From Chloroflexota bacterium (GTDB lineage Bacteria; Chloroflexota; Limnocylindria; QHBO01), in assembly GCA_040902225.1 (NCBI GenBank), contig JBBDXT010000007.1, positions 449,112-513,111 of the forward strand: 64,000 bases of DNA, read 5' to 3'. A program made the translations under genes and the position numbers. Positions 1-64,000 of this stretch are shown here, one piece after another; positions within the stretch are counted from its first letter, which is position 1; each line of letters opens with the position of its first letter. The notes under the pieces are model-generated. The model was not told the origin of the DNA and searched no databases. It worked only from the letters and a program-made list of their open reading frames with translations.

Positions 1-73
1 GTCATCGGGACGAGCTGCCCCCCGAGGAGCGGGTCGACGCCGAGGGGAAACCGCTCCCGCCGCGACCAGGCTT

Positions 74-874
74 CTAGAGGGCTGCCAGAAGTGCGTCATC
101 GGTAGGGGTGGCGCCCAGTCCAAGTCGCGAGCCAACGACCGCGGGGAGTGGCGGCTCCAGGTTGGTCGAGCGCAGTGCGTCCCACGAAGCCTCGCCAAAG
201 GCCGATGACGGCGTCCCATCCAGGATCACCCTGCCGGTCCTGAGCACGACAACCCGATCGAAGGACGTGGCCACGAATTCCATGTCGTGGCTGACGGCAA
301 TGACGGTCCTGCCCGCTGCGTGAGCGCGGTCGATGGCGAGCTTGACGATCTCCACGCCTCGCATGTCCAGTCCGGTGGTCGGCTCGTCCAGGACCAGCAC
401 GGGCGTGCCCATGGCCTGCACCGATGCCAGCGCCAGGAGCTTGCGCCGCGAAGCTCCCAGGTCATACGGGTTGGTGCCGGCATCTGCCTCGAGTCCGACC
501 TCGGCCAGGGCCTCGTCGACCGCCGCGCGCAGCGCACCGCCGCTCAAGCCGAGGTTACGCGGCCCGAACTCCACCTCGCGGCGGACGCTGCCGGCGAAGA
601 TCTGGCGATCGGGGTCCTGGAAGGCAAGCCCAACCGAGCGTGCCAGTTGCGCCACCGTGCGCGTTGCCACGTCGATGGGATCGTGCAGGACGCGCCCCGT
701 CGTGGGTCGCAGGAGTCCGTTGAGATGGCGCACCAGGGTCGTCTTGCCGCTGCCGTTCTGGCCGATGAGGGCGACCCGTTCGCCGGCGCCGATGCGCAGG
801 TCGATCCGGTCGAGCGCCAGTGCCCCACCCCGTGGGTATCGGAAGCTGACTCCGTCGAGGGTGATATCGGTCAT
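74..874 (-). CDS. ECF/ABC transporter ATP-binding protein (EcfA-type, second ATPase)
   Basis: Walker A GQNGSGKTT, Walker B/D-loop VLVLDEPTTGLD and H-loop SHD in the 266-aa ORF. It overlaps the upstream ATPase stop, so the two look co-translated. Confidence 0.8.
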   Translation of the reverse strand: MTDITLDGVSFRYPRGGALALDRIDLRIGAGERVALIGQNGSGKTTLVRHLNGLLRPTTGRVLHDPIDVATRTVAQLARSVGLAFQDPDRQIFAGSVRREVEFGPRNLGLSGGALRAAVDEALAEVGLEADAGTNPYDLGASRRKLLALASVQAMGTPVLVLDEPTTGLDMRGVEIVKLAIDRAHAAGRTVIAVSHDMEFVATSFDRVVVLRTGRVILDGTPSSAFGEASWDALRSTNLEPPLPAVVGSRLGLGATPTDDALLAAL

Positions 875-1695
875 CGCGCCAGCGCCAGCGCCTCGTCGAG
901 GCGGGCGAGTGCCGCCGCCGGCAGCTTCGCCTCGCCAGCCGCTCGCCGCAGGCGGACGACCGCCGGGGGAGCCACGCCGAGGTCGGTGAGCCGTGGATCG
1001 GCCAAAATCTCGGCGGCGACCCCGTCGAGCACCGTGCGACCGGCGTCGAGAGCCACGACCCGTGAGCAGATCGCTGCCAGCAGATCGGTCTTCTGTTCGG
1101 CGACCAGGATCGACGCACCGTTGGCCGCGAGGCCGGCCAGGGCCGTCGCGACCATCGCCGTGCCCGCGGGGTCGAGCTGGGCGGTCGGCTCGTCCAGCAC
1201 CAGGTGCGCGGGGCGAAGGGCGAGCAGGCCGGCAATCGCGACCAGCTGCTGCTGTCCGCCGGAGAGCTGGGCGGGGTCGCGATCGGCGAGCGACTCGATC
1301 CGCAGGGCCGCCAGCGCCTCTTCGGTTCGACCGATCACCTCGGAACGTGGCAGGCCCAGGTTCATTGGTCCAAAGGCGATCTCTTCGTAGACCGTGGCGG
1401 CCACCCCGGAAAGCTGCGTGGCGGGGCTGGCGAAGGCGATCCCGATCCGCCCGGCCAGCTCGTGCATGGCGAGTGGGGCCGTCTCCTCCCCGTCGAGCAG
1501 GACGCGTCCCGTGAGCGTGCCGCCCACGGTTCGCGGTGCGAGCCCCGAGGCGACCAGGCAGATGGTCGTCTTGCCCGCCTCGGAGGCGCCCACCAGGCCG
1601 AGCACCTCGCCGTCGCGCAGCTCCAGGCCCACCTCGTGGAGCGACGGGCGGGGGGCGCCGGCGTAGCGGTAGGTGACGGATTCGAGGGTCAGCAT
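871..1695 (-). CDS. ECF/ABC transporter ATP-binding protein (EcfA-type, first ATPase)
   Basis: Walker A GASEAGKTT, ABC signature LSGGQQQ and Walker B LVLDEP. The ORF as called starts at 1935, but the conserved N-terminus begins at MLTLESVTYRY (ATG 1695..1693). That ATG abuts the EcfT stop. Confidence 0.75.
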   Translation of the reverse strand: MLTLESVTYRYAGAPRPSLHEVGLELRDGEVLGLVGASEAGKTTICLVASGLAPRTVGGTLTGRVLLDGEETAPLAMHELAGRIGIAFASPATQLSGVAATVYEEIAFGPMNLGLPRSEVIGRTEEALAALRIESLADRDPAQLSGGQQQLVAIAGLLALRPAHLVLDEPTAQLDPAGTAMVATALAGLAANGASILVAEQKTDLLAAICSRVVALDAGRTVLDGVAAEILADPRLTDLGVAPPAVVRLRRAAGEAKLPAAALARLDEALALAR

Positions 1696-2405
1696 CAGCG
1701 CAGCCATCCCAGCCAGCCCAACGCGCGCGCGAGGATCAGCAGCGGCACCGCCAGCATCAGCAGCCAGCGGGCCAGTCGTTGGCGCGCCGAGTCCGGTGGC
1801 CACCACAGCAGCGTGCGACGCCCCGGGCGGCTGAATCCGCGTGCCTCGAGGGCCATCGTTCGCCCCTCGACCTCGGTGATAGAGCCCAGTAGGACCGGTC
1901 CGGCCAGGGGCAGCACGCCGCGCAGCCGCCGCCACAGCGATCCCTCTGTGTCGAGGCCGCGGGCCCGCTGCGCGGCCGTGATAGTCGCCGCCCGCTCGAC
2001 CAGGCCCGGCACCGTCTGCACCGAGGCGAGTGCGACGAACGCCATGCGCGGCGAGACGCCGCGGCGCTCGAGGTCGAGCACCAGCTCGGACGCCGGCGTG
2101 GTCAAGTAGAAGAGGGTGATGGCGCCGCTGATGGCACCGATGCGGGCCAGCGTCTCGAGCGCGAACCCGAGGCCCTCCGCGGTGGCAGTGATCGGCCCGA
2201 CCTGGAACAGGATCTCGCGACCCGCCGGGAAGAAGAAGAGGTTGACCAGCAGCACGCTGACCGCGATCGGCAGGGTCAGCAGCAGTGCCGTGCGCAGCAG
2301 CCGGCCAAGGATTCGGCCCATCACGGCAGGGACGACGACCGCCACCGCCGTCAGGATGGCCGGGCCCAGCAGCCCCCCGGCCATCACGGCCAACGCCGTG
2401 GTCAC
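1695..2405 (-). CDS. ECF transporter transmembrane (T) component, EcfT/CbiQ family
   Basis: 236-aa polytopic membrane protein with CbiQ-like hydrophobic profile and Arg-rich C-terminal coupling helices. It sits between the S-like protein and two EcfA ATPases. Confidence 0.7.
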   Translation of the reverse strand: MTTALAVMAGGLLGPAILTAVAVVVPAVMGRILGRLLRTALLLTLPIAVSVLLVNLFFFPAGREILFQVGPITATAEGLGFALETLARIGAISGAITLFYLTTPASELVLDLERRGVSPRMAFVALASVQTVPGLVERAATITAAQRARGLDTEGSLWRRLRGVLPLAGPVLLGSITEVEGRTMALEARGFSRPGRRTLLWWPPDSARQRLARWLLMLAVPLLILARALGWLGWLR

Positions 2406-2491
2406 CGCCGCCAGCGCCGCCTTGGTGAGCGGGTTGAGGCGATGGACGCTGGTCGGTCCGGGCGCCCCCAGGAACGAGGGGAGGCGATCGG

Positions 2492-3742
2492 TCAGGCGGA
2501 GGTCTCCTCGAGCACCTGCTCGCCCTGCGGGAAGCGGGCCTTGAAGCGGTTGGCCAGCGCAGACAGGATCAGGTACACGGTGAAGAAGGTGGTGACCTTG
2601 TCGATCGGGTCACTGATCAGGCCCTGCCCGGTCGTCGCGGCGTAGACATCGGCACCGGCCTGGCGGAAGGCAGCCACCAGGAAGTCGGTCCCGGAGGCGG
2701 TGACCCCTCCGAAGACGCCAGCGGCGATCGGCGCGCTGATCAGAGCCGCCACGATCCCGGTGAACACGCCCGCCACCACCACGTAGGCGGCCGTCAGATC
2801 GCGGCGCACCAGGAGCAGGGCGAAGAGGCCCAGCACCGCCAGGACAACCAGGGCCAGGGCCAGGTAGCCGAGCAGGACAAAGATCAGGTCGACGCTGGCG
2901 GGGTCAGGAAACAGGTTGATCTCGGTCTGGAAAATTCTGGTGTAGGCCAGCGCGGCGGCCCAGGTCAGCACTCCGACCAGCGCCACGGTGACGGCGCCGC
3001 CGGCAAGGAGCTCCGCTGAGGAGCGGTTGGGCCGCGGCCGCAGGAATCCGGCACGCCCCAGCAGACCGGCGATGACGCCGATCGCCACCGCTGTGATTGC
3101 AAAGGCCGCGGCCGGTTGATATTGGAACGGCGGCGGGATGACGTACGACCACAGGATGTTGCCCAGCCCGCCGGTGAGCGCGCCGGCGATCGGCCCGCAC
3201 AGCACTCCCACCAGGATGGTCCCGATCGAGTCGAGGTAGATCGGGATCTTGAGGGCGGACGCCACGGTCTGGCCCAGGATCACGTTGATCCCGATGCCGA
3301 CCGCCATGAGCAGGTAGGTTCGGGTGCCGAACTGCCCGGAGAGGGATGCGAGCCGCCCGGTCTGCACCAGCTCCAGGCCATAGGTCACGACGGCACCGAT
3401 GACCATGGCGACGGCCAGGATCAGCGCCCACGAGTTGGCGGCCTTGGTGTTGGCGAACGTGTTGGGGTCGACCGCGTTGGCGTCGCCGAAGTCACCAAAG
3501 CCGATGATCCCGACGTAGGTCGCCACGGCGAACGCGACGAGTCCGGCGGCGACGCGCATCGGGCCCCACTCCCCTGTCTGGGCCAGGGTGAGGCCCGCGT
3601 ACACAACGTCGGCCACGATGACGCCGACCGCCGCGGAGAGTGGCCACACCTGCCCCGTGGCGTACAGGCCGAGTCCGACGACGGCCCCGACCGCCAGCCC
3701 AATTGCGATGCGCATCCATCGGGCGGAATCCATGGCCCTCAA
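2492..3742 (-). CDS. ECF-transporter substrate-specific (S) component-like membrane protein, double length (416 aa)
   Basis: About 12 predicted TM segments. The core segment IPIYLDSIGTILVGVLCGPIAGALTGGLGNIL resembles S-component signature helices. The protein is roughly twice normal S-component size, suggesting an internal duplication or fusion. Confidence 0.45.
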   Translation of the reverse strand: MRAMDSARWMRIAIGLAVGAVVGLGLYATGQVWPLSAAVGVIVADVVYAGLTLAQTGEWGPMRVAAGLVAFAVATYVGIIGFGDFGDANAVDPNTFANTKAANSWALILAVAMVIGAVVTYGLELVQTGRLASLSGQFGTRTYLLMAVGIGINVILGQTVASALKIPIYLDSIGTILVGVLCGPIAGALTGGLGNILWSYVIPPPFQYQPAAAFAITAVAIGVIAGLLGRAGFLRPRPNRSSAELLAGGAVTVALVGVLTWAAALAYTRIFQTEINLFPDPASVDLIFVLLGYLALALVVLAVLGLFALLLVRRDLTAAYVVVAGVFTGIVAALISAPIAAGVFGGVTASGTDFLVAAFRQAGADVYAATTGQGLISDPIDKVTTFFTVYLILSALANRFKARFPQGEQVLEETSA

Positions 3743-4758
3743 CCTCCCTTGTGCTGTGGCTGCATCACGCGGGTCGGCACCGCGACCGCGCGCGTGAGGC
3801 GTTCCAGGAGCTCGCGATGCATCCCCTCCGCGTCCAGCTCCGTGACGATGCTCACCGGCAGGCGAGTCTCGTCCCTGGATCGGTACAGGCTGCCGGCCAG
3901 GTGCGGATCGTTGCCCGTGTCGCAGGCCAATCGCTCATCGACGGCCTCGGTTACCAGGTCGGGGCGCAGCAGCGACCCGATCAGCGTGACCGGGTCATGC
4001 AGGTAGCAGCCGTCGATCCCCTCCGCGTGCCGGTGGAAGGAGATGTAGAAGCGCACCGCGTCACGCACGATCGCCGACAGGGGTGTGCCCGGCAGGGCGT
4101 CGAGATCCTCGAGCGTGAAGATCAGGTCCTGGGTGGCGTCGAGCGGAAAGATGCGCGAGATGGCCCCGGCGGCCAGGACTGCTTCGGCCGCCTCGGGATC
4201 GACGCACGCATTCCATTCGCCGGTCTCCGTGGTGTTGCCCCGTTCCTCCAGCGTGCCGCCCATCCAGATCAGCTCGCGGAGCCCGCCGGCAAGATCCACC
4301 CCGTTCAGGACGGCGGATGCCAGGTTGGTGAGCGGACCCAGCGCCACCACGCTCAGCTCGCCCGGGTGTCGCTCGATGTGCGCGGCGAGGTAGCGCGGCG
4401 CGGGCACCGCCGTGTAGTCGGTCGATCCAAGCTCGGGATCCTCCCCGGTCAGCTCGACGTAGCCGGTGCCGGTGGGGCCGTGCGTGTCGGGCGCGGTGCG
4501 CAGGCGGCGATGGAGGGGGCGTGCCGCGCCGATGCTGACCGGCACGTCGCCGCGCCCCACCAGGCGCAGGATCTTGCCGGTGTTGCGCGCGACGTGGTGG
4601 ATCTCGACATTGCCCGCCACGCAGGTGACGCCGCGAAGGTTCAGCTCGGGAGCGGTCGCCGCGATGAGCAAAGCGATCATGTCGTCGATCCCGGTGTCGA
4701 CGTCCAGGAGGACCGGGCGGGGCTCGGCGTCGGTCGGGCTCGCCTGCATTGCCGTCAT
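3739..4758 (-). CDS. inosine-uridine-preferring nucleoside hydrolase family protein
   Basis: N-terminal DVDTGIDDMIALL aspartate cluster (the IUNH DXDXXXDD motif) and 339 aa length. Overlaps the S-like gene start. Confidence 0.8.
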   Translation of the reverse strand: MTAMQASPTDAEPRPVLLDVDTGIDDMIALLIAATAPELNLRGVTCVAGNVEIHHVARNTGKILRLVGRGDVPVSIGAARPLHRRLRTAPDTHGPTGTGYVELTGEDPELGSTDYTAVPAPRYLAAHIERHPGELSVVALGPLTNLASAVLNGVDLAGGLRELIWMGGTLEERGNTTETGEWNACVDPEAAEAVLAAGAISRIFPLDATQDLIFTLEDLDALPGTPLSAIVRDAVRFYISFHRHAEGIDGCYLHDPVTLIGSLLRPDLVTEAVDERLACDTGNDPHLAGSLYRSRDETRLPVSIVTELDAEGMHRELLERLTRAVAVPTRVMQPQHKGG

Positions 4759-4767
4759 CGTACCCCG

Positions 4768-5670
4768 CTAGAGTGGCCAGCCACCGGCGCGACCCACCTT
4801 GCTGCCCAGTTCGCCTCCCAGCTGCGAGGCGATGAATCGGGCCGCCGCCAGGACGCCGTCCAGGTTCACCCCCGAACGAACTCCCTGGCGGTCGAGCAGG
4901 AAGACGAGGTCCTCCGTCGCCAGGTTGCCCGCCGAGCCCGGCGCGTATGGCGAGCCGCCGGTTCCGCCCGCCGAGGAATCGAAGCAGCGGACGCCCACAT
5001 CCATCGCCGCCATCACGTTGGCGAGGGCCGTCCCGCGCGTATCGTGGAGGTGCAGGGCGAGCACATCCGGGCCGATCCCCGCGAGGGTCAGCGCCGCAAG
5101 CACCCGTGCTACATCGACTGGGGCGGCCACGCCAAGCGTGTCGGAGATCGACAGCTCGTCGACCCCAAGCCGCAGCAGCCGTTCAGCGACGCTCACCACC
5201 GCCCGTTCGTCCACCTCGCCCTCGTACGGGCAGCCAAACGCGGTGCTGACGTAGGCGCGGATCCACCAGCCGCGACGCCGCGCCTCGGCGGCAATCGGCT
5301 CGAAGGCCGCCAGCGACTCGTCAATGCTCATCCCGATGTTGTGCTGCACGTAGGCGTCGGTGGCCGCGGTGATGAGGCAGATCGCATCCACCTCCGCCGC
5401 GGTGGCGCGCTCCAGCCCGCGTGCATTCGGGACCAGGACCGGGTAGCGAACGCCGGAGCGTCGCTCGAGCCTTCCCAGCAACTCATCGGCATCGGCCATC
5501 TGCGGGATCGCTTTCGGGGAGACGAGCGAGGTTGCCTCGATCTCGTGCAGTCCGGCATCGGCGAGCATGCCGATGAACTGGAGCTTCGCATCGGTCGACA
5601 CGACGGTCGCCTCTGCCTGCAGCCCGTCGCGCGGACCAACCTCGTAGATGCGCACCTCGGGCCGGGTCAT
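4768..5670 (-). CDS. hydroxymethylglutaryl-CoA lyase
   Basis: HMGL-like TIM-barrel motifs: VGPRDGLQ near the N-terminus and HLHDTRG. 300 aa. Confidence 0.85.
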   Translation of the reverse strand: MTRPEVRIYEVGPRDGLQAEATVVSTDAKLQFIGMLADAGLHEIEATSLVSPKAIPQMADADELLGRLERRSGVRYPVLVPNARGLERATAAEVDAICLITAATDAYVQHNIGMSIDESLAAFEPIAAEARRRGWWIRAYVSTAFGCPYEGEVDERAVVSVAERLLRLGVDELSISDTLGVAAPVDVARVLAALTLAGIGPDVLALHLHDTRGTALANVMAAMDVGVRCFDSSAGGTGGSPYAPGSAGNLATEDLVFLLDRQGVRSGVNLDGVLAAARFIASQLGGELGSKVGRAGGWPL

Positions 5671-5682
5671 CGGTCGGCCATC

Positions 5683-7677
5683 TTAGGCCGATACCTCCGC
5701 CAACAGGTCCCCGCGCTGCACCTGCTGGCCAACCCTGACCGCGATGTGGGTCACCGTCCCGGCCAGCGGCGTCACCACGGCATGCTCCATCTTCATCGCC
5801 TCGATCACGACGAGCGCCTGGTGGGCCAGGACCGATGCGCCCTCGGCAGCGCGCAGGGCGATGACGCGGCCCGGCATCGGGGCCGTCAGGGAAGCGCTGC
5901 CTCCTGCGTGGGCGGTCGCGTGACGCACCGCCTCCTCGACGCCTGGCGGCATGGCCAGGGAGAACTCGAGCGACTGGCCCTCGACGTCGATGTACGCGAC
6001 TCCGGCGTCCACGACGACCTCGGCCTCCCCCGCAACCCCGAGTTCTACCCGCCGCTCTTCCTCGCCGTGTCGCATGCGGACCGCCGCCGGTGCCGCGGCG
6101 TGCCATCCACCGCCCCATGGGCTGTTCGGCTCGACCTCCAACAGGGCTGAAGCGGCCGTCGCCCAACTGGCCTCGTCCGGCATTGGCGCGGGCGGGAGCC
6201 GCAGGTTCGCCAGCGTATCGATCCGCACGTCGCCGTCGCGCATGACTGGCTGATCGAGCAGCCAGCGCAGGAATCGCAGATTGGTGCGCACGCCGAGGAC
6301 GCGGGTCTCATCGAGCGCGGCGCGCAGCCGCGTGAGCGCCTGAGAACGCGTCTGGCCGGTGGCGATCAGCTTGGCGAGAAGCGGGTCATATCGGTCCGAG
6401 ACGGCGTCGCCCTCGCGCACGCCCGTCTCGACCCGGACGCCGCCGGGCCAGCGAAGACGCAGCAGGCGGCCGGTGGCAGGCAGGAAGCCGGCATCCGGGT
6501 CCTCCGCGTACAGGCGCGCCTCGATGGCGTGGCCGCTCCAGCGCACCTCCGCCTGCGTGAAGCCGAGCGACTCTCCGGCTGCGATCCGCAGCTGGTCGGC
6601 GACGATGTCGCGGCCGGTCACTGCCTCGGTCACCGGATGCTCGACCTGCAACCGGGTGTTCATCTCGCCGAAGTAGAACTCGCCGCCATCGGTCACCAGG
6701 AATTCGACCGTCCCGGCGCTCGCGTAGCCGACCGCCGCAGCCACCTCCAGGGCAGCCGCTCCGAGCTGCTCGCGCAGCGCGCTGCTGACTGACGGCGCGG
6801 GCGACTCCTCGACGACCTTCTGGTTGCGCCTCTGGGCCGAGCAGTCGCGCTCGCCGAGGTGGACCCCGTGGCCATGCGCGTCGAACAGGACCTGGACCTC
6901 CACGTGGCGCGCCCCCCCGAGCAGTCGCTCCAGGATGAGCCGATCGTCGCCAAACGCGCGGCTCGCCTCGCGACGCGCCGAAGCGAGCTCCTCCGGCAGG
7001 CGGGCAGGGTCGCGCACCACGCGCATCCCTTTTCCACCCCCGCCAGCCGAGGGCTTGATGAGGACCGGAAAGCCGATCTCCGCCGCCGCGGAGGCCAGCG
7101 TGCCGTCGTCCTGGGCGTCGCCGTCGTAGCCGGGCACCACCGGGACGCCGTGTCCAACCGCCGTGCGCCTCGCCTCCGCCTTGTCGCCCATGGCGCTGAT
7201 GGCCCCGGCCGGCGGCCCGACCCAGGCCAGCCCGGCGCGCACCACCGCCTCGGCAAACGACGGGTTCTCAGCCAGGAAGCCGTAACCGGGGTGGATCGCG
7301 TCGGCACCCGCGGCACGCGCCGCGGTAATGAGCGCCTCGCCGTCGAGGTAGTCGGAGATCGGCAGCGCCAGGTCGACTCCATCGGGCGGCCGCTCGTCGG
7401 GAGCGTGAACGCCGATGGTCCGGATGCCGAGGCCACGAGCCGTGCGGACGATGCGCTGCACGATCTCGCCCCGGTTGGCGATGAGCAGTGCACGGATCCC
7501 GGAGCCCGGCACCGGATGACCGGCCGCGACCGAGCCGAGCGACGAGCGCGATACGCGCACACGCCCGCCAACCCGGATGGCCGGCAGCCGCCCGTCGGCG
7601 ACCCAGCGCTGCACGGTGCGGACGGTGACGCCCAACTCCTCCGCCACCTGGCGGGGCGTCAGCGTCTCGTCGGTCAT
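5683..7677 (-). CDS. methylcrotonyl-CoA carboxylase alpha subunit (biotin carboxylase + BCCP) with N-terminal HTH extension
   Basis: Biotin carboxylase core (LLIANRGEI...), ATP-grasp region, and a C-terminal biotinyl domain with EAMKME. Residues 1-55 (LTPRQVAEELGVTVRTVQRWVADGRLPAIRVGGRVRV) form an excisionase/MerR-like helix-turn-helix. Confidence 0.8.
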   Translation of the reverse strand: MTDETLTPRQVAEELGVTVRTVQRWVADGRLPAIRVGGRVRVSRSSLGSVAAGHPVPGSGIRALLIANRGEIVQRIVRTARGLGIRTIGVHAPDERPPDGVDLALPISDYLDGEALITAARAAGADAIHPGYGFLAENPSFAEAVVRAGLAWVGPPAGAISAMGDKAEARRTAVGHGVPVVPGYDGDAQDDGTLASAAAEIGFPVLIKPSAGGGGKGMRVVRDPARLPEELASARREASRAFGDDRLILERLLGGARHVEVQVLFDAHGHGVHLGERDCSAQRRNQKVVEESPAPSVSSALREQLGAAALEVAAAVGYASAGTVEFLVTDGGEFYFGEMNTRLQVEHPVTEAVTGRDIVADQLRIAAGESLGFTQAEVRWSGHAIEARLYAEDPDAGFLPATGRLLRLRWPGGVRVETGVREGDAVSDRYDPLLAKLIATGQTRSQALTRLRAALDETRVLGVRTNLRFLRWLLDQPVMRDGDVRIDTLANLRLPPAPMPDEASWATAASALLEVEPNSPWGGGWHAAAPAAVRMRHGEEERRVELGVAGEAEVVVDAGVAYIDVEGQSLEFSLAMPPGVEEAVRHATAHAGGSASLTAPMPGRVIALRAAEGASVLAHQALVVIEAMKMEHAVVTPLAGTVTHIAVRVGQQVQRGDLLAEVSA

Positions 7678-7701
7678 GTCGCGATTGTCGCAGAGGGTGG
7701 G

Positions 7702-8493
7702 CTACTCCTCGCGCCAGGACGGCGAGCGCTTGTCAAGGAATGCGCCCAGCCCCTCCTGGCCCTCGGCGGAGACCCGCTGTCGGGCGGCGCGTTCGACGGT
7801 GAGCGTCAATGCGTCGCTGTGCGGCAGTCCGCGCTGGTCGCGGAGCATCGCCTTGGCGTTGCGGACCGCCTCGGGCCCAGCGGAGAGGATCTCCCCCAGC
7901 AGCGCCCCGACCCGGGCGTCCAGGGCTGGCCGGTCGGCGACCACCTCCGACACCAGGCCGATGCGCAGCGCCCGCTCGGATTCGAACCGCTCCCCGGTCA
8001 GGAAGAGGGCGCGCGCCGGCCCCTCCCCGATACGCCGCAGCACGAACGGGCTGATGACGGCCGGCATCAGGCCGAGCTTCACCTCCGTGAATCCAAAGGT
8101 CGTATCGGCGCTCGCCAGGGTGAGGTCGGCCACACAGCACAGCGCCATGCCTCCCCCCAACGCCGCGCCGTGCACGGCGGCAATCACCGGGACCGGGCAC
8201 TCGTCGATGGCGAGGAGCATCTCCTGCAGGCGACCCGCATCGGCCTCGTTGTCCTCCATCGAGAGGCCGATCGAGGCGCGCTGCCACTCGATGTCGGCGC
8301 CGGCGCAGAAGGCCTTCCCCTCGCCTGCCAGCACGACAGCGCGCAGGCTCGTCGGCGACTCCGTCGTGAACCGGTCGAAGGTGGCGCGCAACTCGGCGAT
8401 CAGCTCGGCGTTGAAGGCGTTGCGCACCTCCGGACGGTCCAGGGTCACGCGGGCGACGGCCCGGTCGCGCTCGACCCGCAGGACGTCGCTCAC
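7702..8493 (-). CDS. enoyl-CoA hydratase family (likely methylglutaconyl-CoA hydratase)
   Basis: Crotonase fold motifs AGADI and GGGMALCC. It sits between the two carboxylase subunit genes. Confidence 0.75.
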   Translation of the reverse strand: MSDVLRVERDRAVARVTLDRPEVRNAFNAELIAELRATFDRFTTESPTSLRAVVLAGEGKAFCAGADIEWQRASIGLSMEDNEADAGRLQEMLLAIDECPVPVIAAVHGAALGGGMALCCVADLTLASADTTFGFTEVKLGLMPAVISPFVLRRIGEGPARALFLTGERFESERALRIGLVSEVVADRPALDARVGALLGEILSAGPEAVRNAKAMLRDQRGLPHSDALTLTVERAARQRVSAEGQEGLGAFLDKRSPSWREE

Positions 8494-9296
8494 CCGCGGC
8501 CCCTGGTGTAGAACGGATCGGTGACGGCACGGACCGATGCCAGGAGTGGCTCCTCGAGCCAGACCACATCGGTCCCGTCCGGGACGTCCACGACCGCGGA
8601 CGCACCTTCGCCTCCGAGCAGGCCGAGCATCAGCCGCGAGGTGCCGTCACTCTCCGACTCGACCAGCCAGGCGCTCTCGACATCGGTCTGGCGCAGGGCC
8701 TCGCGCAGGGCAGGCTCCAGCGCCATGGCATGCGGACCCGCGAGTCGCAGGCGGATCGAGCGGCGGGTCAAGGGTGGCGCGAGTGGCTCCTCGGTGCCGG
8801 GAAGGACCCCGGCTGCCAGGGCGGTCAGCTCCTCGGGTTCGAATCGATAGGTGATCGGGCCGGCCGGATCCATGATCGCCGGCACGCCGGCGGCGGCCAT
8901 GTTGCCGATGGCGATGCGGGCGGGCAGCGGCAGGCTGGCGGTGCCACGCGGCGACCAGGCCGAGAGCGCCGCCACCGATGCGAAGCAGACGCTCGTCGCC
9001 CGACCATCGGCGTCGGCAGCGAGCAACACGCTGACCTCGACCTCCTCGTCGTCATTGACGGCCGCGGCCAGCGCCGCGTTGGCCTCGTCACCGTGCTCGG
9101 GTGGGACCGGCAGCAGCAGCGTCCCGTTCATGAGCGTCCGGTAGAAGGAATCGAGCGCGGCCCGGCCGCCTTCGCCACGGGCCTCTGCGTCCCGGGCCGT
9201 CAGCATGGCCTCGAAGATGGCGAGCGAGCTCTCCTCGAGGGCGCCACTCGGCGTCGAGCGGTCGTGCGAGCCGGGCTCCGGGGCGTCGAGGACCAT
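8490..9296 (-). CDS. SseB-like hypothetical protein
   Basis: 268-aa acidic protein resembling the SseB family (N-terminal AIFEAML...SFYRTLMNGTLLLPV). Assigned from memory only. Confidence 0.35.
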   Translation of the reverse strand: MVLDAPEPGSHDRSTPSGALEESSLAIFEAMLTARDAEARGEGGRAALDSFYRTLMNGTLLLPVPPEHGDEANAALAAAVNDDEEVEVSVLLAADADGRATSVCFASVAALSAWSPRGTASLPLPARIAIGNMAAAGVPAIMDPAGPITYRFEPEELTALAAGVLPGTEEPLAPPLTRRSIRLRLAGPHAMALEPALREALRQTDVESAWLVESESDGTSRLMLGLLGGEGASAVVDVPDGTDVVWLEEPLLASVRAVTDPFYTRGRG

Positions 9297-9331
9297 GCTT
9301 GGCAGCCTAACACCGGCATGCGGTTCCAGAT

Positions 9332-10399
9332 TCAGCCCGCCGAGCCCTCGTCACGCGCCTGGCGAGGCTGGCGAAATCGGTTTGGGGCAGTTGACTTCGG
9401 GCGGTTGAAGGGCGGGTCCCCGAGCGGCAGCAGATCCCAGGCGGCGATGTTCTTGCGGTCGCTGCACAGCCCCCACGTCCCATCCTTCAGCGTCGGATGC
9501 CCGATGAATGGGCGAAGGGCTTCTGGCTCGAGATGACACATCTGGATCAGCCGCAGCAGCTCGAGGTTCGGGGCGTCCGCCAGCGGGGCCAGATCGGTGA
9601 TGCCCTTCATGGTGTCAAGGGCCACGAAGCGGAGGTTGCGGGATCCGGCGAAGGAGGGCAGCGAGGTGATGCCCCTGAGGGTCTGGAGGAAGAAGTGCTC
9701 AAGCGACTCGACCTCCGCCAGCGCCGACACGTCTGCCAAGCCGCGGATCCGCCAAAGCTCCACGTACGTCAGCTGACCGATCCGCGGGAGTAGCGCGACG
9801 TCGTGCGTTCCACCCAGCTTGATATCGAGCGAGGTCAGGTTGCGCAACGGCACCAGCGCCGAGAGATCGGGCAGTGTGATCGACCGCAGCGTGAGGTCCT
9901 CCAGCGCCTGCAGCTCGCCAATCGCCTCAATCTCCTTCTGCTGCCACTCCAGGTACAGCGTTCGGAGTCGACGGAACTTCGCCAGGTTGCGGAGGGAGAA
10001 GCGCTTCGAGCGGGTCCAGCCAATCAGCAGGTCCTCGAGCTCATCCGAGAGCAGGCCGATTCCGTCCATGCTCGGCAGCTCGTAGATGGCGTCGACCGAG
10101 AAACGGCGCAGACGGGGGAAGAAGCGGAGGAAGTCGAGGTCGGTGATCGACTCGTCGTAGCCGCCATACACCCGGAGCCTGACATCCGGGTGATCCGCCA
10201 TGAAGTCGGCCAGCCGCTGGAATTCGTCATCGGTCAGCCGGCTGCTGATCTGGACCGTCGTGTGCTCCGGCACGAGCGGCGCCAGGTCCTCGTCGATCAG
10301 CGGCGAGCAGACCTCGCGGAGGGTCGGTCCGGGGAACCTCCTGTTGCCCACGGTGCTACATCCTGAACACGCCGAAGCGCGTCTCGGCGATCTCGGCAT
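9332..10399 (-). CDS. leucine-rich repeat (LRR) domain protein
   Basis: Repeated LxxLxLxxN/L-type units ([29 protein letters not shown]..., [29 protein letters not shown]). The called start overlaps MCC-beta by 44 bp, so a GTG at 10351 just after the MCC-beta stop is the more likely start. Confidence 0.5.
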
Positions 10400-11954
10400 T
10401 CAGCGCCGCGCTGATCCCCATCGCCAGGACGCGGCGCGTATCCATCGGGTCGATCACGCCGTCGTCCCACAGTCGCGCGGTCGAGTAGTAGGGCGACCCC
10501 TGGCGCTCGTATTCGGCCAGGATCGGTGCCTCGAAGGCTTCCCGTTGCTCGTCCGTCTCGATCTCGCCACTCACAGTGGACAGGACACGGGCCGCCTGGG
10601 CCCCGCCCATGACGCTGATGCGGGCGTTGGGCCACATCCAGAGCTGGCGCGGTGAATACGCGCGTCCCGCCATCCCGTAATTCCCCGCCCCAAAGCTGCC
10701 GCCGATGATCACGGTGAACTTCGGCACCGCGGTGGTCGCCACCGCCGTCACCAGCTTGGCGCCGTCCTTGGCGATCCCGCCGGCCTCGTACTCCCGCCCG
10801 ACCATGAAGCCGGTGATGTTCTGCAGGAAGACGAGCGGGATGCGCCGCTGGCTGGCCAGCTCGACGAAGTGCGCGCCCTTGAGCGAGGAGCTGCTGAACA
10901 GGATCCCGTTGCTGGCGAGAATCCCGACGGGGTAGCCCTCGACGTGCGCGAACCCGCAGACCAGCGTCTCGCCATATCGCTCCTTGAACTCGTGGAACTC
11001 GCTGCCATCGACGAGTCGGGCGATCACCTCGCGGACGTCATAGCTGAACCTCGGGTCAGCCGGGATGACGCCGTACAGCTCCTCCGGCTTGACCGATGGC
11101 GGCGCCGGCTCGCTGCGCTCCCATGGCGCCGCGGGCTTGCGCCAGGCCAGCGAACGGACGATTTCGCGGCCGATCGCCAGGGCGTGCTCATCGTTGAGTG
11201 CGAAGTGGTCGGCCACCCCGCTCGTCACGGTGTGGACCTCGGCCCCGCCCAGCTCCTCCGCCGTCACCTCCTCCCCGGTTGCCGCCTTCACCAGCGGCGG
11301 ACCACCCAGGAAGATGGTTCCGGTCCCCTTCACGATCACCGTCTCGTCGGACATGGCCGGGACGTAGGCCCCTCCGGCCGTGGAAGAGCCCATCACCAGC
11401 GCAATCTGCGGGATGCCGCGCGCGGAGAGCTGCGCCTGGTTGTAGAAGATGCGGCCGAAGTGCTCGCGATCGGGAAATACCTCGTCCTGGAGCGGCAGGT
11501 AGGCCCCGCCCGAGTCGACCAGATACAGGCACGGCAGGCGGTTCTCGAGGGCGACCTCCTGGGCGCGAAGGTGCTTCTTGACGGTCATCGGGAAGTAGGT
11601 GCCGCCCTTGACCGTCGCGTCGTTGGCGACGAGGACGCACTCGACCCCCTCGACCAGGCCGACGCCGGTCACCATCCCCGCCCCCGGCGCCTCGCCGTCG
11701 TACAGGCCATCGGCCGCCAGTGCGGAGAATTCGAGGAAGGCGCTACCAGGATCAATGAGCCGCTCGACCCGCTCGCGGACCGGCATCTTGCCGCGCTCAC
11801 GGTGGCGGGCGATCGAGCGCTCGTCGCCGCCGGCGCCTCGTTCGCTCACGGCTCGGGTTCGGGCCCGCAGCTCATCGACCTGCGCGCGCAAGGCGGCCGC
11901 ATTGGCGGCGAAGGCTTCAGAGGCGGGGTCGAGGGCGGAGCGCAGGACGGCCAT
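10356..11954 (-). CDS. methylcrotonyl-CoA carboxylase beta subunit (carboxyltransferase)
   Basis: 532-aa carboxyltransferase with N- and C-terminal CoA-carboxylase domains ([41 protein letters not shown]). Confidence 0.85.
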
Positions 11955-11994
11955 CAGTGCGGCGATTATCGCCGCACGGGCCCCTCGTGCGAGG

Positions 11995-12651
11995 CTAGGC
12001 CAGGGTCACCAGCGGCACGAGCTGGGTGATGTGCGCCGTGTTGACGATCACCACGCTGACCACGTGCTCGAACGGCGGCTCACCGTTGTGCAGGATGTAG
12101 GCATCGGTGAGCGGCAGGAAGCGACGGCCCTCGTAGGGGATCTGGTCGCCCGTATCGGCGGTCGGAGACAGGTGCAGGTTGCCGGTGACGCTGAATGGTC
12201 CAGCTGAGAGGGCCACGCGGCGCAGCTTGCGGTGGAGGCGGAGCTGTCGAGCCGCCCGCCATTCCGGCGGCATGGCCAGGATCAGCTGTTCGGTCACGAC
12301 CGACTGCCACTCACCGGTGTCCTCGCCGGGCTCCGGGTTTGCACCATCGGCGCCAGTCGGTTCGACGATCGGGCCGGGGCTGGGATGCCAGAGCCGCAGC
12401 TCATCCTGGTCGTTGAGCAGGTCGGTGACGCGCTGGCCATTGGCGGAAATCCAGCCCACGATCCGCGCATCGGCGGTGTAGAGCTCGATCGGCGCTAGGT
12501 CGATGCCGGTCATTGCGACGGCGGCCGAGCCGGTGGCAATACCACCAGCGGCGCCTCGTCGCCAGTTCCAGAACGTCATGTCCGCATGGTGGCCGCACGT
12601 GGCCGAGTGCGGAAGGGACACGACAGTACTAGAGGGGGCTGTTGCACCCAC
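11995..12651 (-). CDS. hypothetical protein
   Basis: 218-aa ORF with no recognisable motif. The start may be the internal M at MTFWNWRR. Confidence 0.3.
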
Positions 12652-12769
12652 ACACCGACCCCCGGACCCCCGGACCCGCCTTGGCGCATCGCGAGGTGTT
12701 CAAGTGATCTGAACAGTTGCGCGGCACGAGCCACTCGCGGGGTGTCGCCAGCGCTGCTACGGTGCGCCC

Positions 12770-13112
12770 ATGATCGACATCAATGACTTCGCCAGGGTCG
12801 ACATGCGGGTGGGTCGAATCGTCGAGGTGCTACCGTTCCAGAGGCCCGCTACCCGTCCTACCGCGTGCGGATCGATTTCGGCGAGGAGATCGGTCAGCGG
12901 GTGAGCGCGGCACAGTTGACCGTCACTACCCCGATCCCTCCGCCCTGGTCGGACGGCAGGTGGTGGCGGTCGTCAACTTCCCGCCGCGACGGATCGCCGG
13001 CTTCGCCAGCGAGGTGCTGCTGCTCGGCGCGATGGGGGAGCGAGAGGCCGCCGCCGAGGTGTGGCTGCTCGAGCCGAGTCCGGAGGCTCCACTCGGGACC
13101 CGCATCGGCTAG
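12770..13112 (+). pseudogene. csaA: CsaA-like tRNA-binding-domain protein gene disrupted by two -1 frameshifts
   Basis: The protein can only be read across three frames. Frame 2 gives MIDINDFARVDMRVGRIVEVLPF, frame 1 gives EARYPSYRVRIDFGEEIGQRVSAAQLT, and frame 0 gives HYPDPSALVGRQVVAVVNFPPRRIAGFASEVLLLGA...GTRIG. Together these match the CsaA/EMAP fold. Apparent 1-bp deletions lie near 12839 (ttccag vs ttcccag) and about 12925. Confidence 0.55.
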
Positions 13113-13142
13113 GAATCCAAAGCCGCCATACTTGCTGGCCCG

Positions 13143-13580
13143 ATGACCACCGACCATCCGCTCCTCGACCCCGCGCCGGCAGGGCTGCCGGAGCCGGACC
13201 TCTCGCCGCCCCAGATCGCGCGGGTCGGCGACCCGTTTGCCGGCCTCCGGCTCGTGCATTTCCTGGCGCGCCTCAGGCGCAACATCACCCACCAGCTGCG
13301 CGACGTGGTGACCTCGCTCAACGCCGCCTACCTGGACTGGTACTTCCCCGACAAGGTCGTCCTCGCCGAGCTGGTCCAGCTGCAGGCCAACTGGTCGATC
13401 TCGTACCACGGCGACGACCGGATCGTGCTCGACCGCAACGAGCGCGGTCACACGCTGCTGATCGTCGACTCCACCAAGATGACGCCCTTCCTGGTGAGCC
13501 AGGCCAACCGCCTGCGTGACGACTGCGACGATGAGCTGCGGCGATTTGCCCTGGGCGACGGAGTGACGACCGACAACTAG
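13143..13580 (+). CDS. hypothetical protein
   Basis: 145-aa ORF convergent with thyX. No recognisable motif. Confidence 0.3.
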   Translation: MTTDHPLLDPAPAGLPEPDLSPPQIARVGDPFAGLRLVHFLARLRRNITHQLRDVVTSLNAAYLDWYFPDKVVLAELVQLQANWSISYHGDDRIVLDRNERGHTLLIVDSTKMTPFLVSQANRLRDDCDDELRRFALGDGVTTDN

Positions 13581-14509
13581 ACCCGGTCGGCGTCTCCCGC
13601 TGACTCGCTGGCGACCAGCGCCGGTCTCTCGGGCACGTTTGTGTCGTCCAGGACCGGGATCGGCGTCCGGCGCGGCCTCGGCCTGAACGGTGATGTCTCG
13701 GGCACGACCGGTCCATCGGTCTCGGCCAGTTCGCCGGAGCGGTAAGCCTCCCACACGGCCATCACCGTGTCGCGGTGCGGTCGAATGCGGCAGTGCTCGT
13801 CGCGGTTGCCCATCTCGTCGCAGTAGCCGAGCGGCACGCACTTAGGGGCCAGGAAGGAGCCGAAGAAGGGCGAGACGCGGAAGATCTCGTGGCGGATCTG
13901 CTTGAACAGCTGGCGGATCTCCCACTGGGCCATGGTGCACAGCCGCAGGCCGCTCATGTGGATCAGCTGTCGCAGGTTGACGGTCATGATCAGGTTGGTC
14001 TGCATCGCGTTCGGGAAGATGAAACGGGCGTCCTCGGCTGGCACCTCGGCCTGCAGCAGCTGCCCGTACAGTTCGAGGTTGGAGTCCACCGCGGCCTGGA
14101 ACTGGCCGGCGAGGTCGTCCGGCAGGTCGCCCTTGGCGATCGAGTCCGGGATGGTGTAGTTGTCCCTTGCCTTGAACGACACGTAGCGCTGCGACTGCTG
14201 GTCGAAGGCGGTCCCGGCCCGATGGCGCACCAGCTGATGGGAAAGGGTCCGGGTCACGCCACTGATGGCGAAGGTGAAGTTGACGTGCTCGATGGTCGAG
14301 CCGTGGCCGGATTCCATCACCTTGCGGACGAGCGCCTGCTGCTTCTCGTCGGCGACGCCGCGGCTGACCGCCTTGTCCCAGATCTGGTCGGGCAGCTGCT
14401 CGGAGTAGCAGGTCCGGCAGGCGGTGTAGATGATCGGGAGGTAGTACTCCTCGACGATCTCCTTGGTCGGAAAGATGAGCTTGGCGGACACGTCAGAGGT
14501 GGTCGGCAT
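13577..14509 (-). CDS. thyX: FAD-dependent thymidylate synthase ThyX
   Basis: ThyX signature RHRAGTAFDQQSQRY (RHRX7SXR) and about 310 aa length. Confidence 0.85.
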   Translation of the reverse strand: MPTTSDVSAKLIFPTKEIVEEYYLPIIYTACRTCYSEQLPDQIWDKAVSRGVADEKQQALVRKVMESGHGSTIEHVNFTFAISGVTRTLSHQLVRHRAGTAFDQQSQRYVSFKARDNYTIPDSIAKGDLPDDLAGQFQAAVDSNLELYGQLLQAEVPAEDARFIFPNAMQTNLIMTVNLRQLIHMSGLRLCTMAQWEIRQLFKQIRHEIFRVSPFFGSFLAPKCVPLGYCDEMGNRDEHCRIRPHRDTVMAVWEAYRSGELAETDGPVVPETSPFRPRPRRTPIPVLDDTNVPERPALVASESAGDADRV

Positions 14510-14582
14510 GGGACCGCGAGGATACCACCGTGGGACCGATCAGGGGGCGCTTATCCACAACCTGTAGTGGTGTGCATAAGTT

Positions 14583-14795
14583 CTAGGCCCGTATCTTGTG
14601 GCGCACTCCGACCACGACCAAGATGCCTCCCGCGACAATCAGACCCACCCCGACGACATTGAAGGCAATCGTCCCGATCGTCTCGCAGGCCCGACTGTCG
14701 GACTCGCTGAAGCAGGACTGAGCCTGCGGTGCAACGATCAGGGCAGCGATGCCAACGGCGATCAGAAATGCGCCGAGCCAGAGCTTGGCTGTCAT
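14583..14795 (-). CDS. small two-TM membrane protein (paralog A)
   Basis: The called ORF is 14583..14882, but the likely start is MTAKLW at 14795. TM1, then loop APQAQSCFSESDSRACETIGT, then TM2. Paralogous to the adjacent 14806..15069 ORF. Confidence 0.4.
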   Translation of the reverse strand: MTAKLWLGAFLIAVGIAALIVAPQAQSCFSESDSRACETIGTIAFNVVGVGLIVAGGILVVVGVRHKIRA

Positions 14796-14805
14796 CTCGG
14801 CGAGT

Positions 14806-15069
14806 CTAAGGACTCGTGTTGCGTCGGGATCGTCCGCTGCGCCCGGATTGCCGAGGAGGGCGCTCCTCGGTCGGCGAGCCACGCAGCGCCAGCACGATGG
14901 CCGCAGTGGCGACCAGGGCCAGACCCACGACCTTCAGAATGATCGTGCCGCCTGTCTCGCACGCGGTGCTGTCGAAGTCCATGACGCAGGACTGCGCCTG
15001 CGGAGCAACGAGCAGCACTGCAAGGCCGAGCACGATCAGAAGAATTCCCAGCCAGTGCCACCTGGTCAT
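14806..15069 (-). CDS. small two-TM membrane protein (paralog B)
   Basis: MTRWHWLGILLIVLGLAVLLVAPQAQSCVMDFDSTACETGGTIILKVVGLALV... Shares the APQAQSC...DS.ACET.GTI loop motif with paralog A. The start codon overlaps the GGDEF gene stop (ATGA). Confidence 0.4.
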   Translation of the reverse strand: MTRWHWLGILLIVLGLAVLLVAPQAQSCVMDFDSTACETGGTIILKVVGLALVATAAIVLALRGSPTEERPPRQSGRSGRSRRNTSP

Positions 15070-16514
15070 GCGTTCCCCTCGGCGAATTCGGCGGTAAGCG
15101 TCTCAACGTCTCGCTCGGGTTCGTCAATGCGGGCCAGCCCGTGGAGCCGATCGAATGCGATCCGGTTGCCGCCGGCCGCCCGCGCGGACGCGAGCGCCTC
15201 CTCGGCGGCCGCCAGGAGCTCATCGCCACTGAGCGTCATCCCAGGGCGCATCAGCGCGATCCCGATGGAGAGGCTCACGGTGACCTCGCCCCGCTCGGTC
15301 ATGACCCGGCGCTCGAGGACCCGATCCAGGACCGCCCGCGCGAACATCACGGCGCCGCCTTCGCCGGTGTGCGGCAGGATCGCCAGGAAGGCGTCGCCGC
15401 CGACGCGACCCACCGCATCGGCCTCGCGCATCCGCACCCGCAGGCGAAGTGCGATCCTGCGCAGCATTTCGTCGCCGACCTCCAGCCCGTGCTCGTGGTT
15501 GAGGTCGGTGAACCGATCGATGTCGAGCAGCACCACCGCCACCGGGTGCGCGTAGCGGCGTGCCTCGGCCGCCTCGGTCCGCAATCGGTCGAGCGTCGGC
15601 CAGCGGCTGGGAAGCCCCGTCAGCGGATCGGTGCTGGACGCTCGGTCGATCTCGACCCGCTGCAGCTCGATCAGGTGGCGCGCGGCGACCAGGTCGTCCA
15701 GCGTGGCTCGCAGCTCGCGCGTCAGGCGAGCGAGCTCGTCGTACTCGGGCGGGCTTTCAGAAGCGGCGGGTCGTTCGTGAACGGCCGGAGCGGGCTCAGC
15801 GACCGCGGTCCGGTGCGCGCGGCTGGCCAGCAGCCGCCAGCCGAGCACCAGCGCGGCCAGGGCCATGCCCAAGGGACCAATCAGGCTCTCCGTCCCGGAG
15901 GAGCGGCCAACTGCGATGGCCCCCACGGACGACGCCGCGATGCCGAGCGCGGTGGCGCGGGCTGGGGCGTCGAGGCTGGTCGCAGCCGCGGCCGCCACCA
16001 GCAGTGCTCCGCCGGCGAGGAAGATGGGCGCAATCCGCGCCGGGACCGACCATCCCGCGGCCACCAGCATGCCCGCCAGGCTGGCTTCTACCAGCGCAAT
16101 GGCAATGAGGAGGCCGACGATCCGTCCCCGTCGGGTGGCGATGGCCCGCTGCCGCAGGACCGACCCAGCGACGAAGACAGCCGCCGCGGAGGTCAGGCCG
16201 ATGCCGAGGCCAAGGACTCCGGCAGCATCGAGGGCGACCACGGCAAAGGCGGTCGCGATCATCCCCAGGCCGGCGAGGTCGGCGAGATCGCGGATCCGGC
16301 CGCCTTCCAGCGCCGCATCGACCGCGATCAGCAGGGCGAGGCCGGCGATGACGGCGACGGTTGCGGCGACCGCCGGCGCGACCCACGGGAGCGTCGATCC
16401 CTGCAGGGACGGAAACGCCCGAACCAGGCCGATGGCAGCCAGCGGCAGGAGCACCGCCACGGGGCGGCCTCCGGTGCGCGCGATGATCACGCCGGCTGAT
16501 CGGTTCAAAGGCAT
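15066..16514 (-). CDS. membrane-anchored GGDEF-domain protein (diguanylate cyclase-like, GGDAF variant)
   Basis: Multi-TM N-terminal region then a GGDEF fold (VLLDIDRFTDLNHEHG...RVGGDAFLAILP). The active-site pentapeptide reads GGDAF rather than GG(D/E)EF. Likely start is MPLNRSAG at 16514. The called ORF extends to 16712. Confidence 0.65.
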   Translation of the reverse strand: MPLNRSAGVIIARTGGRPVAVLLPLAAIGLVRAFPSLQGSTLPWVAPAVAATVAVIAGLALLIAVDAALEGGRIRDLADLAGLGMIATAFAVVALDAAGVLGLGIGLTSAAAVFVAGSVLRQRAIATRRGRIVGLLIAIALVEASLAGMLVAAGWSVPARIAPIFLAGGALLVAAAAATSLDAPARATALGIAASSVGAIAVGRSSGTESLIGPLGMALAALVLGWRLLASRAHRTAVAEPAPAVHERPAASESPPEYDELARLTRELRATLDDLVAARHLIELQRVEIDRASSTDPLTGLPSRWPTLDRLRTEAAEARRYAHPVAVVLLDIDRFTDLNHEHGLEVGDEMLRRIALRLRVRMREADAVGRVGGDAFLAILPHTGEGGAVMFARAVLDRVLERRVMTERGEVTVSLSIGIALMRPGMTLSGDELLAAAEEALASARAAGGNRIAFDRLHGLARIDEPERDVETLTAEFAEGNA

Positions 16515-16645
16515 CTCGCGGTGCGGCCGTGCACCGCCGAGTGTCCGAGCCTCGTGTCCCCAGCGGCAATAGTACGAACGGGGCGGCCGTGCTCGCGCTG
16601 CCGTATCCTCGGACCGTGGCCAGCCCGACCTCCAGGCGCACGGTG

Positions 16646-16981
16646 ATGTCCCGCCGTCAGTTCCTGGAACAGACCGATCAGCTGATCGCCGACGGCGACG
16701 CGCTCGTCGCAACCCCGCACTGGGATCTCTTCCGCGCCTGGCTGCTCAACTCCGACGAGCTGCTCGAGCGCGTCTGGGGCCGGATGGACCGATACCACCT
16801 GGCCTGGCTCAACGTCGGTCGAGACTCGGCCCCTTCCGGATCGGACCTGGACGAGCCGGGCACCCTGCGGTTCATCGCCGAGGTGGCCAGCGCCAAGGTC
16901 GCCGTGCTGCGTACCATGCGGGTCGCCGTCGCGACGCGCGGCTGGCGAACCCTGAGCGACGAAGACGAGGAGGATCGGTGA
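16646..16981 (+). CDS. hypothetical protein
   Basis: The ORF is called from 16529. The likely start is MSRRQFLEQ. Its stop overlaps the GTG start of the next gene (GTGA). Confidence 0.3.
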   Translation: MSRRQFLEQTDQLIADGDALVATPHWDLFRAWLLNSDELLERVWGRMDRYHLAWLNVGRDSAPSGSDLDEPGTLRFIAEVASAKVAVLRTMRVAVATRGWRTLSDEDEEDR

Positions 16982-17706
16982 CCGATCGTCAGCGCGAGCC
17001 GATCGGCGGCCTGGCGGCCGTCTTCGCGCACCCCGACGACGAGAGCTTCACCGCGGCCGGCGCCCTCTCGCTGGCGCACGACGCGGGCCGGACCGTGCGG
17101 CTGCTGCTCCTCACCCGGGGAGAGGCCGGCAACCCCGAGCGATCACCTGACCTCGACCTGGCCGATACTCGCGAAGAGGAGATGCGCTGCGCGGCCGCCA
17201 AGATCGGGATGGACGAGGTGACCGTGGTCGACCACCCCGATGGTCGCCTGGCCGAGGTTCCCTTCTCGACCCTGGTCGACGAGATCGCGCTGTGGCTTGC
17301 CGATCGCAGGCCGGACGCGGTCATCACCTTCGGCGCACACGGCGTCACCAACGACACGGATCACGTGGTGGTCGGCGCGGCGACTCGCTGGGCGGTCGAG
17401 CGCCTGGCTGAGTCCGGGATTGCCCCACACGCGGTGTACGTGGTCGCACCGGTCTTTGGGCCCGGCCAGCGTCGATACGACCTCTCCCCGGAGGAGGGGG
17501 CAGCCAGCCACCGAATCGAGATCACCGAGGTGGCCGGCCGCAAGCTGGCCGCCCTGGCCTGCCACGCCAGCCAGACGGACGTCGCCGAGGAGATCGCCGA
17601 GCTGCGCGCGGCGCTCGACCGTGATGGAGTCGTCTACGAGGGCTACACCCGCGTCCGCCCCACCGTTCCCGCCGCCCGCCCGACCTTCTTCTCCCGCCTG
17701 GTGTAG
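16978..17706 (+). CDS. PIG-L/LmbE family N-acetylglucosaminyl deacetylase
   Basis: AHPDDE metal-binding motif at the N-terminus (AVFAHPDDESFTAAG), 242 aa. Members of this family include MshB/BshB-type deacetylases. Confidence 0.7.
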   Translation: MTDRQREPIGGLAAVFAHPDDESFTAAGALSLAHDAGRTVRLLLLTRGEAGNPERSPDLDLADTREEEMRCAAAKIGMDEVTVVDHPDGRLAEVPFSTLVDEIALWLADRRPDAVITFGAHGVTNDTDHVVVGAATRWAVERLAESGIAPHAVYVVAPVFGPGQRRYDLSPEEGAASHRIEITEVAGRKLAALACHASQTDVAEEIAELRAALDRDGVVYEGYTRVRPTVPAARPTFFSRLV

Positions 17707-17761
17707 CCGAGGCCCCGGCCGCGTTCTTCGTGGTGAGCGTCGGCAGCGGCCCCGCCGAGCG

Positions 17762-18073
17762 TCAACGTGGAGGGCCCAGATCCCGATTAATCTCCCGCAC
17801 CGCGAGGAGGTTGACAACGACGACGGCTACGAAGGCTGCTGCGAAGCGCCAGTCTTCGAATGCCAGCGCAGCCATTACGGCCATTACGGCCAGTCCCGCC
17901 CCGAGGAGGGCCGCGATCTGCCCGAGGCGCCGACCCACGGCGATGAGGACCGCGATCGCCAGGCATGCGACCGTCGGTCCCAGGTCATTGATGGTCCTGA
18001 ACTGGTCGAACAGGAAGATGCTCAGGTAGTACGCCGCGACGGCAATCCACACGACCGCGGCCGTCCATCGCAT
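17762..18073 (-). CDS. small hydrophobic membrane protein
   Basis: The called ORF extends to 18331. The hydrophobic core starts at MRWTAAVVWIAVAAYY (ATG 18073). Confidence 0.3.
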   Translation of the reverse strand: MRWTAAVVWIAVAAYYLSIFLFDQFRTINDLGPTVACLAIAVLIAVGRRLGQIAALLGAGLAVMAVMAALAFEDWRFAAAFVAVVVVNLLAVREINRDLGPPR

Positions 18074-18167
18074 CGGGCCCGCCTGTCCTCTCGTATTCGG
18101 CATTGAGGGGCAGATGACATGGCCCGCCCGGAAGCCCCCGTGCGAATCCTTGCTAGACTGGTCGGCA

Positions 18168-18458
18168 ATGACCATTGATTCGAACATCGCCAAGGTCGAC
18201 GAGGTGATGACCGCCCTGTACGACATCCATGACCCGGAGATCGGGATGAGCATCGTGGACCTCGACCTGATCAAGAACGTGGAGATCGGGGTGGGCGGCG
18301 CCCCGACCGAGATCAAGATGGTGCTCACCACTCCCTTCTGCCCGTGGGCCGGGGAGCTGATTCAGACCATCAAGACCAAGACCGAGGAGGTCGTCGGGCC
18401 TCCCGTCAAGGTGACTCTGCTGGCCGATCGCTGGGAGCCCCCACCCGGCCTCTTCTAA
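18168..18458 (+). CDS. DUF59/MIP18-family Fe-S cluster assembly-related protein
   Basis: IKMVLTTPFCPWAGELIQTIKTK matches the conserved CP motif region of the metal-sulfur cluster biosynthesis (PaaD/SufT-like) family. The likely start is MTIDSNIAKVDEV. Confidence 0.55.
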   Translation: MTIDSNIAKVDEVMTALYDIHDPEIGMSIVDLDLIKNVEIGVGGAPTEIKMVLTTPFCPWAGELIQTIKTKTEEVVGPPVKVTLLADRWEPPPGLF

Positions 18459-18830
18459 GCTCCGCCCGAGACCTCGCGGGTTACCAGCTCCATTGGTACA
18501 AACGCCCATCTGCCCTCCCTTTCGGGCCTGATTGGGCTGCAAACGAGCGTCGCTACCAGTGACATTGGTGCCGGCGCACGTACGCGAGTCGTGACGCGCC
18601 GTTCTACCAGCATGGTTGGTAGCCACGGCCACCTCTCGGCTAGGCGTCGCCACGTTATTACCTCTGGGACTACATTGGCGCGCTTGGCGCCGAAAACTGC
18701 CATGGATCGGTCGCTCACGCGCCGTCGGAGTCCCCTACGTGCTGAAATCGCGCGCGGGAAGCCTGTCGTGCGCTGTTGTGGCACCGTGAGGAATAACCCC
18801 GGCAACGCCGGCGGCGCTAGCATCTCCCCG

Positions 18831-19400
18831 ATGCGCATCTACACCCGCAAGGGCGACACCGGCACGACCGGCCTTCTCTTCGGTGGCGCCCGCGTCAGCA
18901 AGGCGGACCTGCGCACGGATGCCTACGGCACGGCCGATGAAGCGGTGTCCGCGCTCGGGCTGGCGCGGGCTGCCATCGGCGCCGCCACGGACCGGACCGA
19001 GGCCCAGCTGGCCACCCTCATCATCCGGCTTCAGCGCGAGCTGTTCGTCGTCGGGGCAGAGCTGGCCACGCACATCGACCGCCGGCAGAAGCTGACCGAC
19101 GGCGTGACGCGGGTGACGACCGAGATGGTCACCGCACTGGAGGGTGAGATCGACGCGCTCGAGGCCGGACACGAGATGCCGGTTGAGTTCGTGCTGCCGG
19201 GGGAATCGGTCGCCGGTGCCTCGCTCGACCTGGCACGGACGAGCGTCCGCCGCGCGGAACGCCGGGCCGTGGCGCTGACGAACGAGGGTGGTCTGCCGGA
19301 CTCGCAGGTGGTGCCCTACCTCAACCGCCTTGCCGACCTGCTCTTCGTCATGGCTCGCGCGGCCGATGGGGGCTTCCGTCCGCTGCGAACGCGCGAGTAG
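18831..19400 (+). CDS. cob(I)yrinic acid a,c-diamide / cob(I)alamin adenosyltransferase (PduO-type)
   Basis: MRIYTRKGDTGTTGLLFGG N-terminus and about 190 aa length are typical of PduO/MMAB-type ATP:corrinoid adenosyltransferases. The ATG at 18831 lies inside the longer called ORF. Confidence 0.75.
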   Translation: MRIYTRKGDTGTTGLLFGGARVSKADLRTDAYGTADEAVSALGLARAAIGAATDRTEAQLATLIIRLQRELFVVGAELATHIDRRQKLTDGVTRVTTEMVTALEGEIDALEAGHEMPVEFVLPGESVAGASLDLARTSVRRAERRAVALTNEGGLPDSQVVPYLNRLADLLFVMARAADGGFRPLRTRE

Positions 19401-19470
19401 AATCGGCCTCCAGCCCACCGCGCCAACCCGCCCGCCCTCTGCGGGAGCCCTTCGTCGAGGAGAACACTCC

Positions 19471-20931
19471 ATGACCCTGACCGCCGAGCGCTACCAGATG
19501 TTCATCGCCGGGGAGTCGCGCGACGCCGAGACCGGTGAGACGACCGATGTCATCAACCCCGCCACCGAAGAGGTGATCGCCCAGGTCCCGAAGGGGACGA
19601 CGGGCGACGTCGACCGAGCGGTCGCGGCCGCCCGAGCCGCATTCGAGGAGTGGCAGTTCACCACCCCCGCCGAGCGCAGCACCATGCTCCACAAGTTCGC
19701 CGACGCGGTCGAGGCGCACGCCGACGAGCTGGCGCGCATCGAATCCGCCAACGTGGGCAAGCCCATGTCAGTCGCTGCCTTCGACCTCGAGTTTGGGATC
19801 GACAACATGCGCTTCTTCGCCGGCGCGGCGCGCGTGGTCGAGGGCAAGGCGGCGGGCGAGTACGTGCGCACCCACACCTCCATGATCCGGCGCGAGCCGG
19901 TGGGGGTGGTCGGGCAGGTGGCGCCCTGGAACTACCCGATCCTGATGGCCATCTGGAAGCTTGGCCCCGCGCTGGCGGCCGGAAACGCGGTCATCCTCAA
20001 GCCCAGCAGCTGGACGCCGCTGACCGCCATCAAGCTGGCCGAGCTGGCATCCGAGATCTTCCCCACCGGCGTCTTCCAGGTCGTGACAGGTCCCGGTGCG
20101 GTGGCCGGCGCCCACCTCGTCAGCCACCCCGGCGTCGACATGGTGTCGCTCACCGGCGACACGGCGACGGGGCGTGAGATCGCGGCGGCGGCGGCACAGA
20201 CCGTCAAGCGGGTACACCTCGAGCTGGGCGGCAAGGCCCCGGTGCTCGTCTTCGACGATGCCGACATGGCGGCCGTGGCGGAGACCATGAAGCTGGCAGG
20301 CTTCTTCAACTCCGGGCAGGACTGCACCGCGGCGACCCGCGTCATCGTCAGCCAGTCCGCGTACGACGACCTGCTCTCCGAGCTGGTTCCGGCAGTGAAC
20401 GCGATCAAGGTGGGCGATCCGGCATCGGTGGCCGACTACACCACCGAGGACGTCGACATGGGCCCGATGGTGCACCGCTCCCAGCAGCAGCGGGTGGCCG
20501 GTTTCGTCGATCGGGCTCGCGGGTACGGCGCGGAGATCCTGGCCGGCGGCTCGACCATCGGCGCCAAGGGCTTCTTCTACCAGCCGTCGCTGGTCGGAGG
20601 GGTGGCGCAGGACTCCGAGATCGTCCAGAAGGAGGTCTTCGGCCCGGTCCTCACCATCCAGCACTTCGCCGATGACGAGGAGGGGATCCGCTGGGCCAAC
20701 GACGTGCCGTTCGGGCTGGCGTCATCGGTCTGGACCAAGGACATCAAGCGTGGACTGAACGCGGCCCGACGCCTGCGCTTCGGGACGGTCTGGATCAACG
20801 ACCACCTGACGATCGCCTCGGAGATGCCGCACGGCGGATTCAAGCAGTCCGGCTACGGCAAGGACATGAGCAGCTACAGCATCGAGGACTACACGGTCAT
20901 CAAGCACGTGATGGCCAAGATCGCGGACTAG
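19471..20931 (+). CDS. NAD(P)-dependent aldehyde dehydrogenase
   Basis: ALDH motifs ELGGKAP and catalytic-Cys region FFNSGQDCTAA. An RBS gaggag sits 9 nt before the ATG at 19471. Confidence 0.85.
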   Translation: MTLTAERYQMFIAGESRDAETGETTDVINPATEEVIAQVPKGTTGDVDRAVAAARAAFEEWQFTTPAERSTMLHKFADAVEAHADELARIESANVGKPMSVAAFDLEFGIDNMRFFAGAARVVEGKAAGEYVRTHTSMIRREPVGVVGQVAPWNYPILMAIWKLGPALAAGNAVILKPSSWTPLTAIKLAELASEIFPTGVFQVVTGPGAVAGAHLVSHPGVDMVSLTGDTATGREIAAAAAQTVKRVHLELGGKAPVLVFDDADMAAVAETMKLAGFFNSGQDCTAATRVIVSQSAYDDLLSELVPAVNAIKVGDPASVADYTTEDVDMGPMVHRSQQQRVAGFVDRARGYGAEILAGGSTIGAKGFFYQPSLVGGVAQDSEIVQKEVFGPVLTIQHFADDEEGIRWANDVPFGLASSVWTKDIKRGLNAARRLRFGTVWINDHLTIASEMPHGGFKQSGYGKDMSSYSIEDYTVIKHVMAKIAD

Positions 20932-21001
20932 GGGCCGATGGAGTTGATAGGGCGCCAGTCACCCCCTGACCTTCAGGGCGCTCCTCCGCACTCAATCCCG
21001 T

Positions 21002-22117
21002 TCAGGAGTCGGGTGGCGTCTGGTCCGACGTCGCGGGCAATGTGAACTGGACGATCGTGCCGAGGCCGACGCCCGAGGTGGCCGTCATGGTGCCGCCGTG
21101 GGCCTCAACCAGGCTCTTGGCGATAGGCAGGCCGAGGCCTGTTCCCGGGGAGTCGGGGGATCGGTAGAAGCGGTCGAAGATCCGGTCGAGCTGGTCCTCG
21201 GGGATGCCGCTGCCGGCGTCGCGAATGGCGATTATCGGCGCGCCGTCCTCGAACTTGGCCGAGAGCTCGACGCGGCCACCCGTCGGCGTGTGGCGGAGGG
21301 CATTTGTCAGCAGGTTCGAGACGACCTCGCGGATGCGGGCTGGGTCGATGTCGACGGATGGCAGTTCGTCGGGGACGGTCACGGTCAGGCTGATGCCGGA
21401 CTGATCGGCCTGGCCTCGGTAGCTGGCCGCCACGTCGTTGAGCAGGGTTCCGAGGTCGGTCGGCGCTCGATGGAGCACGAGGCTGCCTGCCTCGACCAGG
21501 GTCAGGGTGCGGAGATCGTCGATCAGGCGCTCGAGGATCCGAGTCTCGGCGAGGATCACCTCGAGGTGGGCGGCATCGGCCGGGTAGACAGCGTCGAGGA
21601 GGGCCTCCAGGTTGCCCTGGATGACGGTGAGCGGGGTGCGTAGCTCGTGGGAGACATCTGCGAGGGCGGAGCGGCGCTGCTGCTCCGTCTCCTCGAGGCG
21701 GGCGCTCATGGCGTTGAAGGCGCGGGCCAGCGCACGGACCTCGCCCGGCCCGGTCTCCGGCACGCGCGTGCTGAAGTCACCCTCCTCGACGCGGCCGGAC
21801 GCCTCGATCAGGTCGCCGACGGGTGCCGCGGCCCGTCGTACGGCACGACCGATGATCGCGAGGACGATCAGGGCCAACAGGCCGATGAGGATGGTGGGCG
21901 CGGCTCCTGCAGCCGCCCCGATCGCGCCGCCGATCAGCCAGCCAAGGAATACCACCACCGAGACGAAGACCACGGCCATGAACACGAAGAAGCAGCCGAT
22001 GCGCCACATGAACCGCCCGCGCATGTGACGCCAGCCTTCCGGACCTGAAGGCGGCCAGGTCTCGCCCTCGGGCCACCATGGGGGACGTCGCCCGCGACGC
22101 CAACGGCCGTCACGCAT
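21002..22117 (-). CDS. sensor histidine kinase (TM-HAMP-HisKA-HATPase)
   Basis: H-box SHELRTPLT and N/G boxes (NLLTNALRHTP, GTGLGLPIAKSLV). The ATG overlaps the response regulator stop (ATGCGTGA). Confidence 0.8.
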   Translation of the reverse strand: MRDGRWRRGRRPPWWPEGETWPPSGPEGWRHMRGRFMWRIGCFFVFMAVVFVSVVVFLGWLIGGAIGAAAGAAPTILIGLLALIVLAIIGRAVRRAAAPVGDLIEASGRVEEGDFSTRVPETGPGEVRALARAFNAMSARLEETEQQRRSALADVSHELRTPLTVIQGNLEALLDAVYPADAAHLEVILAETRILERLIDDLRTLTLVEAGSLVLHRAPTDLGTLLNDVAASYRGQADQSGISLTVTVPDELPSVDIDPARIREVVSNLLTNALRHTPTGGRVELSAKFEDGAPIIAIRDAGSGIPEDQLDRIFDRFYRSPDSPGTGLGLPIAKSLVEAHGGTMTATSGVGLGTIVQFTLPATSDQTPPDS

Positions 22118-22832
22118 CGGTCAGCCGGTAGCCCACGCCGTAGACGGTGAGCAGGTAGCGGGGCGATCGAGGGTCCGGCTCGATCTTGCGGCGGATGTTC
22201 TTGACGTGGGCGTCGATCGCACGCTCGTACGATTCGAAGGCCACGCCGTGGATCGCGTCGAGCAGCTGGGCGCGGGTGAAGACGCGGCCCGGCTGGCGGA
22301 CGAGCGCGGTGAGAAGCTGGAACTCGGTGGCCGTGAGCTCCACGAGTCGCCCGGAGACTTCGGTGCGGAGGCGGGGGATGTCCAGCGTCAGGTCGCCGGC
22401 GCGGAGGACTTCGGCCTCGGCGTCGCGTGTGTGGCGGCGGAGGACAGCGCGCACCCGTGCCTCCAGCTCGCGTGGGCTGAAGGGCTTGGTGACGTAGTCA
22501 TCGGCTCCCAGCTCAAGGCCGACGACCTTGTCGGTCTCGTCGTCGCGGGCGGTGAGCATGATGATCGGCACCCCCGAGTCGCGACGCAGACGGCGGGTGA
22601 CCTCGAGACCGTCAAGCCGGGGCAGGCCCAGGTCCAGCACGATCAGGTCGGGCCGTTCCTGGTGCGCTCGCATCAGCGCCTCGGTCCCGTCTCGAGCCGT
22701 GGAGACGGCGAAGCCCGCCCGCTCCAGGTAGTCGCGGACGAGCTGGACGATCTTCGGCTCATCATCGACGACGAGGATGCGTGCCACGCCTGGCATGGTA
22801 AGTCGGACGGGCGGCGCCGGCCGCCCGTCCAC
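22110..22832 (-). CDS. OmpR/PhoB-family response regulator
   Basis: Receiver domain (ILVVDDEP, LIVLDLGLP, TARD) plus a winged-helix C-terminus (YLLTVYGVGYRL). Confidence 0.85.
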   Translation of the reverse strand: MDGRPAPPVRLTMPGVARILVVDDEPKIVQLVRDYLERAGFAVSTARDGTEALMRAHQERPDLIVLDLGLPRLDGLEVTRRLRRDSGVPIIMLTARDDETDKVVGLELGADDYVTKPFSPRELEARVRAVLRRHTRDAEAEVLRAGDLTLDIPRLRTEVSGRLVELTATEFQLLTALVRQPGRVFTRAQLLDAIHGVAFESYERAIDAHVKNIRRKIEPDPRSPRYLLTVYGVGYRLTDA

Positions 22833-22850
22833 ATCGGTCCCTTGCCCAGA

Positions 22851-23246
22851 TCAGGTCTTGTCTGGGGCGGGGGAATCGGGAGCTTTGCCGTGTTGCTCCT
22901 CGTGCCAGGCCCCCATTCGGTCCTGCCACCCGCCGTAGCGACCCTTGCGGTAGTCGCCGTGGTGACCGCCCCATCGGCCCCGGCCGAAGATGGCGCGCAG
23001 CAGGCCGAAGAAGAAGAACAGGAACAGGAGCCCCAGCAGGAACCCGCCGAAGCCAAACCCGTGGCCCCACGGCTGCCCGGCGTACGGACCGTAGTAGTAG
23101 CCGGCCGGGATCGGTGCGCCGGAGGCGATCGCGTTCCCGACGTCGGCGGCGATCCCCGCCGACACGCCCGCGTTGTAGATGTTCACTCCGACCACCGCCA
23201 ACAGCCCCACCAGGATCAGTGCGGCAACGAATCTGAAGAAGACCAT
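22851..23246 (-). CDS. small Gly/aromatic-rich membrane protein
   Basis: The likely start is MVFFRFVAAL with RBS GAGGAGAG. One TM segment followed by GYYYGPYAGQPWGHGFGFGGFLLGLLFLFFFFGLL. It sits directly upstream of the two-component pair on the same strand. Confidence 0.35.
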   Translation of the reverse strand: MVFFRFVAALILVGLLAVVGVNIYNAGVSAGIAADVGNAIASGAPIPAGYYYGPYAGQPWGHGFGFGGFLLGLLFLFFFFGLLRAIFGRGRWGGHHGDYRKGRYGGWQDRMGAWHEEQHGKAPDSPAPDKT

Positions 23247-23572
23247 CTGAACTGACTCTCCTCGTCTTGTGGATCCTCGCTGGATCCGATGAGAGTCAGG
23301 CTGGCGGCGAGTTGTGCGCAGATTGTGAACGCGGCGTGGAGGATTCGCGCAGTCGGAGCTGGGGTCTTGCGGGCCGGCTATCCCTGGGTCGGCGCATGCA
23401 TGGAATGACTGGTACATCGGGCAAGGGGTCCAAGGGGCCGATTGCTCCAACCGTTGATGCACGGACTGACTTGAGGCGACGGAGGAACGCGACACCCAAT
23501 ACGCTCCTCCGACCTACCAGCTCCTGGGTGCATAACCTGGATCGACCTGGGCGGCGCCGGCGCCGTTGGCCG

Positions 23573-24010
23573 CTACTCCATCGGCTCGAGCACGAAGACG
23601 GGGATCTGCCGATCGGTCTTCATCTGGTAGTTCGCGTAGTCGCGCCATGTCTCGACGGCTCGCTCCCACCAGACCACCTTCTCGTCGCCCGTGGCCTCGT
23701 GCGCCAGGTAGTCGCGTTTGGTCGCGCCATCCTGGAGTTCAACGTGCGGGTTCTGGCTGAGGTTGTAGTACCAGGCCGGATTCCGCGTAGAACCACCGAG
23801 TGACGCCACCACCGCGTAGACGCCGTCGTGCTCGACGCGCATGAGTGCGGTCTTCCGCAGCTTGCCGCTCTTGGCGCCGACCGAGGTCAGGACGATGACC
23901 GGCCGGCCCCGGAGGTCTCCACCCATCTTGCCGTTCGTCGCCTCGTAGTGCTCAACGTTCCTGCGGGACCAGGAAGAGGTGCCTGGTTCGTACTCGCCGG
24001 TGAGTGGCAT
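23573..24010 (-). CDS. nitroreductase-family deazaflavin (F420)-dependent oxidoreductase-like protein
   Basis: About 145 aa with [44 protein letters not shown]...NPAWYYNL, typical of the DUF385/PPOX class F420-dependent nitroreductase family. The likely start is MPLTGEYEP. Confidence 0.55.
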
Positions 24011-24065
24011 GTCCCGATCCTTCTGCGTGCCGACATCGGAGCCGCGACCGCTATCATCGGGCCCG

Positions 24066-24575
24066 ATGGCTGAGCAGACAACGAAGCCCACGCCGGTCCC
24101 CCGCAAGCGGCCTCGTCGCGCGGCTGCGTCGGCCGAACCGCCAGCCGTCCCAGATGCGCCGGCGCTGGCGCGCGGTCGCACCCCGCCGATCGATCCCAGG
24201 GAGCAGCACGAGCTGCTGCATCGGGGAGTGGCGCTCTTCAACGGGTTCCGCTACTGGCACGCGCACGAGGCCTGGGAGACGCTCTGGCGCGCAGCCGACG
24301 ACGAGGAGCGCGACTTCTACCAGGGCCTGATCATGCTTGCCGCCGGGCTGCTTCACCTGCAGCGACGCAACGGGCGCGGGGCGCGGAACAAGCTGTCCGA
24401 GGGGCTGGCGAAGCTGCGCAGGTACGAGCCGACGCATCAGGGGATGTTCCTTACTGAGCTCGTGGCCAGATGCAGCCTGATCCTCGACGACCTCAACAAG
24501 GGTCTCCTGCCATACCTGATCCCGCCGGTTATCCGGTTCGTCGCGATAGAGCGGGCACAGGACTTCAACCGATGA
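24066..24575 (+). CDS. DUF309-domain protein
   Basis: [18 protein letters not shown] matches the conserved HEAWE core of DUF309. Its stop overlaps the fumC ATG. Confidence 0.45.
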
Positions 24576-25963
24576 CCCACGACCGGGTCGAGCACGACTC
24601 GATGGGCGACGTCCACGTCCCCGCCGGCGCCCGATGGGGAGCCACCACGCAGCGGGCGGTCGAGAACTTCCCGATCAGCGGCCAGCGCATCGACCCCGAG
24701 CTGATCCACGCGCTGGGCCTGATCAAGGCCGCGGCCGCCGGCGCCAACGCTGCGCTGGGCGTGCTCGACTCCGAGACGGCGGAGGCCATCCGCGCGGCGG
24801 CTCTCGAGGTTGCGGACGGGGGATGGGACGACCACTTCCCGATTGATGTGTACCAGACCGGCTCCGGCACCTCGTCGAACATGAACGCCAACGAGGTGAT
24901 CGCCAACCTCGCCGCCGAGCGTCTGGGGCGGCCGGTGCATCCCAACGACCAGGTCAACGCCAGCCAGTCGAGCAACGACGTCATCCCATCCGCCATCCAC
25001 CTCGCTGTAACCGACGGAGTGGTCACCTCCCTGATCCCTGCGCTCACCCACCTCGCGCCGGCACTTGAAGGCAAGGCGCGCGAGTTTGCCGACGTCGTGA
25101 AGTCGGGGCGCACGCACCTCATGGACGCGACCCCGGTGACCCTGGGCCAGGAGTTCGGCGGGTATGCGGCGCAGGTCCGCTACGGCATCGAGCGGCTGGA
25201 GTCGACGCTCCCCCGCGTGGCAGAGCTGGCGCTGGGAGGAACCGCAGTCGGGACCGGAATCAACGCGCCCGCTGGTTTCGCAGGGGCCGTCATCAAGGAG
25301 CTGGCCGAGTCGACCGGTCTCCCCCTCACCGAGGCCCGCAACCACTTCGAGGCCCAGGGTGCTCGCGACGGGCTGGTGGAGCTGAGCGGCCAGCTGCGGA
25401 CCATCGCCATCGGCCTGTACAAGATCGCGACGGACATCCGCTGGATGGGCTCCGGGCCGCGCGCCGGACTGGCGGAGATTCACCTTCCCGACCTTCAGCC
25501 GGGCTCCTCGATCATGCCCGGCAAGGTGAACCCGGTGATCCCCGAGGCGCTCTCCATGGTCTGCGCCCAGGTGATCGGCAACGACGCGGCGATCGCGTTC
25601 GGCGGGGCGGCCGGCAACTTCGAGCTGAACATCATGCTGCCGATGCTGGCGCGCAACCTGCTCGAGTCGATCCGGCTGCTGGCATCTGCATCGGTCCTGT
25701 TCGCAGACCGATGCGTCAGCGGCATCGCCGCTGACGAGGCGCGCGCCCGAGAGTTCGCCGAGGGGTCGCCGTCGGTCGCGACCGCCCTCAACCCGCTCCT
25801 CGGCTACGAGGAGGCGGCGAGCATCGCCAAGCAGGCCCTCGCCGAGCGGAAGACGATCCGCCAGGTCGTGATCGAGCGCGGCCACGTCGATTCAGGGAAG
25901 GTCACCCTCGAGGAGCTGGACCGCCTCCTCGACGTGATGGGTATGACGTACCCGAATCCCTGA
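24572..25963 (+). CDS. fumC: class II fumarate hydratase
   Basis: Fumarate lyase signature [27 protein letters not shown]-terminus, and [14 protein letters not shown]. Confidence 0.9.
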
Positions 25964-26101
25964 AACCGCTCGCACCCGCGCGCGTCGGCGGTCCTATCAG
26001 CGCCATTCCAGCCCCGGCACCATAAGTAGGGGCGGCACCTAGCCCGTTGGGGTCGGTGCCGGCACCCCGCTTACCGGTCATGCTGGACCGGGAGACTCAA
26101 T

Positions 26102-27118
26102 TTGACCGGAATAACCAAGATCCTCGTCGCTGACGACGATGCCCCGAGCCGCATGGTGCTGCGCACGATGCTGGAGCGCGCCAAATACCTTGTCGTCGAC
26201 GCCGCCGATGGGCCCGCCGCCCTTGCCCAGGTCGCGCGTCACGGACCGGATCTGGTTCTCCTTGACGTGCAGATGCCGGGCTTGGATGGCTTCGAGGTGA
26301 CGCGTCGCCTCAGGTCGCAGAGCCGCACGGCACTGCTTCCCGTCATCCTTGTCACCGGTCTTGCGGCCCTCGACGACAAGGTGCGTGGCCTCGACGCCGG
26401 TGCCACCGACTTCGTCACCAAACCGTTCCAGCAGGGAGAGCTGCTCGCCCGAGTGCGCGCCAGCCTGCGCACCCAGGCCGCGCTCAGCCGCCTTGAGAGC
26501 GTGCAGGACGTTCTGGTCGCGCTCGCGAATGCGGTCGAGGCCAAGGACCCGACCACCGAGCACCACTGCAGCCGCTTGGCCCAGATGGCGCTGGCCATGG
26601 CCCGCGCCATCAGCCTTCCGGAGGAGGAGGCCGAGGCGATCAGCTACGGCGCGGCGCTGCATGACGTCGGCAAGATCGGCATCGCCGAGCACATCCTGCG
26701 CAAGCCCGCTCCGCTGAGCGAGGACGAATGGGCGGAGATGCGTCGCCATCCGGGCATCGGCGCCGCCATCGTCGAGCCCCTTCAGCTCGGACGCCTGGTG
26801 GCACCCATCATTCGCTACCACCACGAGCATTGGGATGGCAACGGCTATCCCGACGGGCTGCGCGGATTGGCCATTCCGGTCGGTGCGCGCATCGTCGGCG
26901 TGGTCGATGCCTTCGACGCCATGACCCACGACCGCCCCTACCGCTCCGCCATGCGCATAGAGCAGGCCGTCGCGGAGCTGACCACTCAGACCGGTCGCCA
27001 GTTCGACGGCGATCTGGTCACGGTATTCATCGAGCAGTGCCTGACGACGCCGGTCAGCGAGCCCACGGATACGCTTGCCGCCTATACGCAGGGCCTCTAC
27101 CAGTTCGCGTCGGCGTGA
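26102..27118 (+). CDS. response regulator with HD-GYP c-di-GMP phosphodiesterase domain
   Basis: Receiver domain (ILVADDD, LVLLDVQMPGLDG, TKP) followed by an HD-GYP domain (LHDVGKIGI, HHEHWDGNGYPDGL). Confidence 0.85.
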   Translation: MTGITKILVADDDAPSRMVLRTMLERAKYLVVDAADGPAALAQVARHGPDLVLLDVQMPGLDGFEVTRRLRSQSRTALLPVILVTGLAALDDKVRGLDAGATDFVTKPFQQGELLARVRASLRTQAALSRLESVQDVLVALANAVEAKDPTTEHHCSRLAQMALAMARAISLPEEEAEAISYGAALHDVGKIGIAEHILRKPAPLSEDEWAEMRRHPGIGAAIVEPLQLGRLVAPIIRYHHEHWDGNGYPDGLRGLAIPVGARIVGVVDAFDAMTHDRPYRSAMRIEQAVAELTTQTGRQFDGDLVTVFIEQCLTTPVSEPTDTLAAYTQGLYQFASA

Positions 27119-27127
27119 CGCAGGCAC

Positions 27128-27571
27128 ATGCGGCCAATGCCTGACGGCCACCGCGCCGCACTGCCATTACTTACGCGCATGGAAACGGTGGCGAGCGGCA
27201 ACATCCGCCTGACCTGGGACGCTGCGGTCCGCCTCGCCACCATCCGCTTCGAAGGTGAGACCCACGCCACGGGCCGGGACGCAGCGGTAATGGTCGACGC
27301 GATGACCGGCTGGATCGGAACCGAGGGAGAACCGTTCGGGCTCCTGGGCGACGGAGGGAATCTCTCCGGCCTGGATGCCGAGTATCGGTCCGTGTGGGGC
27401 AGCTTCTTCCGGCAGCATCGCGGCGACTCCTCGACCGCCTTCTTCAACATGGGTCCCGTCGTTCGCCTCGCCGCCGAGATGTTCCGGATCGGAACCGGCC
27501 TGCAATTGAAGGCGTTCGCCAACGAGGAAGACGCCCGCGCCTGGCTCCGCCAGCGCGGCATCGGCGCATGA
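27128..27571 (+). CDS. hypothetical protein (between HD-GYP regulator and hybrid kinase)
   Basis: 147-aa ORF with no recognisable motif. Its stop overlaps the ATG of the next gene. Confidence 0.35.
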   Translation: MRPMPDGHRAALPLLTRMETVASGNIRLTWDAAVRLATIRFEGETHATGRDAAVMVDAMTGWIGTEGEPFGLLGDGGNLSGLDAEYRSVWGSFFRQHRGDSSTAFFNMGPVVRLAAEMFRIGTGLQLKAFANEEDARAWLRQRGIGA

Positions 27572-28923
27572 CCGAAGGGCCGACCTTCGACGACGTGTTC
27601 GCCGTCATGTCGGCAGCCTCCGTCGGAGATAGCATCGCCCGCGTGCGCCTCCCCCCGACACCAGAGCTGGACGACCCGGCGACGAGGCTTGGCGTCGCGC
27701 TGAACATCCTGCTCGACGACCTGGCGCTGCGCACCAGCGAGCTGCGCGAGACAGAGGAGCGTCTGCGCCAGGCACAAAAGATGGAGGCCATCGGCCGCCT
27801 CGCCGGCGGCGTGGCCCACGACTTCAACAATATCCTGACCGCCGTGGTCGGCTTCGGCTCGATCCTGGCGGAGTCGCTGCCGGATGGCGAGGACCGGAAG
27901 ATGGCGGGCCAGATCGTGGAGGCAGGCGAACGAGCGGCCGCGCTGACGCACCAGCTGCTCGCGCTTGGGCGGCGCCAGATCCTGGCGCCACGGGTCCTCG
28001 ATCCCGGCGATGTCATCGTGGGTCTCACGCCGCTCATCGGGCAGATCATCGGCGAGCACATCGACTTCATGACCGCGCTGGCCCCAGAGCCGCTGCGGGT
28101 GCGGGCAGATCCGAGCCAACTGGAGCAGGTGCTGGTCAACCTGGTCGCCAACGCCCGCGACGCCATGCCGTCGGGAGGCAAGCTCACCGTAGAGGTCGCC
28201 GAAGTCGAGCTCGACGCCCTGTACGCGGCCACCCATCCGGAGGTGGTGCCCGGCCCGTACGTGATGATCGCGGTCAGCGACACCGGCTCCGGCATGAGCG
28301 ACGAGGTCCGCGAGCACGTCTTCGAGCCGTTCTACACCACCAAAGAAGGGTCCGGCGGCACCGGCCTGGGACTGGCCACGGTGTACGGCGTCGTGAAGCA
28401 GAGCGGCGGCAGCATCGGGGTGTACTCCGAACCCGGCAGCGGGGCCGCCTTCAAGGTCTACCTGCCGCGCGTGTTCGAGACGCCCGAGACAGCGGCGCCG
28501 TCGAGCGTCGAGCCCGAGGTGCCCGCAGGTACCGAGACGATCCTGGTGGCGGAGGACGACGAGGCGGTTCGCACCATCGCGGTACTCGCCCTGTCGCGCG
28601 CCGGGTACCGCGTGCTGGCCGCCGACAGCGGCCCGATGGCGCTGCAGATTTCGGCCGACCATGCGGGCGCCATCGACCTGCTGGTGACCGACGTGGTCAT
28701 GCGCGAGATGAGCGGGCGACAGCTGGCGGAAGAGCTCGGGCGGCTGCGGCCCGAGATGCCCGTCCTGTACATGTCCGGCTACACCGAGAACACGATCGTG
28801 CACCACGGGGTGCTCGATCCCGAAGTCGAGTTCCTGGCGAAGCCCTTCACGCCTACCGCTCTCGTCAGCAAGGTGCGTGAGGTGCTGGGCACTCAGGGGA
28901 CGGGAGAGTTGGCTCGGCGATAG
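27568..28923 (+). CDS. hybrid sensor histidine kinase (HisKA-HATPase-REC), cytoplasmic
   Basis: H-box AHDFNNILTAV, HATPase motifs (GSGMSDEV, GTGLGLATVYG) and a C-terminal receiver (ILVAEDDEAVR, DLLVTDVVM). No TM segment. Confidence 0.8.
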   Translation: MTEGPTFDDVFAVMSAASVGDSIARVRLPPTPELDDPATRLGVALNILLDDLALRTSELRETEERLRQAQKMEAIGRLAGGVAHDFNNILTAVVGFGSILAESLPDGEDRKMAGQIVEAGERAAALTHQLLALGRRQILAPRVLDPGDVIVGLTPLIGQIIGEHIDFMTALAPEPLRVRADPSQLEQVLVNLVANARDAMPSGGKLTVEVAEVELDALYAATHPEVVPGPYVMIAVSDTGSGMSDEVREHVFEPFYTTKEGSGGTGLGLATVYGVVKQSGGSIGVYSEPGSGAAFKVYLPRVFETPETAAPSSVEPEVPAGTETILVAEDDEAVRTIAVLALSRAGYRVLAADSGPMALQISADHAGAIDLLVTDVVMREMSGRQLAEELGRLRPEMPVLYMSGYTENTIVHHGVLDPEVEFLAKPFTPTALVSKVREVLGTQGTGELARR

Positions 28924-28965
28924 GGCACCGCCAAGCGCAAGCGCGGGTCTGCGTGACCTCAGCTG

Positions 28966-29036
28966 GCGCGGCCGGCAACTTCGAGCCGAACATCATGCTG
29001 CCCATGCTGGCCCGCAAGCTGCTCGTGTCGATCCGG
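28966..29036 (+). pseudogene. about 70-bp fragment duplicating an internal segment of fumC
   Basis: Nucleotides gcggccggcaacttcgagccgaacatcatgctgcccatgctggcccgcaagctgctcgtgtcgatccgg are about 85% identical to fumC 25607..25677. They encode [23 protein letters not shown] versus the FumC sequence [23 protein letters not shown]. Confidence 0.5.
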
Positions 29037-29197
29037 CACCTTTGCCTCCGAGCCATCAGGCCGGGCCGGGCCGCAGTCGCGAGGGCGCCGGCGGCGGCAC
29101 AAGTACTCCCAAGGCGCGCGCCGAAAGTCCCATAGGAAGTCGATGTGCCGCGGCGCACCGTTGCCACCTGACAACACACCTGCTGGGAGGGTCGCTG

Positions 29198-29602
29198 ATG
29201 GCCCGTCGAAGACGCGTGCTGATTGCATTCATCGTCGGAATCATGGTTTTCGCGACCGTGTTCGCGGTGGCCGCCTCGCTCGGCGTCACCTCCTCGTCGC
29301 TTGGCGCAGGGACCGGGACGGCGGCCTCGTGCGACACCAACGGAGTCGCAACTTCGTTCGATACGACCTACGACGCGACTCCCGCCGGCTACGAGGTGAC
29401 GACCGTTCACGTGACCGGCATCGCGACGCCCGGCTGCGACGGGTTGACCATGAAAGTCACGCTCGTCGGCGCGGGCGACGCCTCCCTGGCCGAGCAGACT
29501 GTGACCCTGGCCACTCCGGCCGCGAGTCCGACGAACCTGACCTTCAGCGCCGACAATGTGCTCGCCGCGCTGGTTCTCAAGATCTCGGTCGTCATCTCGT
29601 GA
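29198..29602 (+). CDS. small secreted protein, SipW-cognate-like (paralog 1)
   Basis: RBS gggagg. N-terminal basic/hydrophobic signal (MARRRRVLIAFIVGIMVFATVFAVAASLGV), then a Thr/Ser/Gly-rich beta-type domain with two Cys. Paralogous to the next ORF. Confidence 0.5.
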   Translation: MARRRRVLIAFIVGIMVFATVFAVAASLGVTSSSLGAGTGTAASCDTNGVATSFDTTYDATPAGYEVTTVHVTGIATPGCDGLTMKVTLVGAGDASLAEQTVTLATPAASPTNLTFSADNVLAALVLKISVVIS

Positions 29603-29639
29603 CCTGAGGGAGGGCCCTCGCCCGGCCCTTCCATCTCAT

Positions 29640-30020
29640 ATGCGCAGTTCGCTCTTGGCAGCCATCGCGCCGATTGCCATCGTGGCGGCCGTCGGGGTGG
29701 GCGCTGCATCGGCCATGCCGTTGGTGGCGTCTACGATCGGAGCCGGGACGGCGGCGGTAAGTGCCTGTGACACCGACGGATTGACCTTCCATCACACGGT
29801 CGACACCTCCGGGCGTCTGACCGTCGTCACGGTTGGCTCCATGGCCGCGGCCTGTGCTGGCGGCACCCTGCGCCTGACGGTGACAAATGGGGCGACCAGC
29901 GCTGGCGAGGGAACGGTTGCCCTCCCATCGGCCGGATTCACCGGGTCGGCGGCGGTGACGCTCGGCCCACAGCCGTTGTCCACCGCCGTGACCGCCGTTT
30001 ACATCGTGGTGGAGGGATGA
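29640..30020 (+). CDS. small secreted protein, SipW-cognate-like (paralog 2)
   Basis: MRSSLLAAIAPIAIVAAVGVGAASA signal. Shares the pattern LGAGT.AA.SCDT.G......T.......TVV.V........C.G..L..T with paralog 1. Confidence 0.5.
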   Translation: MRSSLLAAIAPIAIVAAVGVGAASAMPLVASTIGAGTAAVSACDTDGLTFHHTVDTSGRLTVVTVGSMAAACAGGTLRLTVTNGATSAGEGTVALPSAGFTGSAAVTLGPQPLSTAVTAVYIVVEG

Positions 30021-30712
30021 GCGGCTTCGGAGCTCGCGCGCGGGGACGACCGAACGCCGTGGCAGTCGTCGGCATGCTGGCTGTCGCGCTCTGCGTCCTG
30101 ACCGCGTCCGTTGCCGCCGCGGCCGCCCTGTCCATCTCACCCGCGTTTCTGATGGGAGCGAGTAAGACATACGGAGCGCCCACCACCTGCACGCTGACGG
30201 CGGTTGCTGATGCCAGTGTCAACGCCGCGCAGGCGACGACGAATTTCGGCACGAACACCCAGCTGAATGTGAGCCCCGACTCGCTTGCGATCCGACGGAC
30301 ATTCGTCCGATTCGACCTGACAGGCTGTTCACCCACGATCCCTCCCGATGCAATCGTGCAGACGGCAACGGTGCGGCTCACCACGGCGTCGGCCGTGCTT
30401 GCCGCGCGCACGATCAACCTGAGGTCCGTGTCCGCTGCCTGGACCGAGGCCGCCGTCACCTGGAACAACCAACCGGCAGTCGCCGCTTCGAACACCTCCT
30501 CAGCGGACGTCACCCTTGGCCAGGCCGCGGGCACGGTCCTCTCGTGGACGGCCACCTCCGACATTCAGTCCTTCGTCGCGGGAGCCGCGACCGACTTCGG
30601 GTTCCGGCTGAGCGACAGCGCCGAGGGCACGGCGCTGGGTGTCCCGCTGGTCCTGAATGCTCGGGAGGGGGCCAGTGGCCTCCCGCAGGTTGTAGTGACG
30701 TACCTCAAGTGA
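30017..30712 (+). CDS. secreted beta-sandwich protein with TWNNQP motif (DNRLRE/CBM-like domain)
   Basis: Signal-anchor followed by RTFVRFDL...TVRL...INLRSVSAAWTEAAVTWNNQPAV, which resembles the DNRLRE-type domain. Family assigned from memory only. Confidence 0.45.
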   Translation: MSGFGARARGRPNAVAVVGMLAVALCVLTASVAAAAALSISPAFLMGASKTYGAPTTCTLTAVADASVNAAQATTNFGTNTQLNVSPDSLAIRRTFVRFDLTGCSPTIPPDAIVQTATVRLTTASAVLAARTINLRSVSAAWTEAAVTWNNQPAVAASNTSSADVTLGQAAGTVLSWTATSDIQSFVAGAATDFGFRLSDSAEGTALGVPLVLNAREGASGLPQVVVTYLK

Positions 30713-31365
30713 TGGGACGGTTCGTCGGAGCACTGCTCACCATCGCGGCGCTCGGCGCGGCCGTGGCCTGGTTCGTCATGCTTCGTCCCGCGGCGTTGGG
30801 CGGGCCTGCGGGCTACATCCTCGTCTCGGGGCGCAGCATGGAGCCGAACGTCCACGAGGGCTCCCTGGTCGTCACGCTCCGCCAGCCCGACTACCGCGCA
30901 GGCGACATCGTGGCCTACCGCATCCCGGCCGGAGAGCCGGCCGCCGGACTGCACGTCATCCATCGGATCTTTGGGGGTTCACGGGACGCCGGGTTCGTCA
31001 TGCGGGGCGACAATGCGAGCGGCTCGGACGTCTGGCGGCCCGGCCCGGATGACATCTTGGGAAAGGCGCAGGTCATCGTCCCGGGGGCGATGACGGTCCT
31101 GCTGTTCGCGCGCTCGCCGATCGTTGCCGCATCGACCGCGGCCGCGCTGGCCGTGTACCTGATCCTGGGGTTCTGGACGCCGAGACCCCGCGCGGCGAGG
31201 CCCGAGCCTGGTCGGTCGTACAATCCGGTGCCAAGCGACATGACGTTCACCGGCGATGCCGCCGCCCTACGAGGAGCCACCACCCGTGACAATAACCAGC
31301 ACCACCTTCAAGAACCTGATCGGCGGCCGATGGGTCGACGCCAGGTCGGGCGCGACATTCGATAG
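30712..31365 (+). CDS. signal peptidase I, SipW/archaeal-eukaryotic type (S26B)
   Basis: SGRSMEP catalytic-Ser motif after an N-terminal TM, and HRI further on. The ATG overlaps the upstream stop (GTGATGG). The C-terminal tail overlaps the next gene by about 80 bp. Confidence 0.65.
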   Translation: MGRFVGALLTIAALGAAVAWFVMLRPAALGGPAGYILVSGRSMEPNVHEGSLVVTLRQPDYRAGDIVAYRIPAGEPAAGLHVIHRIFGGSRDAGFVMRGDNASGSDVWRPGPDDILGKAQVIVPGAMTVLLFARSPIVAASTAAALAVYLILGFWTPRPRAARPEPGRSYNPVPSDMTFTGDAAALRGATTRDNNQHHLQEPDRRPMGRRQVGRDIR

Positions 31366-32800
31366 CCTCAGCCCGGCCAACCACGAGGATGTGATCGGCA
31401 CCTTCCCGGCCTCGAGCGCGGCCGATGTGGACGCAGCCGTCAAGGCAGCGAAGGCGGCATACCCGGCGTGGTCGCTCATGCCGGCGCCGAAGCGCGGCGA
31501 GATCCTGTTCAAGGTGGCGCGCATCCTGGCCGAGCACAAGGAAGAGCTGTCACGGCTCATGACCCGCGAGATGGGCAAGGTCCTGCCGGAGGCGCGCGGC
31601 GACGTGCAGGAGGCGATCGACGTCGCCTACTACATGGCCGGCGAGGGCCGGCGCCTGTTCGGGCAAACCGTGCCATCTGAGATGCCGGACAAGTTCGCGA
31701 TGGCCATCCGCAGGCCGATCGGCGTGGCCGGCATCATCACCCCCTGGAACTTCCCGATCGCGATCCCCGCCTGGAAGCTCTTCCCGGCGCTGATCTGCGG
31801 CAACACCGCGGTCATCAAGCCGGCCAGCGACACGCCGGCATGCGCCATTCGCTTCGTCGAGCTGCTGATGGAGGGCGGCATCCCGGACGGAGTGGTCAAC
31901 ATCGTGACCGGCTCGGGCGGCGAGGTCGGCAACGCCATCGTCGAGCATCCGGACGTGCGGGTCATCAGCTTCACCGGCCACACCGATACCGGCGTCGAGA
32001 TCAGCCGGCGCGCGGCCGAGACCCTCAAGCGCGTCAGCCTGGAGCTGGGCGGCAAGAACCCGATCGTCATCTGGGAGGACGCGGACCTGGGCCTCGCCCT
32101 GGACAGCGCCGTCTGGTCGGCCTTCGGGACAAGCGGCCAGCGCTGCACCGCGGCTTCACGCCTGATCGTGCATCGGTCCGTGCATGACACCTTCGTCGAG
32201 GCGCTCCGCAAGCGAGTGGCGGCCCTGGTGCTGGGAGACGGCCTGGACGAGAAGACCGATGTCGGGCCGGTCATCAACGACAAGGCGGTCGAGCGCATTG
32301 CGGCGTACGCCGCCATCGGTCGCAACGAGGCTGACCTGGTGATCGGCGGCGAGCCGGCGCGCGAGGCCGCCCTCTCCAAGGGGAGCTTCTTCCAGCCGAC
32401 CATCTTCACCGAGGTGAAGCCCGATGCGCGCATCGCGATGGAGGAGATCTTCGGCCCGGTGACATCGGTCATTCCGGTGGAGACGTGGGAGGAGACCGTG
32501 CGGATCGTGAACTCCGTCAAGTACGGCCTCTCGACCTCGCTCTTCACGCGCGACGTCAACCTGGCGTTCCGCTCGATCCGCGACTTCGACTCGGGGCTGG
32601 GGTACGTGAACCACGGCACCATCGGGGCCGAGGCGCACCTGCCGTTCGGCGGCACCAAGGCGACCGGCAACGGTCACCGCGAGGTGGGGCAGGCCGCACT
32701 CGACTTCTTCAGCGAGTGGAAGAGCGTCTACATCGACTACTCCGGGAAGCTGCAGCGGGCGCAGATCGACATGGACTTCGTCGACCAGGAGCAGGTCTAG
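31286..32800 (+). CDS. NAD(P)-dependent aldehyde dehydrogenase
   Basis: ALDH motifs LELGGKNP and GQRCTAASR. The likely start is GTG at 31286, 8 nt after gaggag. The called ORF begins at 31256. Confidence 0.8.
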   Translation: MTITSTTFKNLIGGRWVDARSGATFDSLSPANHEDVIGTFPASSAADVDAAVKAAKAAYPAWSLMPAPKRGEILFKVARILAEHKEELSRLMTREMGKVLPEARGDVQEAIDVAYYMAGEGRRLFGQTVPSEMPDKFAMAIRRPIGVAGIITPWNFPIAIPAWKLFPALICGNTAVIKPASDTPACAIRFVELLMEGGIPDGVVNIVTGSGGEVGNAIVEHPDVRVISFTGHTDTGVEISRRAAETLKRVSLELGGKNPIVIWEDADLGLALDSAVWSAFGTSGQRCTAASRLIVHRSVHDTFVEALRKRVAALVLGDGLDEKTDVGPVINDKAVERIAAYAAIGRNEADLVIGGEPAREAALSKGSFFQPTIFTEVKPDARIAMEEIFGPVTSVIPVETWEETVRIVNSVKYGLSTSLFTRDVNLAFRSIRDFDSGLGYVNHGTIGAEAHLPFGGTKATGNGHREVGQAALDFFSEWKSVYIDYSGKLQRAQIDMDFVDQEQV

Positions 32801-32807
32801 GCCGGGA

Positions 32808-33260
32808 TCAGCCGCGCGCTCGCAGCGCGGCCTCGATCTCGTCGAGGTGCTCCCCGCGGTGATCGCTGCGCCCAGGCCAGATCGGGCTGTCGGGGTCGCG
32901 GGGCAAGATTCGGTCCAGGGGCAGCTCCGCGACAAGCGCGTCGCACTGCTCGGCGATCCGCACGGCCAGCTGCGCGGCCTCCCTCGGGGGGATCGCGTGG
33001 ATCAGCGGACGGGTCGAGTCGTTGAGCCAGTCGCCGTCAGGCTCGGCGTCCCCCGGCGCCCACGGCTCGCCGCGCTCGATCTTCTCGGCGAGGACCAGGA
33101 CGCGGATGTCCCAGTACGCGATGTGACCGAGCACGCCGGCGATGGTCCAGTACTCGTTCACAGGAGCGGTAAGGGCTTCGTCGTCGAGCCCTTCGACGAG
33201 CGCGCGCAGACGCTCGCGCTCTCGAGTGTTCGCATCGATGTAGGACCGATCGTCAGCCAT
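32808..33260 (-). CDS. DinB/DUF664-like hypothetical protein
   Basis: 150 aa. NEYWTIAGVLGHIAYWD resembles DinB-fold metal-binding proteins. Weak assignment. Confidence 0.3.
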   Translation of the reverse strand: MADDRSYIDANTRERERLRALVEGLDDEALTAPVNEYWTIAGVLGHIAYWDIRVLVLAEKIERGEPWAPGDAEPDGDWLNDSTRPLIHAIPPREAAQLAVRIAEQCDALVAELPLDRILPRDPDSPIWPGRSDHRGEHLDEIEAALRARG

Positions 33261-33370
33261 GAGCCGATCTTACCTGCCGCGGGAGCAGGTCTGGGCGGGC
33301 ATCGGGCGCGCGCAGCATTACGGCGCGCGACTTTGCGTGATAAGCCTCTGCGTGCCACCATCGGCCGGCC

Positions 33371-34075
33371 ATGCGGCTTCCGTTCTTCCCGCTCCACCTC
33401 GTCCTCTTCCCGCATCTGCCACTGCCGCTCCACATCTTCGAGGAGCGCTATCGGGCCATGACCCACGACCTCCTGGCCGATGGCTCCCCGTATGCCGGCC
33501 GCTTCGTGATCAGCAGCGGTGGCGACGATGACGCGCCGGAGGGCTCGGTGGGCACCGTGGCCGAGGTGCGCCGCGCCGAGCGATTCGCCGACGGGCGCTG
33601 GGCGCTGGTGGTGGTCGGGGCCGAGCGCGTTTCGCTGGGTCCGGTGGATCGGTCCGGGACCTACGCGCTGATCGAGGTCCAGCCCCTGCCGGAATCGGTG
33701 GGAGACGCCGATACCGCGGGTCGGCTGCTCCCGGAAGTGCAGGCAGCACTGGATGCCTACCTCGACACGGTGAAACGCTTCGTGGCGTCGGCTGCGTCTG
33801 TAGGGCGAGAATCACAGGAGATCACCGACGTGGCCGCTTCCCTCGACGAGGTGCTCAAGCCGATCCGGCTGCCGGACGACCCCCTGGCCGCCAGCTACGC
33901 GGTGGCCGGGGTGCTGCAGATCGAGCTGAACCGCAAGCAGCAGCTGCTGGAGCTGCCCGACGGTGCGAGCCGCCTCGAAGCTGAGCTCAGCCTGCTGCGC
34001 CGTGAAGCGCGCCTCCTCGCTGATGGCGCCATGCCGCCGATCAGTCGCGACGACCTTCGCTACAACCCTAATTGA
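33371..34075 (+). CDS. LON N-terminal (substrate-binding) domain protein
   Basis: MRLPFFPLHLVLFPHLPLPLHIFEERYRAM matches the Lon N-domain start. No ATPase or protease domains. 234 aa. Confidence 0.7.
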   Translation: MRLPFFPLHLVLFPHLPLPLHIFEERYRAMTHDLLADGSPYAGRFVISSGGDDDAPEGSVGTVAEVRRAERFADGRWALVVVGAERVSLGPVDRSGTYALIEVQPLPESVGDADTAGRLLPEVQAALDAYLDTVKRFVASAASVGRESQEITDVAASLDEVLKPIRLPDDPLAASYAVAGVLQIELNRKQQLLELPDGASRLEAELSLLRREARLLADGAMPPISRDDLRYNPN

Positions 34076-35214
34076 TCGCCATGACCCCCCGCCGCCTCGC
34101 CGCCGGCCTGGCGGTCACGCTGCTGATGGCCGCCTGCGCTCCCGGCGTCAGCCCGACGCCCAGTGCGAGCGGGAGTGCCAGCCAGCAACCCTCGCCGATC
34201 GAGACGCCATTCGGCACCATCCTGCCGAGCGAGGTCGAATCGTCCGCGCCGAGCGTGACCGCCGGCCCGTCTGGAACGACCTACACGGTGCGTGGGGGCG
34301 ATACGCTCTCGTCGATCGCCCGGTCCTGGGGGACGACCGTGCAGCAGCTCCAGGCCTGGAACGCCAGCTCCCATCCCTCGCTCATCAGCGATCCGAACAC
34401 GCTCCAGGCCGGCTGGATCCTGGTCGTGGCGGGCGACCCGGGGGCGACGCCGCTGCCCACCGCAGCCCCCACCGGCGCGCCGACCCCCAGACCGACGCCC
34501 GCACCCAGCGGATGCCGGGCGGGCAACCGCGTGGCGGCCGGCACGCAGCAGACCTTCAGCACGATCCCGAACGCCGGGCACGGCGTGGCCCTCACCCTGG
34601 ACATGGGTGGCCGGCTGGAGCCCGGGATCGACATCCTCAACCTGCTGATCGCCAACCACGTGTGCGTGACGATCTTTCCGACCGGGGCCATGGCGCAGAC
34701 CGCCCAGGGCAAGCAGGTGATGGCGTTGATCAAGGCCCACCCGGAGCTGTTCGAGATCGGCAACCACACCATGCACCACTGCGACCTGGTGCGCGGCGGA
34801 GGAGGCTCGCCGACCACCGCGCCATGCGCCGGTGGGGCGCCGACCGCCGACTTCATTCGCACGCAGCTGACCGATGCGGCGGCCATCCTGAAGCAGCTCT
34901 CCGGTCAGCAGCCGGTCCCGTACTGGCGCCCGCCATATGGATCGGTGAACGCAGCGGTGCGCGACGCCGCGGCATCGGTGGGGTACACCAAGACCTTCAT
35001 GTGGGACATCGATACGATCGACTGGAAGCCGATCTCCGACGGCGGCCCGACCGCACAGCAGATCGCCACCAAGGTGATCAGCAACGCGCGCGACGGATCG
35101 AACGTGCTGATGCACCTGGGCGGATATCAGACGCTCAAGGCACTGGAGATCATGATCCCCGGCCTGCGCGACCGTGGCTTCCTGCTGACGAGCCTCTCCG
35201 ACCTGCTGAACTAG
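34072..35214 (+). CDS. LysM-domain polysaccharide deacetylase (NodB/CE4) lipoprotein
   Basis: Lipobox LLMAACAP, LysM (YTVRGGDTLSSIARSWGTTVQQLQAWN), Pro/Thr linker, then a CE4 domain (HGVALTLDMGG, GNHTMHH, PPYG). Confidence 0.7.
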   Translation: MIAMTPRRLAAGLAVTLLMAACAPGVSPTPSASGSASQQPSPIETPFGTILPSEVESSAPSVTAGPSGTTYTVRGGDTLSSIARSWGTTVQQLQAWNASSHPSLISDPNTLQAGWILVVAGDPGATPLPTAAPTGAPTPRPTPAPSGCRAGNRVAAGTQQTFSTIPNAGHGVALTLDMGGRLEPGIDILNLLIANHVCVTIFPTGAMAQTAQGKQVMALIKAHPELFEIGNHTMHHCDLVRGGGGSPTTAPCAGGAPTADFIRTQLTDAAAILKQLSGQQPVPYWRPPYGSVNAAVRDAAASVGYTKTFMWDIDTIDWKPISDGGPTAQQIATKVISNARDGSNVLMHLGGYQTLKALEIMIPGLRDRGFLLTSLSDLLN

Positions 35215-35960
35215 CTCGCGCCACCAAGACCTGGAGAGTCCGGCCGTCCCCACCACAGGCTGACCGCCAACCACAGGAGCCATACGAACAGAAGGGCCAG
35301 GCAGCCCACGATGATGAGGACGATGACGAGGTCCACCGGACCCAGGACGTCAACCAGGATCCGACCGGTCGCGCCGGTGCGCAGGCTGGACGCCACCATG
35401 CCCATGCCGCTTAGCAATGCCAGTCCACCGAATCGCGGCCACGCCTGGCGCAGCTGCCATCCAACGCCGATCAGCCAGGCGCCAAGCAGGGCCAGCTCCA
35501 AGGTTCCCCACAGGCCGGCCGCCACACCGCGACCGAGCGCCTCAAGGGCCACTCGGGCCGCTTCACGCGTTGATGCCGGGGCGGTCGCATATTCCAGGAG
35601 CAGCGACGGTCCGATGGTCGCGAGGAGCACGGCGCCGACGGCACCGATGAGCACCGCTCCGAGACCGCCCACCGTGAGCGCCGAGACGACGAGAGCATTG
35701 CCCTGCTGCAACCGTCCACCGACATAGAGCACCACCAGGGCAAACACCAGGTAGCCCGCCATGTCGAGGAGGGCGCCCCAGCGCAGCAGCTCGGCTACTC
35801 CAGGCCCCCGGTCGATGAGCGATCCGAAATGCGCAGCCGCGGGAAGATCGAAGCCGAAAGCTGCCGCCAGAAGAGGGACCGCAACGCCCTCCAGCAACGC
35901 GAGGAGAACGATGAGGGCGGCCATCGGACGATTTCGCTCCCGAAACGCCTCCATGTCCAT
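35211..35960 (-). CDS. polytopic membrane protein, unknown function
   Basis: 249 aa, about 6 predicted TM helices. No recognisable motif. Confidence 0.4.
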   Translation of the reverse strand: MDMEAFRERNRPMAALIVLLALLEGVAVPLLAAAFGFDLPAAAHFGSLIDRGPGVAELLRWGALLDMAGYLVFALVVLYVGGRLQQGNALVVSALTVGGLGAVLIGAVGAVLLATIGPSLLLEYATAPASTREAARVALEALGRGVAAGLWGTLELALLGAWLIGVGWQLRQAWPRFGGLALLSGMGMVASSLRTGATGRILVDVLGPVDLVIVLIIVGCLALLFVWLLWLAVSLWWGRPDSPGLGGAS

Positions 35961-36701
35961 CTAGGCTAGCATCCATCGGATGGCGGCCAACGTCGCCGTC
36001 GATGGCTCGGGCAACCTCGTGACGGTGGCCGCGCGTCGCATTGCCCAGGCGGTGCCGGCATCCACCGTCTCCCCGTCCGCGCCGGGATGCAGCCCTGCCA
36101 GCTCCATCTCACCGTCCAGGCCGAAGTGGTAGACGCCCAGCTGGGTGACAACGGCCGTGGGGCCAGCCCCTGCCCATAAAGGGCGTCCGCCGCTGCCGTC
36201 GGGGCGACGGTGACCGGGCGAGGTGACGAAGTCAACGCGTTCGACGAACGAGCGCATCGACTGGTTCATGACGATGATCACCCGCCCCGCGTTGAGAGCG
36301 ATCTCGCAGGCTCCGCCCGAGCCGGGCAACCGCACGCCGGGGTGGTCATATGAGCCGATGACGGTCGTGTTCAGGTTGCCCCAGCGGTCGATCTGCGCGG
36401 CGCCCAGCATCCCGACCTCGATCCGACCGCCCTGCAGGAAGCCGCCGAACAGGTCGCGCATGCTCATGGTGGCCGCTGACCCGGAGACGAGCGCGGGGTC
36501 GCCGATGCTGTCTGGCAGGCGCGTGGGTCGAGCCCCCACCACGCCGGACTCGTAGATCAGCTCCAGGTCGGGTGCGACCGATTGGCGGGCGAGGTTGGCG
36601 GCTGCATTCGGGAGCCCGATCCCCACAAAGACGGTCCGGACCCCGGCCAGCTCGGCGGCCGCGGCCGCGATCATCAGCTCGTCGGGCGTGGCATCGCTCA
36701 C
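35961..36701 (-). CDS. CoA-transferase subunit B (3-oxoacid/glutaconate CoA-transferase family)
   Basis: SGGRIEVGMLGAAQIDRWGNLN with a C-terminal GGA motif region, typical of family I CoA-transferase B subunits. Confidence 0.8.
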   Translation of the reverse strand: MSDATPDELMIAAAAAELAGVRTVFVGIGLPNAAANLARQSVAPDLELIYESGVVGARPTRLPDSIGDPALVSGSAATMSMRDLFGGFLQGGRIEVGMLGAAQIDRWGNLNTTVIGSYDHPGVRLPGSGGACEIALNAGRVIIVMNQSMRSFVERVDFVTSPGHRRPDGSGGRPLWAGAGPTAVVTQLGVYHFGLDGEMELAGLHPGADGETVDAGTAWAMRRAATVTRLPEPSTATLAAIRWMLA

Positions 36702-37606
36702 CGGTAGCTCCCGTAGTCGACGCTTCCCGAGGGGCGCGGCTCGGGGCGCAGCGCGTCAAGCCTGGCGGGCCCCATCCGGTCAACGTAGGCGGCTCGTCCA
36801 TCCAGGCCGCGCACCCACTCGTCGAGCCAGGCCTCGAGCCGATCCGGATCGCGGCTGACGGCGTCCCAGTCGCGATAGAACGCATTGTCGCGGTCGTAGT
36901 GACCCTGCGCGAACGACGGGTGGGCCCCGAACGGCTCCACACAGACGGCGTCCACCACCGTCCCCGGCAGCAGCGTGCGGTCGGGATCGTCGCGAATGAC
37001 CGATGAGTCGATCAGCTCCTCGACGACGGCGATGACGCGGCGCGCGGCGAGTGCCGCCTCTCGCTGCACCCCGACGATCCCCCAGGCCTGGACGTTGCCG
37101 TCGGCATCGGCGCGTTGCGCGTGGATGATCGTGACGTCCGGGTTGAGCGGCGGGACGACGGAGATCTCCTCCCCGTCGTATGGCGAGGCCACGCGGCGGA
37201 TCAGCGGATTGACCGTCGCCAGGTCGCTGCCGTCGTATGAGCGCAGGGGGAAGAAGGGGAGGCGGCTGGCCCCGGCGGCGTAGCGGGCCACCATGCCGTG
37301 GTGGCTGTACTCCTCGATCTCGAGCTGGCCGGCCTCGATGGCGCGACGGATTGCGTGCAGCGACCCGACGCCGGGGTTGCCGAGCCAGGAGAAGACCAGC
37401 TTCGAGGCGCACCCCGCCGCCACCATCTGGTCGTAGACGAGGTCCGGCGTCAGTCGCGCCAGGGTAAGGTCGCGCCGGCCCTGGCGGATCACCTCGTGGG
37501 CAGCGGCGAAGCTGATCAGGTGGGTGAAGCCCTCGATCGCCAGGGTGTCGCCGTCGTGGACGTGGGCGGCGATCGCCTCGCGCAGGGGGACGACTTTTGC
37601 GGACAT
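36698..37606 (-). CDS. CoA-transferase subunit A
   Basis: 302 aa. N-terminal VHDGDTLAIEGF and family I CoA-transferase A-subunit architecture. Its stop overlaps the subunit B start. Confidence 0.8.
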   Translation of the reverse strand: MSAKVVPLREAIAAHVHDGDTLAIEGFTHLISFAAAHEVIRQGRRDLTLARLTPDLVYDQMVAAGCASKLVFSWLGNPGVGSLHAIRRAIEAGQLEIEEYSHHGMVARYAAGASRLPFFPLRSYDGSDLATVNPLIRRVASPYDGEEISVVPPLNPDVTIIHAQRADADGNVQAWGIVGVQREAALAARRVIAVVEELIDSSVIRDDPDRTLLPGTVVDAVCVEPFGAHPSFAQGHYDRDNAFYRDWDAVSRDPDRLEAWLDEWVRGLDGRAAYVDRMGPARLDALRPEPRPSGSVDYGSYR

Positions 37607-37616
37607 GCCGGCGAGG

Positions 37617-38987
37617 CTAGCCGCCGGTCTCTTGCATCCCCTTGACCGGCCTCGCCGCGGCGTCGATGGCCTCGCCGAAGAGGCGAATCGCGGTGTCGAT
37701 GGCGGCCTCGTCGACGATCAGCGGCGGGCAGAGCCGGATCGTCGCCTCGCCGCACTCCAGGAGCAGCAGCCCGCGCTCGAAGGCGGCCAGCTCGACCGCG
37801 TTGGCGGCCTGGTGGCTGGCGAACTCCACCCCCAGCATCAGGCCCACGCCCCGGATGTCCCGGACGCCATCGTGCTCACTCGCGACCTGCTCGAGCCCTG
37901 CCCGCAGGCGCGCTCCCATCCGAGCGGCGTTCTCCATCAGGCCGCCCTCGATCAGGTCCATGGTGGCTTTGCCGGCCGCCGCGCAGATTGGGTTGCCGGC
38001 GAATGTCGAGCCGTGGGCACCGGCCGGCCAGGTCATGACCGAGTCGCGGGCCACGAAGGCGCCGAGCGGCATCCCCGACGCGATTCCCTTCGCGGTTGTG
38101 ACGATGTCCGGCTCGACCCCTGCGTGCTGGATCGCCCACCAGCGACCGGTGCGACCCATGCCGGATTGGACCTCATCGGCGACCAACAGGATGCCGTGCT
38201 CATCGCACAGCTCGCGCAGCCCCGTGAGGAACGATGCCGGCGCCGGGAAGTAGCCACCCTCGCCCTGGATCGGCTCGATCACGATCGCTGCCACGTCATC
38301 GGGCGCGATCAGCCGGCCCAGGATGCTCTTGCGCAGGACCTCGAGCTCGGCGCTGCCATCGCCTCCGGACCCCTCCTTCCAGCTGCGAATGCGGGGGAAC
38401 GGAGCGTGGTAGACCATCGGCAGCAGGGGACCGAAGCCAGCGCGCTGCTTGATCTTGCTGTTGGTCAGCGACAGGGCGCCCATGGTGCGGCCGTGGAAGG
38501 CGCCCTCGAAGGCGATCAGCCCGGGGCGATGGGTGTGGTGGCGCGCCAGCTTGATGGCGCCCTCGACCGCCTCGGTGCCCGAGTTGGTGAGGAAGACCCG
38601 CGCCCGCTCCTCGAACGGCGCGATGCGGGCCAGGTGCTCGGTCAGCTCCAGGTAGCGTGGCTCGTAGAAGTCGGTCGCGGCGATGTGGATCAGCCGATCG
38701 GCCTGGGCCTTGATGGCCTCGACCACCTTGGGGTGACGATGGCCGGTCGAGCAGACCGCGATGCCGGCCGCGAAGTCGAGGAAGCGGTTGCCGTCGACGT
38801 CAGTTACGACGTAGCCGTCGCCGGTCTCGGCGACCAGCGGATAGGCGCGTGTCAGGCTGGGGCTGACGACCGCGTCGTCTCGTGCGATGAGCGCCTGGGC
38901 ACGTGGTCCCGGCAGCTCGGTGACGATGTGCGGCGCCGTCACGCGGGCAGCCGCCGAGGGAGTGGTCTCGAGGGACATCGGTACCAA
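37617..38987 (-). CDS. gabT: class III aminotransferase (4-aminobutyrate aminotransferase-like)
   Basis: PLP motifs LLVADEVQSGMGRTG and TTAKGIASG (Lys of the Schiff base). 456 aa. Confidence 0.8.
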   Translation of the reverse strand: MVPMSLETTPSAAARVTAPHIVTELPGPRAQALIARDDAVVSPSLTRAYPLVAETGDGYVVTDVDGNRFLDFAAGIAVCSTGHRHPKVVEAIKAQADRLIHIAATDFYEPRYLELTEHLARIAPFEERARVFLTNSGTEAVEGAIKLARHHTHRPGLIAFEGAFHGRTMGALSLTNSKIKQRAGFGPLLPMVYHAPFPRIRSWKEGSGGDGSAELEVLRKSILGRLIAPDDVAAIVIEPIQGEGGYFPAPASFLTGLRELCDEHGILLVADEVQSGMGRTGRWWAIQHAGVEPDIVTTAKGIASGMPLGAFVARDSVMTWPAGAHGSTFAGNPICAAAGKATMDLIEGGLMENAARMGARLRAGLEQVASEHDGVRDIRGVGLMLGVEFASHQAANAVELAAFERGLLLLECGEATIRLCPPLIVDEAAIDTAIRLFGEAIDAAARPVKGMQETGG

Positions 38988-39038
38988 AACTCCGACCGGA
39001 GCGGCGCGTCCTGCCCGCGCCCCTGGCTAGATGGGTCG

Positions 39039-40109
39039 CTATCGTATCAGCCCGTCTGAGGCGGGCCGCACCGCTTTCGTCGTCTCGCCGATCAGGCCCG
39101 GCCCCGCGTAGACGAGCCCGCTCCACAGCTGGACCAGGTCTGCGCCGGCGGCGATGAGCATCGCGGCGTCCTGGCCGGAGCCGATGCCCCCGGAGGCCAT
39201 GATCGCCAGACGGTCCCCGACCAGGCTGCGAGCGCGGCGCACGAGGCCACGGGTCCCGGTCAGCAGTGGAGCGCCCGAGAGGCCTCCGGCCTCCGATGCG
39301 AGCTCACGCGGTGACGCCAACCGACCGCGGGAGAGGGTCGTGTTGGCGAGGATCAGTCCCTTCGCGCGAGTTGCGAGCACGGCTTCCAGGACCGCCTCCA
39401 TCTCACCGGGGAGCATGTCCGGTGCGAGCTTGACGAAGATCGGCCGCGCAGGGCCGAGCCGCCGGCCGGCGTCCGCCAGGGCGTCGAGCAGCGCACGCAG
39501 GTGCCTCGGCGTCTGGAGATCGCGCAGGCCCGGCGTGTTGGGGGATGACACATTGACCGCGAGATAATCGGCATGCGGGGCGAGCCGTTGCTGGACCGCG
39601 AGGTAGTCCCGAATTGTGTCCTCGGCCGCGGTGCTCGCATTGCGACCGATGTTCACCCCCAGCACGAAGTCGCCGGGCAACCGCCGGCGTACCCGCGCAA
39701 GGTTGCGCGCTACCGCTTCTGCGCCGGCGTTGTTGAAGCCCATCCGGTTGATGAGCGCTTCGTCGCCTGGCAGCCGAAAGAGGCGCGGCCGCGGATTCCC
39801 GGCCTGCGGAAGCGGCGTGACCGTGCCGATCTCGGCGAAGCCGAGGCCGAGGGCGGCCCAGCCGCGCAGCGCGATGGCGTCCTTGTCGAACCCGGCGCCC
39901 AGGCCAACGCGGCTGCGAAAGCGAAGCCCCGCGACTTCGACATAGGCTCCTTCAAGGGAGGCGCCTCCGCCCAGGCCGGCCAATGTGCGCCCGAGTCCGC
40001 TGCCGCCGGCCAGGCGCAGCGCCGACAGGCTGAAGCCATGGATCTCCTCAGAATCGAAGCGGAAGAGGAGCGGACGAATCGCGCGATAGCTGATGCGCCG
40101 CCAGCGCAT
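39039..40109 (-). CDS. pyrD: dihydroorotate dehydrogenase (quinone), class 2
   Basis: N-terminal membrane-association helix RPLLFRFDSEEIHGFS, NRMGFNNAG, and an FMN-binding C-terminus GGIGSGQDA. Confidence 0.8.
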   Translation of the reverse strand: MRWRRISYRAIRPLLFRFDSEEIHGFSLSALRLAGGSGLGRTLAGLGGGASLEGAYVEVAGLRFRSRVGLGAGFDKDAIALRGWAALGLGFAEIGTVTPLPQAGNPRPRLFRLPGDEALINRMGFNNAGAEAVARNLARVRRRLPGDFVLGVNIGRNASTAAEDTIRDYLAVQQRLAPHADYLAVNVSSPNTPGLRDLQTPRHLRALLDALADAGRRLGPARPIFVKLAPDMLPGEMEAVLEAVLATRAKGLILANTTLSRGRLASPRELASEAGGLSGAPLLTGTRGLVRRARSLVGDRLAIMASGGIGSGQDAAMLIAAGADLVQLWSGLVYAGPGLIGETTKAVRPASDGLIR

Positions 40110-40504
40110 CAGTCGTCGTGAGCGCGCGGAAAGGCCATCTCGATCGGGCGCAGGTCCGGGAGCGGCTCGTCGTCGGCATCGGGCTCGACGCCCGGCGGGG
40201 CCATGAACTCGTGCCAGACCTCGGTGCCGGCGGCAGGCGGGTCGTCGAGCTCCTTGAGCGCCACGATCCCCTCGAAGCGGATCATGCCCGACTCGCCGGT
40301 ATCGGTCTCGAACTCGTCCTCGTATTCCTCGGCCACCTCGATCGCGCGGCCCAGGGCGGTCTCCTCGTCGACGCCGTCGACCAGCACCACCCGGTCCTCG
40401 ACCATGATCGGCGCCTCGTCGACAAGATAGGCGTACCGGAGCTGGACGCTGAACCAGCCGCTCGGATCGACGACCGGCTCCAGCGCGAGCTCATCGGTGG
40501 TCAT
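40109..40504 (-). CDS. acidic hypothetical protein
   Basis: 131 aa, highly acidic. Its stop overlaps the pyrD start and its start overlaps the upstream gene stop. Confidence 0.3.
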   Translation of the reverse strand: MTTDELALEPVVDPSGWFSVQLRYAYLVDEAPIMVEDRVVLVDGVDEETALGRAIEVAEEYEDEFETDTGESGMIRFEGIVALKELDDPPAAGTEVWHEFMAPPGVEPDADDEPLPDLRPIEMAFPRAHDD

Positions 40505-42096
40505 GCCGGCGGCGGCTCCTGGCCCATCACGGTCTGCGACTGCTCGCGCAGGAACTGCTGCACGTAGTACGGACCCAGCCCGCTCTTGCCCGATGAGCCC
40601 GAGCCCTTCCAGCCGCCGAAGGACTGGATCCCCGGCCAGGCCCCGGTGGTCGCCCCCGCACGGCGGTTGACGTACACCACGCCCGCCTGGATCGTGTCCA
40701 GGAAGCGGCGGATCTGCTCGTCGTCGTGACTGAAGATGCCGGCGGTCAGCCCGTAGGCGGTGGCGTTCGAGAGGCTCAGCGCCTCGTCCAGCGAGTCGAC
40801 CTCGCCCACCACGATGAACGGGACGAAGAGCTCGTCGCGGAACAGGCGGTGGCTGGTCGGGAGGCCGCTGACCACGGTCGGCATCGCGAAGTAGCCACGC
40901 TCGGTTGCGTCGTCCCGCAGCACCTCGCCGCCGACCTCGATCCGGCCGCCGTCCGCCCTGGCCTCGGCGACGGCCGCCGTGAACTTGGCGAGCGCCCGCT
41001 CGTTGATGACCGGACCCATCCAGCTCTCGCGCTGGGTGGGATCGCCAACGCGGATGCCCTTCGCCTTCTCAACCAGGAGGTCGAGGAATGGACGGGCCAC
41101 CGAGCGCTCGACGTAGACCCGGCTGTTGGCGCTGCACTTCTGGCCGTCGAACCCGAAGGCGGAGCGCATGACCCCCTCCGCCGCCTCGTCGAGGTCCGCC
41201 GAGGCGGTCACGATCGACGGGTTCTTGCCGCCCATCTCGGCGATGATCGGCCGCGGGTAGTCCCGCGTAAAGCCGGTGTAGAGCCGCATCCCGACCTCGT
41301 AGCTGCCGGTGAAGACCATGCCGTCGAGGTCCGGGTTCTCCTCGAGCTCCGCGCCGACCGTCTCGCCCGGGCCGGTCACCAGGTTGAACACGCCCGGCTC
41401 GATGCCGGCGTCGCGCAGCGCCTCGCAGAACTTGTAGGCCATCAGCGGAGCATCCGAGCTCGGCTTGATGACGACCGTATTGCCCGCGATCAGCGCGCCG
41501 GCGGCGGGGCCACCGCACAGCGCCATCGGGAAGTTGAAGGGACTGATCACGGCCCATACCCCGTGGGGCTTGAGGATCGAGCGGGTGTGCTCCGCCGGGG
41601 AGAGTGAGCCCATCGGCTGCACGAAGCCGTTCGCCTTCTCCATCCCGTCGCTGTAGTAGCGCAGCAGGTCGGCTGTCTCCTCGACGTCGCCCAGCGCCTC
41701 GAGCCGGTTCTTGCCAACCTCGAACGACATGAGCGCCGCGTAGTCGAACTGCCGTTCGCTGATCAGGTCGGCCGCGCGACGGATCAGCTCCAGGCGCTTC
41801 CGCCAGCCGAGGTCCCGCCAGGCCGGGAAGGCGGCACGCGCGGCCGCGATGGCGTCACGGACGTCCTGCCGGGTGCCGACCGGGAAACGCGAGACGACGA
41901 TGCTCGTGTCGATCGGCGAACGGTCCTCGAATTCCTCGGCTCCCGCTCGCTGCTCCGCACCGATGAGCAGCGGGTATGAGCGGCCCAGCTCGCCGCGGGC
42001 ACGCTCAACCGCGGCATCGAAGGCTGACTGGAGCTCCTCGTTGTCCGCGGACAGCGTGGCGTAGGTGATCTTCATGCGGGGTGTGGTGGTGGCCAT
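40501..42096 (-). CDS. L-glutamate gamma-semialdehyde (1-pyrroline-5-carboxylate) dehydrogenase
   Basis: 531-aa ALDH with EMGGKNP and FGFDGQKCSANSR, plus the RocA/PruA-type C-terminal GAWPGIQSFGGWKGSGSSGK. Confidence 0.8.
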   Translation of the reverse strand: MATTTPRMKITYATLSADNEELQSAFDAAVERARGELGRSYPLLIGAEQRAGAEEFEDRSPIDTSIVVSRFPVGTRQDVRDAIAAARAAFPAWRDLGWRKRLELIRRAADLISERQFDYAALMSFEVGKNRLEALGDVEETADLLRYYSDGMEKANGFVQPMGSLSPAEHTRSILKPHGVWAVISPFNFPMALCGGPAAGALIAGNTVVIKPSSDAPLMAYKFCEALRDAGIEPGVFNLVTGPGETVGAELEENPDLDGMVFTGSYEVGMRLYTGFTRDYPRPIIAEMGGKNPSIVTASADLDEAAEGVMRSAFGFDGQKCSANSRVYVERSVARPFLDLLVEKAKGIRVGDPTQRESWMGPVINERALAKFTAAVAEARADGGRIEVGGEVLRDDATERGYFAMPTVVSGLPTSHRLFRDELFVPFIVVGEVDSLDEALSLSNATAYGLTAGIFSHDDEQIRRFLDTIQAGVVYVNRRAGATTGAWPGIQSFGGWKGSGSSGKSGLGPYYVQQFLREQSQTVMGQEPPPA

Positions 42097-42161
42097 CTCG
42101 CCTCTCGGGCCTCAGGGGATCGCCATTATCGCACCGGCTCGACGCCGAAAGGAATGCCAAA

Positions 42162-42193
42162 GGCCAGGCTCCGGGGGGAGAAGAGCCTGGCCT
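42162..42193 (-). terminator. GC-rich hairpin downstream of methyltransferase gene
   Basis: ggccaggctc-N12-gagcctggcc, a 10-bp perfect stem, 30 nt after the stop at 42221. Confidence 0.35.
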
Positions 42194-42220
42194 TCGACGC
42201 CTCGAAGCATAGAGGATCGG

Positions 42221-42937
42221 TCACCGCTTGAGAAGGTGAAAGAGGCCCAGCTTCAGGGTGAGGAACGGCGGATGCGGGGCCATCAGGAACGCACGTCCAC
42301 GGTCTCCATAGAGGCGCGGCAGGAGCTCCATCGCGATGGCGGGGTCCGAGATGTCGAGCTGGCTGTGGACGACCTTGATCTTGAAACCGTGGCGCAGCCA
42401 CCAGCCGGTCCGCCGTTGGGTCGCGTCGAAGGCGTGCGCCACGACCTCGGGCTCCAGCAGGCTGGCGACCTGGTCGCGCCCGTAGTAGCCGATGACGACC
42501 AGGCGACCACCCGGGCGCAGCACGCGCAGCAGCTCGGCGATCCCCGGCAGCGAGGCGTCGTTCGGCTCGATCAGCCCGCACAGGACGATGTCGACCGCCT
42601 CGTCGCGCAGTGGGAGCAGCTCGAGCCCGCCCTCGACGATCCGCAGATTGGGCTGGTGCGCCGAGGTGGCCCGCTTTCGCGCCACCTCCAGGAGGACGGG
42701 GTCCGATTCGATGCCGTAGGTGCGTCCGGTGCGCCTGGCCAGCAGCATCGGGTAGTGACCGATCCCGGTGCCGACGTCGGCGATCCGCTTGCCGGCGAGT
42801 GGCACGATCCGCTCGAGCGCGGCCAGGACCTTGCGCTCGGGGTCGATCACCTCTCCCAGTTGCGCATGCAGGGCAGGATCCAGGTCGGTCCAGGCCGGCA
42901 GGATGGCTCGGGTCACGGCACGGTCACCTTCAGCCAT
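42221..42937 (-). CDS. class I SAM-dependent methyltransferase
   Basis: Motif I ADVGTGIGHY and motif post-I. The likely start is MAEGDRAV at 42937. The called ORF runs to 43123. Confidence 0.55.
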   Translation of the reverse strand: MAEGDRAVTRAILPAWTDLDPALHAQLGEVIDPERKVLAALERIVPLAGKRIADVGTGIGHYPMLLARRTGRTYGIESDPVLLEVARKRATSAHQPNLRIVEGGLELLPLRDEAVDIVLCGLIEPNDASLPGIAELLRVLRPGGRLVVIGYYGRDQVASLLEPEVVAHAFDATQRRTGWWLRHGFKIKVVHSQLDISDPAIAMELLPRLYGDRGRAFLMAPHPPFLTLKLGLFHLLKR

Positions 42938-43524
42938 GCGGGAGCGCCGTCGCTCAGCAGCACCGCCTCGCCATTCAGGATCTGGAGGTCGAAGGAGATC
43001 GGCCCGGGGGCGACCCGCGTGGCCAGCACGGGGATGGTCAGGGTGCCCCCCACCAGGAGGGGTCCCCAGCCCAGCGAAGTGGTGCCCGCAGGCTCGCCGT
43101 GCTCGCCCGGTCCCTCCACCCACTTCGTCCAGTCCTGGACGAGGGGATCGCCTCCCTCGCGGATGCGCTGCGCGGACGGCTGGAACGGGGCGAGGAAGAT
43201 CGTGTCGCGAACCTCGGTCGGCCAGCGCAGGACCAACTCGGGCACCATCGCCTGGCCGAGGTTGGTGACGACGATGACCAGCCGCCCGGAGGCACCTGCC
43301 GCTACCTCCACCGTGACCTCGTAGGTGATCGGGGTCGAATCCGTGGCTGTCGGCGCCGGCAGGGTCAGGCGTCCGCTGTCGCTTGGGCTCGGCTCGGCGG
43401 TCGCGCTCGGTCGGGTCGATTCCGAAGGCGAGGCGCCAACGGAGGGCGACGGGCTGGACGCTGGGCTACGGGTGGTCTGGAGGGAGCAGGCGGCCAGCAG
43501 CACGGCAGCGGCAAGGGGAGCCAT
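42913..43524 (-). CDS. putative lipoprotein
   Basis: The likely start is MAPLAAAVLLAACS (lipobox), followed by a Ser/Pro/Thr-rich linker. The called ORF runs to 43650. Confidence 0.4.
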   Translation of the reverse strand: MAPLAAAVLLAACSLQTTRSPASSPSPSVGASPSESTRPSATAEPSPSDSGRLTLPAPTATDSTPITYEVTVEVAAGASGRLVIVVTNLGQAMVPELVLRWPTEVRDTIFLAPFQPSAQRIREGGDPLVQDWTKWVEGPGEHGEPAGTTSLGWGPLLVGGTLTIPVLATRVAPGPISFDLQILNGEAVLLSDGAPAWLKVTVP

Positions 43525-43670
43525 GCACCTCCGCCGGGTGCCGAGACGGGATCGGATCGGTTGTGCGACGCTCACGGCGGCCTCGCCTGCGTAGTCATCG
43601 GCGCGTGGCCGGCGGCCAGGCAGGGCCATGGTATGCGAGCGGCACCTCAACCGCTGCTACGATCGAGGAG

Positions 43671-44111
43671 ATGGCCGACACGTCCGCTCCCGACCGCGAG
43701 CCCAGCCCGCCAACGCCGATGCCGATCGGCGTTCGGCTCTGGTTCATCTGGGCATTCGTGCTGCTGGCCGGCACCGGAATCTTGCTGCCTCGCATCATCG
43801 AGTTCGTCGACTTCAGCGAGCGGGCGCCCTTCAGCCTGCTGGGCATCTTCATGATGCTGGAGCTGGCCGCGCTCCTGTTCGCGATCACCGTGGCCATGCA
43901 GCGCAAGCGGATCGGTCATCGCTTCGCGATCGGGATCGCCATCCTGGCCGCCCCGATGCTGGCCGGGCTGCCGCCGATCGTGCTCGACTTCCCGCCCGAG
44001 GCGGTCGCGGGCTGGCAGGCGCTCTTCATTCCCGTCGGCCTGCTCATCAGCGTCGTGCTCGTGATGGCACTGCTGCGGCCCGGTTCACGAGCCTACTTCA
44101 GCGAGGACTGA
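43671..44111 (+). CDS. membrane protein, unknown function
   Basis: The likely start is MADTSAPD, with a gaggag RBS. 4 predicted TM helices. Confidence 0.35.
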   Translation: MADTSAPDREPSPPTPMPIGVRLWFIWAFVLLAGTGILLPRIIEFVDFSERAPFSLLGIFMMLELAALLFAITVAMQRKRIGHRFAIGIAILAAPMLAGLPPIVLDFPPEAVAGWQALFIPVGLLISVVLVMALLRPGSRAYFSED

Positions 44112-44141
44112 GGCACGGGCGCGCCTCCGTATACTGGCCCG

Positions 44142-45197
44142 GTGACCACCGCCGCAGCGCCGCCGCGCACCATGCGTGCGCTCGCCAAGACCCGTCCTGA
44201 GCCCGGCCTCGAGCTCGTGCAGCGGCCCGTCCCGGTGCCCGGTCCCGATGACGTGCTGCTCAAGATGGAGGCGGCCTCGATCTGCGGCACGGACCTGCAT
44301 CTGTTCCGCTGGGATCCGTGGGCGAGCGAGATCGTCAAGCCGCCGACCATCCTGGGTCACGAGCTCGCCGGCCGCGTGGTGGCCACGGGCGCGGGCGTGA
44401 CCCGCGTGGTGGACGGCGACCTGGTCGGTGTGGAGAGCCACATCGTGGACGGCACCTGCGCGCAGTGTCGCCGCGGCGATCGGCACCTGTGCCGCAACCT
44501 GAAGGTGATCGGGGCGCACGTGGACGGCGGCTTCGCCGAGTACGTGGTCATCCCCGAGGCGAACGCCATCGAGTCCAACGGCCTCGACCCCGCGGTGGTG
44601 GCTCTGCAGGAGCCGATGGGCAACGCCGTGCATGCCGCCTTCGTCGAGCCGATCGAGGGGCGAACGGTGCTCGTCACCGGCTGCGGCCCCATCGGCCTCT
44701 GCGCGGTGGGAATTGCCCGAGCTGCCGGGGCTGCCATGGTGATCGCCACCGACACGGAGGAGTATCGGCTCGAGCTGGCCCGCGGCATGGGCGCCGACCT
44801 GGCACTCGACGCGCGCGACCCGGGGACGGTTGATCGGATCCGGGCAGCCACCGATGGCGATGGGGTCGAGGTGGTGCTCGAGATGAGCGGGGCGCAGGCG
44901 GCGCTCGACCAGGCCCTGGCGGCGATCACCCGCGGCGGGCGGATCAGCCTGCTCGGCATCTTCGGGGAGCCGGTCCGCGTCGACCTGTCCGACTTCGTGA
45001 TCCAGAAGGGCCTGCGCATCTACGGCATCTACGGCCGCCGCATCTACGACACGTGGGAGCGAACCCAGGCGCTGCTGCGCTCCGGCGCGCTTGACGTCAC
45101 GCCGATCATCACCCATCGATTCGACCTCGCCGACTGGGAGCGCGGCTTCGACCTGATCGCCTCCCGACACGCCGGAAAGGTAGTGCTCCTGCCATGA
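44142..45197 (+). CDS. tdh: L-threonine 3-dehydrogenase (zinc-dependent)
   Basis: GHELAG, structural-zinc Cys cluster ([12 protein letters not shown]), and GCGPIGL Rossmann motif. Followed by kbl. Confidence 0.85.
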
Positions 45198-46411
45198 CCG
45201 ATGCCGTCACCGCCCGCTCTCGCAACCCCCTCGCCTTCCTCGATGCGGAGATCGAGGACCTCAAGGCCAAGGGCCTGTACCGGCGCCTGCGGGTGGTGCA
45301 GAGCGAGCAGCGCAGCCGCTGCATGATCGACGGGCGCGAGGTGATCACGCTGTCGAGCAACAACTACCTCGGCCTGAACACGCACCCGCGCCTGCGGGAC
45401 GCGGCGATCGAGGCGGTCCGGCGCTTTGGGGCCGGGTCGGGAGCAGTGCGCACCATCGCCGGCACCATGAGCCTGCACGAGGAGCTGGAGCGCCGCCTGG
45501 CCGAGTTCAAGCAGGTGCCCGCGGTCCTCACCTTCCAGTCCGGCTTTACGGCCAACACCGGTGTGATCCCGATCGTGGCTCCGGAGGGCGCGGTGATCGT
45601 CTCCGACGCACTGAACCACGCCAGCATCATCGATGGCATCCGGCTGACCAAGGCGGAGCGCAAGGTCTTTCCGCACGCCGACATGGACGGGCTGCGCGCG
45701 GTGCTGGCCGAGGTGCGAGCGGCGCCCGGCGGAGCTGACCGAACCGTCCTCGTCATCACCGACGGCGTCTTCAGCATGGATGGCGACATCGCCCGACTGC
45801 CCGAGATCGTCGGGGCCGCCGAGGAGGCCGATGCGATCGTCTACGTCGACGACGCGCACGCGTCAGGCGTGCTCGGTCGCAACGGGCGGGGAAGCATCGA
45901 TCACTTCGGCCTGCATGGCCGGGTGCAGATCCAGGTCGGGACCCTCTCCAAGGCGATCGGGGTGCTGGGCGGATACGTTGCTGGCAGTCAAGCGCTGCGC
46001 GACATCCTGATCCACCGTGCGCGCCCGTTCCTCTTCTCGACGTCCCATCCACCAGCCGTGGCGGCGGCGTGCCTGGCGGCGATCGACGTCCTGGAATCGG
46101 AGCCGGAGCTGATCGAGCGGCTTTGGCAGAACACCCGCCTCTTCAAGGCGGGCCTGGCGCGCCTCGGCTTCGACATCGGCGCATCCGAGACACCGATCAC
46201 GCCCGTCATCGCCGGCAGCGGGGCGATGGCCATGAAGCTGTCGGATCGGCTCTTCGAGGAGGGCGTCTTCGCGCAGGGGATCGGCTTCCCGACGGTGCCC
46301 GACGATCGGTCGCGGGTCCGGACCATCGTCACGGCCGAACACACCCACGACGAGCTCGAGACCTGCCTCGCCGCGTTCGAGAAGGTCGGTCACGAGCTGG
46401 CGCTCATCTAG
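45194..46411 (+). CDS. kbl: 2-amino-3-ketobutyrate CoA ligase (glycine C-acetyltransferase)
   Basis: Class II aminotransferase / 8-amino-7-oxononanoate synthase family with a PLP-Lys region ([16 protein letters not shown]). Overlaps the tdh stop. Confidence 0.85.
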
Positions 46412-46427
46412 CCGTCGAAGACAGAAA

Positions 46428-46457
46428 GACGGGGTAGAGGCGAACCTCTACCCCGTC
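46428..46457. terminator. perfect 13-bp stem hairpin (GACGGGGTAGAGG-CGAA-CCTCTACCCCGTC), copy 1
   Basis: It lies between convergent kbl (+) and cassette gene 1 (-), so it is a likely bidirectional terminator. The same element recurs at 47387, 48572 and 49089. Confidence 0.5.
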
Positions 46458-46481
46458 CGGTCGGCTTGCGCCGTTCAAGGG

Positions 46482-47162
46482 CTAGCTGATGCTGCGTCCC
46501 GCCTTGACGTTCGCGTAGGCGAGCGCCCCGAGGGATGCCAGCAGGATCAGGCTGAAGGCGATGGTCGGCAACGGGCTCGAGCCATCGAGTGACTGCGCGC
46601 TGTCGGGCATGCTCCCTCCGGGAGTGCCGGCGCCGCCCTCGACCAACTGGTCGCTTGACTCTTCGCCTGGATCGTCGCCGGACTCGTCGCCGGACTCGTC
46701 GCCCGACTCGGGGACCGACTCAGACTCGGCCTCCAATTCCTCTTCTGCGCCGTCGCAGCCGTTGTCGAAGATCGCCTGTCCGGCGGCATTCCAGTTCAGG
46801 CTGGGATAGCCGGTCAGGGTGACGCCGTCCGAATAGAACGGCGGGACGATGTCGCCCCAGTACACGCCAGCGGCCTTTGCGCCGGGAGACCACACCGGGC
46901 CCGTGTGCTCGAAGAGGTGGTCGCCCTTGCCGTGGTCGTTGCCGTTGTCGCCGTCGACCGAGGCCTCATCGACCGTGACCTTAACGTACGGATTCGTCTC
47001 CGCATGGGTGCGATGGCAGATGGTGACCTTGTGCAGCGGGTCCGGCTTCGTGGCCTGGACCGGAGTCACGAGGTATGACATCGACAGCGCCATTGCGGCT
47101 GTCGCGGCGAGCACAACGCTCAGCCGTGACATCCGTGCCATGGTGAGAGTGCGAGTGTTCAC
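46482..47162 (-). CDS. secreted cassette protein 1: signal peptide, passenger domain, acidic GDES repeats, conserved C-terminal TM anchor
   Basis: GTG start 5 nt after GGAGAT. Signal MNTRTLTMARMSRLSVVLAATAAMALS...VQA, acidic repeat GDESGDESGDD, and C-terminus SSPLPTIAFSLILLASLGALAYANVKAGRSIS. Confidence 0.6.
   Translation of the reverse strand: MNTRTLTMARMSRLSVVLAATAAMALSMSYLVTPVQATKPDPLHKVTICHRTHAETNPYVKVTVDEASVDGDNGNDHGKGDHLFEHTGPVWSPGAKAAGVYWGDIVPPFYSDGVTLTGYPSLNWNAAGQAIFDNGCDGAEEELEAESESVPESGDESGDESGDDPGEESSDQLVEGGAGTPGGSMPDSAQSLDGSSPLPTIAFSLILLASLGALAYANVKAGRSIS
46669..46720. repeat. 12-bp tandem repeat (gactcgtcgccg x about 3.5) encoding the GDES linker
   Basis: Direct reading of 46669..46720. 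Confidence 0.6.
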
Positions 47163-47220
47163 GAGGTATCTCCTAAGACTTCCAGCACCCCTGGCACGCT
47201 ACGGAACACCCGCGCGGCCC

Positions 47221-47277
47221 CCCTGGGGGTCGATATGTCCCGACCCTAACCGGAAGTACTGGGCCTGCCTAGTACCT
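47221..47277 (-). promoter_or_regulatory. conserved cassette 5' leader motif, copy L1
   Basis: ccctgggggtcgatatgtcccgaccctaaccggaagtactgggcctgcctagtacc. Homologous to 48401..48460 and 48921..48976, and partially to 50105..50125. Confidence 0.4.
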
Positions 47278-47386
47278 CCGGATGGGCCTCCGGATGGGTC
47301 CAGTTGAGTGCGGTCCGCAGGTGGGGACTCTGGTCGTTGCGCCCCCGCAACGGATTTCGCGGCGCACGAGCCCGAACACAACAGAA

Positions 47387-47416
47387 GACGGGGTAGAGGC
47401 GAACCTCTACCCCGTC
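47387..47416. terminator. 13-bp stem hairpin, copy 2
   Basis: gacggggtagagg cgaa cctctaccccgtc. Confidence 0.45.
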
Positions 47417-47490
47417 CCTGCCAGGGGGGCTGGCTCAATCGGGGCTGTGCGCGCGGCGCATGCCCGGCTCCGTAGTCTATCCGAATGCTA

Positions 47491-47518
47491 GACAGCCCCC
47501 AGAGGACCGGGGGCTGTC
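47491..47518 (-). terminator. 10-bp stem GC hairpin (GACAGCCCCC-N8-GGGGGCTGTC) 35 nt after cassette gene 2 stop
   Basis: Direct reading. A homologous hairpin lies at 48677..48704 and an identical copy at 49193..49220. Confidence 0.45.
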
Positions 47519-47552
47519 TCGTTCAGGTCGACCGGCTGTCGCCGTTTTCTGC

Positions 47553-48347
47553 CTAGATGCGGCTGCGCACCATCTTGACGTTCGCGTAAGCGAGTGCGCC
47601 GAGGGATGCCAGCAGGATCAGGCTGAAGGCGATGGTCGGCAGCGGGCTGGAGCCGGCTCCGAAGAGCGAGCTATCAGCCGTGCTCTCCTCGGCCGAGAAG
47701 GTGAGGGCAGCGACCGACTGCTCGCCCGACTCAGCCTCGGACTCGGGGACCGACTGCTCCTCGGACTCGGGGACGGACTGCTCCTCGGACTCGGGGACGG
47801 ACTCTTCCTCGGACTCGGGGACCGACTGCTCCTCGGACTCCGACTCCTCAAGTTCGATGAGACAGAACGCGATGTGGCTGATGCTGTCCTCCGAAAGCGC
47901 GAGCAGTCCATCGTCGTGGGCAATGCCGGGACCAGCGAATCCAGCCTGCGCGCCGGTGTAGTCATACACGTTCGAGGCGTTGGTGCCCTTGACGATCACA
48001 TAGGCTGCCAGCCCGCCATCGACGATGAACCAGAAGCTATTGCCGTCGACGGTGATCTCGACGTTGGCCGTTGAACCATCGGGGAGCTCGACGTCGTCAT
48101 CCTGGGTGCCGTCCGGGGTCGAGTCGAACTTCAGCTCGGTGGTACCCTCGGGACACGGAACGTTGCCCCCCGAATTCGACCCCCACTCTTCATTATTAGG
48201 CCCCACCGCGATGGGGAGGACCTCCGGGCCGTCGGCCGGGTCATGCTCGGCCAGCACCGGGCTCATCACCCAGAGCATCGACAGCGCGAGCGCCGACAGT
48301 GCGGCGAGAAGGATGGCGGGCCGCGATGCGGCGGTGCGAGTACTCAC
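47553..48347 (-). CDS. secreted cassette protein 2 (copy A): signal peptide, passenger domain, SEEQSVPE repeats, conserved C-terminal TM anchor
   Basis: The called ORF runs to 48395. The homologous start is GTG at 48347 (AAGGAGA-N9-GTG, reading M-S-T-R-T like gene 1). Signal ...LSMLWVMSPVLA, acidic repeats, and C-terminus SSPLPTIAFSLILLASLGALAYANVKMVRSRI. Confidence 0.6.
   Translation of the reverse strand: MSTRTAASRPAILLAALSALALSMLWVMSPVLAEHDPADGPEVLPIAVGPNNEEWGSNSGGNVPCPEGTTELKFDSTPDGTQDDDVELPDGSTANVEITVDGNSFWFIVDGGLAAYVIVKGTNASNVYDYTGAQAGFAGPGIAHDDGLLALSEDSISHIAFCLIELEESESEEQSVPESEEESVPESEEQSVPESEEQSVPESEAESGEQSVAALTFSAEESTADSSLFGAGSSPLPTIAFSLILLASLGALAYANVKMVRSRI
47737..47850. repeat. 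24-bp tandem repeat x about 4.5 (tcggactcggggacSgactgctcc) encoding the SEEQSVPE linker
   Basis: Direct reading. An identical array lies at 49439..49552. Confidence 0.6.
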
Positions 48348-48400
48348 GATACCGGTCTCCTTTACAGCTCCCCTGGTGCTCGGGCGATAGTCCACCCGAG

Positions 48401-48460
48401 ACCCCCCTGGGGTTAGATCTCTGGCACCCTAGGACGGAAGTACTGTTCCTGCCTAGTACC
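48401..48460 (-). promoter_or_regulatory. conserved cassette 5' leader motif, copy L2
   Basis: cccctggggttagatctctggcaccctaggacggaagtactgttcctgcctagtacc. It contains AGATCT, CCTAGG and AGTACT palindromes. Confidence 0.4.
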
Positions 48461-48571
48461 CCCGGAGGCCATGGTGGTGAGGTCCTGTGGGGTTCGGTGG
48501 CGAGCGGATGCCTTAGGTTGGTGCACCGCTGCACCGGAATCTTGCCCACGCCGGCCGACGACACAACAGAA

Positions 48572-48601
48572 GACGGGGTAGAGGCGAACCGCTACCCCGT
48601 C
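48572..48601. terminator. 13-bp stem hairpin, copy 3 (one mismatch)
   Basis: gacggggtagagg cgaa ccgctaccccgtc. Confidence 0.4.
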
Positions 48602-48749
48602 TCTGCCAGGGGGCTGGATCGATCGGAGCCTGGTGCGTGGCCGCTCAGGCTCCCCTGGAGAGTTGTCCGGACACGAGGCAGCCCCCGCCACACCGGGGGC
48701 TGCCTCCGCTAGCTCAGCTGGTGGTTGTTGACCTGTCTTCTGGCACCCA

Positions 48750-48860
48750 CTACATCGGATGCAAGAAGTAACCGAGAGCGAAGGCGATGATCAGCATCGC
48801 GCCAGCGGTGATGAGGATGCGGCGGGAGAAGATCCCGCCCTTGGCTCTACGAGTAATCAC
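48750..48860 (-). CDS. 36-aa mini-cassette ORF (single-TM peptide)
   Basis: GGGAGG-N8-GTG, reading MITRRAKGGIFSRRILITAGAMLIIAFALGYFLHPM. It has the same M-x-T-R start and the same leader (48921..48976) and hairpin context (48677..48704, 48572..48601) as the large cassette genes. Confidence 0.35.
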   Translation of the reverse strand: MITRRAKGGIFSRRILITAGAMLIIAFALGYFLHPM

Positions 48861-48920
48861 GATAACGGCCTCCCTGGACGTTCCTGCTCCCCCGGTGTTC
48901 AACGCGGTGGTCCACGCAGA

Positions 48921-48976
48921 CCCCTGGGGTTAGATCTCCGGCACCCTAGAACGGAAGTACTGGTCGTGACTAGGAC
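48921..48976 (-). promoter_or_regulatory. conserved cassette 5' leader motif, copy L3
   Basis: cccctggggttagatctccggcaccctagaacggaagtactggtcgtgactaggacc. Confidence 0.4.
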
Positions 48977-49077
48977 CTCCGGGTACCCACGTGGTGGGGT
49001 CTGCTTGGGTCCGGTTGAGACCGGGTGCTTTAGGTTGGTGCGTCGTTGCACCGCAATCTTGGCTGCGCCGGGCCGCG

Positions 49078-50116
49078 ACACAACAGAAGACGGGGTAGAG
49101 GCGAACCTCTACCCCGTCCCTGCCAGGGGGGCTGGCTCAATCGGGGCTGTGCGCGCGGCGCATGCCCGGCTCCGTAGTCTATCCGAATGCTAGACAGCCC
49201 CCAGAGGACCGGGGGCTGTCTCGTTCAGGTCGACCGGCTGTCGCCGTTTTCTGCCTAGATGCGGCTGCGCACCATCTTGACGTTCGCGTAAGCGAGTGCG
49301 CCGAGGGATGCCAGCAGGATCAGGCTGAAGGCGATGGTCGGCAGCGGGCTGGAGCCGGCTCCGAAGAGCGAGCTATCAGCCGTGCTCTCCTCGGCCGAGA
49401 AGGTGAGGGCAGCGACCGACTGCTCGCCCGACTCAGCCTCGGACTCGGGGACCGACTGCTCCTCGGACTCGGGGACGGACTGCTCCTCGGACTCGGGGAC
49501 GGACTCTTCCTCGGACTCGGGGACCGACTGCTCCTCGGACTCCGACTCCTCAAGTTCGATGAGACAGAACGCGATGTGGCTGATGCTGTCCTCCGAAAGC
49601 GCGAGCAGTCCATCGTCGTGGGCAATGCCGGGACCAGCGAATCCAGCCTGCGCGCCGGTGTAGTCATACACGTTCGAGGCGTTGGTGCCCTTGACGATCA
49701 CATAGGCTGCCAGCCCGCCATCGACGATGAACCAGAAGCTATTGCCGTCGACGGTGATCTCGACGTTGGCCGTTGAACCATCGGGGAGCTCGACGTCGTC
49801 ATCCTGGGTGCCGTCCGGGGTCGAGTCGAACTTCAGCTCGGTGGTACCCTCGGGACACGGAACGTTGCCCCCCGAATTCGACCCCCACTCTTCATTATTA
49901 GGCCCCACCGCGATGGGGAGGACCTCCGGGCCGTCGGCCGGGTCATGCTCGGCCAGCACCGGGCTCATCACCCAGAGCATCGACAGCGCGAGCGCCGACA
50001 GTGCGGCGAGAAGGATGGCGGGCCGCGATGCGGCGGTGCGAGTACTCACGATACCGGTCTCCTTTACAGCTCCCCTGGTGCTCGGGCGATAGTCCACCCG
50101 AGACCCCCCTGGGGTT
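49078..50116. repeat. 1039-bp direct repeat, copy B
   Basis: See copy A. Identity ends where 48415 (agatct) and 50117 (catcaagg) diverge. Confidence 0.7.
49255..50049 (-). CDS. secreted cassette protein 2 (copy B, identical to copy A)
   Basis: Its translation is identical to 47553..48347. The 5' leader diverges beyond 50116. Confidence 0.6.
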   Translation of the reverse strand: MSTRTAASRPAILLAALSALALSMLWVMSPVLAEHDPADGPEVLPIAVGPNNEEWGSNSGGNVPCPEGTTELKFDSTPDGTQDDDVELPDGSTANVEITVDGNSFWFIVDGGLAAYVIVKGTNASNVYDYTGAQAGFAGPGIAHDDGLLALSEDSISHIAFCLIELEESESEEQSVPESEEESVPESEEQSVPESEEQSVPESEAESGEQSVAALTFSAEESTADSSLFGAGSSPLPTIAFSLILLASLGALAYANVKMVRSRI

Positions 50117-50245
50117 CATCAAGGAGCCGGAGAATACACGGGAAGTTGTGCGTTGCCTAGTACTTTTGTCGAGTAATTTGCAGAGCGGTGGCGGCTGGTT
50201 GGGTGCGGAGCACAAACGAACGGTGCACGCAGGCACCAATCGTGC

Positions 50246-50890
50246 TCAGCCGGTGCGCCCGCGCGCCTCCAACAGCACCACCTGACTCTCCTCGGGGAGC
50301 GAGGATGGGACGACCACCGCCTTCGGCTGACGGATCGGCTCGCTGACCGCCAGCTCGTGAAGGAAGCGCTCGGGTCCGAGCAGATCCGCTGATGCCCCGT
50401 CCGTGGCGAAGTGCATCGGGATCACGATCTTCGGGCTGATCTGGGCGACGACCTCAGCGGCCTCGGCCGGGCCGATGGTGAAGTTGCCGCCGGCCGGCAC
50501 CAGCAGCACGTCGATCGGTCCGAGCTCTGCGAGCTCCTCCTCGGTGAGCAGATGCCCCAGGTCCCCCAGGTGGCAGACGTGCACGCCGTCCATCTCCACC
50601 GCGAAGATGACGTTCTCGCCGCGCTCGGCTCCGCGCACGCCGTCGTGGAACGAACGAACTGCCGTGATCAGCAGGTTGCGATGCTCGTACTCGCCTGGCC
50701 GAGTCAGCGTCAGCCCGGCGGTGATCGAACGCGTGTAGCTGTGGTCGGCGTGGCCGTGGGAGATCGTCAGCAGGTCCACGTCGTGCTTGCCGGCGACGAA
50801 CCCGGTTGAGGGAGGACAGGGGTCGGTGATGACCGTCGCCTCGCGCCCCTTCAGGCGGAAGCAGGCGCGCCCGTACCAGGTGATCTCCAT
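50246..50890 (-). CDS. MBL-fold metallo-hydrolase
   Basis: HGHADH motif (TISHGHADHS) and downstream His/Asp ligands (HLGDLGH, IPMHF). The likely start is MEITWYGRACF at 50890. Confidence 0.7.
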   Translation of the reverse strand: MEITWYGRACFRLKGREATVITDPCPPSTGFVAGKHDVDLLTISHGHADHSYTRSITAGLTLTRPGEYEHRNLLITAVRSFHDGVRGAERGENVIFAVEMDGVHVCHLGDLGHLLTEEELAELGPIDVLLVPAGGNFTIGPAEAAEVVAQISPKIVIPMHFATDGASADLLGPERFLHELAVSEPIRQPKAVVVPSSLPEESQVVLLEARGRTG

Positions 50891-51086
50891 GGGATGGCCG
50901 ATGCTACTGGAAATGCACGAGCGCCGGTGCCCGCCCAATGACACCGGCGCTCGAAGGAGGGAGGGTGGAGGCGGAAACCCGTTGGTTTCCAACTCGCAGG
51001 GACAACCCTAGGAGCCATCGGTGAATCCCAAAGGGGGGCTTGGCTTAAGAAACCTGAACCTAACGCCGCGTCAGACGGATGCGACA

Positions 51087-52334
51087 ATGCGGCCGATGTC
51101 CTCCCTGGCCAGGCGCCTCGCCGCTCTCAGCGTCCTGCTCCTGAGCCTGGCCATCATCGCGGTGCTGGGGCTGCGCGCGACGGCGATCGGACCCTTCAGC
51201 AGCCCTACGCCCGTAGCGGCGACAGCGACGCCCCAACCTTCCGGGCCGGCCTCTTCGCAGGATCCGCTGACCGTCTTCGGCCACATCGAGGAGCAGGTTC
51301 GCCAGATGCGGGGCCTGCCGGCGGCCGACATCGGGCCCCCGGAGATCATGACCCGGGCCGAGCTGGCGCAGGTCCTGCCCGGCCTGCTCGAGCCGCCGCT
51401 CGACAACGCGACCCTGCGTGCCCTTGGCCTCCTCGACGCCGACCAGGACATCGTGGCGCTGACCGAGGAGCTGTATATCGCCCAGGTGCTCGGCTACTAC
51501 GACTTCGACGCGAAGCAGATGGTGGTGGTGACCGATGCCGGGCTGACGCCCGCGGCGCAGATCACGTATGCCCACGAGTACACCCATGCCCTGCAGGACG
51601 CTGCCTTCGACAGCGGCGCAGCGCAGGAGGCAGTCGCCGGGCAGCGGGATCGGGAGCTCGCCCTGCTTGGGCTCATGGAGGGCGACGCCACCACGGCGAT
51701 GGTGCTATGGGCGATCGGGCACCTCTCGGCCGAGGAGCTGGCGGGGATCACCCAGAGCCCCGTCCCTGACATGAGCGGGATCCCGGCCTGGATGGTCAGC
51801 CTGCTCGAATTCCCGTACCTCTCGGGGGCCGAGTTCGTCGGTCAGCTGTACGCCTCAGGCGGATGGGAGGCAGTGGACGCGGCATATCGCGACCTGCCCG
51901 CATCGACCGAGCAGATCCTGCACCACGATGCCTACGTCGACCACGAGGCTCCGACCGAGCTCGATCCGCTCGACCTGTGGAGCGCCGTCGGAGCGGATTG
52001 GGCGCACGCCTCCGATACGACCCTTGGCGAGGCGTGGATGGCGATCTGGCTGGAGGGGATCGGCGCCAGTCGAACGGCCGCCGACGCGGCGGCGGGATGG
52101 GGCGGCGACCGGTTGACCGTGGCCACCGACGCGGGTGGCAGCTGGGCCCTCGGTTGGCGGATCGCCTGGGATACAGCGAACGATGCCACCGAGTTCGAGA
52201 CCGCCTACGCGGGCGTGCAGTCTGCGCTTCCCTTTGCGACACGGCTCGTCCACGCCTCGGATCGCGAGACGATCGTCCTGCAGGCCTCCTCTGCGGAACT
52301 GCTCGAGACGATCGCAAGCCTGGCGGGCAGCTGA
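51087..52334 (+). CDS. secreted HEXXH-motif protein (putative zinc metallopeptidase)
   Basis: Signal/anchor MRPMSSLARRLAALSVLLLSLAIIAVLG and an HEYTH zincin motif (ITYAHEYTHALQD). Remaining sequence not recognisable. Confidence 0.45.
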   Translation: MRPMSSLARRLAALSVLLLSLAIIAVLGLRATAIGPFSSPTPVAATATPQPSGPASSQDPLTVFGHIEEQVRQMRGLPAADIGPPEIMTRAELAQVLPGLLEPPLDNATLRALGLLDADQDIVALTEELYIAQVLGYYDFDAKQMVVVTDAGLTPAAQITYAHEYTHALQDAAFDSGAAQEAVAGQRDRELALLGLMEGDATTAMVLWAIGHLSAEELAGITQSPVPDMSGIPAWMVSLLEFPYLSGAEFVGQLYASGGWEAVDAAYRDLPASTEQILHHDAYVDHEAPTELDPLDLWSAVGADWAHASDTTLGEAWMAIWLEGIGASRTAADAAAGWGGDRLTVATDAGGSWALGWRIAWDTANDATEFETAYAGVQSALPFATRLVHASDRETIVLQASSAELLETIASLAGS

Positions 52335-52337
52335 GCG

Positions 52338-54002
52338 CTACATCGCCTCGGGGGCGGAGATGCCCAGCAGGCCCAGCGCGTTGGCGAGCACCTGGCGGGC
52401 GGCCGCAGTCAGGGCCAGGCGGGCCTGCGAGAGCTGGATCTCGGCGGGTTCATCGGGCAGGACGCGGCAGTCGCGGTAGAACGCGCTGAAGAGCTGCGCC
52501 ACCTCCAGGCAGTAGTGGGTCAGCTCATGAGTCTCGCGCCGCTCGGCGGCGTCGGCCACCACGTCAGGCATGGCCAGCAGTCGCCGGACCAGCGCCTGCT
52601 CGGCGGAGTGCAAGAGCAGCTGAGCGGCATCCCGGGCGTCGGGCGCGAGTTTCTCGTCGGCCGCTCGACGCAGGATCGAGCTGCAGCGGGCATGGGCGTA
52701 CTGGACGTAATAGACCGGGTTCTCGGCGCTCTGCTTCTTGGCCAGCTCGATGTCGAGGTCGATCCCGGTCGTCGTCGCCCGGGAGCCGAAGTACCAGCGC
52801 GCCGCATCCGGCCCGATCTCGGCCAGTAGCTCATCAAGGCTGATGAACTCGCCGGAGCGCTTGCTCATCCCGATCTCGACCCCGTCCCGCACGAAGCGCA
52901 CCCAGGCCATCAGCATCCAGTGCACCGCCTCGGCGTCGAATCCCAGCGCCCGGGCGGCCGCGCGGTTGCGCGCCACCGTCCCGTGGTGATCCTCACCCCA
53001 GAGGTAGATCAGCTCCTCGAAGCCACGACTGAACTTCTGCGCGATGTAGCCGAGGTCCGACGCAAAGTACGTTGGCTGGCCGTTCGAGCGGATCACCACC
53101 CGGTCCTTGTCATCTCCAAAGGCCGTCGAGCGGAACCAGGTGGCCCCATCGGCTTCGTAGATGTGCCCGGCGTCGCCCAGCTGGTCGACCGCGCGGGCGA
53201 CCCATCCCTGCTCGTGGATCGACCCCTCGCTGGTCCACACGTCAAAGCGGACGCCGAGCCGGGCGAGGCTCTCCTCGATCCCGGCGCGAACCCGTTCCGA
53301 GGCCCATCGGCCAAGAATTGATCCGGCGTCGGCGCCCGGCGCCGCTGCCTCGGCCCAGGTCTCGTCGGGAACCTGCGCTGCAAGCTCGGCCACGTAGTCA
53401 CCGTGATAGCCGTCCTCGGGAACCTGCCCGCCCTCCCGGCGAGCCTGCACCGACAGGCCGAGGTTCAGCACCTGCGCATTGAAGTCGTTGAAGTAGTACT
53501 CGCGCGTCACCTCGTGGCCGACCCCCTCCAGCACGCGAGACAGCAGGTCGCCGACAAAGGCGCCGCGCGCGTTGCCCACGGTCAGCGGACCGGTCGGGTT
53601 GGCCGATACGAACTCGACGTTGATCTTCCGCGGCCGATCGGCGCGGGCGCCGCCAAAACTCGGCCCGGCCTCCAGGATGGCACCGATCTGGCCGGCGACC
53701 CAGGCGGGGTCGAGGCGCATGTTCAGGAAGCCAGGCGGCGCAATGCTCACCTCCGCGACTCCCTCGGGGAGGCCGAGGTGGCGCTTCAGGGTCTCGGCGA
53801 TGCGCAGCGGAGCTGCGCGCGCAACCGGCGCGAGCTGCATGGCGGCGTTGGTGGCGTAGTCGCCGTGCTCCGGACGCCCCGGTCGTTCGAGGCTGATCGG
53901 GGGCCACGTGGCGCCCTCCTGGCGGCCCAGCTCACCGGCCGCCTCGGCGCGGTCGCGGGCTGCCTCGACCGCGGCGCGCAGATCCGCGCGCAGCGAGCTC
54001 AT
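52338..54002 (-). CDS. argS: arginine--tRNA ligase
   Basis: Class I aaRS HIGH-type region (PTGPLTVGNARGAFVGD), a DALR anticodon-binding C-terminus, and 554 aa. Confidence 0.9.
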   Translation of the reverse strand: MSSLRADLRAAVEAARDRAEAAGELGRQEGATWPPISLERPGRPEHGDYATNAAMQLAPVARAAPLRIAETLKRHLGLPEGVAEVSIAPPGFLNMRLDPAWVAGQIGAILEAGPSFGGARADRPRKINVEFVSANPTGPLTVGNARGAFVGDLLSRVLEGVGHEVTREYYFNDFNAQVLNLGLSVQARREGGQVPEDGYHGDYVAELAAQVPDETWAEAAAPGADAGSILGRWASERVRAGIEESLARLGVRFDVWTSEGSIHEQGWVARAVDQLGDAGHIYEADGATWFRSTAFGDDKDRVVIRSNGQPTYFASDLGYIAQKFSRGFEELIYLWGEDHHGTVARNRAAARALGFDAEAVHWMLMAWVRFVRDGVEIGMSKRSGEFISLDELLAEIGPDAARWYFGSRATTTGIDLDIELAKKQSAENPVYYVQYAHARCSSILRRAADEKLAPDARDAAQLLLHSAEQALVRRLLAMPDVVADAAERRETHELTHYCLEVAQLFSAFYRDCRVLPDEPAEIQLSQARLALTAAARQVLANALGLLGISAPEAM

Positions 54003-54913
54003 CGGTCCCTGGCCAGTCGCAGCTCGAGCACCTGGTCGGCGTCGAAGCCGCGCAGCGCGAGGGCCTCAGCTGCCACCTCCAGCAGGGCCCCGGCCGGCGC
54101 CAGACCGATCAGCTCGCAGTGGTCGATATCGGCTCCGAACTGGCGTGCCAGCTGCCGGATCTCGTTCACCACCCGGGCGATGCCGGTCTGCTCCCAGTCG
54201 ACCAGGTTCATGCTCACCTGGGCATAGCGTGGCTGGCCGGGGTTCTCGAGCTGGACCGCCATCGCCTGCACCGCCGGGAGCCCGCCCGACGATTCGCGGA
54301 TCGCCTCGGCGATGCGCTGGGCCAGGCTGATGTCGTCGGTGGCCAGGTTGACGTTGAAGGCGATCAGCGGCTTGCGCGCCCCGACTGCGACGGCCCCCGC
54401 GCGGGGATGCGGGCGCTTGGGACCGAAGTCGGGGTCACGCTCCGGATCGGAGCCGAGCTCGGCCTTGAGCCCCTCGTACTGCCCGCGTCGCACGTCGGCG
54501 AGGCGGCGGCGCTCCGGGCGCAGCGCAGCCTCACCGTAGAGGTAGACAGGGAGTTCATAGGTCCGCGCGATCTGCTCGCCAAAGCGTCGCGCCAGGTCGA
54601 CGCACTCCTCCATGCGGGTCGTGCCCAGCGGGACAAAGGGAATGACGTCGACCGACCCGATGCGCGGGTGGGCGCCGGTGTGCTGCTCCATGTCGATCAG
54701 CTCCACCGCGCGGCCCACAGCAGCGGTCGCGGCCCTCACCACGGGCTCAGCTGATCCTGCGAACGTCACCACGCTTCGGTTGTGGGTCTCGTCCCGCGAG
54801 TAGTCGAGGAGCGTCACGCCATCGATCTGCCGAACCGTGCGCACGATCTCCTCGACGACCTCCGCGCGACGACCTTCCGAGAAGTTGGGGACGCATTCAA
54901 TGAGGCTGGGCAT
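53999..54913 (-). CDS. glutamate formimidoyltransferase (FtcD N-terminal-domain family)
   Basis: MPSLIECVPNFSEGR N-terminus and 304 aa length are typical of formiminotransferase. Confidence 0.75.
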   Translation of the reverse strand: MPSLIECVPNFSEGRRAEVVEEIVRTVRQIDGVTLLDYSRDETHNRSVVTFAGSAEPVVRAATAAVGRAVELIDMEQHTGAHPRIGSVDVIPFVPLGTTRMEECVDLARRFGEQIARTYELPVYLYGEAALRPERRRLADVRRGQYEGLKAELGSDPERDPDFGPKRPHPRAGAVAVGARKPLIAFNVNLATDDISLAQRIAEAIRESSGGLPAVQAMAVQLENPGQPRYAQVSMNLVDWEQTGIARVVNEIRQLARQFGADIDHCELIGLAPAGALLEVAAEALALRGFDADQVLELRLARDR

Positions 54914-54944
54914 GGCGGAACCGATGATACCGGCGGGTACCCGC

Positions 54945-56105
54945 TCAGGCGTCGGCGGCGGCAGCCTGTGGTGGATCGTCTCGACCGATGCCGTCCGGGT
55001 TCTTGCCCCGCGCCCGCGCCAGGCGCTCGGCGAGGAGCTGGAGCGGGATGGCCGTCGCTAGCGCGGCTGCGGCCGAGCGTGGGAGCGCGGCGGCCAGGGG
55101 AACGCTCAGCCGTCCGGCCGGCGTGAGCGCATTGGGGATGTCGTCGCCGAGGTCGGCGGCGATCAGAGCGGCGGCGGGCATGCCCAGCTCTCGGGCCGAG
55201 CGCAGGACGGCGAGCGACCGCTCGATCAGCGTCTCGCCCCAGCCTTCGGCGTCGGTCAGGAGCATCACCAGCCCGGTCTGCGCATCGACCGCTGCCAGGT
55301 GACCGTGCCGGATCGTCTCGAGCTGGAGCGCCGATGCCGGCAATCGCGCTCCCTCCTCGATCTTGAGCGCCAGCTCGCGGGCCGCGGGATAGTCGATTCC
55401 CGAGCCAACGATCAGCAGGCGCGAGCAGCCCGCTAGTCCCGCTGCCGCAGCTTCGGCAGTTGGCTCGTGCCCGGCGGCCTCGAGCAGCGCGCGCGCCACG
55501 ACCGGGTCGATCGGCTTGTCGCGAAGAACGCCCGCCAGCGCGGCCGCGGCAATGACCGGGGAAAGGTAGCCGACGGTGTGGCACCAGCTCTGGTCCTGCT
55601 CCTGGGTGGCAATGACGTGGTCTGACAACGCAGCAGCGGGGGAACGATCGCTGACCGTGATCAGCGCCGTTGTGGACCCAGCGGCGCTCGCGGCCTTGAG
55701 CGCCTCGTTGGTCGCCCACGTCCCGCCTTCGTGCGACACCGCCAGGAGGAGGCCGCCGCGCGGCGGTCGGCGAGCGACTTCCAGAGCCTGCATCGGCCAG
55801 ACGGTGGTGGCGTCCAGGGCATCGGTCAGCAGCTCTGCGGCGATCATTGCCGCGTGCTCGCTCGTGCCGCAGCCGGTTGTGATGATCGGTCCGTCGGCGG
55901 TCGCTGCCGTGCGGATCGCTTCGGCCGCCCGACCCAACGCAGGATCGTCGGACAGGCGCCGCAGCAGCCGCTCGGCAAGGGCCGGCTCGGCCGCGATCAT
56001 CTCGGTCATGGCGTAGGGAGGGCCGTCACGCCGGGCGGGCATCTCCGAGCCCGCCCACGGGTCGGGAGCACCGGGCAGGGGGGTCTCCGGGTCGAAGGTG
56101 TCCAC
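54945..56105 (-). CDS. SIS-domain protein (sugar isomerase/aminotransferase-isomerase-like)
   Basis: Two SIS-type phosphosugar-binding regions (GCGTSEHAA, LIVGSGIDYPAARELALKIEE). Confidence 0.55.
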   Translation of the reverse strand: MDTFDPETPLPGAPDPWAGSEMPARRDGPPYAMTEMIAAEPALAERLLRRLSDDPALGRAAEAIRTAATADGPIITTGCGTSEHAAMIAAELLTDALDATTVWPMQALEVARRPPRGGLLLAVSHEGGTWATNEALKAASAAGSTTALITVSDRSPAAALSDHVIATQEQDQSWCHTVGYLSPVIAAAALAGVLRDKPIDPVVARALLEAAGHEPTAEAAAAGLAGCSRLLIVGSGIDYPAARELALKIEEGARLPASALQLETIRHGHLAAVDAQTGLVMLLTDAEGWGETLIERSLAVLRSARELGMPAAALIAADLGDDIPNALTPAGRLSVPLAAALPRSAAAALATAIPLQLLAERLARARGKNPDGIGRDDPPQAAAADA

Positions 56106-56160
56106 GAGCCGATGCTACGGCATGACCGCGCACCGTCGTGGCGAGCGGTACGCTGGGCCC

Positions 56161-57264
56161 ATGCCAGAGCAGTCGGACCTGCCGGTCCCGCCGCGGGCCA
56201 GCTTCGAGCCTGAGCTGCCCGCCGACCCCAACCTCATCAACCTCCATGACTACGAGCGGGCGGCGGCCGAGCGGCTCGCGGCGGGTCCGCTCGCCTACTT
56301 CACGGGCGGCGCCGGCGACGAGGTCACTCTGCGCGACAACCGGGCCGCCTTTGCGCGACAGGCGATCGTGCCGCGCGTCATGCGCGACGTCTCAACGGTG
56401 GATACAAGCGTCGAGCTCTTGGGGCGGCGCTGGCCCTCCCCGATCTTCATCGCGCCCACGGCGCTCCAACGCATGGCCCATCCCGACGGCGAGCTTGCCA
56501 CCGCCCGTGCCGCTGCGGCGCGCGGCGTGACGATGGCCGTCTCTACCTCCGCCAGCACCGACCTGGCCGAGATCGCCGCGGTCGGCGGCCCGCGTTGGTT
56601 CCAGGTCTACTTCCTCGCCGACCCCGGCGCGCGCCGCGCACTGATCGAGCGCGCCGTAGCTCACGGCTACGAGGCGCTGGTGCTCACCGTCGACCTCGCG
56701 CGCATCGGGCAGCGAGAGCGCGACCTGCGGGTCGGCTTTCGGATCCCGGAAGGCGTCGAGATCCCGAACGTGGCGATCGCCGCGGGAGTCCCGCCGTCCG
56801 AGGTCGGATCGGTTGAATACGTCGATCGCATGAGCTGGGCCGATCTCGAGTGGCTGGCCCGCTTTGGACTGCCGGTCATCGTCAAGGGGATCCTGCATCC
56901 AGATGACGCGCGCCTGGCGATCGAGCATGGCGCGGCGGGGATCGGCGTGAGCAACCATGGGGGGCGCCAACTGGATGGCGCAATTGCGAGCCTCGACGCG
57001 TTGCCGGCAGTGGTTGACGCCGTTGCCGCCCGGGTGCCCGTGCTGCTCGACGGCGGGGTGCGGCGCGGGACCGATGTTCTCGTCAGTCTTGCCCTCGGCG
57101 CCACCGCGGTCGGCATCGGCCGGCCCGTGATCTGGGGGCTGGCGGTGGACGGCGAAGCGGGCGTGGGCAACGTGCTCGACCTGCTCGGCAACGAGCTCGC
57201 GAATGCCATGGCGCTTGTGGGCGCTGCGAGCGTTGCAGATCTCGACCCGGACCTGCTGGCCTAG
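56161..57264 (+). CDS. FMN-dependent alpha-hydroxy-acid dehydrogenase/oxidase
   Basis: TIM-barrel FMN motifs ([26 protein letters not shown]). Confidence 0.8.
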
Positions 57265-58979
57265 ACCTCCTCGGCCATCGGCACGTGAACGCCGCGTTCG
57301 CGGGCGACCTCCAGGGCACGCTCGTAGCCAGCGTCGGCGTGCCGGATGACGCCCATCCCCGGGTCCGTGGTCAGCACGCGCTCCAGTCTGGCTGCGGCTT
57401 CATCGGTCCCGTCTGCGACGACCACCATTCCGGCGTGTAGCGAGTAGCCGATCCCCACCCCTCCGCCGTGATGCACGCTGACCCAGGTGGCGCCGGCGGC
57501 GGTGTTGACTAGGGCGTTCAGGATCGGCCAATCAGCGATCGCGTCAGACCCATCCTTCATCCCCTCGGTCTCGCGGTACGGGCTGGCCACGGAGCCGGCG
57601 TCCAGGTGGTCGCGCCCAATCACGATCGGCGCCGCCAGCTCCCCCGACCGGACCATCTCGTTGATGCGCAGCCCCGCCTTGGCTCGCTCGCCGTAGCCGA
57701 GCCAGCAGATCCGCGCCGGCAGCCCCTGGAACGGCACCTTCTCCTCGGCCAGGCGCAGCCATCGGTGCAGTGACTCGTCCTCCGGGAAGAGGGCGGCGAG
57801 GGCGGCATCGGTCTTGAGGATGTCGTTCGGATCGCCCGACAGGGCGGCCCAACGGAACGGACCCTTCCCCTCGCAGAAGAGCGGCCGGATAAAGGCAGGC
57901 ACGAAGCCGGGGAAGTCGAAGGCGTCGGACACGCCCGCGTCGCGTGCGAAGTTTCGAATGTTGTTGCCATAGTCGAACACGACCGACCCGGACCGATGGA
58001 AGGCGAGCATCGCGCGCACGTGCTCGGCGATGGAGGCCAGGGATTTGCTGGTGTACCCGTCGGGGTCGCGCTCGCGTAGCGCGAGCGCCTCCGCCAGGCC
58101 GATGCCTCCCGGGACATAGCCGTTCAGCGGATCGTGGGCGCTGGTCTGGTCGGTGACGATGTCGGGATGCCAGCCGCGCTTGACCAGCTCGGGCTCGACG
58201 TCGGCGGCGTTGCGGATGAGCGCCACGCTACGGGCCTCGCCCGCGGCACGCCAGGCATCGACTCGCCGAACCGCCTCGTCGAGGTCGATCGTCAGCTCAT
58301 CGACGTAGCCAGCCTTGTGACGCCGCTCGGCTCGTGCCGGGTCCACCTCGATGGCCAGCACCGCCCCCTCGTTCATGGTGATGGCCAGCGGCTGCGCGCC
58401 GCCCATCCCGCCCAGCCCGGCGGTCAGGGTGGCCGTGCCCTTGAGGGAGCCGTTGAAGTGCTGCCGCGCCGCCTCGGCGAAGGTCTCGTAGGTTCCCTGG
58501 ATGATCCCCTGCGTGGCGATGTAGATCCACGACCCGGCGGTCATCTGGCCGTACATCGTCAGGCCGGCGCGCTCCAGCTCGCGGAACTGCTCCCAGGTCG
58601 CCCAGTGGGGGACGAGCATGGCGTTCACGATCAGAACCCGCGGCGCCTGGGTCGTGGTGCGGAACACGCCAACCGGCTTGCCTGACTGGACGAGGAGGGT
58701 CTCGTCGTTCTCGAGCCGGCGCAACTCGCGGACGATGGCGTCGAACGCCTCCCAGCTGCGCGCTGCCCGCCCGGTGCCGCCATAGACGATCAGGTGGTCA
58801 GGGTCCTCGGCCACGTCGGGGTCGAGGTTGTTCATCAGCATCCGTAGCGCCGCCTCCTGGCCCCAGCCCTTGCAGGAGAGCTCCGTACCGTGCGGCGCAT
58901 GAACGGGACGAGGTCCTGATGCGGGCTTCGCTGTCGCAGTCATGCGCCATTCTCCCACCCGAATCGACGCCAGGTGCAC
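57261..58979 (-). CDS. hutU: urocanate hydratase
   Basis: Strong full-length similarity pattern to HutU ([21 protein letters not shown]). The start is possibly M13 (58943). Confidence 0.9.
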
Positions 58980-59024
58980 CCGTCCCTACCGGTGCCCCCC
59001 GGCACGGCCGAAGTCGTGGCGCTA

Positions 59025-60413
59025 CTAGAGCGGCAGCGGTCCGCGGAGGATCGCCGGCTGGTAGACAGGGCCGTCCGGCCCGGCGCTGAGGAGAGTGACC
59101 GGCACAAACAGGTCGCCTCCCATGATGATCGCTTGTCCAAGCGTGTTGATCCCACCATCGGCCAGGAATCCTGTGGTGGGACCGCTCCATGTCTCGCCAT
59201 CGGCTGAGAACCAGAGCTGGATCGTGTCGCTGGGGGGGATCTGACCGGCAGGGTCGTACGACCAGCCGGCCGATGGGAAATGGCCGCCGATCGCAACGAA
59301 TCCCTCGTCGGAAGAGACAGCCTGACTGACTCGCTGGCCCGACTCGCCCTGCAGGACGAGCGACCAGTTCAGCCCATCGCGCGAGTGCCAGATCGCCGGA
59401 GTTGCCGGATAGGTATCACCAGGGCCAGTGAGCGCCCCGGTGGCGACGAACGCGCCGTCCCGGAATGCAACCGAGGTCATCTCGGCTCCCTGCAGCGCCC
59501 CCTGCTCAGGCGCCGCCGTCCAGGTTGCGCCGTCAGTGGATACGAAGGAACTCGCGGCCGAACCGCTGCCACCAACCGCGACCATCATGCCGGCTTCTCC
59601 GATGACGTCGTTGAGGCTGCCTGTAACCCCCACGCTATCCATTGAGGTCCAATCGCGACCGTCAGCCGAGGTCCACACCTGCGGCCGGCCCGTGAAGCCA
59701 TCGTCCGAAGCAAGGCCGATGGCCACGTAGCCAGGCCCGCCGACCGCCAGCGCTTCGATCCGCTCGAAGCCACTCGGGCCGTAGACGCTAGTCCACCGCT
59801 GGCCATCGGTCGAGTACCAGATCCGCGGCGTGCTGACGTCGATGGTCTGCCACGTCCCGACCGCCACCAGTCCGCCCGGTCCCTGGACGATGGACGTCAT
59901 GGTCGTTGCTGCATAGTCGAGTGGCTCCGTTGCGGGGAGGTCGGGCGCCAGCGTCCACGAGCCGCCATCCAGGCTCGTCCACACTGCCCCCTGATCGCCG
60001 TGGCGGCCGACGCCGATCAGCCGGCCATCGACCTCGATGATCGCCCGTACCTCGTCCTCGCTGCCTAGGCCGGCGATTGGAATGACCGACAACTGCTCCT
60101 GCCCCGACGGAGCCGGGCTCGTTGTGACCGAAGGCGACTGCGTTGCGGTCTCGCTTGCGGAAGAGGTCGGGTGCGGCGTGGCGGTCGCCTCGCCGGTCGG
60201 GGGAGCAGGCCGATCATTCAGCAGGAGCACCACGATCAGGCCGGTCGCGACGCCTCCGCCAGCAACCAGGGCCCCCCACGCCAACGCACGCGCCCTCGTT
60301 GACCTTGAGCCGATGGTGGCGAGATCCGGCGCGGCCGCGCCGGGCACGCGGGCTTCAGAGGCCCGCAGTCGCTCGGTCAGGGAACGCTCGAACTCGTCGT
60401 TGTGATCAGTCAT
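59025..60413 (-). CDS. anti-sigma factor-like membrane protein with extracytoplasmic W/G-rich beta-repeat domain
   Basis: Short cytoplasmic N-terminus, one TM (ALAWGALVAGGGVATGLIVVLLL), a Ser/Thr/Pro linker, and repeated ...DG..WT... beta-propeller-like units. The ATG overlaps the sigma-factor stop (ATGACTGA). Confidence 0.55.
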   Translation of the reverse strand: MTDHNDEFERSLTERLRASEARVPGAAAPDLATIGSRSTRARALAWGALVAGGGVATGLIVVLLLNDRPAPPTGEATATPHPTSSASETATQSPSVTTSPAPSGQEQLSVIPIAGLGSEDEVRAIIEVDGRLIGVGRHGDQGAVWTSLDGGSWTLAPDLPATEPLDYAATTMTSIVQGPGGLVAVGTWQTIDVSTPRIWYSTDGQRWTSVYGPSGFERIEALAVGGPGYVAIGLASDDGFTGRPQVWTSADGRDWTSMDSVGVTGSLNDVIGEAGMMVAVGGSGSAASSFVSTDGATWTAAPEQGALQGAEMTSVAFRDGAFVATGALTGPGDTYPATPAIWHSRDGLNWSLVLQGESGQRVSQAVSSDEGFVAIGGHFPSAGWSYDPAGQIPPSDTIQLWFSADGETWSGPTTGFLADGGINTLGQAIIMGGDLFVPVTLLSAGPDGPVYQPAILRGPLPL

Positions 60414-60901
60414 CGGTCAATGCCTTTCGGAGCTGCGCCTTGGTGCGGGAAAGCCAGCTCGCGACCGTTCCAGCGGGAACTCCGAGCATCTCGGCAATCT
60501 CTGCCTGGGTGAAGCCGTCGACGGCGCTCAGCAGCAATGCCGCGCGGTGTTCGGGTCGGAGGCCCTGGAGCGCGTCGCCGAGCTCGGGATCGACCGCATC
60601 CACCCAGGGCTCCTCTTCGGTCCGCCGGCCGAACAGCGCCGTGAGGCGCACGCGTCGTCGACGCTCGTTGAAAGCCAGGCGCAGGCCGATGGTGTGCAGC
60701 CAGGCCCGGGCGTCTTGTCCGTCGAAGCGGTCCCAGGAAGGCCCGCAGGTAGGCGTCCTGTGCCAGGTCGCGCCCGGCCTCGCGATCCGCGACCACGATC
60801 GTGAGTCGGCGGACCAGCCCGGCGTAGTGCGGGCCGACGGCAGCGGCGAAGTCATCGGCGCGAGTCTGCGGTTGGGCGTTCAAGGTAACGGCGCTCTCCA
60901 C
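60406..60901 (-). pseudogene. ECF (sigma-70 family) sigma factor split by a frameshift
   Basis: Region 2 (DFAAAVGPHYAGLVRRLTIVVADREAGRDLAQDAYLRAFL) reads in the frame ending at 60901. From about 60738 the continuation (WDRFDGQDARAWLHTIGLRLAFNERRRR...region 4 AEIAEMLGVPAGTVASWLSRTKAQLR) is in the frame of ORF 60406..60855. Confidence 0.6.
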
Positions 60902-60952
60902 TTCACCCTGTACAACACCCGAGGCGTCCAGTTTCTTGCAGCGGTCTGCTGA

Positions 60953-61664
60953 TCAGCTCACCGTCGTCAGCAGGAAGGCCGTCGCGAAGCCGAAGACGGT
61001 AGCCAGCGCGGTCAGGTCGCCGCCGTCGGCGAAGGCCTCGGGGATCATCGTGTCGCTCAGCATGGTGAGGATCGCGCCCGCGGCGAAGGCCTGGATGAGC
61101 GGGATGGCGCCCTCTCCCATCCCGCCGAGCAGCGCGTAGCCGAGGGCGGAGGCGACCCCCTGAGACGGCGGCAACGCCTACCCACAGGCCGATGATCCAC
61201 GGCGGCCGATGCCCGTCCCGCCGCAGGTCCGCCGCCGCCGACAGCGCCGCGGGGACGTTCGAGATTGCGACGGCAGCCAGGAAAGGAAGACCGATCGCGC
61301 CTCCGGCGATCAGGGTCGACCCGAGGACAACCGACTCGGGGATCCCGTCGAGCATCGCCCCGAGCACGATCGCCGGCCCGTTGTCCGCCGCCTTGGCCAT
61401 GCGCTTCCCGCGCCGCGCGCCGCCCCGTCGGCCCAGTATCTGGTCGCCGGTGAAGAAGGTGAGGGCGCCCGCTGCGAGGCTAGCGGCCACCGGCAGCGTG
61501 CCTCCCTGCTCAAACGCATCCTGGGTCAGGTCGAAGGCAAGGGCGCTGACCAGAGCGCCCGCACCGAAGGCCATCGCCAGTGGCACGCGTCCGGTAAGCC
61601 CGATCAACGCGCCGAGCACCAGTGCGGACGCGGCGGCAAGTCCCCACAGACCGGCCTCGAGCAT
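60953..61664 (-). pseudogene. ZIP-family metal transporter split by a +1 G-homopolymer frameshift
   Basis: The N-terminal part (MLEAGLWGLAAASALVLG...LDGIPESVVLG...AISNVPAALSAAADL) is in the frame of 60903..61664. The C-terminal part (GVASALGYALLGG...FAAGAILTMLSDTMIPEAFADGG...) is in the frame of 60953..61174. The frames switch at tcaggggg-tcgcc (about 61160). Deleting one G restores one ORF. Confidence 0.55.
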
Positions 61665-61667
61665 CGC

Positions 61668-62414
61668 TCAATCGTCGCCGAACGGGTTGGGGCGGGAGGG
61701 CTTGGGCGGGAGGCGGAAGAGGTCCTCCTCCTTGGGGCCCTTGGGAAGTGGCAGCGGCCACTCCTCGCCCTCGTCGGGCGGTCGGGTGTGCGACAGGAGG
61801 TCGCCCCAGCCAACGTCCGCGGAGGCTCCCTCCAGCTCACGGCGGTAGACCGGGTAGCGCTCCTCGCCGGCCGCGAGCGCGAAGCCGGCTGCCTCGTAGA
61901 CGGACGCAGGCCCCGGCGAGAGTGACCACCGGTCGGCCACCCCTTCCGGATACGCCTCGACCGCTATGATCCCGCGTCGATCGAGCTCGTCGCAGACAGC
62001 GGCAAGGAGCGAAGCGGCAACCTCCTCCCGCTCCGGCGTCTCGGGCACGACCTGGAGACAGGTCACCACCCATGGCGCGGGTGAATCGGGGAGGGAAGGG
62101 TAGCGCTCGCGGATGACCTGGGCGCGTGGGTAGGCGGAGATCGGCCCGAATTGGGCCCAGCCGACGGCGACCCGGTCGCCAGTCGCATCCACGCTCCAGG
62201 CGAGCATCCCGTACGAACCTGCCAGCCGGGCACCGGCCATCAGGCGGCTGAGCTTCAGTTCGGCGGCTGCCTCCGACTCGGACGCCTCGCGGTTGCCGTC
62301 CAGGCGCTCCCAGTAGTCGCAGGTCTGGCATCGGGCACCGGCCGTGGCGGGAACGGGAATCGAGGCAAACGAATCTGCGTCGACGAGGGTGAAGGTCAGG
62401 CCGGTGCCGGCCAT
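61668..62414 (-). CDS. GNAT-family acetyltransferase-like protein
   Basis: 248 aa with an acetyl-CoA-binding-like segment (DELDRRGIIAVEAYP). Weak assignment. Its stop abuts the hutH stop-start region. Confidence 0.4.
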   Translation of the reverse strand: MAGTGLTFTLVDADSFASIPVPATAGARCQTCDYWERLDGNREASESEAAAELKLSRLMAGARLAGSYGMLAWSVDATGDRVAVGWAQFGPISAYPRAQVIRERYPSLPDSPAPWVVTCLQVVPETPEREEVAASLLAAVCDELDRRGIIAVEAYPEGVADRWSLSPGPASVYEAAGFALAAGEERYPVYRRELEGASADVGWGDLLSHTRPPDEGEEWPLPLPKGPKEEDLFRLPPKPSRPNPFGDD

Positions 62415-62417
62415 CGG

Positions 62418-63857
62418 TCAGGACCCGTCGGCGGCGGCCAGCAAGTCGCCGGAGTGGACCAGCTCGCGGACTGCAGCGATGTCCGGTGACGGAGAACGGT
62501 CCTTGTCAAGGTGGAGGACGCGGGCGCGGATGGTCGAGCGTGCGCGCGAGACGCCGTGGCCCGGACGCATCGGCACCCGGAAATCCAATCCCTGGGTGGC
62601 GCACAGCGCCTCGATGGCAAGGACCGTCTCCGCAGCCTCGAGCACGGTGCGCAGGTGGAGCGCCCCGGTGGCGCCCATGCTCACGTGGTCCTCCTGGTTG
62701 GCACTGGTCGGGATGGTGTCGACCGATGCCGGATGGGCCAGCGTCTGCATCTCGTTGACGAGTGCTCCGGCGGTGTACTGCACGATCATCAGGCCGCTGC
62801 TCACTCCCGGCGTCTCGGAGAGGAAAGGCGGCAGGCCCGACAGGTGAGCGTCGACCAGCCGGGCGGTTCGACGCTCCGAGATGGACGCCAGCTCAGCGAG
62901 GGCGATCTTGGCGTAGTCGATGGCGAGCGCGATCGGCTCGCCGTGGAAGTTGCCGCCCGAGACGACCCGGCCATCGGCGAGGACAAGCGGATTGTCGGTG
63001 GCGGCGTTCATCTCTACCAGCAGGACCCGCTCGAGCTGGTCGAGTGCATCGCGCACCGCGCCGTGGACCTGCGGCATGCAACGAATCGAGTACGAGTCCT
63101 GGAGCCGATGCGAGCTCTGCGCGTGCGACGCCCCGATCTCGCTGCCCTCGAGCAGGGCGCGGAGGTGGGTGGCGGCCGCAACCTGGCCGGGGTGCGGTCG
63201 GGCGGCGATGAGCTCCGCGTCGAACGCTGCCGCGGTCCCTTCCATCGCCTCGAGGCTCATCGCGCCGATGACGTCGGCCGAGGCGGCGAGGCGCTTGCCG
63301 TCATGCAGCACCAGGGCGGCGATGCCGGCCATCAGCTGCGTCCCGTTGAGGAGGGCGAGCCCCTCCTTTGCGCCCAGCTCGATCGGGACCAGGCCCGCGG
63401 CGCTGAGCGCATCGGCGCCGGACATCGGTCCGGCGGGGGTATCCGCCGATCCCTCGCCGATCAGCACGGCCGCCAGGTGCGCGAGCGGCGCGAGGTCGCC
63501 GCTGGCCCCGACGCTGCCTCGCGACGGGATGATCGGGTGCACCGCCTCGTTGAGCATCCCGCACAGCAGCTCGGCGATCTCGGGCCGAGCGCCGGAGAGG
63601 CCGACCGCTAGGGCATTGGCGCGCAGCAGGAGCATGGCCCGCACCACGTCGACCGGGAGCGGCTCACCGACCCCGGCGGTGTGCGATCGCACCAGGTTGC
63701 GCTGGAGCTCGGCGACCTGCTCCGGCTGGATCCGAACGTTGGCGAGGTCGCCGAAGCCGGTGGTCACCCCGTACACCGTCTCGCCCTGCGCCACGAGCCG
63801 CTCGATCACCTCGCGGGACGCCCGCATCCGCTCCGCGGCGCCGGGGTCGAGCGCCAC
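62418..63857 (-). CDS. hutH: histidine ammonia-lyase
   Basis: MIO-forming motif GSVGASGDLAPLAHL. The ORF as called starts with GTG. The in-frame region upstream (to about 63925) encodes SSPLLITGRDLTNADVAAVARDGRQVAL, which is typical of the HutH N-terminus, so the true start is further upstream. An AAAGGAG RBS lies at 63955..63961. Confidence 0.85.
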   Translation of the reverse strand: MALDPGAAERMRASREVIERLVAQGETVYGVTTGFGDLANVRIQPEQVAELQRNLVRSHTAGVGEPLPVDVVRAMLLLRANALAVGLSGARPEIAELLCGMLNEAVHPIIPSRGSVGASGDLAPLAHLAAVLIGEGSADTPAGPMSGADALSAAGLVPIELGAKEGLALLNGTQLMAGIAALVLHDGKRLAASADVIGAMSLEAMEGTAAAFDAELIAARPHPGQVAAATHLRALLEGSEIGASHAQSSHRLQDSYSIRCMPQVHGAVRDALDQLERVLLVEMNAATDNPLVLADGRVVSGGNFHGEPIALAIDYAKIALAELASISERRTARLVDAHLSGLPPFLSETPGVSSGLMIVQYTAGALVNEMQTLAHPASVDTIPTSANQEDHVSMGATGALHLRTVLEAAETVLAIEALCATQGLDFRVPMRPGHGVSRARSTIRARVLHLDKDRSPSPDIAAVRELVHSGDLLAAADGS

Positions 63858-64000
63858 CTGGCGGCCATCACGGGCGACCGCGGCGACGTCCGCATTCGTC
63901 AGGTCGCGCCCGGTGATGAGCAGCGGTGAGGACGGCGCGGGGAGCGTGGAGCGGCTCCTTTCGAGGGGCTTCGATCCGCTTCGAACCCCCGGGGAGGCCG

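Follow-up and report, generated by a model that had tools for sequence, protein, structure and literature searches.

A Chloroflexota membrane protein with a degenerate GGDEF domain and the small two-cysteine hairpin proteins encoded beside it: a candidate c-di-GMP receptor module

Among described proteins, those closest to the GGDEF-domain protein considered here are I-site receptors, which combine a non-catalytic GGDEF signature with an RxxD motif placed exactly five residues upstream of it. These include PelD of P. aeruginosa, PopA of Caulobacter and CdgA of Bdellovibrio, all cited as degenerate-GGDEF receptors in PMC3974145, as well as PssE of Listeria, a degenerate GGDEF protein with RxxD that binds c-di-GMP (PMC4125290). 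PelD and PssE are anchored in the membrane by two to four transmembrane (TM) segments, joined by a GAF domain in PelD, and are encoded in exopolysaccharide operons.

For the small proteins of the same locus, the nearest precedents are MgrB-PhoQ and SafA-PhoQ, in which a small membrane protein modulates a membrane sensor. MgrB is a single-pass protein of 47 residues that acts on a histidine kinase encoded apart from it, and is thought to work through TM and periplasmic contacts with the dimeric sensor. Its extracytoplasmic part carries a conserved pair of cysteines (C28 and C39), which are periplasmic, essential and redox-responsive (PMC8404706). Extracytoplasmic cysteines also occur in c-di-GMP signalling. 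In E. coli PdeC, a CSS loop with two cysteines, enclosed by TM segments, is under redox control (PMC5897775), and in the YfiR-YfiN (TpbB) system, which includes the Cys-containing periplasmic protein YfiR, the envelope redox state sets the activity of a c-di-GMP protein (PMC4992967, PMC3375315). A search of the literature for GGDEF proteins that have small membrane proteins as partners found no comparable described system.

The locus described here lies in a 64,000 nt stretch of DNA from a soil bacterium of the Chloroflexota (the window) and comprises three genes, all on the minus strand. The first (15066..16514), present in the list of open reading frames, encodes a 482-residue membrane protein that is matched by Pfam GGDEF (E 2.1e-32) and TIGR00254 (E 4e-33) and whose orthologues are 53-77% identical. 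Translation of this gene may begin at ATG 16514, TTG 16508 or GTG 16460; the start is uncertain because ATG 16514 is replaced by ACG in some orthologues. The second gene, mini1 (14806..15069), encodes an 87-residue two-TM hairpin protein with a basic C-terminal tail of 25 residues. The third, mini2 (14583..14795), encodes a 70-residue paralogue of mini1. NCBI annotates the two as hypothetical proteins, WEB29_11020 and WEB29_11015.

As the initial annotation proposed, the stop codon (TGA) of the GGDEF gene overlaps the start codon (ATG) of mini1 in an ATGA tetranucleotide (15066..15069, minus strand), and a Shine-Dalgarno sequence, GAGGGGA (15074-15080), stands 6 nt upstream of this ATG. A second overlap, suggested between mini1 and mini2, is not borne out by the sequence. 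The mini2 ATG at 14795 lies 10 nt past the mini1 TAG (14806-14808), across the spacer ACTCGCCGAG (14796..14805). The sole version of mini2 that overlaps mini1 is a 99-residue product initiated at GTG 14882, which was rejected; its 29-codon extension has no counterpart in homologues and shows a non-coding-like composition in its frame (GC3 of 0.66, below GC1 of 0.83). No promoters or terminators were found in a scan of positions 14300-16900. Searches against Rfam, both at the gathering threshold and at E ≤ 1, matched no known RNA element, such as a c-di-GMP riboswitch, either in the conserved leader that precedes the GGDEF gene or anywhere else in the window. Elsewhere in the window, an RR-HD-GYP gene (26102-27118) was counted as a component of c-di-GMP turnover in the same organism.

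We read this locus as a membrane module that is conserved in Limnocylindria-type Chloroflexota and made up of two genes (three in the present case), in which an I-site receptor or scaffold is joined by a small membrane partner, and put the probability of this reading at about 50%. A metagenome scan with the alignment of close mini-protein homologues (A1) yielded 8 loci. The 4-nt overlap between GGDEF and mini genes recurs in most related loci, whereas three of them (L012, L018, L023) have a 9-nt gap instead. The two genes stay juxtaposed, at a gap of at most 9 nt, for mini-proteins that retain as little as 39-42% identity (L012, L026). The linkage is nevertheless frequent rather than obligate. 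One locus (L025) has a mini gene at the same syntenic place, in the order PIG-L, a 108-aa gene, mini and thyX, without any GGDEF gene, and distant family members in three others (L011, L022, L024) occupy unrelated contexts with no adjoining GGDEF gene; the contigs of some 15 distant clusters were too short to reveal gene context. The mini-protein therefore has a function for which this GGDEF protein is not needed.

These exceptions raise the alternative that the two kinds of protein are encoded side by side with no link in function, the mini-protein being a stand-alone hairpin (related to stress, redox or metals, for example) that in this clade happens to share the operon slot flanked by the GGDEF gene and thyX. 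What stands between mini and thyX is indeed variable, being VIT1, VIT1 fragments, a second mini gene or nothing, within a locus that is otherwise stably syntenic between PIG-L and thyX. Moreover, the loci with a linked GGDEF gene all belong to a single, fairly narrow clade, and adjacency is weak, not independent, evidence because the flanking PIG-L and thyX genes are equally syntenic there. Set against this are the ATGA overlap with its internal Shine-Dalgarno sequence in most loci, the persistence of close adjacency in the divergent members, the fact that both products are integral membrane proteins, and the GGDEF protein's lack of any extracytoplasmic domain, a gap that an accessory sensor could fill. 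We consider unrelated functions unlikely, although this alternative has to be taken seriously. That the mini-proteins are physical or functional partners of the GGDEF protein is a tentative proposal, which we hold at somewhat less than even odds and which draws on translational coupling and the shared location in the membrane.

Both mini-proteins consist of a short basic N-terminus, a TM segment, an acidic loop with two cysteines, a second TM segment and a basic tail, an arrangement that obeys the positive-inside rule. This sequence-derived topology agrees with the TM-loop-TM hairpin that had been noted for both. The outward loop comprises approximately 16 residues, with acidic residues flanking the C-x8-C pair. 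In mini1 it reads A22-PQAQSC28-VMDFDSTA-C37-ETGGT42 (14944..15006, minus strand), and in mini2, by alignment with its paralogue and the family, APQAQSC-FSESDSRA-CETIGT (14670..14732, minus strand). A conserved two-Cys loop had thus been recognized correctly, whereas its spacing had been given as APQAQSC(x8)ACET; the actual motif is APQAQSC-x7-ACET, equivalent to C-x8-C. P23, C28 and C37 are invariant throughout the family. In the first TM segment L7, G8, L11, I12, G15 and L19 are invariant among close homologues (alignment A1), and only G15 is nearly so across the whole family (alignment A4). An AlphaFold2 (AF2) model of mini1 computed with a multiple sequence alignment is a generic helix-loop-helix hairpin with a pLDDT of 66, and is uninformative.

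A different anatomy would result if the first hydrophobic segment were a signal peptide cleaved at A-Q-S|C, leaving a mature single-pass peptide with a 14-residue N-terminus that is looped by a disulfide or lipidated. Such processing would change the shape of the protein and not necessarily its role. The n-h-c layout fits a leader: MTRWHW is followed by a 16-residue hydrophobic core, and the invariant Cys is preceded by Pro (-5), Ala (-3) and Ser (-1). A lipobox has the form [LVI][ASTVI][GAS]C, and small residues are expected at -1 and -3; in the window proteins A-Q-S|C suits signal peptidase I. Several members, however, carry Leu, Trp or Phe at -1 (AQLC in P0023 and P0025, AQWC in P0039, TSFC in P0051), residues that neither signal peptidase I nor signal peptidase II would accept, and Gln at -4 breaks the PROSITE lipobox rule. 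The conservation of the first TM segment also exceeds that usual for a disposable leader, and we regard cleavage as improbable.

The N-terminal half of the GGDEF protein is an integral-membrane domain (residues 18-231; 15822..16463, minus strand) for which a Kyte-Doolittle scan and a single-sequence AF2 model, the latter of low confidence, predict approximately eight TM helices connected by loops that are all short. Alignment of orthologues reveals invariant motifs in a cytoplasmic loop and in TM7 (LE.GR.RD, RRGR and RATA..(I/V).A.S). Residues 1-238 match no Pfam or NCBIfam family at E ≤ 0.1, and HMMs for the MASE1-5, 5TMR-LYT, 7TMR-DISM, MHYT and CSS sensor modules gave no match in the N-terminal TM region. 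The membrane domain leads into a coiled-coil linker, or signalling helix (residues 256-292, TRELRATLDDLVAAR...; 15639..15749, minus strand), which is nearly invariant in orthologues and is predicted at low confidence by AF2 as one long helix. The GGDEF domain (residues 294-451; 15162..15635, minus strand) aligns with positions 2-161 of the 161 in the PF00990 profile. It scores 112.6 bits for PF00990 (cut-off 23.8) and 114.4 bits for TIGR00254 (cut-off 37.4), and 49 PDB GGDEF chains match it at E < 1e-5. The signalling helix and GGDEF domain together show dN/dS values of 0.10-0.24 against orthologues, indicating strong purifying selection. The single-sequence AF2 model of the full protein (pLDDT 43) is uninformative.

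The active-site motif is degenerate. Direct reading of the sequence (R-V-G-G-D-A-F) and alignment to the GGEEF or GGDEF of solved diguanylate cyclases (DGCs) both place G372-G-D-A-F376 (15387..15401, minus strand) where GG[DE]EF is canonical, in agreement with the initial annotation. Orthologues carry GADAF, GGDAF, GGDSF or GADSF; position 2 is Ala in most, and position 4 is Ala or Ser in all those recovered and never Glu. The A-site has lost another two or three residues as well. The phosphate and transition-state residues of DGCs (K332, K442 and R446 in PleD numbering) comprise one Lys in D-x-D-x-F-K and a Lys and an Arg in A-K-x-x-G-R-N: in alignments that include DGCs from the PDB, the first is Thr in the window protein and Ala in orthologues, while the second motif reads A[R/K/Q]AAGGN, with Gly invariantly at the Arg position and a variable Lys position (R, K or Q). 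Judged by these alignments, the degeneracy is ancestral to the orthologue group. Replacing GGDEF by GGDAF is the standard way to engineer a cyclase-dead mutant, as in DcpA E308A (PMC4488946) and RpfR E319A (PMC7474642), and the same Glu-to-Ala substitution at the fourth position converts AGDEF to AGDAF in the A-site mutant of VCA0965 (PMC3974145). Because position 4 is Ala or Ser in every orthologue and GGDAF is a standard dead allele, the loss of cyclase activity suggested earlier is well supported, and the window protein very probably lacks DGC activity.

It could still be argued that compensating changes preserve a nucleotide cyclase, making c-di-GMP or another product, with the mini-proteins as its regulators or effectors. 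Some non-canonical motifs are active, including AGDEF in VCA0965 and SGDEF in ECA3270 (PMC3974145), and the window protein keeps the metal-binding Asp of DxD (DID/DLD), the third-position Asp and the guanine-contacting Asn (L-N-H) and Asp (G-D). These residues are necessary and not sufficient, however, and the active exceptions differ from the canonical motif at position 1 rather than at position 4, where replacement of Glu by Ala is a routine inactivating mutation. The losses in the 'FK' and 'GRN' motifs and the frequent Ala at position 2 point the same way. PADLOC defence-system models gave no match to the GGDEF protein, mini1 or mini2, which argues against a defence cyclase, and a CBASS- or Pycsar-like system of cyclase and TM effector was rejected on this ground and because the locus is stably syntenic rather than part of a variable island. 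An active enzyme is therefore highly improbable.

The GGDEF domain has kept an I-site motif. R363-E-A-D366 (15417..15428, minus strand) lies exactly five residues upstream of the signature, aligns with the REYD of 7e6g, and recurs as READ or RAAD at the same position in every orthologue. Nothing else points as strongly to a role as receptor as this retained RxxD, which the initial annotation had overlooked. The pattern is less clear for the secondary I-site arginine on the following helix, which we presume to be the equivalent of PleD R390 and PelD R402. By offset its counterpart is A394; the neighbouring R393 is one register off and varies between R, Q and T across the group, two orthologues having Q or T, and R398 and R402 are invariant. 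Binding of c-di-GMP at the I-site of this protein is thus a reasonable prediction, to which we assign a chance slightly short of even. The earlier suggestion that such a protein would form an unusual c-di-GMP module was overstated as regards the GGDEF half, given that about one GGDEF domain in four is degenerate (PMC3974145) and that PelD, PopA and PssE are well-known I-site receptors; on present evidence, this half is a receptor-type domain of the common degenerate kind. The window protein resembles PelD and PssE in its membrane anchoring and differs from them in having approximately eight TM helices and a signalling helix, no exopolysaccharide genes nearby and a coupled hairpin neighbour, and in that its c-di-GMP binding is a prediction.

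The mini-proteins form a rare, previously undescribed family. The second small ORF is, as had been proposed, a paralogue of the first (53% identity over 60 residues, E 3e-20), and a search for relatives, suggested as a check on the initial annotation, recovered 25 close homologues together with, at 50% identity, 29 clusters among 1.84 billion representatives, with pairwise dN/dS of 0.23-0.42 for mini1 and 0.58 for mini2, so that both conservation and purifying selection are evident and the refuting condition set in the initial annotation, a lack of conservation, does not hold. Although high-GC DNA contains many long chance ORFs and neither mini-protein matched a Pfam, NCBIfam or PADLOC family above cut-off, the notion that these ORFs are spurious can be set aside in view of the paralogy, the family conservation, the dN/dS values, the excess of GC3 over GC2 in frame, the Shine-Dalgarno sequence and ATGA overlap, and the independent calling of mini genes by the NCBI, JGI and ENA pipelines. 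The nearest described family is DUF3185, small bacterial two-TM proteins of unknown function that are similar in size and hairpin layout. mini2 matches it at 17.6 bits over 18 residues of its second TM segment (E 0.004, below the gathering score of 25.3 bits), mini1 does not match, and 4 of 26 family members give weak sub-threshold matches (best E 7e-5); every match covers no more than a hydrophobic helix, and the AP.A..C-x8-C loop lies outside it. Neither Pfam MgrB (at E ≤ 0.1) nor the Pfam CSS-motif matched the mini-proteins, and the idea that the hairpin arose from one of the GGDEF protein's own TM pairs was rejected (hhalign probability 1.3%).

The presence of two paralogues, which had been taken as a feature of the module, proved to be lineage-specific. 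The tandem pair is found only in the window genome and in one relative (L021), with the same 10-nt spacer in both, and the single orthologue of mini2 (P0059, 64% identical) is in this tandem arrangement. mini1 and mini2 share no DNA seeds of 8 nt or more; the duplication is therefore old rather than recent. From its higher dN/dS, mini2 evolves faster and could be drifting. A 59-aa ORF behind the mini gene in two other loci (L001, L003) was rejected as a second paralogue, since it is only 26% identical, has no Cys loop and resembles an N-terminal fragment of VIT1. Four family members (P0049, P0054, P0047 and P0055) are single polypeptides that each contain two Cys-pair hairpins, and these fused relatives lend partial support to the idea that hairpins pair.

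In the module that we favour, the dead A-site, the retained RxxD and the purifying selection together make the GGDEF protein most likely a c-di-GMP sensor or scaffold, and not a cyclase, of the dimer-type signalling class. Bound at the I-site, c-di-GMP would be relayed through the signalling helix to the membrane domain, or information would pass in the reverse direction. The translationally coupled mini1 most likely forms a hairpin dimer beside the TM domain of the receptor, and the tandem duplication probably turns this homodimer into a heterodimer in the window genome and its relative. MgrB-PhoQ, YfiR-YfiN and PdeC with its cis CSS loop suggest, as analogues, that mini1 would most likely be an accessory subunit for input or output, the state of its loop (disulfide or thiol, or a bound cation) being coupled to the receptor. 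The likeness to each model is partial. MgrB shares a small size and an extracytoplasmic part with two conserved cysteines, whereas the mini-proteins are two-TM hairpins, and mini1 is coupled to a GGDEF gene. PdeC likewise presents a Cys pair flanked by two TM segments; however, the CSS loop of PdeC and PdeB forms a large, folded domain carried in cis by an active EAL enzyme, while here a loop of some 16 residues belongs to a separate mini-protein beside an inactive GGDEF. YfiR is soluble and controls an active cyclase, unlike these membrane hairpins.

A bolder version of this proposal, which we think quite unlikely in its entirety, is that the AP.A..C-x8-CET hairpins are small membrane co-receptors of a new class. 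Their homo- or heterodimers would form four-helix bundles and dock on the loop-less eight-TM domain of the dead GGDEF protein. A loop of Cys, Asp and Glu residues that responds to redox state or metals would then be the sole sensing element of this protein outside the cytoplasm, so that the state of the envelope would be integrated, in one complex, with cytoplasmic c-di-GMP read at the I-site. Were this so, CSS-domain redox control would have a split counterpart, acting in trans, in a monoderm phylum.

We know of almost no experimental work on c-di-GMP in Chloroflexota, a major phylum of soil and freshwater, and to our knowledge small membrane proteins that tune sensors, such as MgrB and SafA, have been described almost only in enterobacteria and for histidine kinases. 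If our reading of the module is correct, the orthologue group would be a natural, clade-wide case in Chloroflexota of a GGDEF enzyme turned receptor. A dedicated, translationally coupled small protein for a c-di-GMP receptor would widen the concept of sensor tuning, and the mini-protein family, with approximately 29 clusters worldwide and no Pfam or NCBIfam entry, would gain its first functional hypothesis.

The GGDEF gene lies on the minus strand at 15066-16514, where an ATG start gives a protein of 482 aa within an open frame that extends to 16712. Its N-terminal 230 residues form approximately eight TM helices with very short connecting loops and include no extracytoplasmic domain; searches of Pfam and NCBIfam found no match to MASE, LYT, MHYT or CSS modules in this protein. 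Invariant LE.GR.RD and RRGR motifs are located in cytoplasmic loops and RATA..(I/V).A.S in TM7, and a nearly invariant helix of 37 residues joins the membrane domain to a complete C-terminal GGDEF domain (Pfam, E 2.1e-32), for which NCBIfam reports only TIGR00254, a generic domain model, besides matches below threshold to named cyclases. By analogy, this layout of TM domain, linker helix and GGDEF domain is that of a classic dimeric transmembrane signalling protein. Because the ATG is replaced by ACG in three contigs (L001, L002 and L004), the true start may be a TTG two codons downstream or a GTG 18 codons downstream. The 130-nt leader in the divergent promoter region (about 16515-16650, alignment A5) contains the invariant blocks CGAGGATACG and CGTTCGTACTATTGCCGC, with a hairpin or palindrome, GGTGCACGGCCGCACC, directly before the start codon; Rfam gave no match for this conserved leader.

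As initially annotated, the GGDEF stop codon, TGA, overlaps the start of an 87-aa ORF, mini1 (14806-15069, minus strand, stop TAG), in the sequence ATGA. A Shine-Dalgarno sequence, GAGGGGA, is found 6 nt upstream of the mini1 ATG, and translation of mini1 is coupled to that of the GGDEF gene. The overlap also proposed between mini1 and the second small ORF, the 70-aa mini2 (14583-14795, minus strand), does not hold; with the homology-supported ATG at 14795, mini2 begins ten nucleotides past the mini1 TAG. A GTG-started mini2 of 99 aa that would overlap mini1 was rejected, as its 29 added codons are not coding-like in frame (GC3 0.66, below GC1 0.83).

Contigs carrying mini homologues (L numbers) were fetched and their upstream GGDEF genes compared. 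The syntenic order is GGDEF, mini, a variable slot, thyX and a luciferase-like gene, with a PIG-L deacetylase gene and a gene for 108-150 aa transcribed divergently from the GGDEF side. Except in L025, every locus of this syntenic clade with upstream DNA available has a GGDEF gene ahead of its mini gene. Most loci have the 4-nt overlap with an internal Shine-Dalgarno sequence (L012, L018 and L023 instead have a gap of 9 nt), and adjacency persists at mini identities down to 42% (L012) and 39% (L026). This conserved overlap argues against the GGDEF protein and the minis being unrelated neighbours, a reading that we consider unlikely and that is favoured by L025 and by distant loci with minis in other contexts. 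At L025 (4300-5300) the PIG-L gene, the 108-aa gene, mini and thyX are syntenic without a GGDEF gene, and the mini gene is intact with all family-invariant residues. Family members occur in unrelated contexts in L011, L022 and L024; in L011 (6001-6501) the hairpin is N-terminal in a 166-aa protein within an overlapping four-gene set, which adjoins a protein with an Mrr_cat-like nuclease domain. The link is not obligate and, since all GGDEF-linked loci come from one clade with equally syntenic neighbours, conserved adjacency by itself says little. Minis as partners of the GGDEF protein are plausible but unproven, and we hold a real partnership only tentatively, at somewhat less than even odds.

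The slot between mini and thyX is empty or holds either VIT1 (whole or in fragments) or a second mini, the last only in the window and L021 among the fetched loci. Because L021 reproduces the window arrangement exactly (GGDEF C-terminus, ATGA, 87-aa mini1, the same 10-nt spacer, 70-aa mini2, thyX), the tandem minis stem from a genuine duplication that is inherited and lineage-specific. The duplication is old, as mini1 and mini2 share no DNA seeds of at least 8 nt and dS between the paralogues is approximately 1.0. In L021, the loop DNA of the two minis (150-260 versus 425-535) is almost identical and the rest has diverged; both loops encode APQAQSCVTDFDATVCE, which suggests gene conversion or very strong loop constraint. 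VIT1, of an Fe/Mn transporter family, is located in the slot in L001 (2134-2734), L003, L004, L012 (3505-3905) and L023 (608-1186). Some contigs have it intact (192 aa) and others split or truncated; the window lacks it, and the gene appears to be decaying in this clade.

The two minis are paralogues, as first described (53% identity over 60 residues, E 3e-20). Judged by hydropathy and the placement of charges, each opens with a short basic N-terminus, passes through TM1, an acidic loop and TM2, and ends in a basic tail; the positive-inside rule puts the loop outside and both ends in the cytoplasm. The loop of approximately 16 residues reads A-P-Q-A-Q-S-C-x8-C-E-T-x-G-T; its two cysteines stand as noted in the initial annotation, and their spacing is corrected to C-x8-C. 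An AF2 model of mini1 with the family alignment is a plain helix-loop-helix hairpin (pLDDT 66, loop of low confidence). The n-h-c layout of TM1 would also match a signal peptide cleaved at A-Q-S/C to leave a single-pass mature peptide, which we judge improbable given the Leu, Trp or Phe at position -1 in several homologues. The minis are conserved 2-TM Cys-loop hairpins. Distant members include fused double hairpins with four TM helices and two Cys pairs; P0049 and P0054 each carry two Cys-pair hairpins in succession on one polypeptide, and P0047 and P0055 add a second, different one. By analogy, these fusions are evidence that hairpins may act in pairs, in parallel with the tandem minis here.

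The signature of the GGDEF domain, RVGGDAFL (nt 15387-15401, minus strand), was read from the sequence, and pairwise HMM alignments place GGDAF opposite the GGEEF/GGDEF of solved, active cyclases, which bears out the original assignment. The domain has the GGDEF fold, and its catalytic A-site is without residues required in every cyclase tested. Glu at position 4 is absent from every locus-linked homologue compared: most loci carry GADAF, the window and L010 GGDAF, L012 and L023 GGDSF, and L026 GADSF. Across the window protein and its orthologues, D-x-D-x-F-K has Thr or Ala in place of its Lys, and the C-terminal A-K-x-x-G-R-N always has Gly in place of its Arg, with R, K or Q at the Lys position. 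The suspected loss of cyclase activity is thus well supported, and from the sequence we put the probability that the protein lacks this activity at roughly 0.85-0.9. That it is still an active cyclase is very improbable, as several A-site positions are gone rather than one. The DxD aspartate, the third-position Asp, and an Asn and Asp are kept; the latter two we take, from the PleD and WspR structures, to be guanine contacts in PleD-type enzymes. Despite the A-site losses, the signalling helix and GGDEF domain are under strong purifying selection (dN/dS 0.10-0.24 over 198 codons), and every sequence compared has an RxxD motif (READ or RAAD) upstream of the signature, at a distance of exactly five residues. 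This motif and the overall domain sequence are under selection, and the degeneracy is ancestral and selected.

The GGDEF to GGDAF change is an allele routinely built to abolish cyclase activity, as in DcpA E308A (PMC4488946) and RpfR E319A (PMC7474642), and AGDEF was changed to AGDAF as the corresponding A-site mutant of VCA0965 (PMC3974145). In 'degenerate' cyclases that are nevertheless active in nature, position 1 varies and position 4 does not (PMC3974145). Degenerate domains make up about a quarter of all GGDEF domains (PMC3974145), so that the description of the module as unusual was overstated for its GGDEF part. Among those with an intact RxxD, PelD, PopA, CdgA and PssE are c-di-GMP receptors, and PssE binds two c-di-GMP per monomer (PMC3974145, PMC4125290). 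Judged by sequence criteria, the GGDEF half would belong to this degenerate, I-site-bearing receptor class, and by such criteria it does not qualify as an active cyclase. The secondary arginine of the I-site has only an uncertain counterpart in it. Binding of c-di-GMP at its putative I-site is slightly less than an even proposition.

A word-indexed search of 5.8 billion proteins yielded 25 close homologues of mini1, which is WEB29_11020 in NCBI. These homologues have 68-76 aa, show 61-80% identity and stem without exception from metagenomes or Chloroflexota MAGs; the genome sources of matches are Candidatus Limnocylindria and unclassified Chloroflexota MAGs. L7, G8, L11, I12, G15, V21-A-P23, A25-Q26, C28, C37, T42 and G49 are invariant in 26 sequences. 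The family is rare: when 1.84 billion cluster representatives were searched with a profile, only 29 clusters reached E <= 1e-3. Even in the diverged family (mean column identity 20%), P23, C28 and C37 are invariant and the consensus is C-E-T-x-G-T-x-x-L-N, from which single members deviate. By the Nei-Gojobori method, mini1 orthologue pairs have a dN/dS of 0.23-0.42; the value is 0.58 for mini2 and 0.33 for mini1 versus mini2. The mini ORFs are genuine genes. No family in Pfam, NCBIfam or PADLOC covers them, the best Pfam match being a sub-threshold one to DUF3185 limited to a hydrophobic helix, and they stand outside any described family. A defence-type cyclase with a TM effector has very low probability given the lack of PADLOC matches and the stable housekeeping synteny of the locus, and the idea that the mini ORFs are spurious is refuted by their conservation. 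The initial observation was essentially right.

Elsewhere in the window, the perfect DnaA-box consensus TTATCCACA occurs once versus 0.10 expected, at 14551-14559 (the minus strand reads TGTGGATAA), approximately 45 nt upstream of the thyX start (14509). Of the 27 fetched loci, 22 have this 9-mer just upstream of thyX, in one orientation or the other (inverted in L012, L023 and L025), and it may be a conserved regulatory site coupling thymidylate synthesis to DnaA or another regulator. A near-identical (99-100%) tandem duplication of approximately 1.7 kb (about 47367-50100) contains two identical 280-aa ORFs (47553-48395 and 49255-50097, minus strand) for which Pfam gave no family. Each has an internal array of 24-nt (8-aa) repeats; near 46462-46733 there is a third copy, which has diverged further.

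Since the window also holds a gene (26102-27118, plus strand; Pfam HD_5 6e-35) for a response regulator with an HD-GYP domain, its HD and GYP motifs both intact and its product likely a c-di-GMP phosphodiesterase, the organism probably turns over c-di-GMP; a hybrid histidine kinase follows at 27394-28923 (plus strand). A literature search turned up no earlier description of a small hairpin protein whose translation is coupled to that of a GGDEF receptor. The proposed coupling has analogues in MgrB-PhoQ, where MgrB has two essential periplasmic Cys (PMC8404706), in YfiR-YfiN, and in the cis CSS loop of PdeC (PMC5897775). In the mechanism that we propose, the GGDEF protein would make no c-di-GMP and would instead bind it at the predicted I-site, serving as a receptor or scaffold in the membrane. 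Dimers of the hairpin protein or proteins would form beside the loop-less TM domain of the GGDEF protein, and their outward Cys/Asp/Glu loop may couple a redox or ligand state to the receptor.

Follow-up and report, generated by a model that had tools for sequence, protein, structure and literature searches.

The window, by which we mean the whole 64-kb stretch of DNA analysed, carries four head-to-tail transcription units (U1–U4) on its minus strand between positions 46420 and 50240, and thus bears out the sequence-only reading, which had placed four minus-strand units there. Judging from their sequence, these units form an array of tandem paralogues whose products are small surface proteins, secreted and anchored at the C-terminus, of an uncultured soil bacterium of the Chloroflexota (Limnocylindria), represented here by a MAG. 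In order of transcription, the features are:

50050-50163, minus strand: putative U4 leader and 5′UTR, identical to that of U2 downstream of 50116, with GTACTAGGCA (50154-50163), a –10-like TATTCT (50131-50136), 5′ box CCCCAGGGGGG (50104-50114), box 2 CCAGGGGAG (50070-50078) and the Shine-Dalgarno sequence AGGAGA
49255-50049, minus strand: U4 gene, GTG start, 264 aa, with predicted signal peptide, beta-sandwich passenger, SEEQSVPE repeats and C-terminal anchor tail; protein the same as that of U2
49073-49221, minus strand: U4 3′UTR (covariance model 95.1 bits), with GC hairpin 1 (49194-49219) and C-rich mini-hairpin CCAGCCCCCCTGGCAG (49120-49135)
49089-49118, minus strand: U4 13-bp UUCG hairpin, with U-rich tail
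48861-48976, minus strand: putative U3 leader and 5′UTR, with core GTCCTAGTCA..AGTACTTCCG (48952-48976) and TAGGGT (48943-48948)
48921-48929, minus strand: degenerate 5′ box of U3, CCCCAGGGG
48750-48860, minus strand: U3 remnant ORF, 36 aa, VITRRAKGG..LIIAFALGYFLHPM and stop
48556-48703, minus strand: U3 3′UTR (covariance model 76.2 bits), a decaying copy with GC hairpin 1 (48678-48703) and a C-rich box one C short (48603-48617)
48572-48601, minus strand: U3 13-bp hairpin, with a C·U mismatch
48348-48459, minus strand: putative U2 leader and 5′UTR, with core GTACTAGGCAGGAACAGTACTTCCG (48435-48459), TAGGGT (48426-48431), 5′ box (48402-48412) and box 2 (48368-48376)
47553-48347, minus strand: U2 gene, 264 aa, duplicate of U4
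47371-47519, minus strand: U2 3′UTR (fold z-score –5.8; covariance model 94.8 bits), with GC hairpin 1 (47492-47517) and C-rich mini-hairpin (47418-47433)
47387-47416, minus strand: U2 13-bp UUCG hairpin, with U-rich tail
47163-47275, minus strand: putative U1 leader and 5′UTR, with core GTACTAGGCAGGCCCAGTACTTCCG (47251-47275), TAGGGT (47243-47248), 5′ box CCCCCAGGGGGG (47218-47229) and box 2 (47186-47194)
46482-47162, minus strand: U1 gene, 226 aa, 551 homologues, with predicted signal peptide, Cys/His/Asp-rich passenger, GDES repeats and anchor tail
46412-46481, minus strand: U1 3′UTR (covariance model 44.9 bits), with a small CGGC-GCAA-GCCG hairpin, then the 13-bp UUCG hairpin (46428-46457) and a U-rich tail

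The GTG starts were seen to read VNTR in U1, VSTR in U2 and U4, and VITR in U3, as had been noted before. Signal peptides are predicted from the sequence and from modelled N-terminal helices. Both acidic tandem repeats reported earlier were found, GDES as 12 nt × 5.4 at 46646-46710 (U1) and SEEQSVPE as 24 nt × 4.4 at 47735-47840 and 49437-49542. The passengers of genes 1 and 2, the former reading KVTICHRT..NPYV..VDEASVDGDNGNDHGKGDH..EH, have no detectable similarity and received different folds from AlphaFold2, in line with the earlier claim that they are unrelated. The gene 2 protein, and with it that of U4, is 100% identical to the Chloroflexota MAG protein WEB29_11215 (NCBI).

In the conserved tail of the family, a degenerate LPXTG-like motif, GTGTP..S.PD(G/T)A, is followed after about 11 residues by a membrane helix and then by a basic end. 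The near-identity claimed for the C-terminal DNA of U1 and U2 holds at 73 of 78 bases encoding SSPLPTIAFSLILLASLGALAYANVK, with all five differences synonymous, and at 84% over the wider 122 nt around the anchor. A profile of the tail found 203 cluster representatives among 1.84 billion, its match finishing at the last residues of proteins 38 to 1152 aa long, and hundreds of metagenomic relatives have the head and tail in common around different middles. These comparisons support the earlier description of surface proteins, apparently secreted or anchored, in which head and tail are constant and the middles unrelated.

By its layout, the tail resembles a sortase-type sorting signal with a degenerate motif, and the proteins are presumably exported and anchored. 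Their parts follow the order known from sortase-anchored Gram-positive surface proteins (LPXTG, MSCRAMM-type), namely signal peptide, variable ligand or 'A' domain, acidic repeat spacer (here comparable to the Ser-Asp repeats of Clf/Sdr proteins), motif, helix and basic tail; as with MSCRAMMs, paralogues bearing unrelated passengers are frequent in the family, and its distant relatives carry an LPXTA-like (L/V/I)P(D/N)TA. In contrast to LPXTG proteins, however, those of the window have MPDSA and TADSS in place of a canonical LPXT(G/A) (family consensus xPD(G/T)A), the tail matches no NCBIfam or Pfam sorting-signal model, the LPXTG anchor included, the conserved block of ~59 aa is far longer than a usual sorting signal, and the 784 kb of DNA examined showed no sortase-like ORF. 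Lineage-specific sorting domains such as PEP-CTERM, PGF-CTERM and GlyGly-CTERM are handled by exosortase, archaeosortase and rhombosortase. Like these, the array tail follows a low-complexity linker and places a short signature, SPLPT, directly before a membrane helix and a cluster of basic residues at the very C-terminal end, and it is confined to one lineage, where many unrelated proteins carry it. It differs in matching no NCBIfam CTERM model, in its atypical second, upstream motif GTGTP..S.PDxA, and in that no cognate sorting enzyme was identified for it.

Other species carry this array at the corresponding place in the chromosome, with an MBL-fold gene on one side and kbl/tdh on the other. 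This synteny was found in the window and at loci L019 and L020, each with four slots and each with a gene-1-type gene in the kbl-adjacent slot, and the passengers of orthologous slots differ between species. In the window, 17 nt separate the U1 hairpin region from the convergent kbl stop (46411). Searches beyond the window, which the sequence-only reading had proposed for leader, tail and hairpin, recovered these and the gene family from more than 100 independent contigs and 18 genome loci; plasmid, phage and IMG/VR collections gave no match and thus no mobile-element signal.

Positions 47376-48414 (U2) and 49078-50116 (U4) are identical over 1039 bp, from the conserved 5′ box to the end of the terminator, so that the two units, counted apart previously, carry the same gene. 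U3, formerly taken for a small gene of its own kind, is instead a remnant: what its ORF retains is the signal-peptide portion of a family member of the 'TKVTICHATSG' type (alignment with L007, 8371-9300), and some 470 nt have been lost relative to this 192-aa relative, including passenger, spacer and anchor. Perfect identity over 1039 bp is unusual for a resolved MAG repeat, and adjacent duplicates in other species reach only 84–95%, which might in turn indicate that the metagenome-assembled contig is mis-joined or falsely duplicated. Nevertheless, U2 and U4 differ in the promoter before them and in the spacer after them, the distinct unit U3 lies in between, the family and its flanking elements recur in independent contigs as mentioned above, and independent assemblies show four-slot arrays with adjacent duplicates. 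We therefore consider an artefact improbable, and the doubt touches the copy number of one unit at most.

The 1039-bp copy in two slots points to past recombination between units, and the sequence-only reading had gone further in suggesting cassette exchange or recombinational variation. In its programmed form, this would resemble antigenic variation, with heads and tails as recombination sites for swapping passengers into and out of expression slots. The copy does end inside the conserved flanks, the 'empty' U3 retains head and tail, passengers of orthologous slots vary by species, and in the DNA each gene is flanked by an inverted repeat made up of a 5′ box CCAGGGGGG and a 3′ box CCCCCCTGG. 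Homologous recombination would, however, also leave end points within conserved flanks. Moreover, no recombinase or integrase was called within ~10 kb at the syntenic loci, and promoter-like leader, ribosome-binding site and start codon are repeated in every unit, so that there are no silent cassettes and no donor archive. The array position and the kbl-adjacent gene-1-type slot are stable across species, the 84–95% identity of duplicates elsewhere marks these as old, and the hairpin varies in an RNA-like, strand-specific manner (see below). A dedicated exchange or variation system is thus not supported and seems to us quite improbable, whereas ordinary duplication and gene conversion via the conserved flanks are supported. 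The constant head and tail are more simply explained as export, anchoring and expression signals common to a paralogous family. The array itself is ordinary, growing by duplication, copying and deletion.

The leader upstream of each gene is promoter-like in having a GTAC inverted repeat and a TAnnnT box, and it is followed by a 5′UTR with CCAGGGG boxes. The leader motif described earlier is exact in U2 (48405-48445) and U3 (48922-48962) only; U1 has a 74% copy, and U4 retains GTACTAGGCA, CTTCCCG and everything from AACCCCAGGGGGG onward. Among 55 unique copies, the leader core is invariant and the TAnnnT box varies at its inner positions only, which is consistent with promoter and operator function. 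Covariation gave no support for structure in the 5′UTR.

The unexpected part of the array is its 3′ hairpin element, which in this lineage was seen only after genes with such an anchor. On the gene strand, the 13-bp hairpin reads GACGGGGTAGAGG-TTCG-CCTCTACCCCGTC, with GTAG in its stem, and the 64 kb hold four copies (0 expected), all inside the 3.8-kb array. All four had been described as perfect, which holds for three, the U3 copy having one mismatch; the accompanying 10-bp GC hairpin follows U2, U3 and U4 as claimed, with CGGC-GCAA-GCCG in its place after U1. Three of the four copies are intrinsic-terminator-like (14–15 pairs and a T-rich tail), and the hairpin may thus terminate transcription. 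The conserved element comprises ~65 nt that are 90–100% conserved across species between unconserved flanks, and has no entry in Rfam. Departures from the hairpin consensus, counted over 162 unique copies, numbered 15 for G·U wobbles, 8 for compensatory double changes and 1 for mismatches, the last in the pseudogene unit U3. Each of the 116 metagenomic copies whose upstream DNA was long enough to judge comes after an ORF with motif, membrane helix and basic tail at its end, and the preceding genes include giant adhesin-like proteins.

Since a perfect 13-bp palindrome with GTAG, present four times in 3.8 kb and identical in sequence across species, could also be a dispersed extragenic palindrome (REP/BIME- or MITE-like) or a DNA site for uptake or recombination, its distribution and variation are informative. 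Beyond the array-only copies of the window and the tail gene before each testable metagenomic copy, a covariance-model scan of 323 kb of genome loci returned strong matches exclusively on the sense strand and after tail genes, and the hairpin was not found in the plasmid, phage and viral collections. Apart from the U3 mismatch, single changes always yield G·U pairs when the sense strand is read; on the other strand they would amount to A·C mismatches, a distinction irrelevant for duplex DNA. These and the compensatory changes indicate that the hairpin is a sense-strand RNA structure rather than a DNA recombination site and, together with the distribution, make the palindrome explanation hardly credible. 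Integron attC sites offer a related comparison, with short ORFs in the same orientation, a perfect or imperfect inverted repeat after each and content that varies between relatives. Here, by contrast, no integrase was detected, a putative promoter precedes every unit, and the array keeps a fixed chromosomal position. The hairpin, constrained as sense-strand RNA, is without the core sites (GTTRRRY) and extrahelical bases of attC.

The explanation we favour, with a probability of about 0.72 for the whole, is a tandem array at a conserved position with four independently transcribed units of a Limnocylindria-specific surface-protein family. The promoter of each unit, with a TAGGCA-like –35 and TAnnnT as –10, would lie within the inverted repeat GGAgGTACT-N10-AGTACtTCC, where a shared regulator probably binds. 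A 5′UTR of ~80 nt with two CCAGGGG boxes would precede the GTG start and Sec-type signal peptide, followed by the variable passenger domain, acidic repeat spacer and conserved C-terminal tail, and a structured 3′UTR ending in the 13-bp UUCG hairpin and U-rich tail would terminate transcription. Head and tail, as carriers of the signals for export, anchoring and expression, would be held constant, and the variety of the middles would stem from the joining of different passenger domains to this frame. Tandem duplication, gene conversion via the flanks (U4 = U2) and deletion (U3), all ordinary, would account for changes in the array. The last ~65 nt of the 3′UTR would be a sequence-specific RNA element, common to other anchored surface-protein genes of the lineage, that may stabilise or co-regulate mRNAs via a factor or its own C-rich loop.

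The element might instead be a strong intrinsic terminator alone, inherited with the anchor-coding module and conserved through selection for an optimal stem and homogenisation among copies. Stem, UUCG loop and U-rich tail are all present, every unit ends in the element, a purely structural constraint would leave room for the G·U and compensatory changes, arrays evidently undergo gene conversion, and 5 of 31 tail genes sampled protein-first manage without it. The latter finding, together with the missing C-rich box of gene-1-type units, indicates that members of the family do not require the element. However, conservation reaches ~24 nt upstream of the stem (ATTGATCCAGCCCCCCTGGCAGG), invariant beside very different genes, and 123 of the 162 copies share an identical 30-mer despite strongly diverged adjacent anchor peptides (PTIAFSLILL, IPVELM and PAGLAGL types). 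Moreover, the window's other terminator-like sites are weak and unrelated, and a generic terminator would not keep to one functional gene class. We regard termination alone as a doubtful, though by no means far-fetched, account, and a further role of the element as the likelier one.

Such a role could resemble that in the icaR mRNA of Staphylococcus aureus, in which a UCCCC motif of the 3′UTR pairs with the mRNA's own Shine-Dalgarno region (PMC3868564). The CCCCC loop in CCAGCCCCCCUGG is complementary to the G-rich 5′UTR boxes (CCAGGGGGG, CCAGGGG) and to the Shine-Dalgarno sequences AGGGGAG or AAGGGGG, and both ends are conserved. In contrast to icaR, the element is class-wide rather than limited to a single gene, gene-1-type units have no C-rich box, natural variation that could reveal covariation is sparse, and the candidate pairing has a duplex energy only marginally better than that with shuffled 5′UTRs. 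A further parallel is the animal histone mRNA 3′ stem-loop, a eukaryotic element that depends on the binding protein SLBP and on cleavage instead of termination. There as here, a short conserved 3′ stem-loop marks one mRNA class across many paralogues, but the array hairpin also resembles an intrinsic terminator.

The array comprises four head-to-tail units on the minus strand, each of which opens on a GTG codon followed by the common N-terminal reading V-(N/S/I)-T-R:

49255-50049, minus strand: U4 gene (gene 4), 264 aa, GTG start
48750-48860, minus strand: U3 ORF, 36 aa, GTG start
47553-48347, minus strand: U2 gene (gene 2), 264 aa, GTG start
46482-47162, minus strand: U1 gene (gene 1), 226 aa, GTG start

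The sequence-only reading had described these units by their GTG starts, downstream hairpins, tandem repeats and conserved anchor-coding DNA, and this description proved correct, as judged from the hairpin count, from the acidic repeats (which are true tandem repeats) and from the anchor-coding DNA of U1 and U2, in which 73 of 78 bases are identical and every difference is synonymous. It had also placed a second, GC hairpin downstream of all units and ahead of the main hairpin; this hairpin follows the stop codon in U2, U3 and U4 and is absent from U1. Constraint on the tail-coding DNA (encoding the conserved C-terminal anchor) was only modestly above that on the passenger (the variable middle domain), with identical-codon fractions of 0.86 versus 0.74.

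U2 and U4 are identical over 1039 bp (47376-48414 and 49078-50116), with the 5′UTR box AACCCCAGGGGGG as the upstream limit and a downstream limit directly past the terminator tail. The earlier claim of recombinational cassette variation is supported only in part: recombination through the conserved flanks has occurred, but without any sign of a dedicated system. U3 could be aligned to a family member (192 aa) from a different species (comparison locus L007) in its promoter, 5′UTR, signal peptide and 3′UTR; because ~470 nt between the signal peptide and the 3′UTR are missing from U3 in this alignment, it is a deletion remnant. Antisense ORFs of 204 aa lie opposite gene 2 (47460-48074, plus strand) and gene 4 (49162-49776, plus strand); they are identical because both fall inside the U2/U4 duplication, and are most likely non-coding by-products of high G+C and not genes.

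The gene 2 protein was a 100% match to a protein annotated as hypothetical on a 629-kb contig of a Chloroflexota MAG, and named relatives are Candidatus Limnocylindria; an exact look-up of the window protein returned no entry from the contig index. Hundreds of soil-metagenome proteins were found to share the N-terminus M/V-(S/N/T)-T-R.., followed by a hydrophobic helix, and the C-terminus ..SGEQSVEAGTGTPEES.PDG.LFG.GSSPLPTIAFSLILLASLGGLAYANVK.VR.R, with at least six unrelated middles between this head and tail. A profile of the tail (last 59 residues), searched against 1.84 billion cluster representatives, revealed 203 proteins (132 at E <= 1e-10) of 38 to 1152 aa, and in all but a few of the matches listed the profile match reached the C-terminus within a few residues. 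The proposed arrangement of a common head and tail around differing middles holds for the relatives as well.

The tail is tripartite, as in LPXTG substrates, with a short motif, a hydrophobic stretch of ~15-20 residues and a positively charged extreme end (for example ..PDSAQSLDGSSPLPT-IAFSLILLASLGALAYA-NVKAGRSIS). An SPLPT signature stands immediately before the membrane helix, and the 203 representatives carrying the tail vary in length. No canonical LPXTG or accepted variant (LPXTA, LAXTG, NPQTN) was present in the window proteins, which have MPDSA (U1) or TADSS (U2 and U4) at this position, the family consensus being xPD(G/T)A. Only distant relatives and giant adhesin-like proteins carry (L/V/I)P(D/N)TA, followed by ~10 residues, a hydrophobic helix and RRRR; because these relatives end in this way, the tail is taken to follow a sortase-type sorting-signal layout. 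Within the small family (short secreted tail-bearing proteins of the array type) the motif is degenerate, reduced to PDGA in the consensus and to the MPDSA and TADSS of the window.

Neither Pfam nor NCBIfam held a family for the three array proteins or for the isolated tails, and the curated LPXTG anchor models gave nothing with the isolated tails, one of the LPNTA type among them, even at E <= 10. The signature-helix-basic layout of the SPLPT tail may resemble that of exosortase/archaeosortase CTERM domains, but no curated CTERM model of NCBIfam matched the tail. A sortase motif scan (TLxTC with His/Arg context) of 784 kb, in which the source genome is represented by 64 kb, returned no candidate. 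On sequence grounds, the tail is a putative Limnocylindria-specific anchor or sorting signal outside current annotation models. Limnocylindria are an abundant, uncultured class of soil Chloroflexota; a tail model would allow their envelope proteome to be listed from genomes alone and would also point to a putative sorting enzyme.

Because one and the same passenger type was found also with LPDTA/LPNTA-type tails, passengers and tails must have recombined over evolutionary time. One relative (P0051), whose passenger type differs from that of gene 1, carries the JGI annotation ‘involved in copper resistance’. The gene 1 passenger yielded a predicted structure of moderate confidence, for which the PDB held neither a structural nor a sequence relative, and sequence searches of the PDB with profiles of both families found nothing. 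Metal binding is suggested by the Cys, His and Asp residues that do not vary in it (ICHRT, DGDxGNDxGKGDH, EH). The alignment of the gene-1 family (window 46482-47162, residues 44-136) revealed invariant C49, H50, N57, Y59, D65, D70, G71, D76, D81, H86, W102, D104, P107-P108 and C136, and the Asp/Gly-rich loop DGDxGNDxGKGDH is reminiscent of calcium- or metal-binding loops.

Scanning genome collections with the tail profile yielded 18 loci, located in Chloroflexota/Limnocylindria MAGs or else on short contigs that are probably mis-binned. Tail, hairpin and leader, all first noticed in this one array, recur in other genomes and metagenomes (18 tail loci, at least 132 metagenomic hairpin copies and an alignment of 55 unique leader copies). 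Contigs L003, L004 and L012, titled Methylomirabilota, Gemmatimonadales and Zixiibacteriota, are 3.3-68 kb long with typical Limnocylindria arrays, hairpins and leaders, and are probably binning contamination of public MAGs from unrelated phyla. Arrays of 2-4 tail genes recurred among the loci, and two long contigs of other species contained a four-slot array flanked, as in the window, by an MBL-fold gene and, on the opposite side, by kbl/tdh, with ArgRS and a DUF8575 protein further out. The slot adjoining kbl always held a gene with a U1-like (gene-1-type) passenger, and the passenger types in the remaining slots differed by species. Adjacent duplicates, 84-95% identical, were frequent in other species, and more distant relatives had a lone tail gene adjoining kbl. 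The DUF8575-type protein adjoins the array beyond the MBL-fold gene and is conserved in three species, the whole neighbourhood being syntenic; its counterpart in the window (51021-52334, plus strand; Pfam DUF8575 in relatives) is membrane-anchored, contains an HExxH motif (YAHEYTHALQD) and may be an envelope metalloprotease.

The locus is therefore stable and chromosomal, evolving via duplication, conversion, replacement and loss, and its fixed site across species argues against a mobile or programmed cassette system. An integron cassette array was rejected since no recombinase was called within ±10 kb of the syntenic loci, the units have promoter-like leaders of their own, and the hairpin is without attC cores. 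Variation of antigenic or phase type, in which silent copies would be brought to expression, is likewise at odds with the array, as there are no silent promoterless copies, every unit having a leader, a Shine-Dalgarno sequence and a start codon, and no recombinase lies nearby. Nor did a mobile element find support, with no match to the array region in plasmid and phage collections and the hairpin being absent from IMG/VR. The array adds a further case to the familiar paralogous families of anchored surface proteins, and offers a textbook example of surface-protein diversification in which export and anchor modules are fixed and passengers are duplicated, replaced and lost.

The leader was aligned from 55 unique copies of genomes and metagenomes. 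Its invariant core, CC(G/A)GAGGTACTAGGCA..CCAGTACTTCCG, includes the inverted repeat GGAgGTACT-N10-AGTACtTCC and a TAGGCA hexamer, followed 17-18 nt later by a TAnnnT box with variable inner positions (TAGGGT, TACGGT, TATGGT, TATTCT); since T-A...T is fixed and the inner bases are free, this box was read as a –10 element. Next come ATC(G/T)A and CCCCAGGGGGG, a variable hairpin, and a 3′ part consisting of CCAGGGG, the Shine-Dalgarno sequence and ATCGTGA(A/C)(C/T)ACTCG. We infer a probable promoter with an overlapping operator, and then a 5′UTR of ~80 nt. Such a promoter-like leader precedes the Shine-Dalgarno sequence and start codon on every unit. The U4 promoter region is unlike that of the other units and retains GTACTAGGCA and the TATTCT box. 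The 5′UTR folded no better than its shuffles, and its covariation term in RNAalifold was negligible. This leader is confined to the small family, being found upstream of 0 of 17 giant tail-bearing proteins. Giant adhesin-like genes with the 3′ element described below have a conserved upstream motif of their own, GGTACCAAAGTACCGG with (G/A)ATACT ~9 nt later (L006:280-545, L017:10150-10390, also L086, L099, L074 and L118), and a G-rich ribosome-binding region, GCCAAGGGGGCAUCC. GTAC repeats in both promoter types may point to one regulator.

A 30-nt hairpin, GACGGGGTAGAGG-TTCG-CCTCTACCCCGTC, follows each unit and is absent elsewhere in the 64 kb (0 expected). Three copies passed a terminator scan, with 14-15 pairs, a UUCG loop and a T-rich tail; the tails read CTGTTGTGT or TTCTGTCTTC, the hairpins lie 24-150 nt past the stop codons, and the other terminator-like sites in the window are weak (5-8 pairs). 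The hairpin belongs to a block of ~65 nt (ATTGATCCAGCCCCCCTGGCAGG, hairpin, TTCTGTTGTG) that is 90-100% conserved, whereas sequence 35 nt farther away is essentially random. In gene-1-type units the hairpin is kept and the upstream box is replaced by a small GNRA-type hairpin; this box, CCAGCCCCCCUGG, could itself fold into a hairpin of 4-5 bp around a C5 loop. Among 162 unique copies, 17 stem variants were found, with 15 G·U wobbles, 8 compensatory doubles and 1 mismatch, and this sole non-pairing change is that of the pseudogene unit U3 of the window. In a distant genome (L018), three pairs are compensated and the loop differs. A G·U pair on the sense strand corresponds to an A·C mismatch on the opposite strand, so it is the transcribed RNA that is constrained; as main explanation, both a DNA recombination site and a REP-like element are thereby excluded.

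In metagenomes, a hairpin scan allowing R/Y at four stem positions revealed at least 132 copies on at least 120 contigs. Among the copies listed, all 116 with sufficient upstream DNA lay 20-240 nt past an ORF whose C-terminus consists of motif, membrane helix and basic tail; the small family accounted for 55 of the 116 ORFs and different types, up to proteins of ~1600 aa, for the others. The other 16 copies listed lay within ~200 nt of a contig end. When sampling was reversed, starting from tail genes found by protein search, the element was present in 26/31 and the first GC hairpin alone in 5/31. Moreover, a covariance model of the element gave strong matches only after tail genes and only in sense orientation (323 kb of genome loci plus the window), and with copies thus placed, always sense, palindromes of the REP/BIME or MITE-like kind were rejected. 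Rfam returned 0 hits over the whole window at the gathering threshold and, with permissive settings over 46300-50300, only chance matches of miRNA models inside coding DNA. The searchable literature held no description of the element, and Rfam no entry. It is rare for a sequence-specific 3′ signal to be common to an entire class of mRNAs in bacteria. The 3′ element, which is specific to genes with a sorting signal in a single bacterial class, is the part that deserves follow-up: study of the array reveals a conserved 3′ RNA element confined to one functional gene class in every checkable copy listed.

At the minimum, the element would be a putative strong terminator, with which its form and position agree: on the sense strand and just 3′ of the coding region, a G+C-rich stem-loop precedes a U-rich tract, as in intrinsic terminators. 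Three features suggest something beyond termination, namely a 24-nt stretch ahead of the stem that does not vary, a 30-mer that stays identical where the neighbouring anchor peptides have strongly diverged, and the restriction to one functional gene class. The ~65-nt element (AUUGAUCCAGCCCCCCUGGCAGG, 13-bp UUCG hairpin, U-tract) might then be a regulon-defining RNA signal of C-terminally sorted Limnocylindria surface proteins, a tentative reading to which we assign a probability of about 0.3; that it is a terminator and nothing else is about equally probable. As a regulon signal it would be read by a dedicated RNA-binding factor, or its C-rich loop would pair with the G-rich 5′UTR and Shine-Dalgarno boxes, and it would coordinate stability or translation across the whole envelope-protein set. 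In that case the element would parallel, in bacteria, the stem-loop of histone mRNAs, or else extend the 5′-3′ UTR interaction of icaR mRNA (PMC3868564) to a whole gene class. Such a regulatory role, if true, is testable with metatranscriptomes and reporter constructs.

The box CCAGCCCCCCUGG is complementary to the conserved 5′UTR box CCAGGGGGG and, in the giant genes, to the G-rich Shine-Dalgarno regions; this recalls the icaR pairing. The window contains 5 occurrences of the 9-mer CCAGGGGGG and its complement taken together, none of them outside the array, where 1.4 were expected. However, duplex energies between the 5′ and 3′ UTRs were only marginally better than with shuffled 5′UTRs, the lengths of G-runs and C-runs showed little natural variation among copies, and the gene-1-type units, being without the C-rich box, count against pairing. 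For these three reasons the class-specific regulatory role was kept at its low probability, and 5′-3′ UTR pairing of the array mRNAs is speculation.

In distant tail genes the 13-bp element is absent and the first type of hairpin, (A/G)CAGCCCCCGG-loop-CCGGGGGCTG(T/C), is retained; its outer pairs covary (L010:662-720, L011:3384-3450, L012:10174-10240, L013:10171-10240 and L006:239-300). This hairpin, older than the 13-bp element, seems to represent the family's ancestral 3′ structure. The U1 terminator hairpin (within 46411-46457) lies 17 nt past the stop codon of kbl, which is convergent with U1 and belongs to the tdh-kbl operon (44142-46411, plus strand), and since it is a perfect palindrome it could stop kbl transcription too, albeit without a T-rich tail on the plus strand.

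Follow-up and report, generated by a model that had tools for sequence, protein, structure and literature searches.

A conserved C-terminal module of Candidatus Limnocylindria surface proteins, a candidate anchoring and sorting domain

Results

The 64,000-nucleotide stretch of Chloroflexota DNA analysed here (the window) carries three minus-strand open reading frames with a common C-terminal tail: gene C at 46482-47162 (226 amino acids), gene B at 47553-48395, and gene A at 49255-50097 (280 amino acids each, counted from the first GTG). Their shared C-terminal sequence, SSPLPTIAFSLILLASLGALAYANVK, runs into AGRSIS or MVRSRI, and an acidic low-complexity spacer lies N-terminal to the tail. Gene A is an identical copy of gene B, both lying within an exact duplication of 1,039 bp (47376-48414 = 49078-50116), so the independent evidence in the window amounts to two genes and passengers. 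The initial annotation, which reported the tail on three proteins behind an acidic spacer, is borne out by the reading frames, but two of its three proteins are one duplicated gene. The start of gene B is probably the GTG at 48347, giving 264 amino acids as in NCBI protein P0121.

Gene C comprises a signal peptide (amino acids 1-37), a small passenger domain (ICH..NPY..DGD.GND.GKGDH), an acidic spacer (46629-46745), and a C-terminal module (46485..46628) that scored 87.8 bits against the tail profile. The module consists of a juxtamembrane block, GTPGGSMPDSA (46596-46628), SSPLPT (46563-46580), a transmembrane (TM) helix, IAFSLILLASLGALAYANV (46506-46562), and a basic end, KAGRSIS (46485-46505), all on the minus strand; more than 110 homologues have the same tail. 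In gene B, a signal peptide and a beta-sandwich passenger are followed by an acidic SVPESEE-repeat spacer (47706-47849), a degenerate juxtamembrane block, LTFSAEESTADSS (47667-47705), SSPLPT (47634-47651), the TM helix (47577-47633), and the basic end KMVRSRI (47556-47576); the helix and SSPLPT of gene A lie at 49279-49335 and 49336-49353 (all minus strand). In AF2 models of both products, the passenger is folded, the spacer is disordered, and the terminal helix is predicted with confidence (gene C: helix at the N-terminus, small domain, disorder at 142-194, and helix at 197-225; gene B: strands at 46-164, disorder at 165-235, and helix at 236-263). When the two passenger proteins were compared with BLASTP, only spacer and tail aligned (E = 1e-16) and the cores had no detectable similarity; the codons of the 26 identical tail residues differed at four synonymous and no nonsynonymous sites. 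The putative cleavage site is weakened in gene C (MPDSA) and lost in genes A and B (TADSS, without GTGTP), and the window's own tail proteins may simply stay membrane anchored.

A conserved 5′ leader precedes gene B (48349..48639), with copies ahead of gene C (47180-47447), a small open reading frame (48862-49148), and gene A (50051-50247), all on the minus strand. In other genomes, nhmmer placed it 5′ of tail genes (E values of 1e-45 to 1e-20); its alignment contains three hairpins with some compensatory changes, and it had no match in Rfam. An intrinsic-terminator hairpin (GGACGGGGTAGAGGTTCGCCTCTACCCCGTC plus T-run; repeat family D6, terminator scan) lies 3′ of gene C (46427..46458, minus strand), has sister hairpins at 47385-47418, 48570-48602, and 49087-49120 (minus strand), and is kept 3′ of tail genes in distant loci. 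The small reading frame (36 codons, VITRRAKGGIFSRRILITAGAMLIIAFALGYFLHPM; 48750..48860, minus strand) has its own leader and terminators, resembles the N-termini of tail proteins L002 1611-2264 and P0335, and is, judged by sequence, an orphan signal peptide left over from a cassette gene. Together with the exact duplication, it makes cassette turnover visible in the window.

The array is bordered downstream by tdh (44142-45197) and a kbl-like aminotransferase gene (45194..46411, plus strand), the latter assigned by synteny (its orthologue in locus L041 matches Pfam Aminotran_1_2), and upstream by an MBL-fold hydrolase gene (50246..50992, minus strand; Pfam Lactamase_B_3, E = 2e-49). Beyond it lies the gene for a membrane-anchored putative metalloprotease of the Hvo_1808 family with HExxH..EGDA motifs (51021..52334, plus strand; NCBIfam NF038145, E = 4e-45, with 155 bits falling short of the 200-bit cut-off). 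In a first set of 41 loci, window included, the MBL-fold gene adjoined the array upstream in 23, as it did in most longer metagenome loci, and the metalloprotease gene was its divergent neighbour in 19; both protease motifs were present in 17/17 full-length copies examined. About 55 related loci were long enough for neighbour analysis, and the only recurrent neighbours were the MBL-fold hydrolase, the Hvo_1808-like metalloprotease, and a small four-TM protein. No recombinase or integron-like element was seen. Nearly every genome contributes a single tail locus; it falls in a syntenically conserved position, with the MBL-fold gene on one side and kbl on the other, and contains one to four tail genes (mean, 1.8, from a restrictive scan pattern that may miss divergent extra copies); dispersed multiple substrates per genome were not seen, the tail genes being confined to this one locus.

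A tail profile search of 1.84 billion representatives returned 166 protein clusters (50% identity), and in about 146 of the 150 listed the match ran to the C-terminus or stopped no more than about 10 residues short of it. Soil metagenomes yielded hundreds of homologues with the tail, so its identity within the window is not chance; the hosts belong almost exclusively to the class Candidatus Limnocylindria (uncultured soil Chloroflexota). The family signature reads PEGSV-GTGTP-xx-S-x-P-[DN]-T-A, about 10 residues, P-L-P-T, the helix (F..L..SLG.LA.ANV), and R.R. The initial annotation's tripartite tail of motif, helix, and basic end is thus a genuine C-terminal homology domain behind a disordered spacer; the roughly 30 residues it implied fall short, the module having a fixed length of about 50 to 60 residues (GTP to C-terminus, 48 to 49 residues in 101/129 representatives). 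The proline motif that it emphasized, SPLPT, is present in the window copies and is not the family signature: divergent members have PLAT, PVAT, LAAL, or SIPVE instead, and the upstream GTGTP-xx-S-x-P-[DN]-T-[AS] block and one helix face are better kept.

Column conservation, computed on 134 nonredundant tail representatives, was high ahead of the helix (E, 88%; TGTP, 85 to 97%; S, 88%; P, 75%; D/N, 96%; T, 71%; A, 79%; T of PLPT, 90%), along the helix (F, 96%; L, 99%; S, 81%; L, 97%; L, 98%; A, 94%), and at its C-terminal end (N, 99%; V, 95%; basic-end R, 87%). The conserved helix positions are spaced three to four residues apart and form one face (T-F-L-S/L-L/A-N/V), and by sequence this conservation far exceeds what hydrophobic anchoring needs. 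Neither xP[DN][TS][AS], present in 83 of the 134 representatives (62%), nor PLPT is universal. In xP[DN]T[AS], position 1 is Leu in 17 to 20%, P is kept in 68 to 75% (the widest range of estimates being 50 to 75%), and T in 62 to 71%, with G or S replacing the Thr in much of the clade to which the window belongs; the modal motifs, QPDTA, VPNTA, IPNTA, and LPNTA, lie 37 residues from the C-terminus, ahead of the TM helix and Arg. Across genomes, identical tail residues were encoded by different codons in 36% of comparisons, and divergence was 0.42 at third positions versus 0.23 at positions 1 and 2; such codon turnover under fixed residues indicates selection on the tail protein, not the DNA.

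About 37 BLAST-level groups of passengers bear the tail (Pfam domains including DUF11, DUF7507, VWA, SpaA, CARDB, Big_9, and cadherin-like), and a basic plus hydrophobic, signal-peptide-like N-terminal segment was present in 287/332 full-length members. One tail on many unrelated passenger families characterizes tripartite sorting domains, and the extreme C-terminal position, the series of motif, TM helix, and basic cluster, and the N-terminal signal peptide agree with the generic architecture. The Pfam domains named above are characteristic of sortase substrates in Gram-positive bacteria.

The tail matched none of about 20 curated models of C-terminal sorting domains, whereas positive controls did match, in line with the initial annotation, which set the tail apart from LPXTG, PEP-CTERM, PGF-CTERM, and GlyGly-CTERM. 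The LPXTG model TIGR01167 (cut-off, 15.9 bits), queried with full proteins, window tails, 10 divergent tails, and a consensus, gave no match at an E value of ≤10, and a protein A control tail scored 25.9 bits. No Pfam anchor family matched the full window proteins or four divergent tails, and the window copies, MPDSA and TADSS, lack a near-invariant LPXTG-type pentapeptide just before the helix. PEP-CTERM models TIGR02595, TIGR03370, TIGR04174, and TIGR03778, a set covering the VPLPA-, IPTL-, and VPDSG-CTERM variants, had no matches; a synthetic PEP-CTERM control scored 36.9 bits against TIGR02595 and also matched about 15 related models. Against PGF-CTERM model TIGR04126 (cut-off, 24.5 bits), the highest-scoring sequence was a divergent tail with 12.1 bits (E = 0.12), a subthreshold match covering the pre-helix region only. 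For GlyGly-CTERM and MYXO-CTERM there were no HMM matches, and the consensus has neither GG at the helix start nor Cys.

No sortase TLxTC signature was found in the predicted proteins of the window and about 55 loci (about 0.75 Mb in total). Pfam detected no sortase, exosortase, rhomboid, or CPBP protein among the 15 window proteins scanned, including all four predicted multi-TM proteins, which upholds the original observation that no sortase-like gene is visible in the window. Within about 10 kb of the tail genes at the roughly 55 loci, motif scanning and neighbour similarity (not Pfam) revealed no candidate for these families. Classical sorting signals are dispersed through genomes, and in the few-substrate sortase systems SrtB and YhcS the enzyme gene is adjacent to its substrates. 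The lack of any enzyme candidate near the loci analysed and the one to four tail genes at a single locus count against a sorting pathway.

Discussion

The tail is very probably a C-terminal membrane-anchor module of surface proteins; by sequence it is a variant of the tripartite C-terminal anchor/sorting signal that is absent from curated libraries. We favour the reading that it is a Limnocylindria-specific C-terminal cell-surface anchoring/sorting domain recognized by a partner (probability, about 0.5). The sorting or anchor signal initially proposed gains from the tripartite form, secretion, and unrelated passengers, and loses from the single locus and the lack of a partner enzyme nearby. 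The observation named at the outset as contrary to it, a tail limited to cassette copies with no partner enzyme, was encountered in part, in that there is a single locus and no enzyme was found.

Under the favoured reading, the proteins would be exported through an N-terminal Sec-type signal peptide, and the 19-residue C-terminal helix would act as a stop-transfer segment with its Lys/Arg end in the cytoplasm, as the positive-inside rule and the AF2 helix suggest. The disordered acidic or Pro/Thr-rich spacer would hold a variable, adhesin-like passenger off the membrane for presumed surface display. A dedicated partner, for which the odds are about even, would read both the block next to the membrane (PEGSV-GTGTP-xx-S-x-P-[DN]-T-A ... 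P-L-P-T) and the conserved face of the helix. In the version that we prefer, it would be a membrane-associated processing enzyme that cleaves close to the LP[DN]T[AS]-like site, where a member retains this, and then transfers its substrate to a lipid or wall acceptor. The Hvo_1808-family putative metalloprotease is, speculatively, a candidate processor. Cleavage itself, argued by analogy, can be proposed only tentatively, at somewhat less than even odds. The putative site is not invariant and is absent from genes A and B, which counts against cleavage.

The tail could instead be a plain, uncleaved type I membrane anchor, a reading that we consider a serious though not a probable one. Its helix face, a Leu/Ala heptad-like pattern with Ser and the 99%-conserved Asn, would drive homo-oligomerization or docking to a second membrane protein, the block would be a structural stalk, and paralogues would stay similar through tandem duplication and the replacement of cassettes at one locus. 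The single locus with low copy number, the lack of an enzyme gene nearby, the three-to-four-residue helix periodicity, and the cassette turnover all agree with it, as do the variable cleavage motifs, genes A and B lacking GTGTP and P[DN]T yet being intact and recently duplicated. However, the 30-residue extracytoplasmic block keeps its sequence and length over class-level divergence and some 37 passenger groups, and a passive stalk needs no such conservation; moreover, to our knowledge, every studied domain of tripartite architecture has turned out to be processed (10.1101/2023.06.07.544157).

That the proteins are ordinary sortase substrates, with a relaxed, class D/E-like LPXTG motif ([QVLI]P[DN]T[AS]), served by a housekeeping sortase whose gene lies elsewhere and linked to peptidoglycan, is improbable. 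The modal motifs ahead of helix and Arg and the passenger domains are of the expected type, a window-encoded LysM plus polysaccharide-deacetylase protein suggests that peptidoglycan is present, and Chloroflexota is a monoderm phylum (PMC10608941). Nevertheless, TIGR01167 matches no tail variant, position 1 is seldom Leu, both Thr and Pro vary, the motif-to-helix spacer is long and itself conserved (PLPT), and no sortase gene lies near any locus analysed. The helix sequence, too, is conserved, which is unusual for LPXTG signals. Least credible, to the point of being very improbable, is an effect at the DNA level, with tail, terminator, and leader serving as homology arms in gene conversion or the exchange of cassettes and a protein role limited to hydrophobicity. 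Leader and terminator DNA is conserved across genes as well as genomes, an exact duplication and a cassette remnant occur in the window, and the array keeps its chromosomal slot, but synonymous turnover is frequent under fixed residues, including the four synonymous-only differences between the window tails, and conservation is residue specific and periodic.

Beyond the favoured domain reading, it is conceivable, if unlikely, that the tail marks a sorting pathway private to Limnocylindria, with an enzyme outside known classes serving a single-locus hypervariable cassette system. If so, the enzyme would not be a sortase, exosortase/archaeosortase, rhombosortase, or CPBP/myxosortase and might be the Hvo_1808-type HExxH metalloprotease or an unrecognized membrane protein; the system would comprise hypervariable surface proteins with a common leader, signal peptide, anchor, and terminators.

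Among known systems, sortase substrates with LPXTG signals resemble the tail proteins in having an N-terminal signal peptide, passengers of adhesin or pilin type (DUF11, SpaA, VWA), a monoderm host, and, at the C-terminus, a motif followed by a hydrophobic helix and a basic end. Class D sortase motifs are LPDTA, LPDTS, and LPNTA, resembling the tail's xP[DN]T[AS]. The tail differs in its HMM mismatch, its pentapeptide composition, its extra conserved blocks (PEGSV-GTGTP and PLPT), its conserved helix sequence, and its one to four copies at one locus with no sortase nearby. As in PEP-CTERM, PGF-CTERM, IPTL-CTERM, and VPLPA-CTERM, a proline motif (P-[LIV]-[PA]-T, sometimes IPTL) stands immediately before the helix, with an Arg-rich end after the helix and a low-complexity spacer ahead of the motif; however, their HMMs do not match, the tail motif differs and is not universal in its family, the module is about twice as long, the genes are not dispersed, and no exosortase-family gene was seen. 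GlyGly-CTERM/rhombosortase and MYXO-CTERM/myxosortase are likewise tripartite, with many passengers on one tail, but the tail lacks Gly-Gly and an invariant Cys, and no rhomboid or CPBP gene is nearby. The array also resembles flexible-island surface loci, in which content varies between genomes within a fixed slot, with conserved gene ends, leaders, and terminators and with duplications and remnants. Here, unlike in such islands, what is exchanged is a single gene for a surface protein, in which the passenger varies and the signal peptide and anchor stay constant.

Three minus-strand open reading frames (ORFs) of the window, gene C (46482-47162; 226 amino acids [aa]) and genes B and A (47553-48395 and 49255-50097; 280 aa each from the first GTG), terminate in SSPLPTIAFSLILLASLGALAYANVK followed by AGRSIS or MVRSRI. 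The shared C-terminal tail described in the initial annotation is real, being carried by all three ORFs and by hundreds of homologues, but the three proteins it counted amount to two independent tail genes, because both 280-aa ORFs are identical and lie inside an exact 1,039-bp direct duplication (47376-48414 = 49078-50116) that includes the whole 264/280-aa gene and its terminators. The duplication is either very recent or kept by gene conversion, and it may be a collapsed or expanded assembly repeat. The tail is a tripartite C-terminal anchor/sorting signal of a previously uncatalogued type, in an unusual cassette-like genomic setting; the proposed tripartite design stood, but its signature needed correction and extension.

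The N-terminal cores (passengers) of gene C and genes A/B are unrelated, and BLASTP aligns the acidic spacer and tail alone (E value, 1e-16); neither passenger had a Pfam family or an informative PDB fold match. Both proteins are predicted to open with a Sec-type signal peptide. AF2 models gave strands (residues 46 to 164), disorder (165 to 235), and a confident terminal helix (236 to 263) for genes A/B, and a folded passenger, disorder (142 to 194), and a confident terminal helix (197 to 225) for gene C. The juxtamembrane block reads GTPGGSMPDSA in gene C and LTFSAEESTADSS, without GTGTP and without P[DN]T, in genes A/B, and the window proteins are atypical of the tail family in this block. 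Elsewhere in the window, a 116-aa minus-strand ORF (14583-14933) ends in ETIGTIAFNVVGVGLIVAGGILVVVGVRHKIRA, with a C-terminal helix, a basic end, and a "TIAF" start; it matched neither the tail profile nor any family.

Limnocylindria are an abundant, uncultured class of soil and freshwater with small genomes (about 2.4 Mb), and nearly all occurrences of the tail fall within it. Homologue searches returned hundreds of soil metagenome proteins, the named ones labelled "Candidatus Limnocylindria bacterium" or "Chloroflexota bacterium"; one homologue (P0121; WEB29_11215, on a 629-kb contig) was 100% identical. A strict tail pattern was matched by 219 of 228 retrieved proteins, and 4 more had the tail with one or two substitutions outside that pattern. 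A tail profile (A1; 44 columns), searched against 1.84 billion representatives, recovered 166 clusters at 50% identity (lengths, 30 to 1,543 aa), and the match ended at the C terminus or at most about 10 residues short of it in about 146 of the 150 listed clusters. Multiple matches to the first half of the profile in P0330, P0346, and P0365 were rejected as chance likeness to Ig-repeat strands. When each species was represented by one genome, the scan yielded 40 loci, almost all of them in Limnocylindria or Chloroflexota metagenome-assembled genomes (MAGs). Four loci binned as Gemmatimonadales (L002), Methylomirabilota (L004), Propionibacteriales (L023), and Pleomorphomonadaceae (L028) are short contigs with the array and Limnocylindria flanking genes, to which L002 adds leader DNA of identical type; because of these shared features, they are probably binning errors in public MAGs. 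The GC content of the window (about 0.69) is consistent with the class average (68.9%; average genome size, 2.39 Mb [PMC10608941]).

Conservation was assessed with 134 non-redundant representatives, in which the conserved region spans about 55 to 60 residues. The consensus of its N-terminal half is P-E-[GQ]-S-V-x-[GA]-G-T-G-T-P-x-x-S-x-P-[DN]-T-A, followed by about 10 variable residues, and that of its C-terminal half is G-x-x-P-[LIV]-[PA]-T-[ILV]-x-F-x-x-x-L-x-x-S-L-G-x-L-A-[YFW]-A-N-V-[KR]-x-x-R-x-R; GTP lies 48 to 49 residues from the C terminus in 101 of 129 representatives. SPLPT, previously taken as the signature, is well kept within the clade of the window (T, 98%) but decays to PLAT, PVAT, LAAL, or SIPVE in other lineages and in giant proteins; the GTGTP...S.P[DN]T[AS] block and the helix are retained there. 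The most conserved helix positions (T, F, L, S/L, L/A, and N/V) recur every 3 to 4 residues, placing them on one helix face. A strict xP[DN]T[AS]-type element (modal upstream pentapeptides, QPDTA, VPNTA, IPNTA, and LPNTA) occurs in 62% of representatives and a strict P-[LIV]-[PA]-T-type element in 55%, neither being invariant; a possible trade-off between P[DN]TA and PxPT is weak (odds ratio, 0.47; p, 0.05, with kinship among sequences ignored) and was set aside.

The tail is under purifying selection at the protein level. The 26 residues common to both window tails show four synonymous and zero non-synonymous differences; across genomes, the same residue is written with a different codon in 36% of comparisons, and third codon positions diverge twice as much as first and second positions. 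These codon differences at fixed residues and the third-position excess indicate selection on the protein, and the synonymous turnover contradicts a purely DNA-level conservation of the tail.

NCBIfam (r20) and Pfam gave nothing beyond noise, even at an E value of 10, for whole proteins, tails taken alone, 10 divergent tails, or the consensus sequence. As positive controls, the protein A tail was detected by TIGR01167 (25.9 bits) and a synthetic PEP-CTERM by TIGR02595 (36.9 bits) plus about 15 other C-terminal sorting models, whereas the best score of any Limnocylindria tail was 12.1 bits to PGF-CTERM (cutoff, 24.5 bits). Since no model matches while the controls do, the tail is in no curated family of these libraries, and its earlier placement outside LPXTG, PEP-CTERM, PGF-CTERM, and GlyGly-CTERM holds. 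A literature search found no paper connecting Limnocylindria with sortases.

Diverse secreted proteins of surface type carry the tail as a C-terminal homology domain of conserved sequence and fixed length. With their signal peptides, spacers, and tails removed, the 375 proteins sampled fell into about 37 BLAST-level passenger groups, and Pfam domains in representative passengers were DUF11, DUF7507, VWA, SpaA prealbumin-like, CARDB, Big_9, and cadherin-like; a 1,152-aa array protein (P0343) had DUF11-type matches. Giant surface proteins (1,500 to 1,650 aa) whose tail is a variant (..P[DN][TS]A..PISIPVELM..F..SLG.LAFANV.A.RRRR) occupy the same slot in nine related loci (L006, L010, L025, L032, L038, L040, L059, L067, and L083). 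An ECF sigma/anti-sigma gene pair adjoins these giant DUF11 proteins in L006, L010, L025, L032, L040, and L067 and was considered a regulator only.

Tail genes constitute a single-locus cassette family, surveyed over 10 kb on each side of the genome loci and in metagenome loci of at least 4 kb with a classifiable flanking gene. They form arrays of 1 to 4 genes (mean, 1.8 in the surveyed loci) in the slot order argS, Hvo_1808-like HExxH protein (divergent), MBL-fold hydrolase, array, kbl, tdh, and small 4-TM protein; a second lineage (L014, L017, L019, L021, L024, L027, L031, L035-L037, and L039) has the array in a different yet housekeeping context. Each array gene is a separate unit with conserved terminator hairpins and a conserved leader (200 to 280 nt) found upstream of every cassette gene. 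Leader copies in the window lie on the minus strand at 47180-47447, 48349-48639, 48862-49148, and 50051-50247, and nhmmer finds the leader before tail genes elsewhere (E values, 1e-45 to 1e-20). Its invariant blocks are a GGTGC-N6-GCACC hairpin in which GC covaries to UA in 6 of 15 sequences; GGTACTAG.CA...AGTACTTCC; and a ACCCCAGGGGGG...CC-AGGGGAG stem around a hairpin that itself shows compensatory changes, with AAGGAGACCGGTATC-GTG coming next. Rfam gave no match in the window or the cassette region, leader included, and the leader may be a promoter or operator that the cassette genes share, or a structured 5' untranslated region. A 36-codon minus-strand ORF (48750-48860; product, VITRRAKGGIFSRRILITAGAMLIIAFALGYFLHPM) has its own full leader and terminators and resembles the signal peptides of a different tail-protein subfamily (L002, 1611-2264; P0335); it looks like an orphan signal peptide, a cassette without passenger and anchor, and points to cassette turnover.

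Neighbors were surveyed for a partner enzyme in 40 clustered genome loci and in 16 gene-mapped loci of at least 4 kb (out of 80 metagenome loci plus L041). Across about 0.75 Mb of related loci, motif scanning detected no sortase signature of the TLxTC type, and neighbor clustering turned up no candidate enzyme that recurs. The initial annotation had likewise seen no sortase-like gene in the window, where TLxTC is absent and a Pfam search of fifteen proteins, all four predicted multi-TM proteins included, found no sortase, exosortase, rhomboid, or CPBP family. Multi-TM neighbors look, by direct sequence reading, like transporters, kinases, or glycosyltransferase-like proteins, and recurrent neighbors are syntenic housekeeping genes; both groups were rejected, save for a Hvo_1808-family protein and a small 4-TM protein, the sole recurrent non-housekeeping neighbors in the surveyed loci.

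The membrane-anchored Hvo_1808-family protein (51021-52334, plus strand; NCBIfam NF038145, 155 bits), a putative extracellular zinc protease, had no Pfam match and no PDB relative by sequence. Its gene is the divergent array neighbor in 19 of 41 loci of the first set, and HExxH and EGDA are kept in 17 of 17 full-length copies examined; the literature on HVO_1808 yielded a model Tat lipoprotein only, with no sorting role found. The 4-TM protein (43383-44111, plus strand; its true start is probably near MADTSAP) keeps its place three genes downstream of the array in at least 15 loci, has the conserved motifs LPRII.FVDFSE[KR]APFSLLGIFMM.EL and, at the C terminus, R.YFSED, and had no Pfam or NCBIfam family. 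The association of both with the array may be mere synteny. As a side observation, a LysM and polysaccharide deacetylase protein (34072-35214, plus strand) suggests that the host has peptidoglycan, which is relevant to wall-anchoring models.

We consider it highly probable (about 0.9) that the tail is a C-terminal membrane-anchor module. Tail proteins would be exported by the Sec machinery, the C-terminal helix would stop transfer and anchor them, leaving the basic end on the cytoplasmic side, and the disordered spacer would display the passenger. By analogy, a dedicated partner may recognize the juxtamembrane block and helix face, for which we see about even odds, and may cut near xP[DN]T[AS]; actual cleavage is the more tentative proposal. 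The main rival is an anchor that stays uncleaved and whose helix packs against another copy of itself or a partner protein; it is favored by the single-locus, low-copy pattern of tail genes, by the lack of an enzyme gene adjoining the array in the surveyed loci, and by the degenerate motifs of genes A and B, which are nonetheless intact and recently duplicated. Processing by a canonical sortase is less likely: the modal pentapeptides resemble LPDTA, LPDTS, and LPNTA, the motifs of class D sortases, but TIGR01167 fails to match and the Pro and Thr are not invariant.

C-terminal sorting domains have repeatedly led to envelope-processing enzymes (sortase, exosortase, archaeosortase, rhombosortase, and myxosortase). 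Because it marks a single hot spot with few substrates, the tail is a clean handle for a partner search, and its importance would grow if profiling uncovered a partner of a new enzyme class. Its carriers seem to be the chief variable proteins on the organism's surface; a tail profile would re-annotate hundreds of "hypothetical proteins" as surface proteins and define the surface-exposed proteome of Limnocylindria. Each cassette surrounds a variable passenger with an unvarying leader, signal peptide, anchor, and terminator, and the array keeps to a fixed chromosomal position; this organization neatly illustrates how surface proteins diversify in nature, a process that pressure from phages or predators may drive. 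P-[LIV]-[PA]-T just before the helix recalls the VPLPA, IPTL, PEP, and PGF motifs. The Limnocylindria tail has in common with curated C-terminal sorting signals their tripartite design and, as with known sorting signals, the use of one tail across many surface-type passengers.
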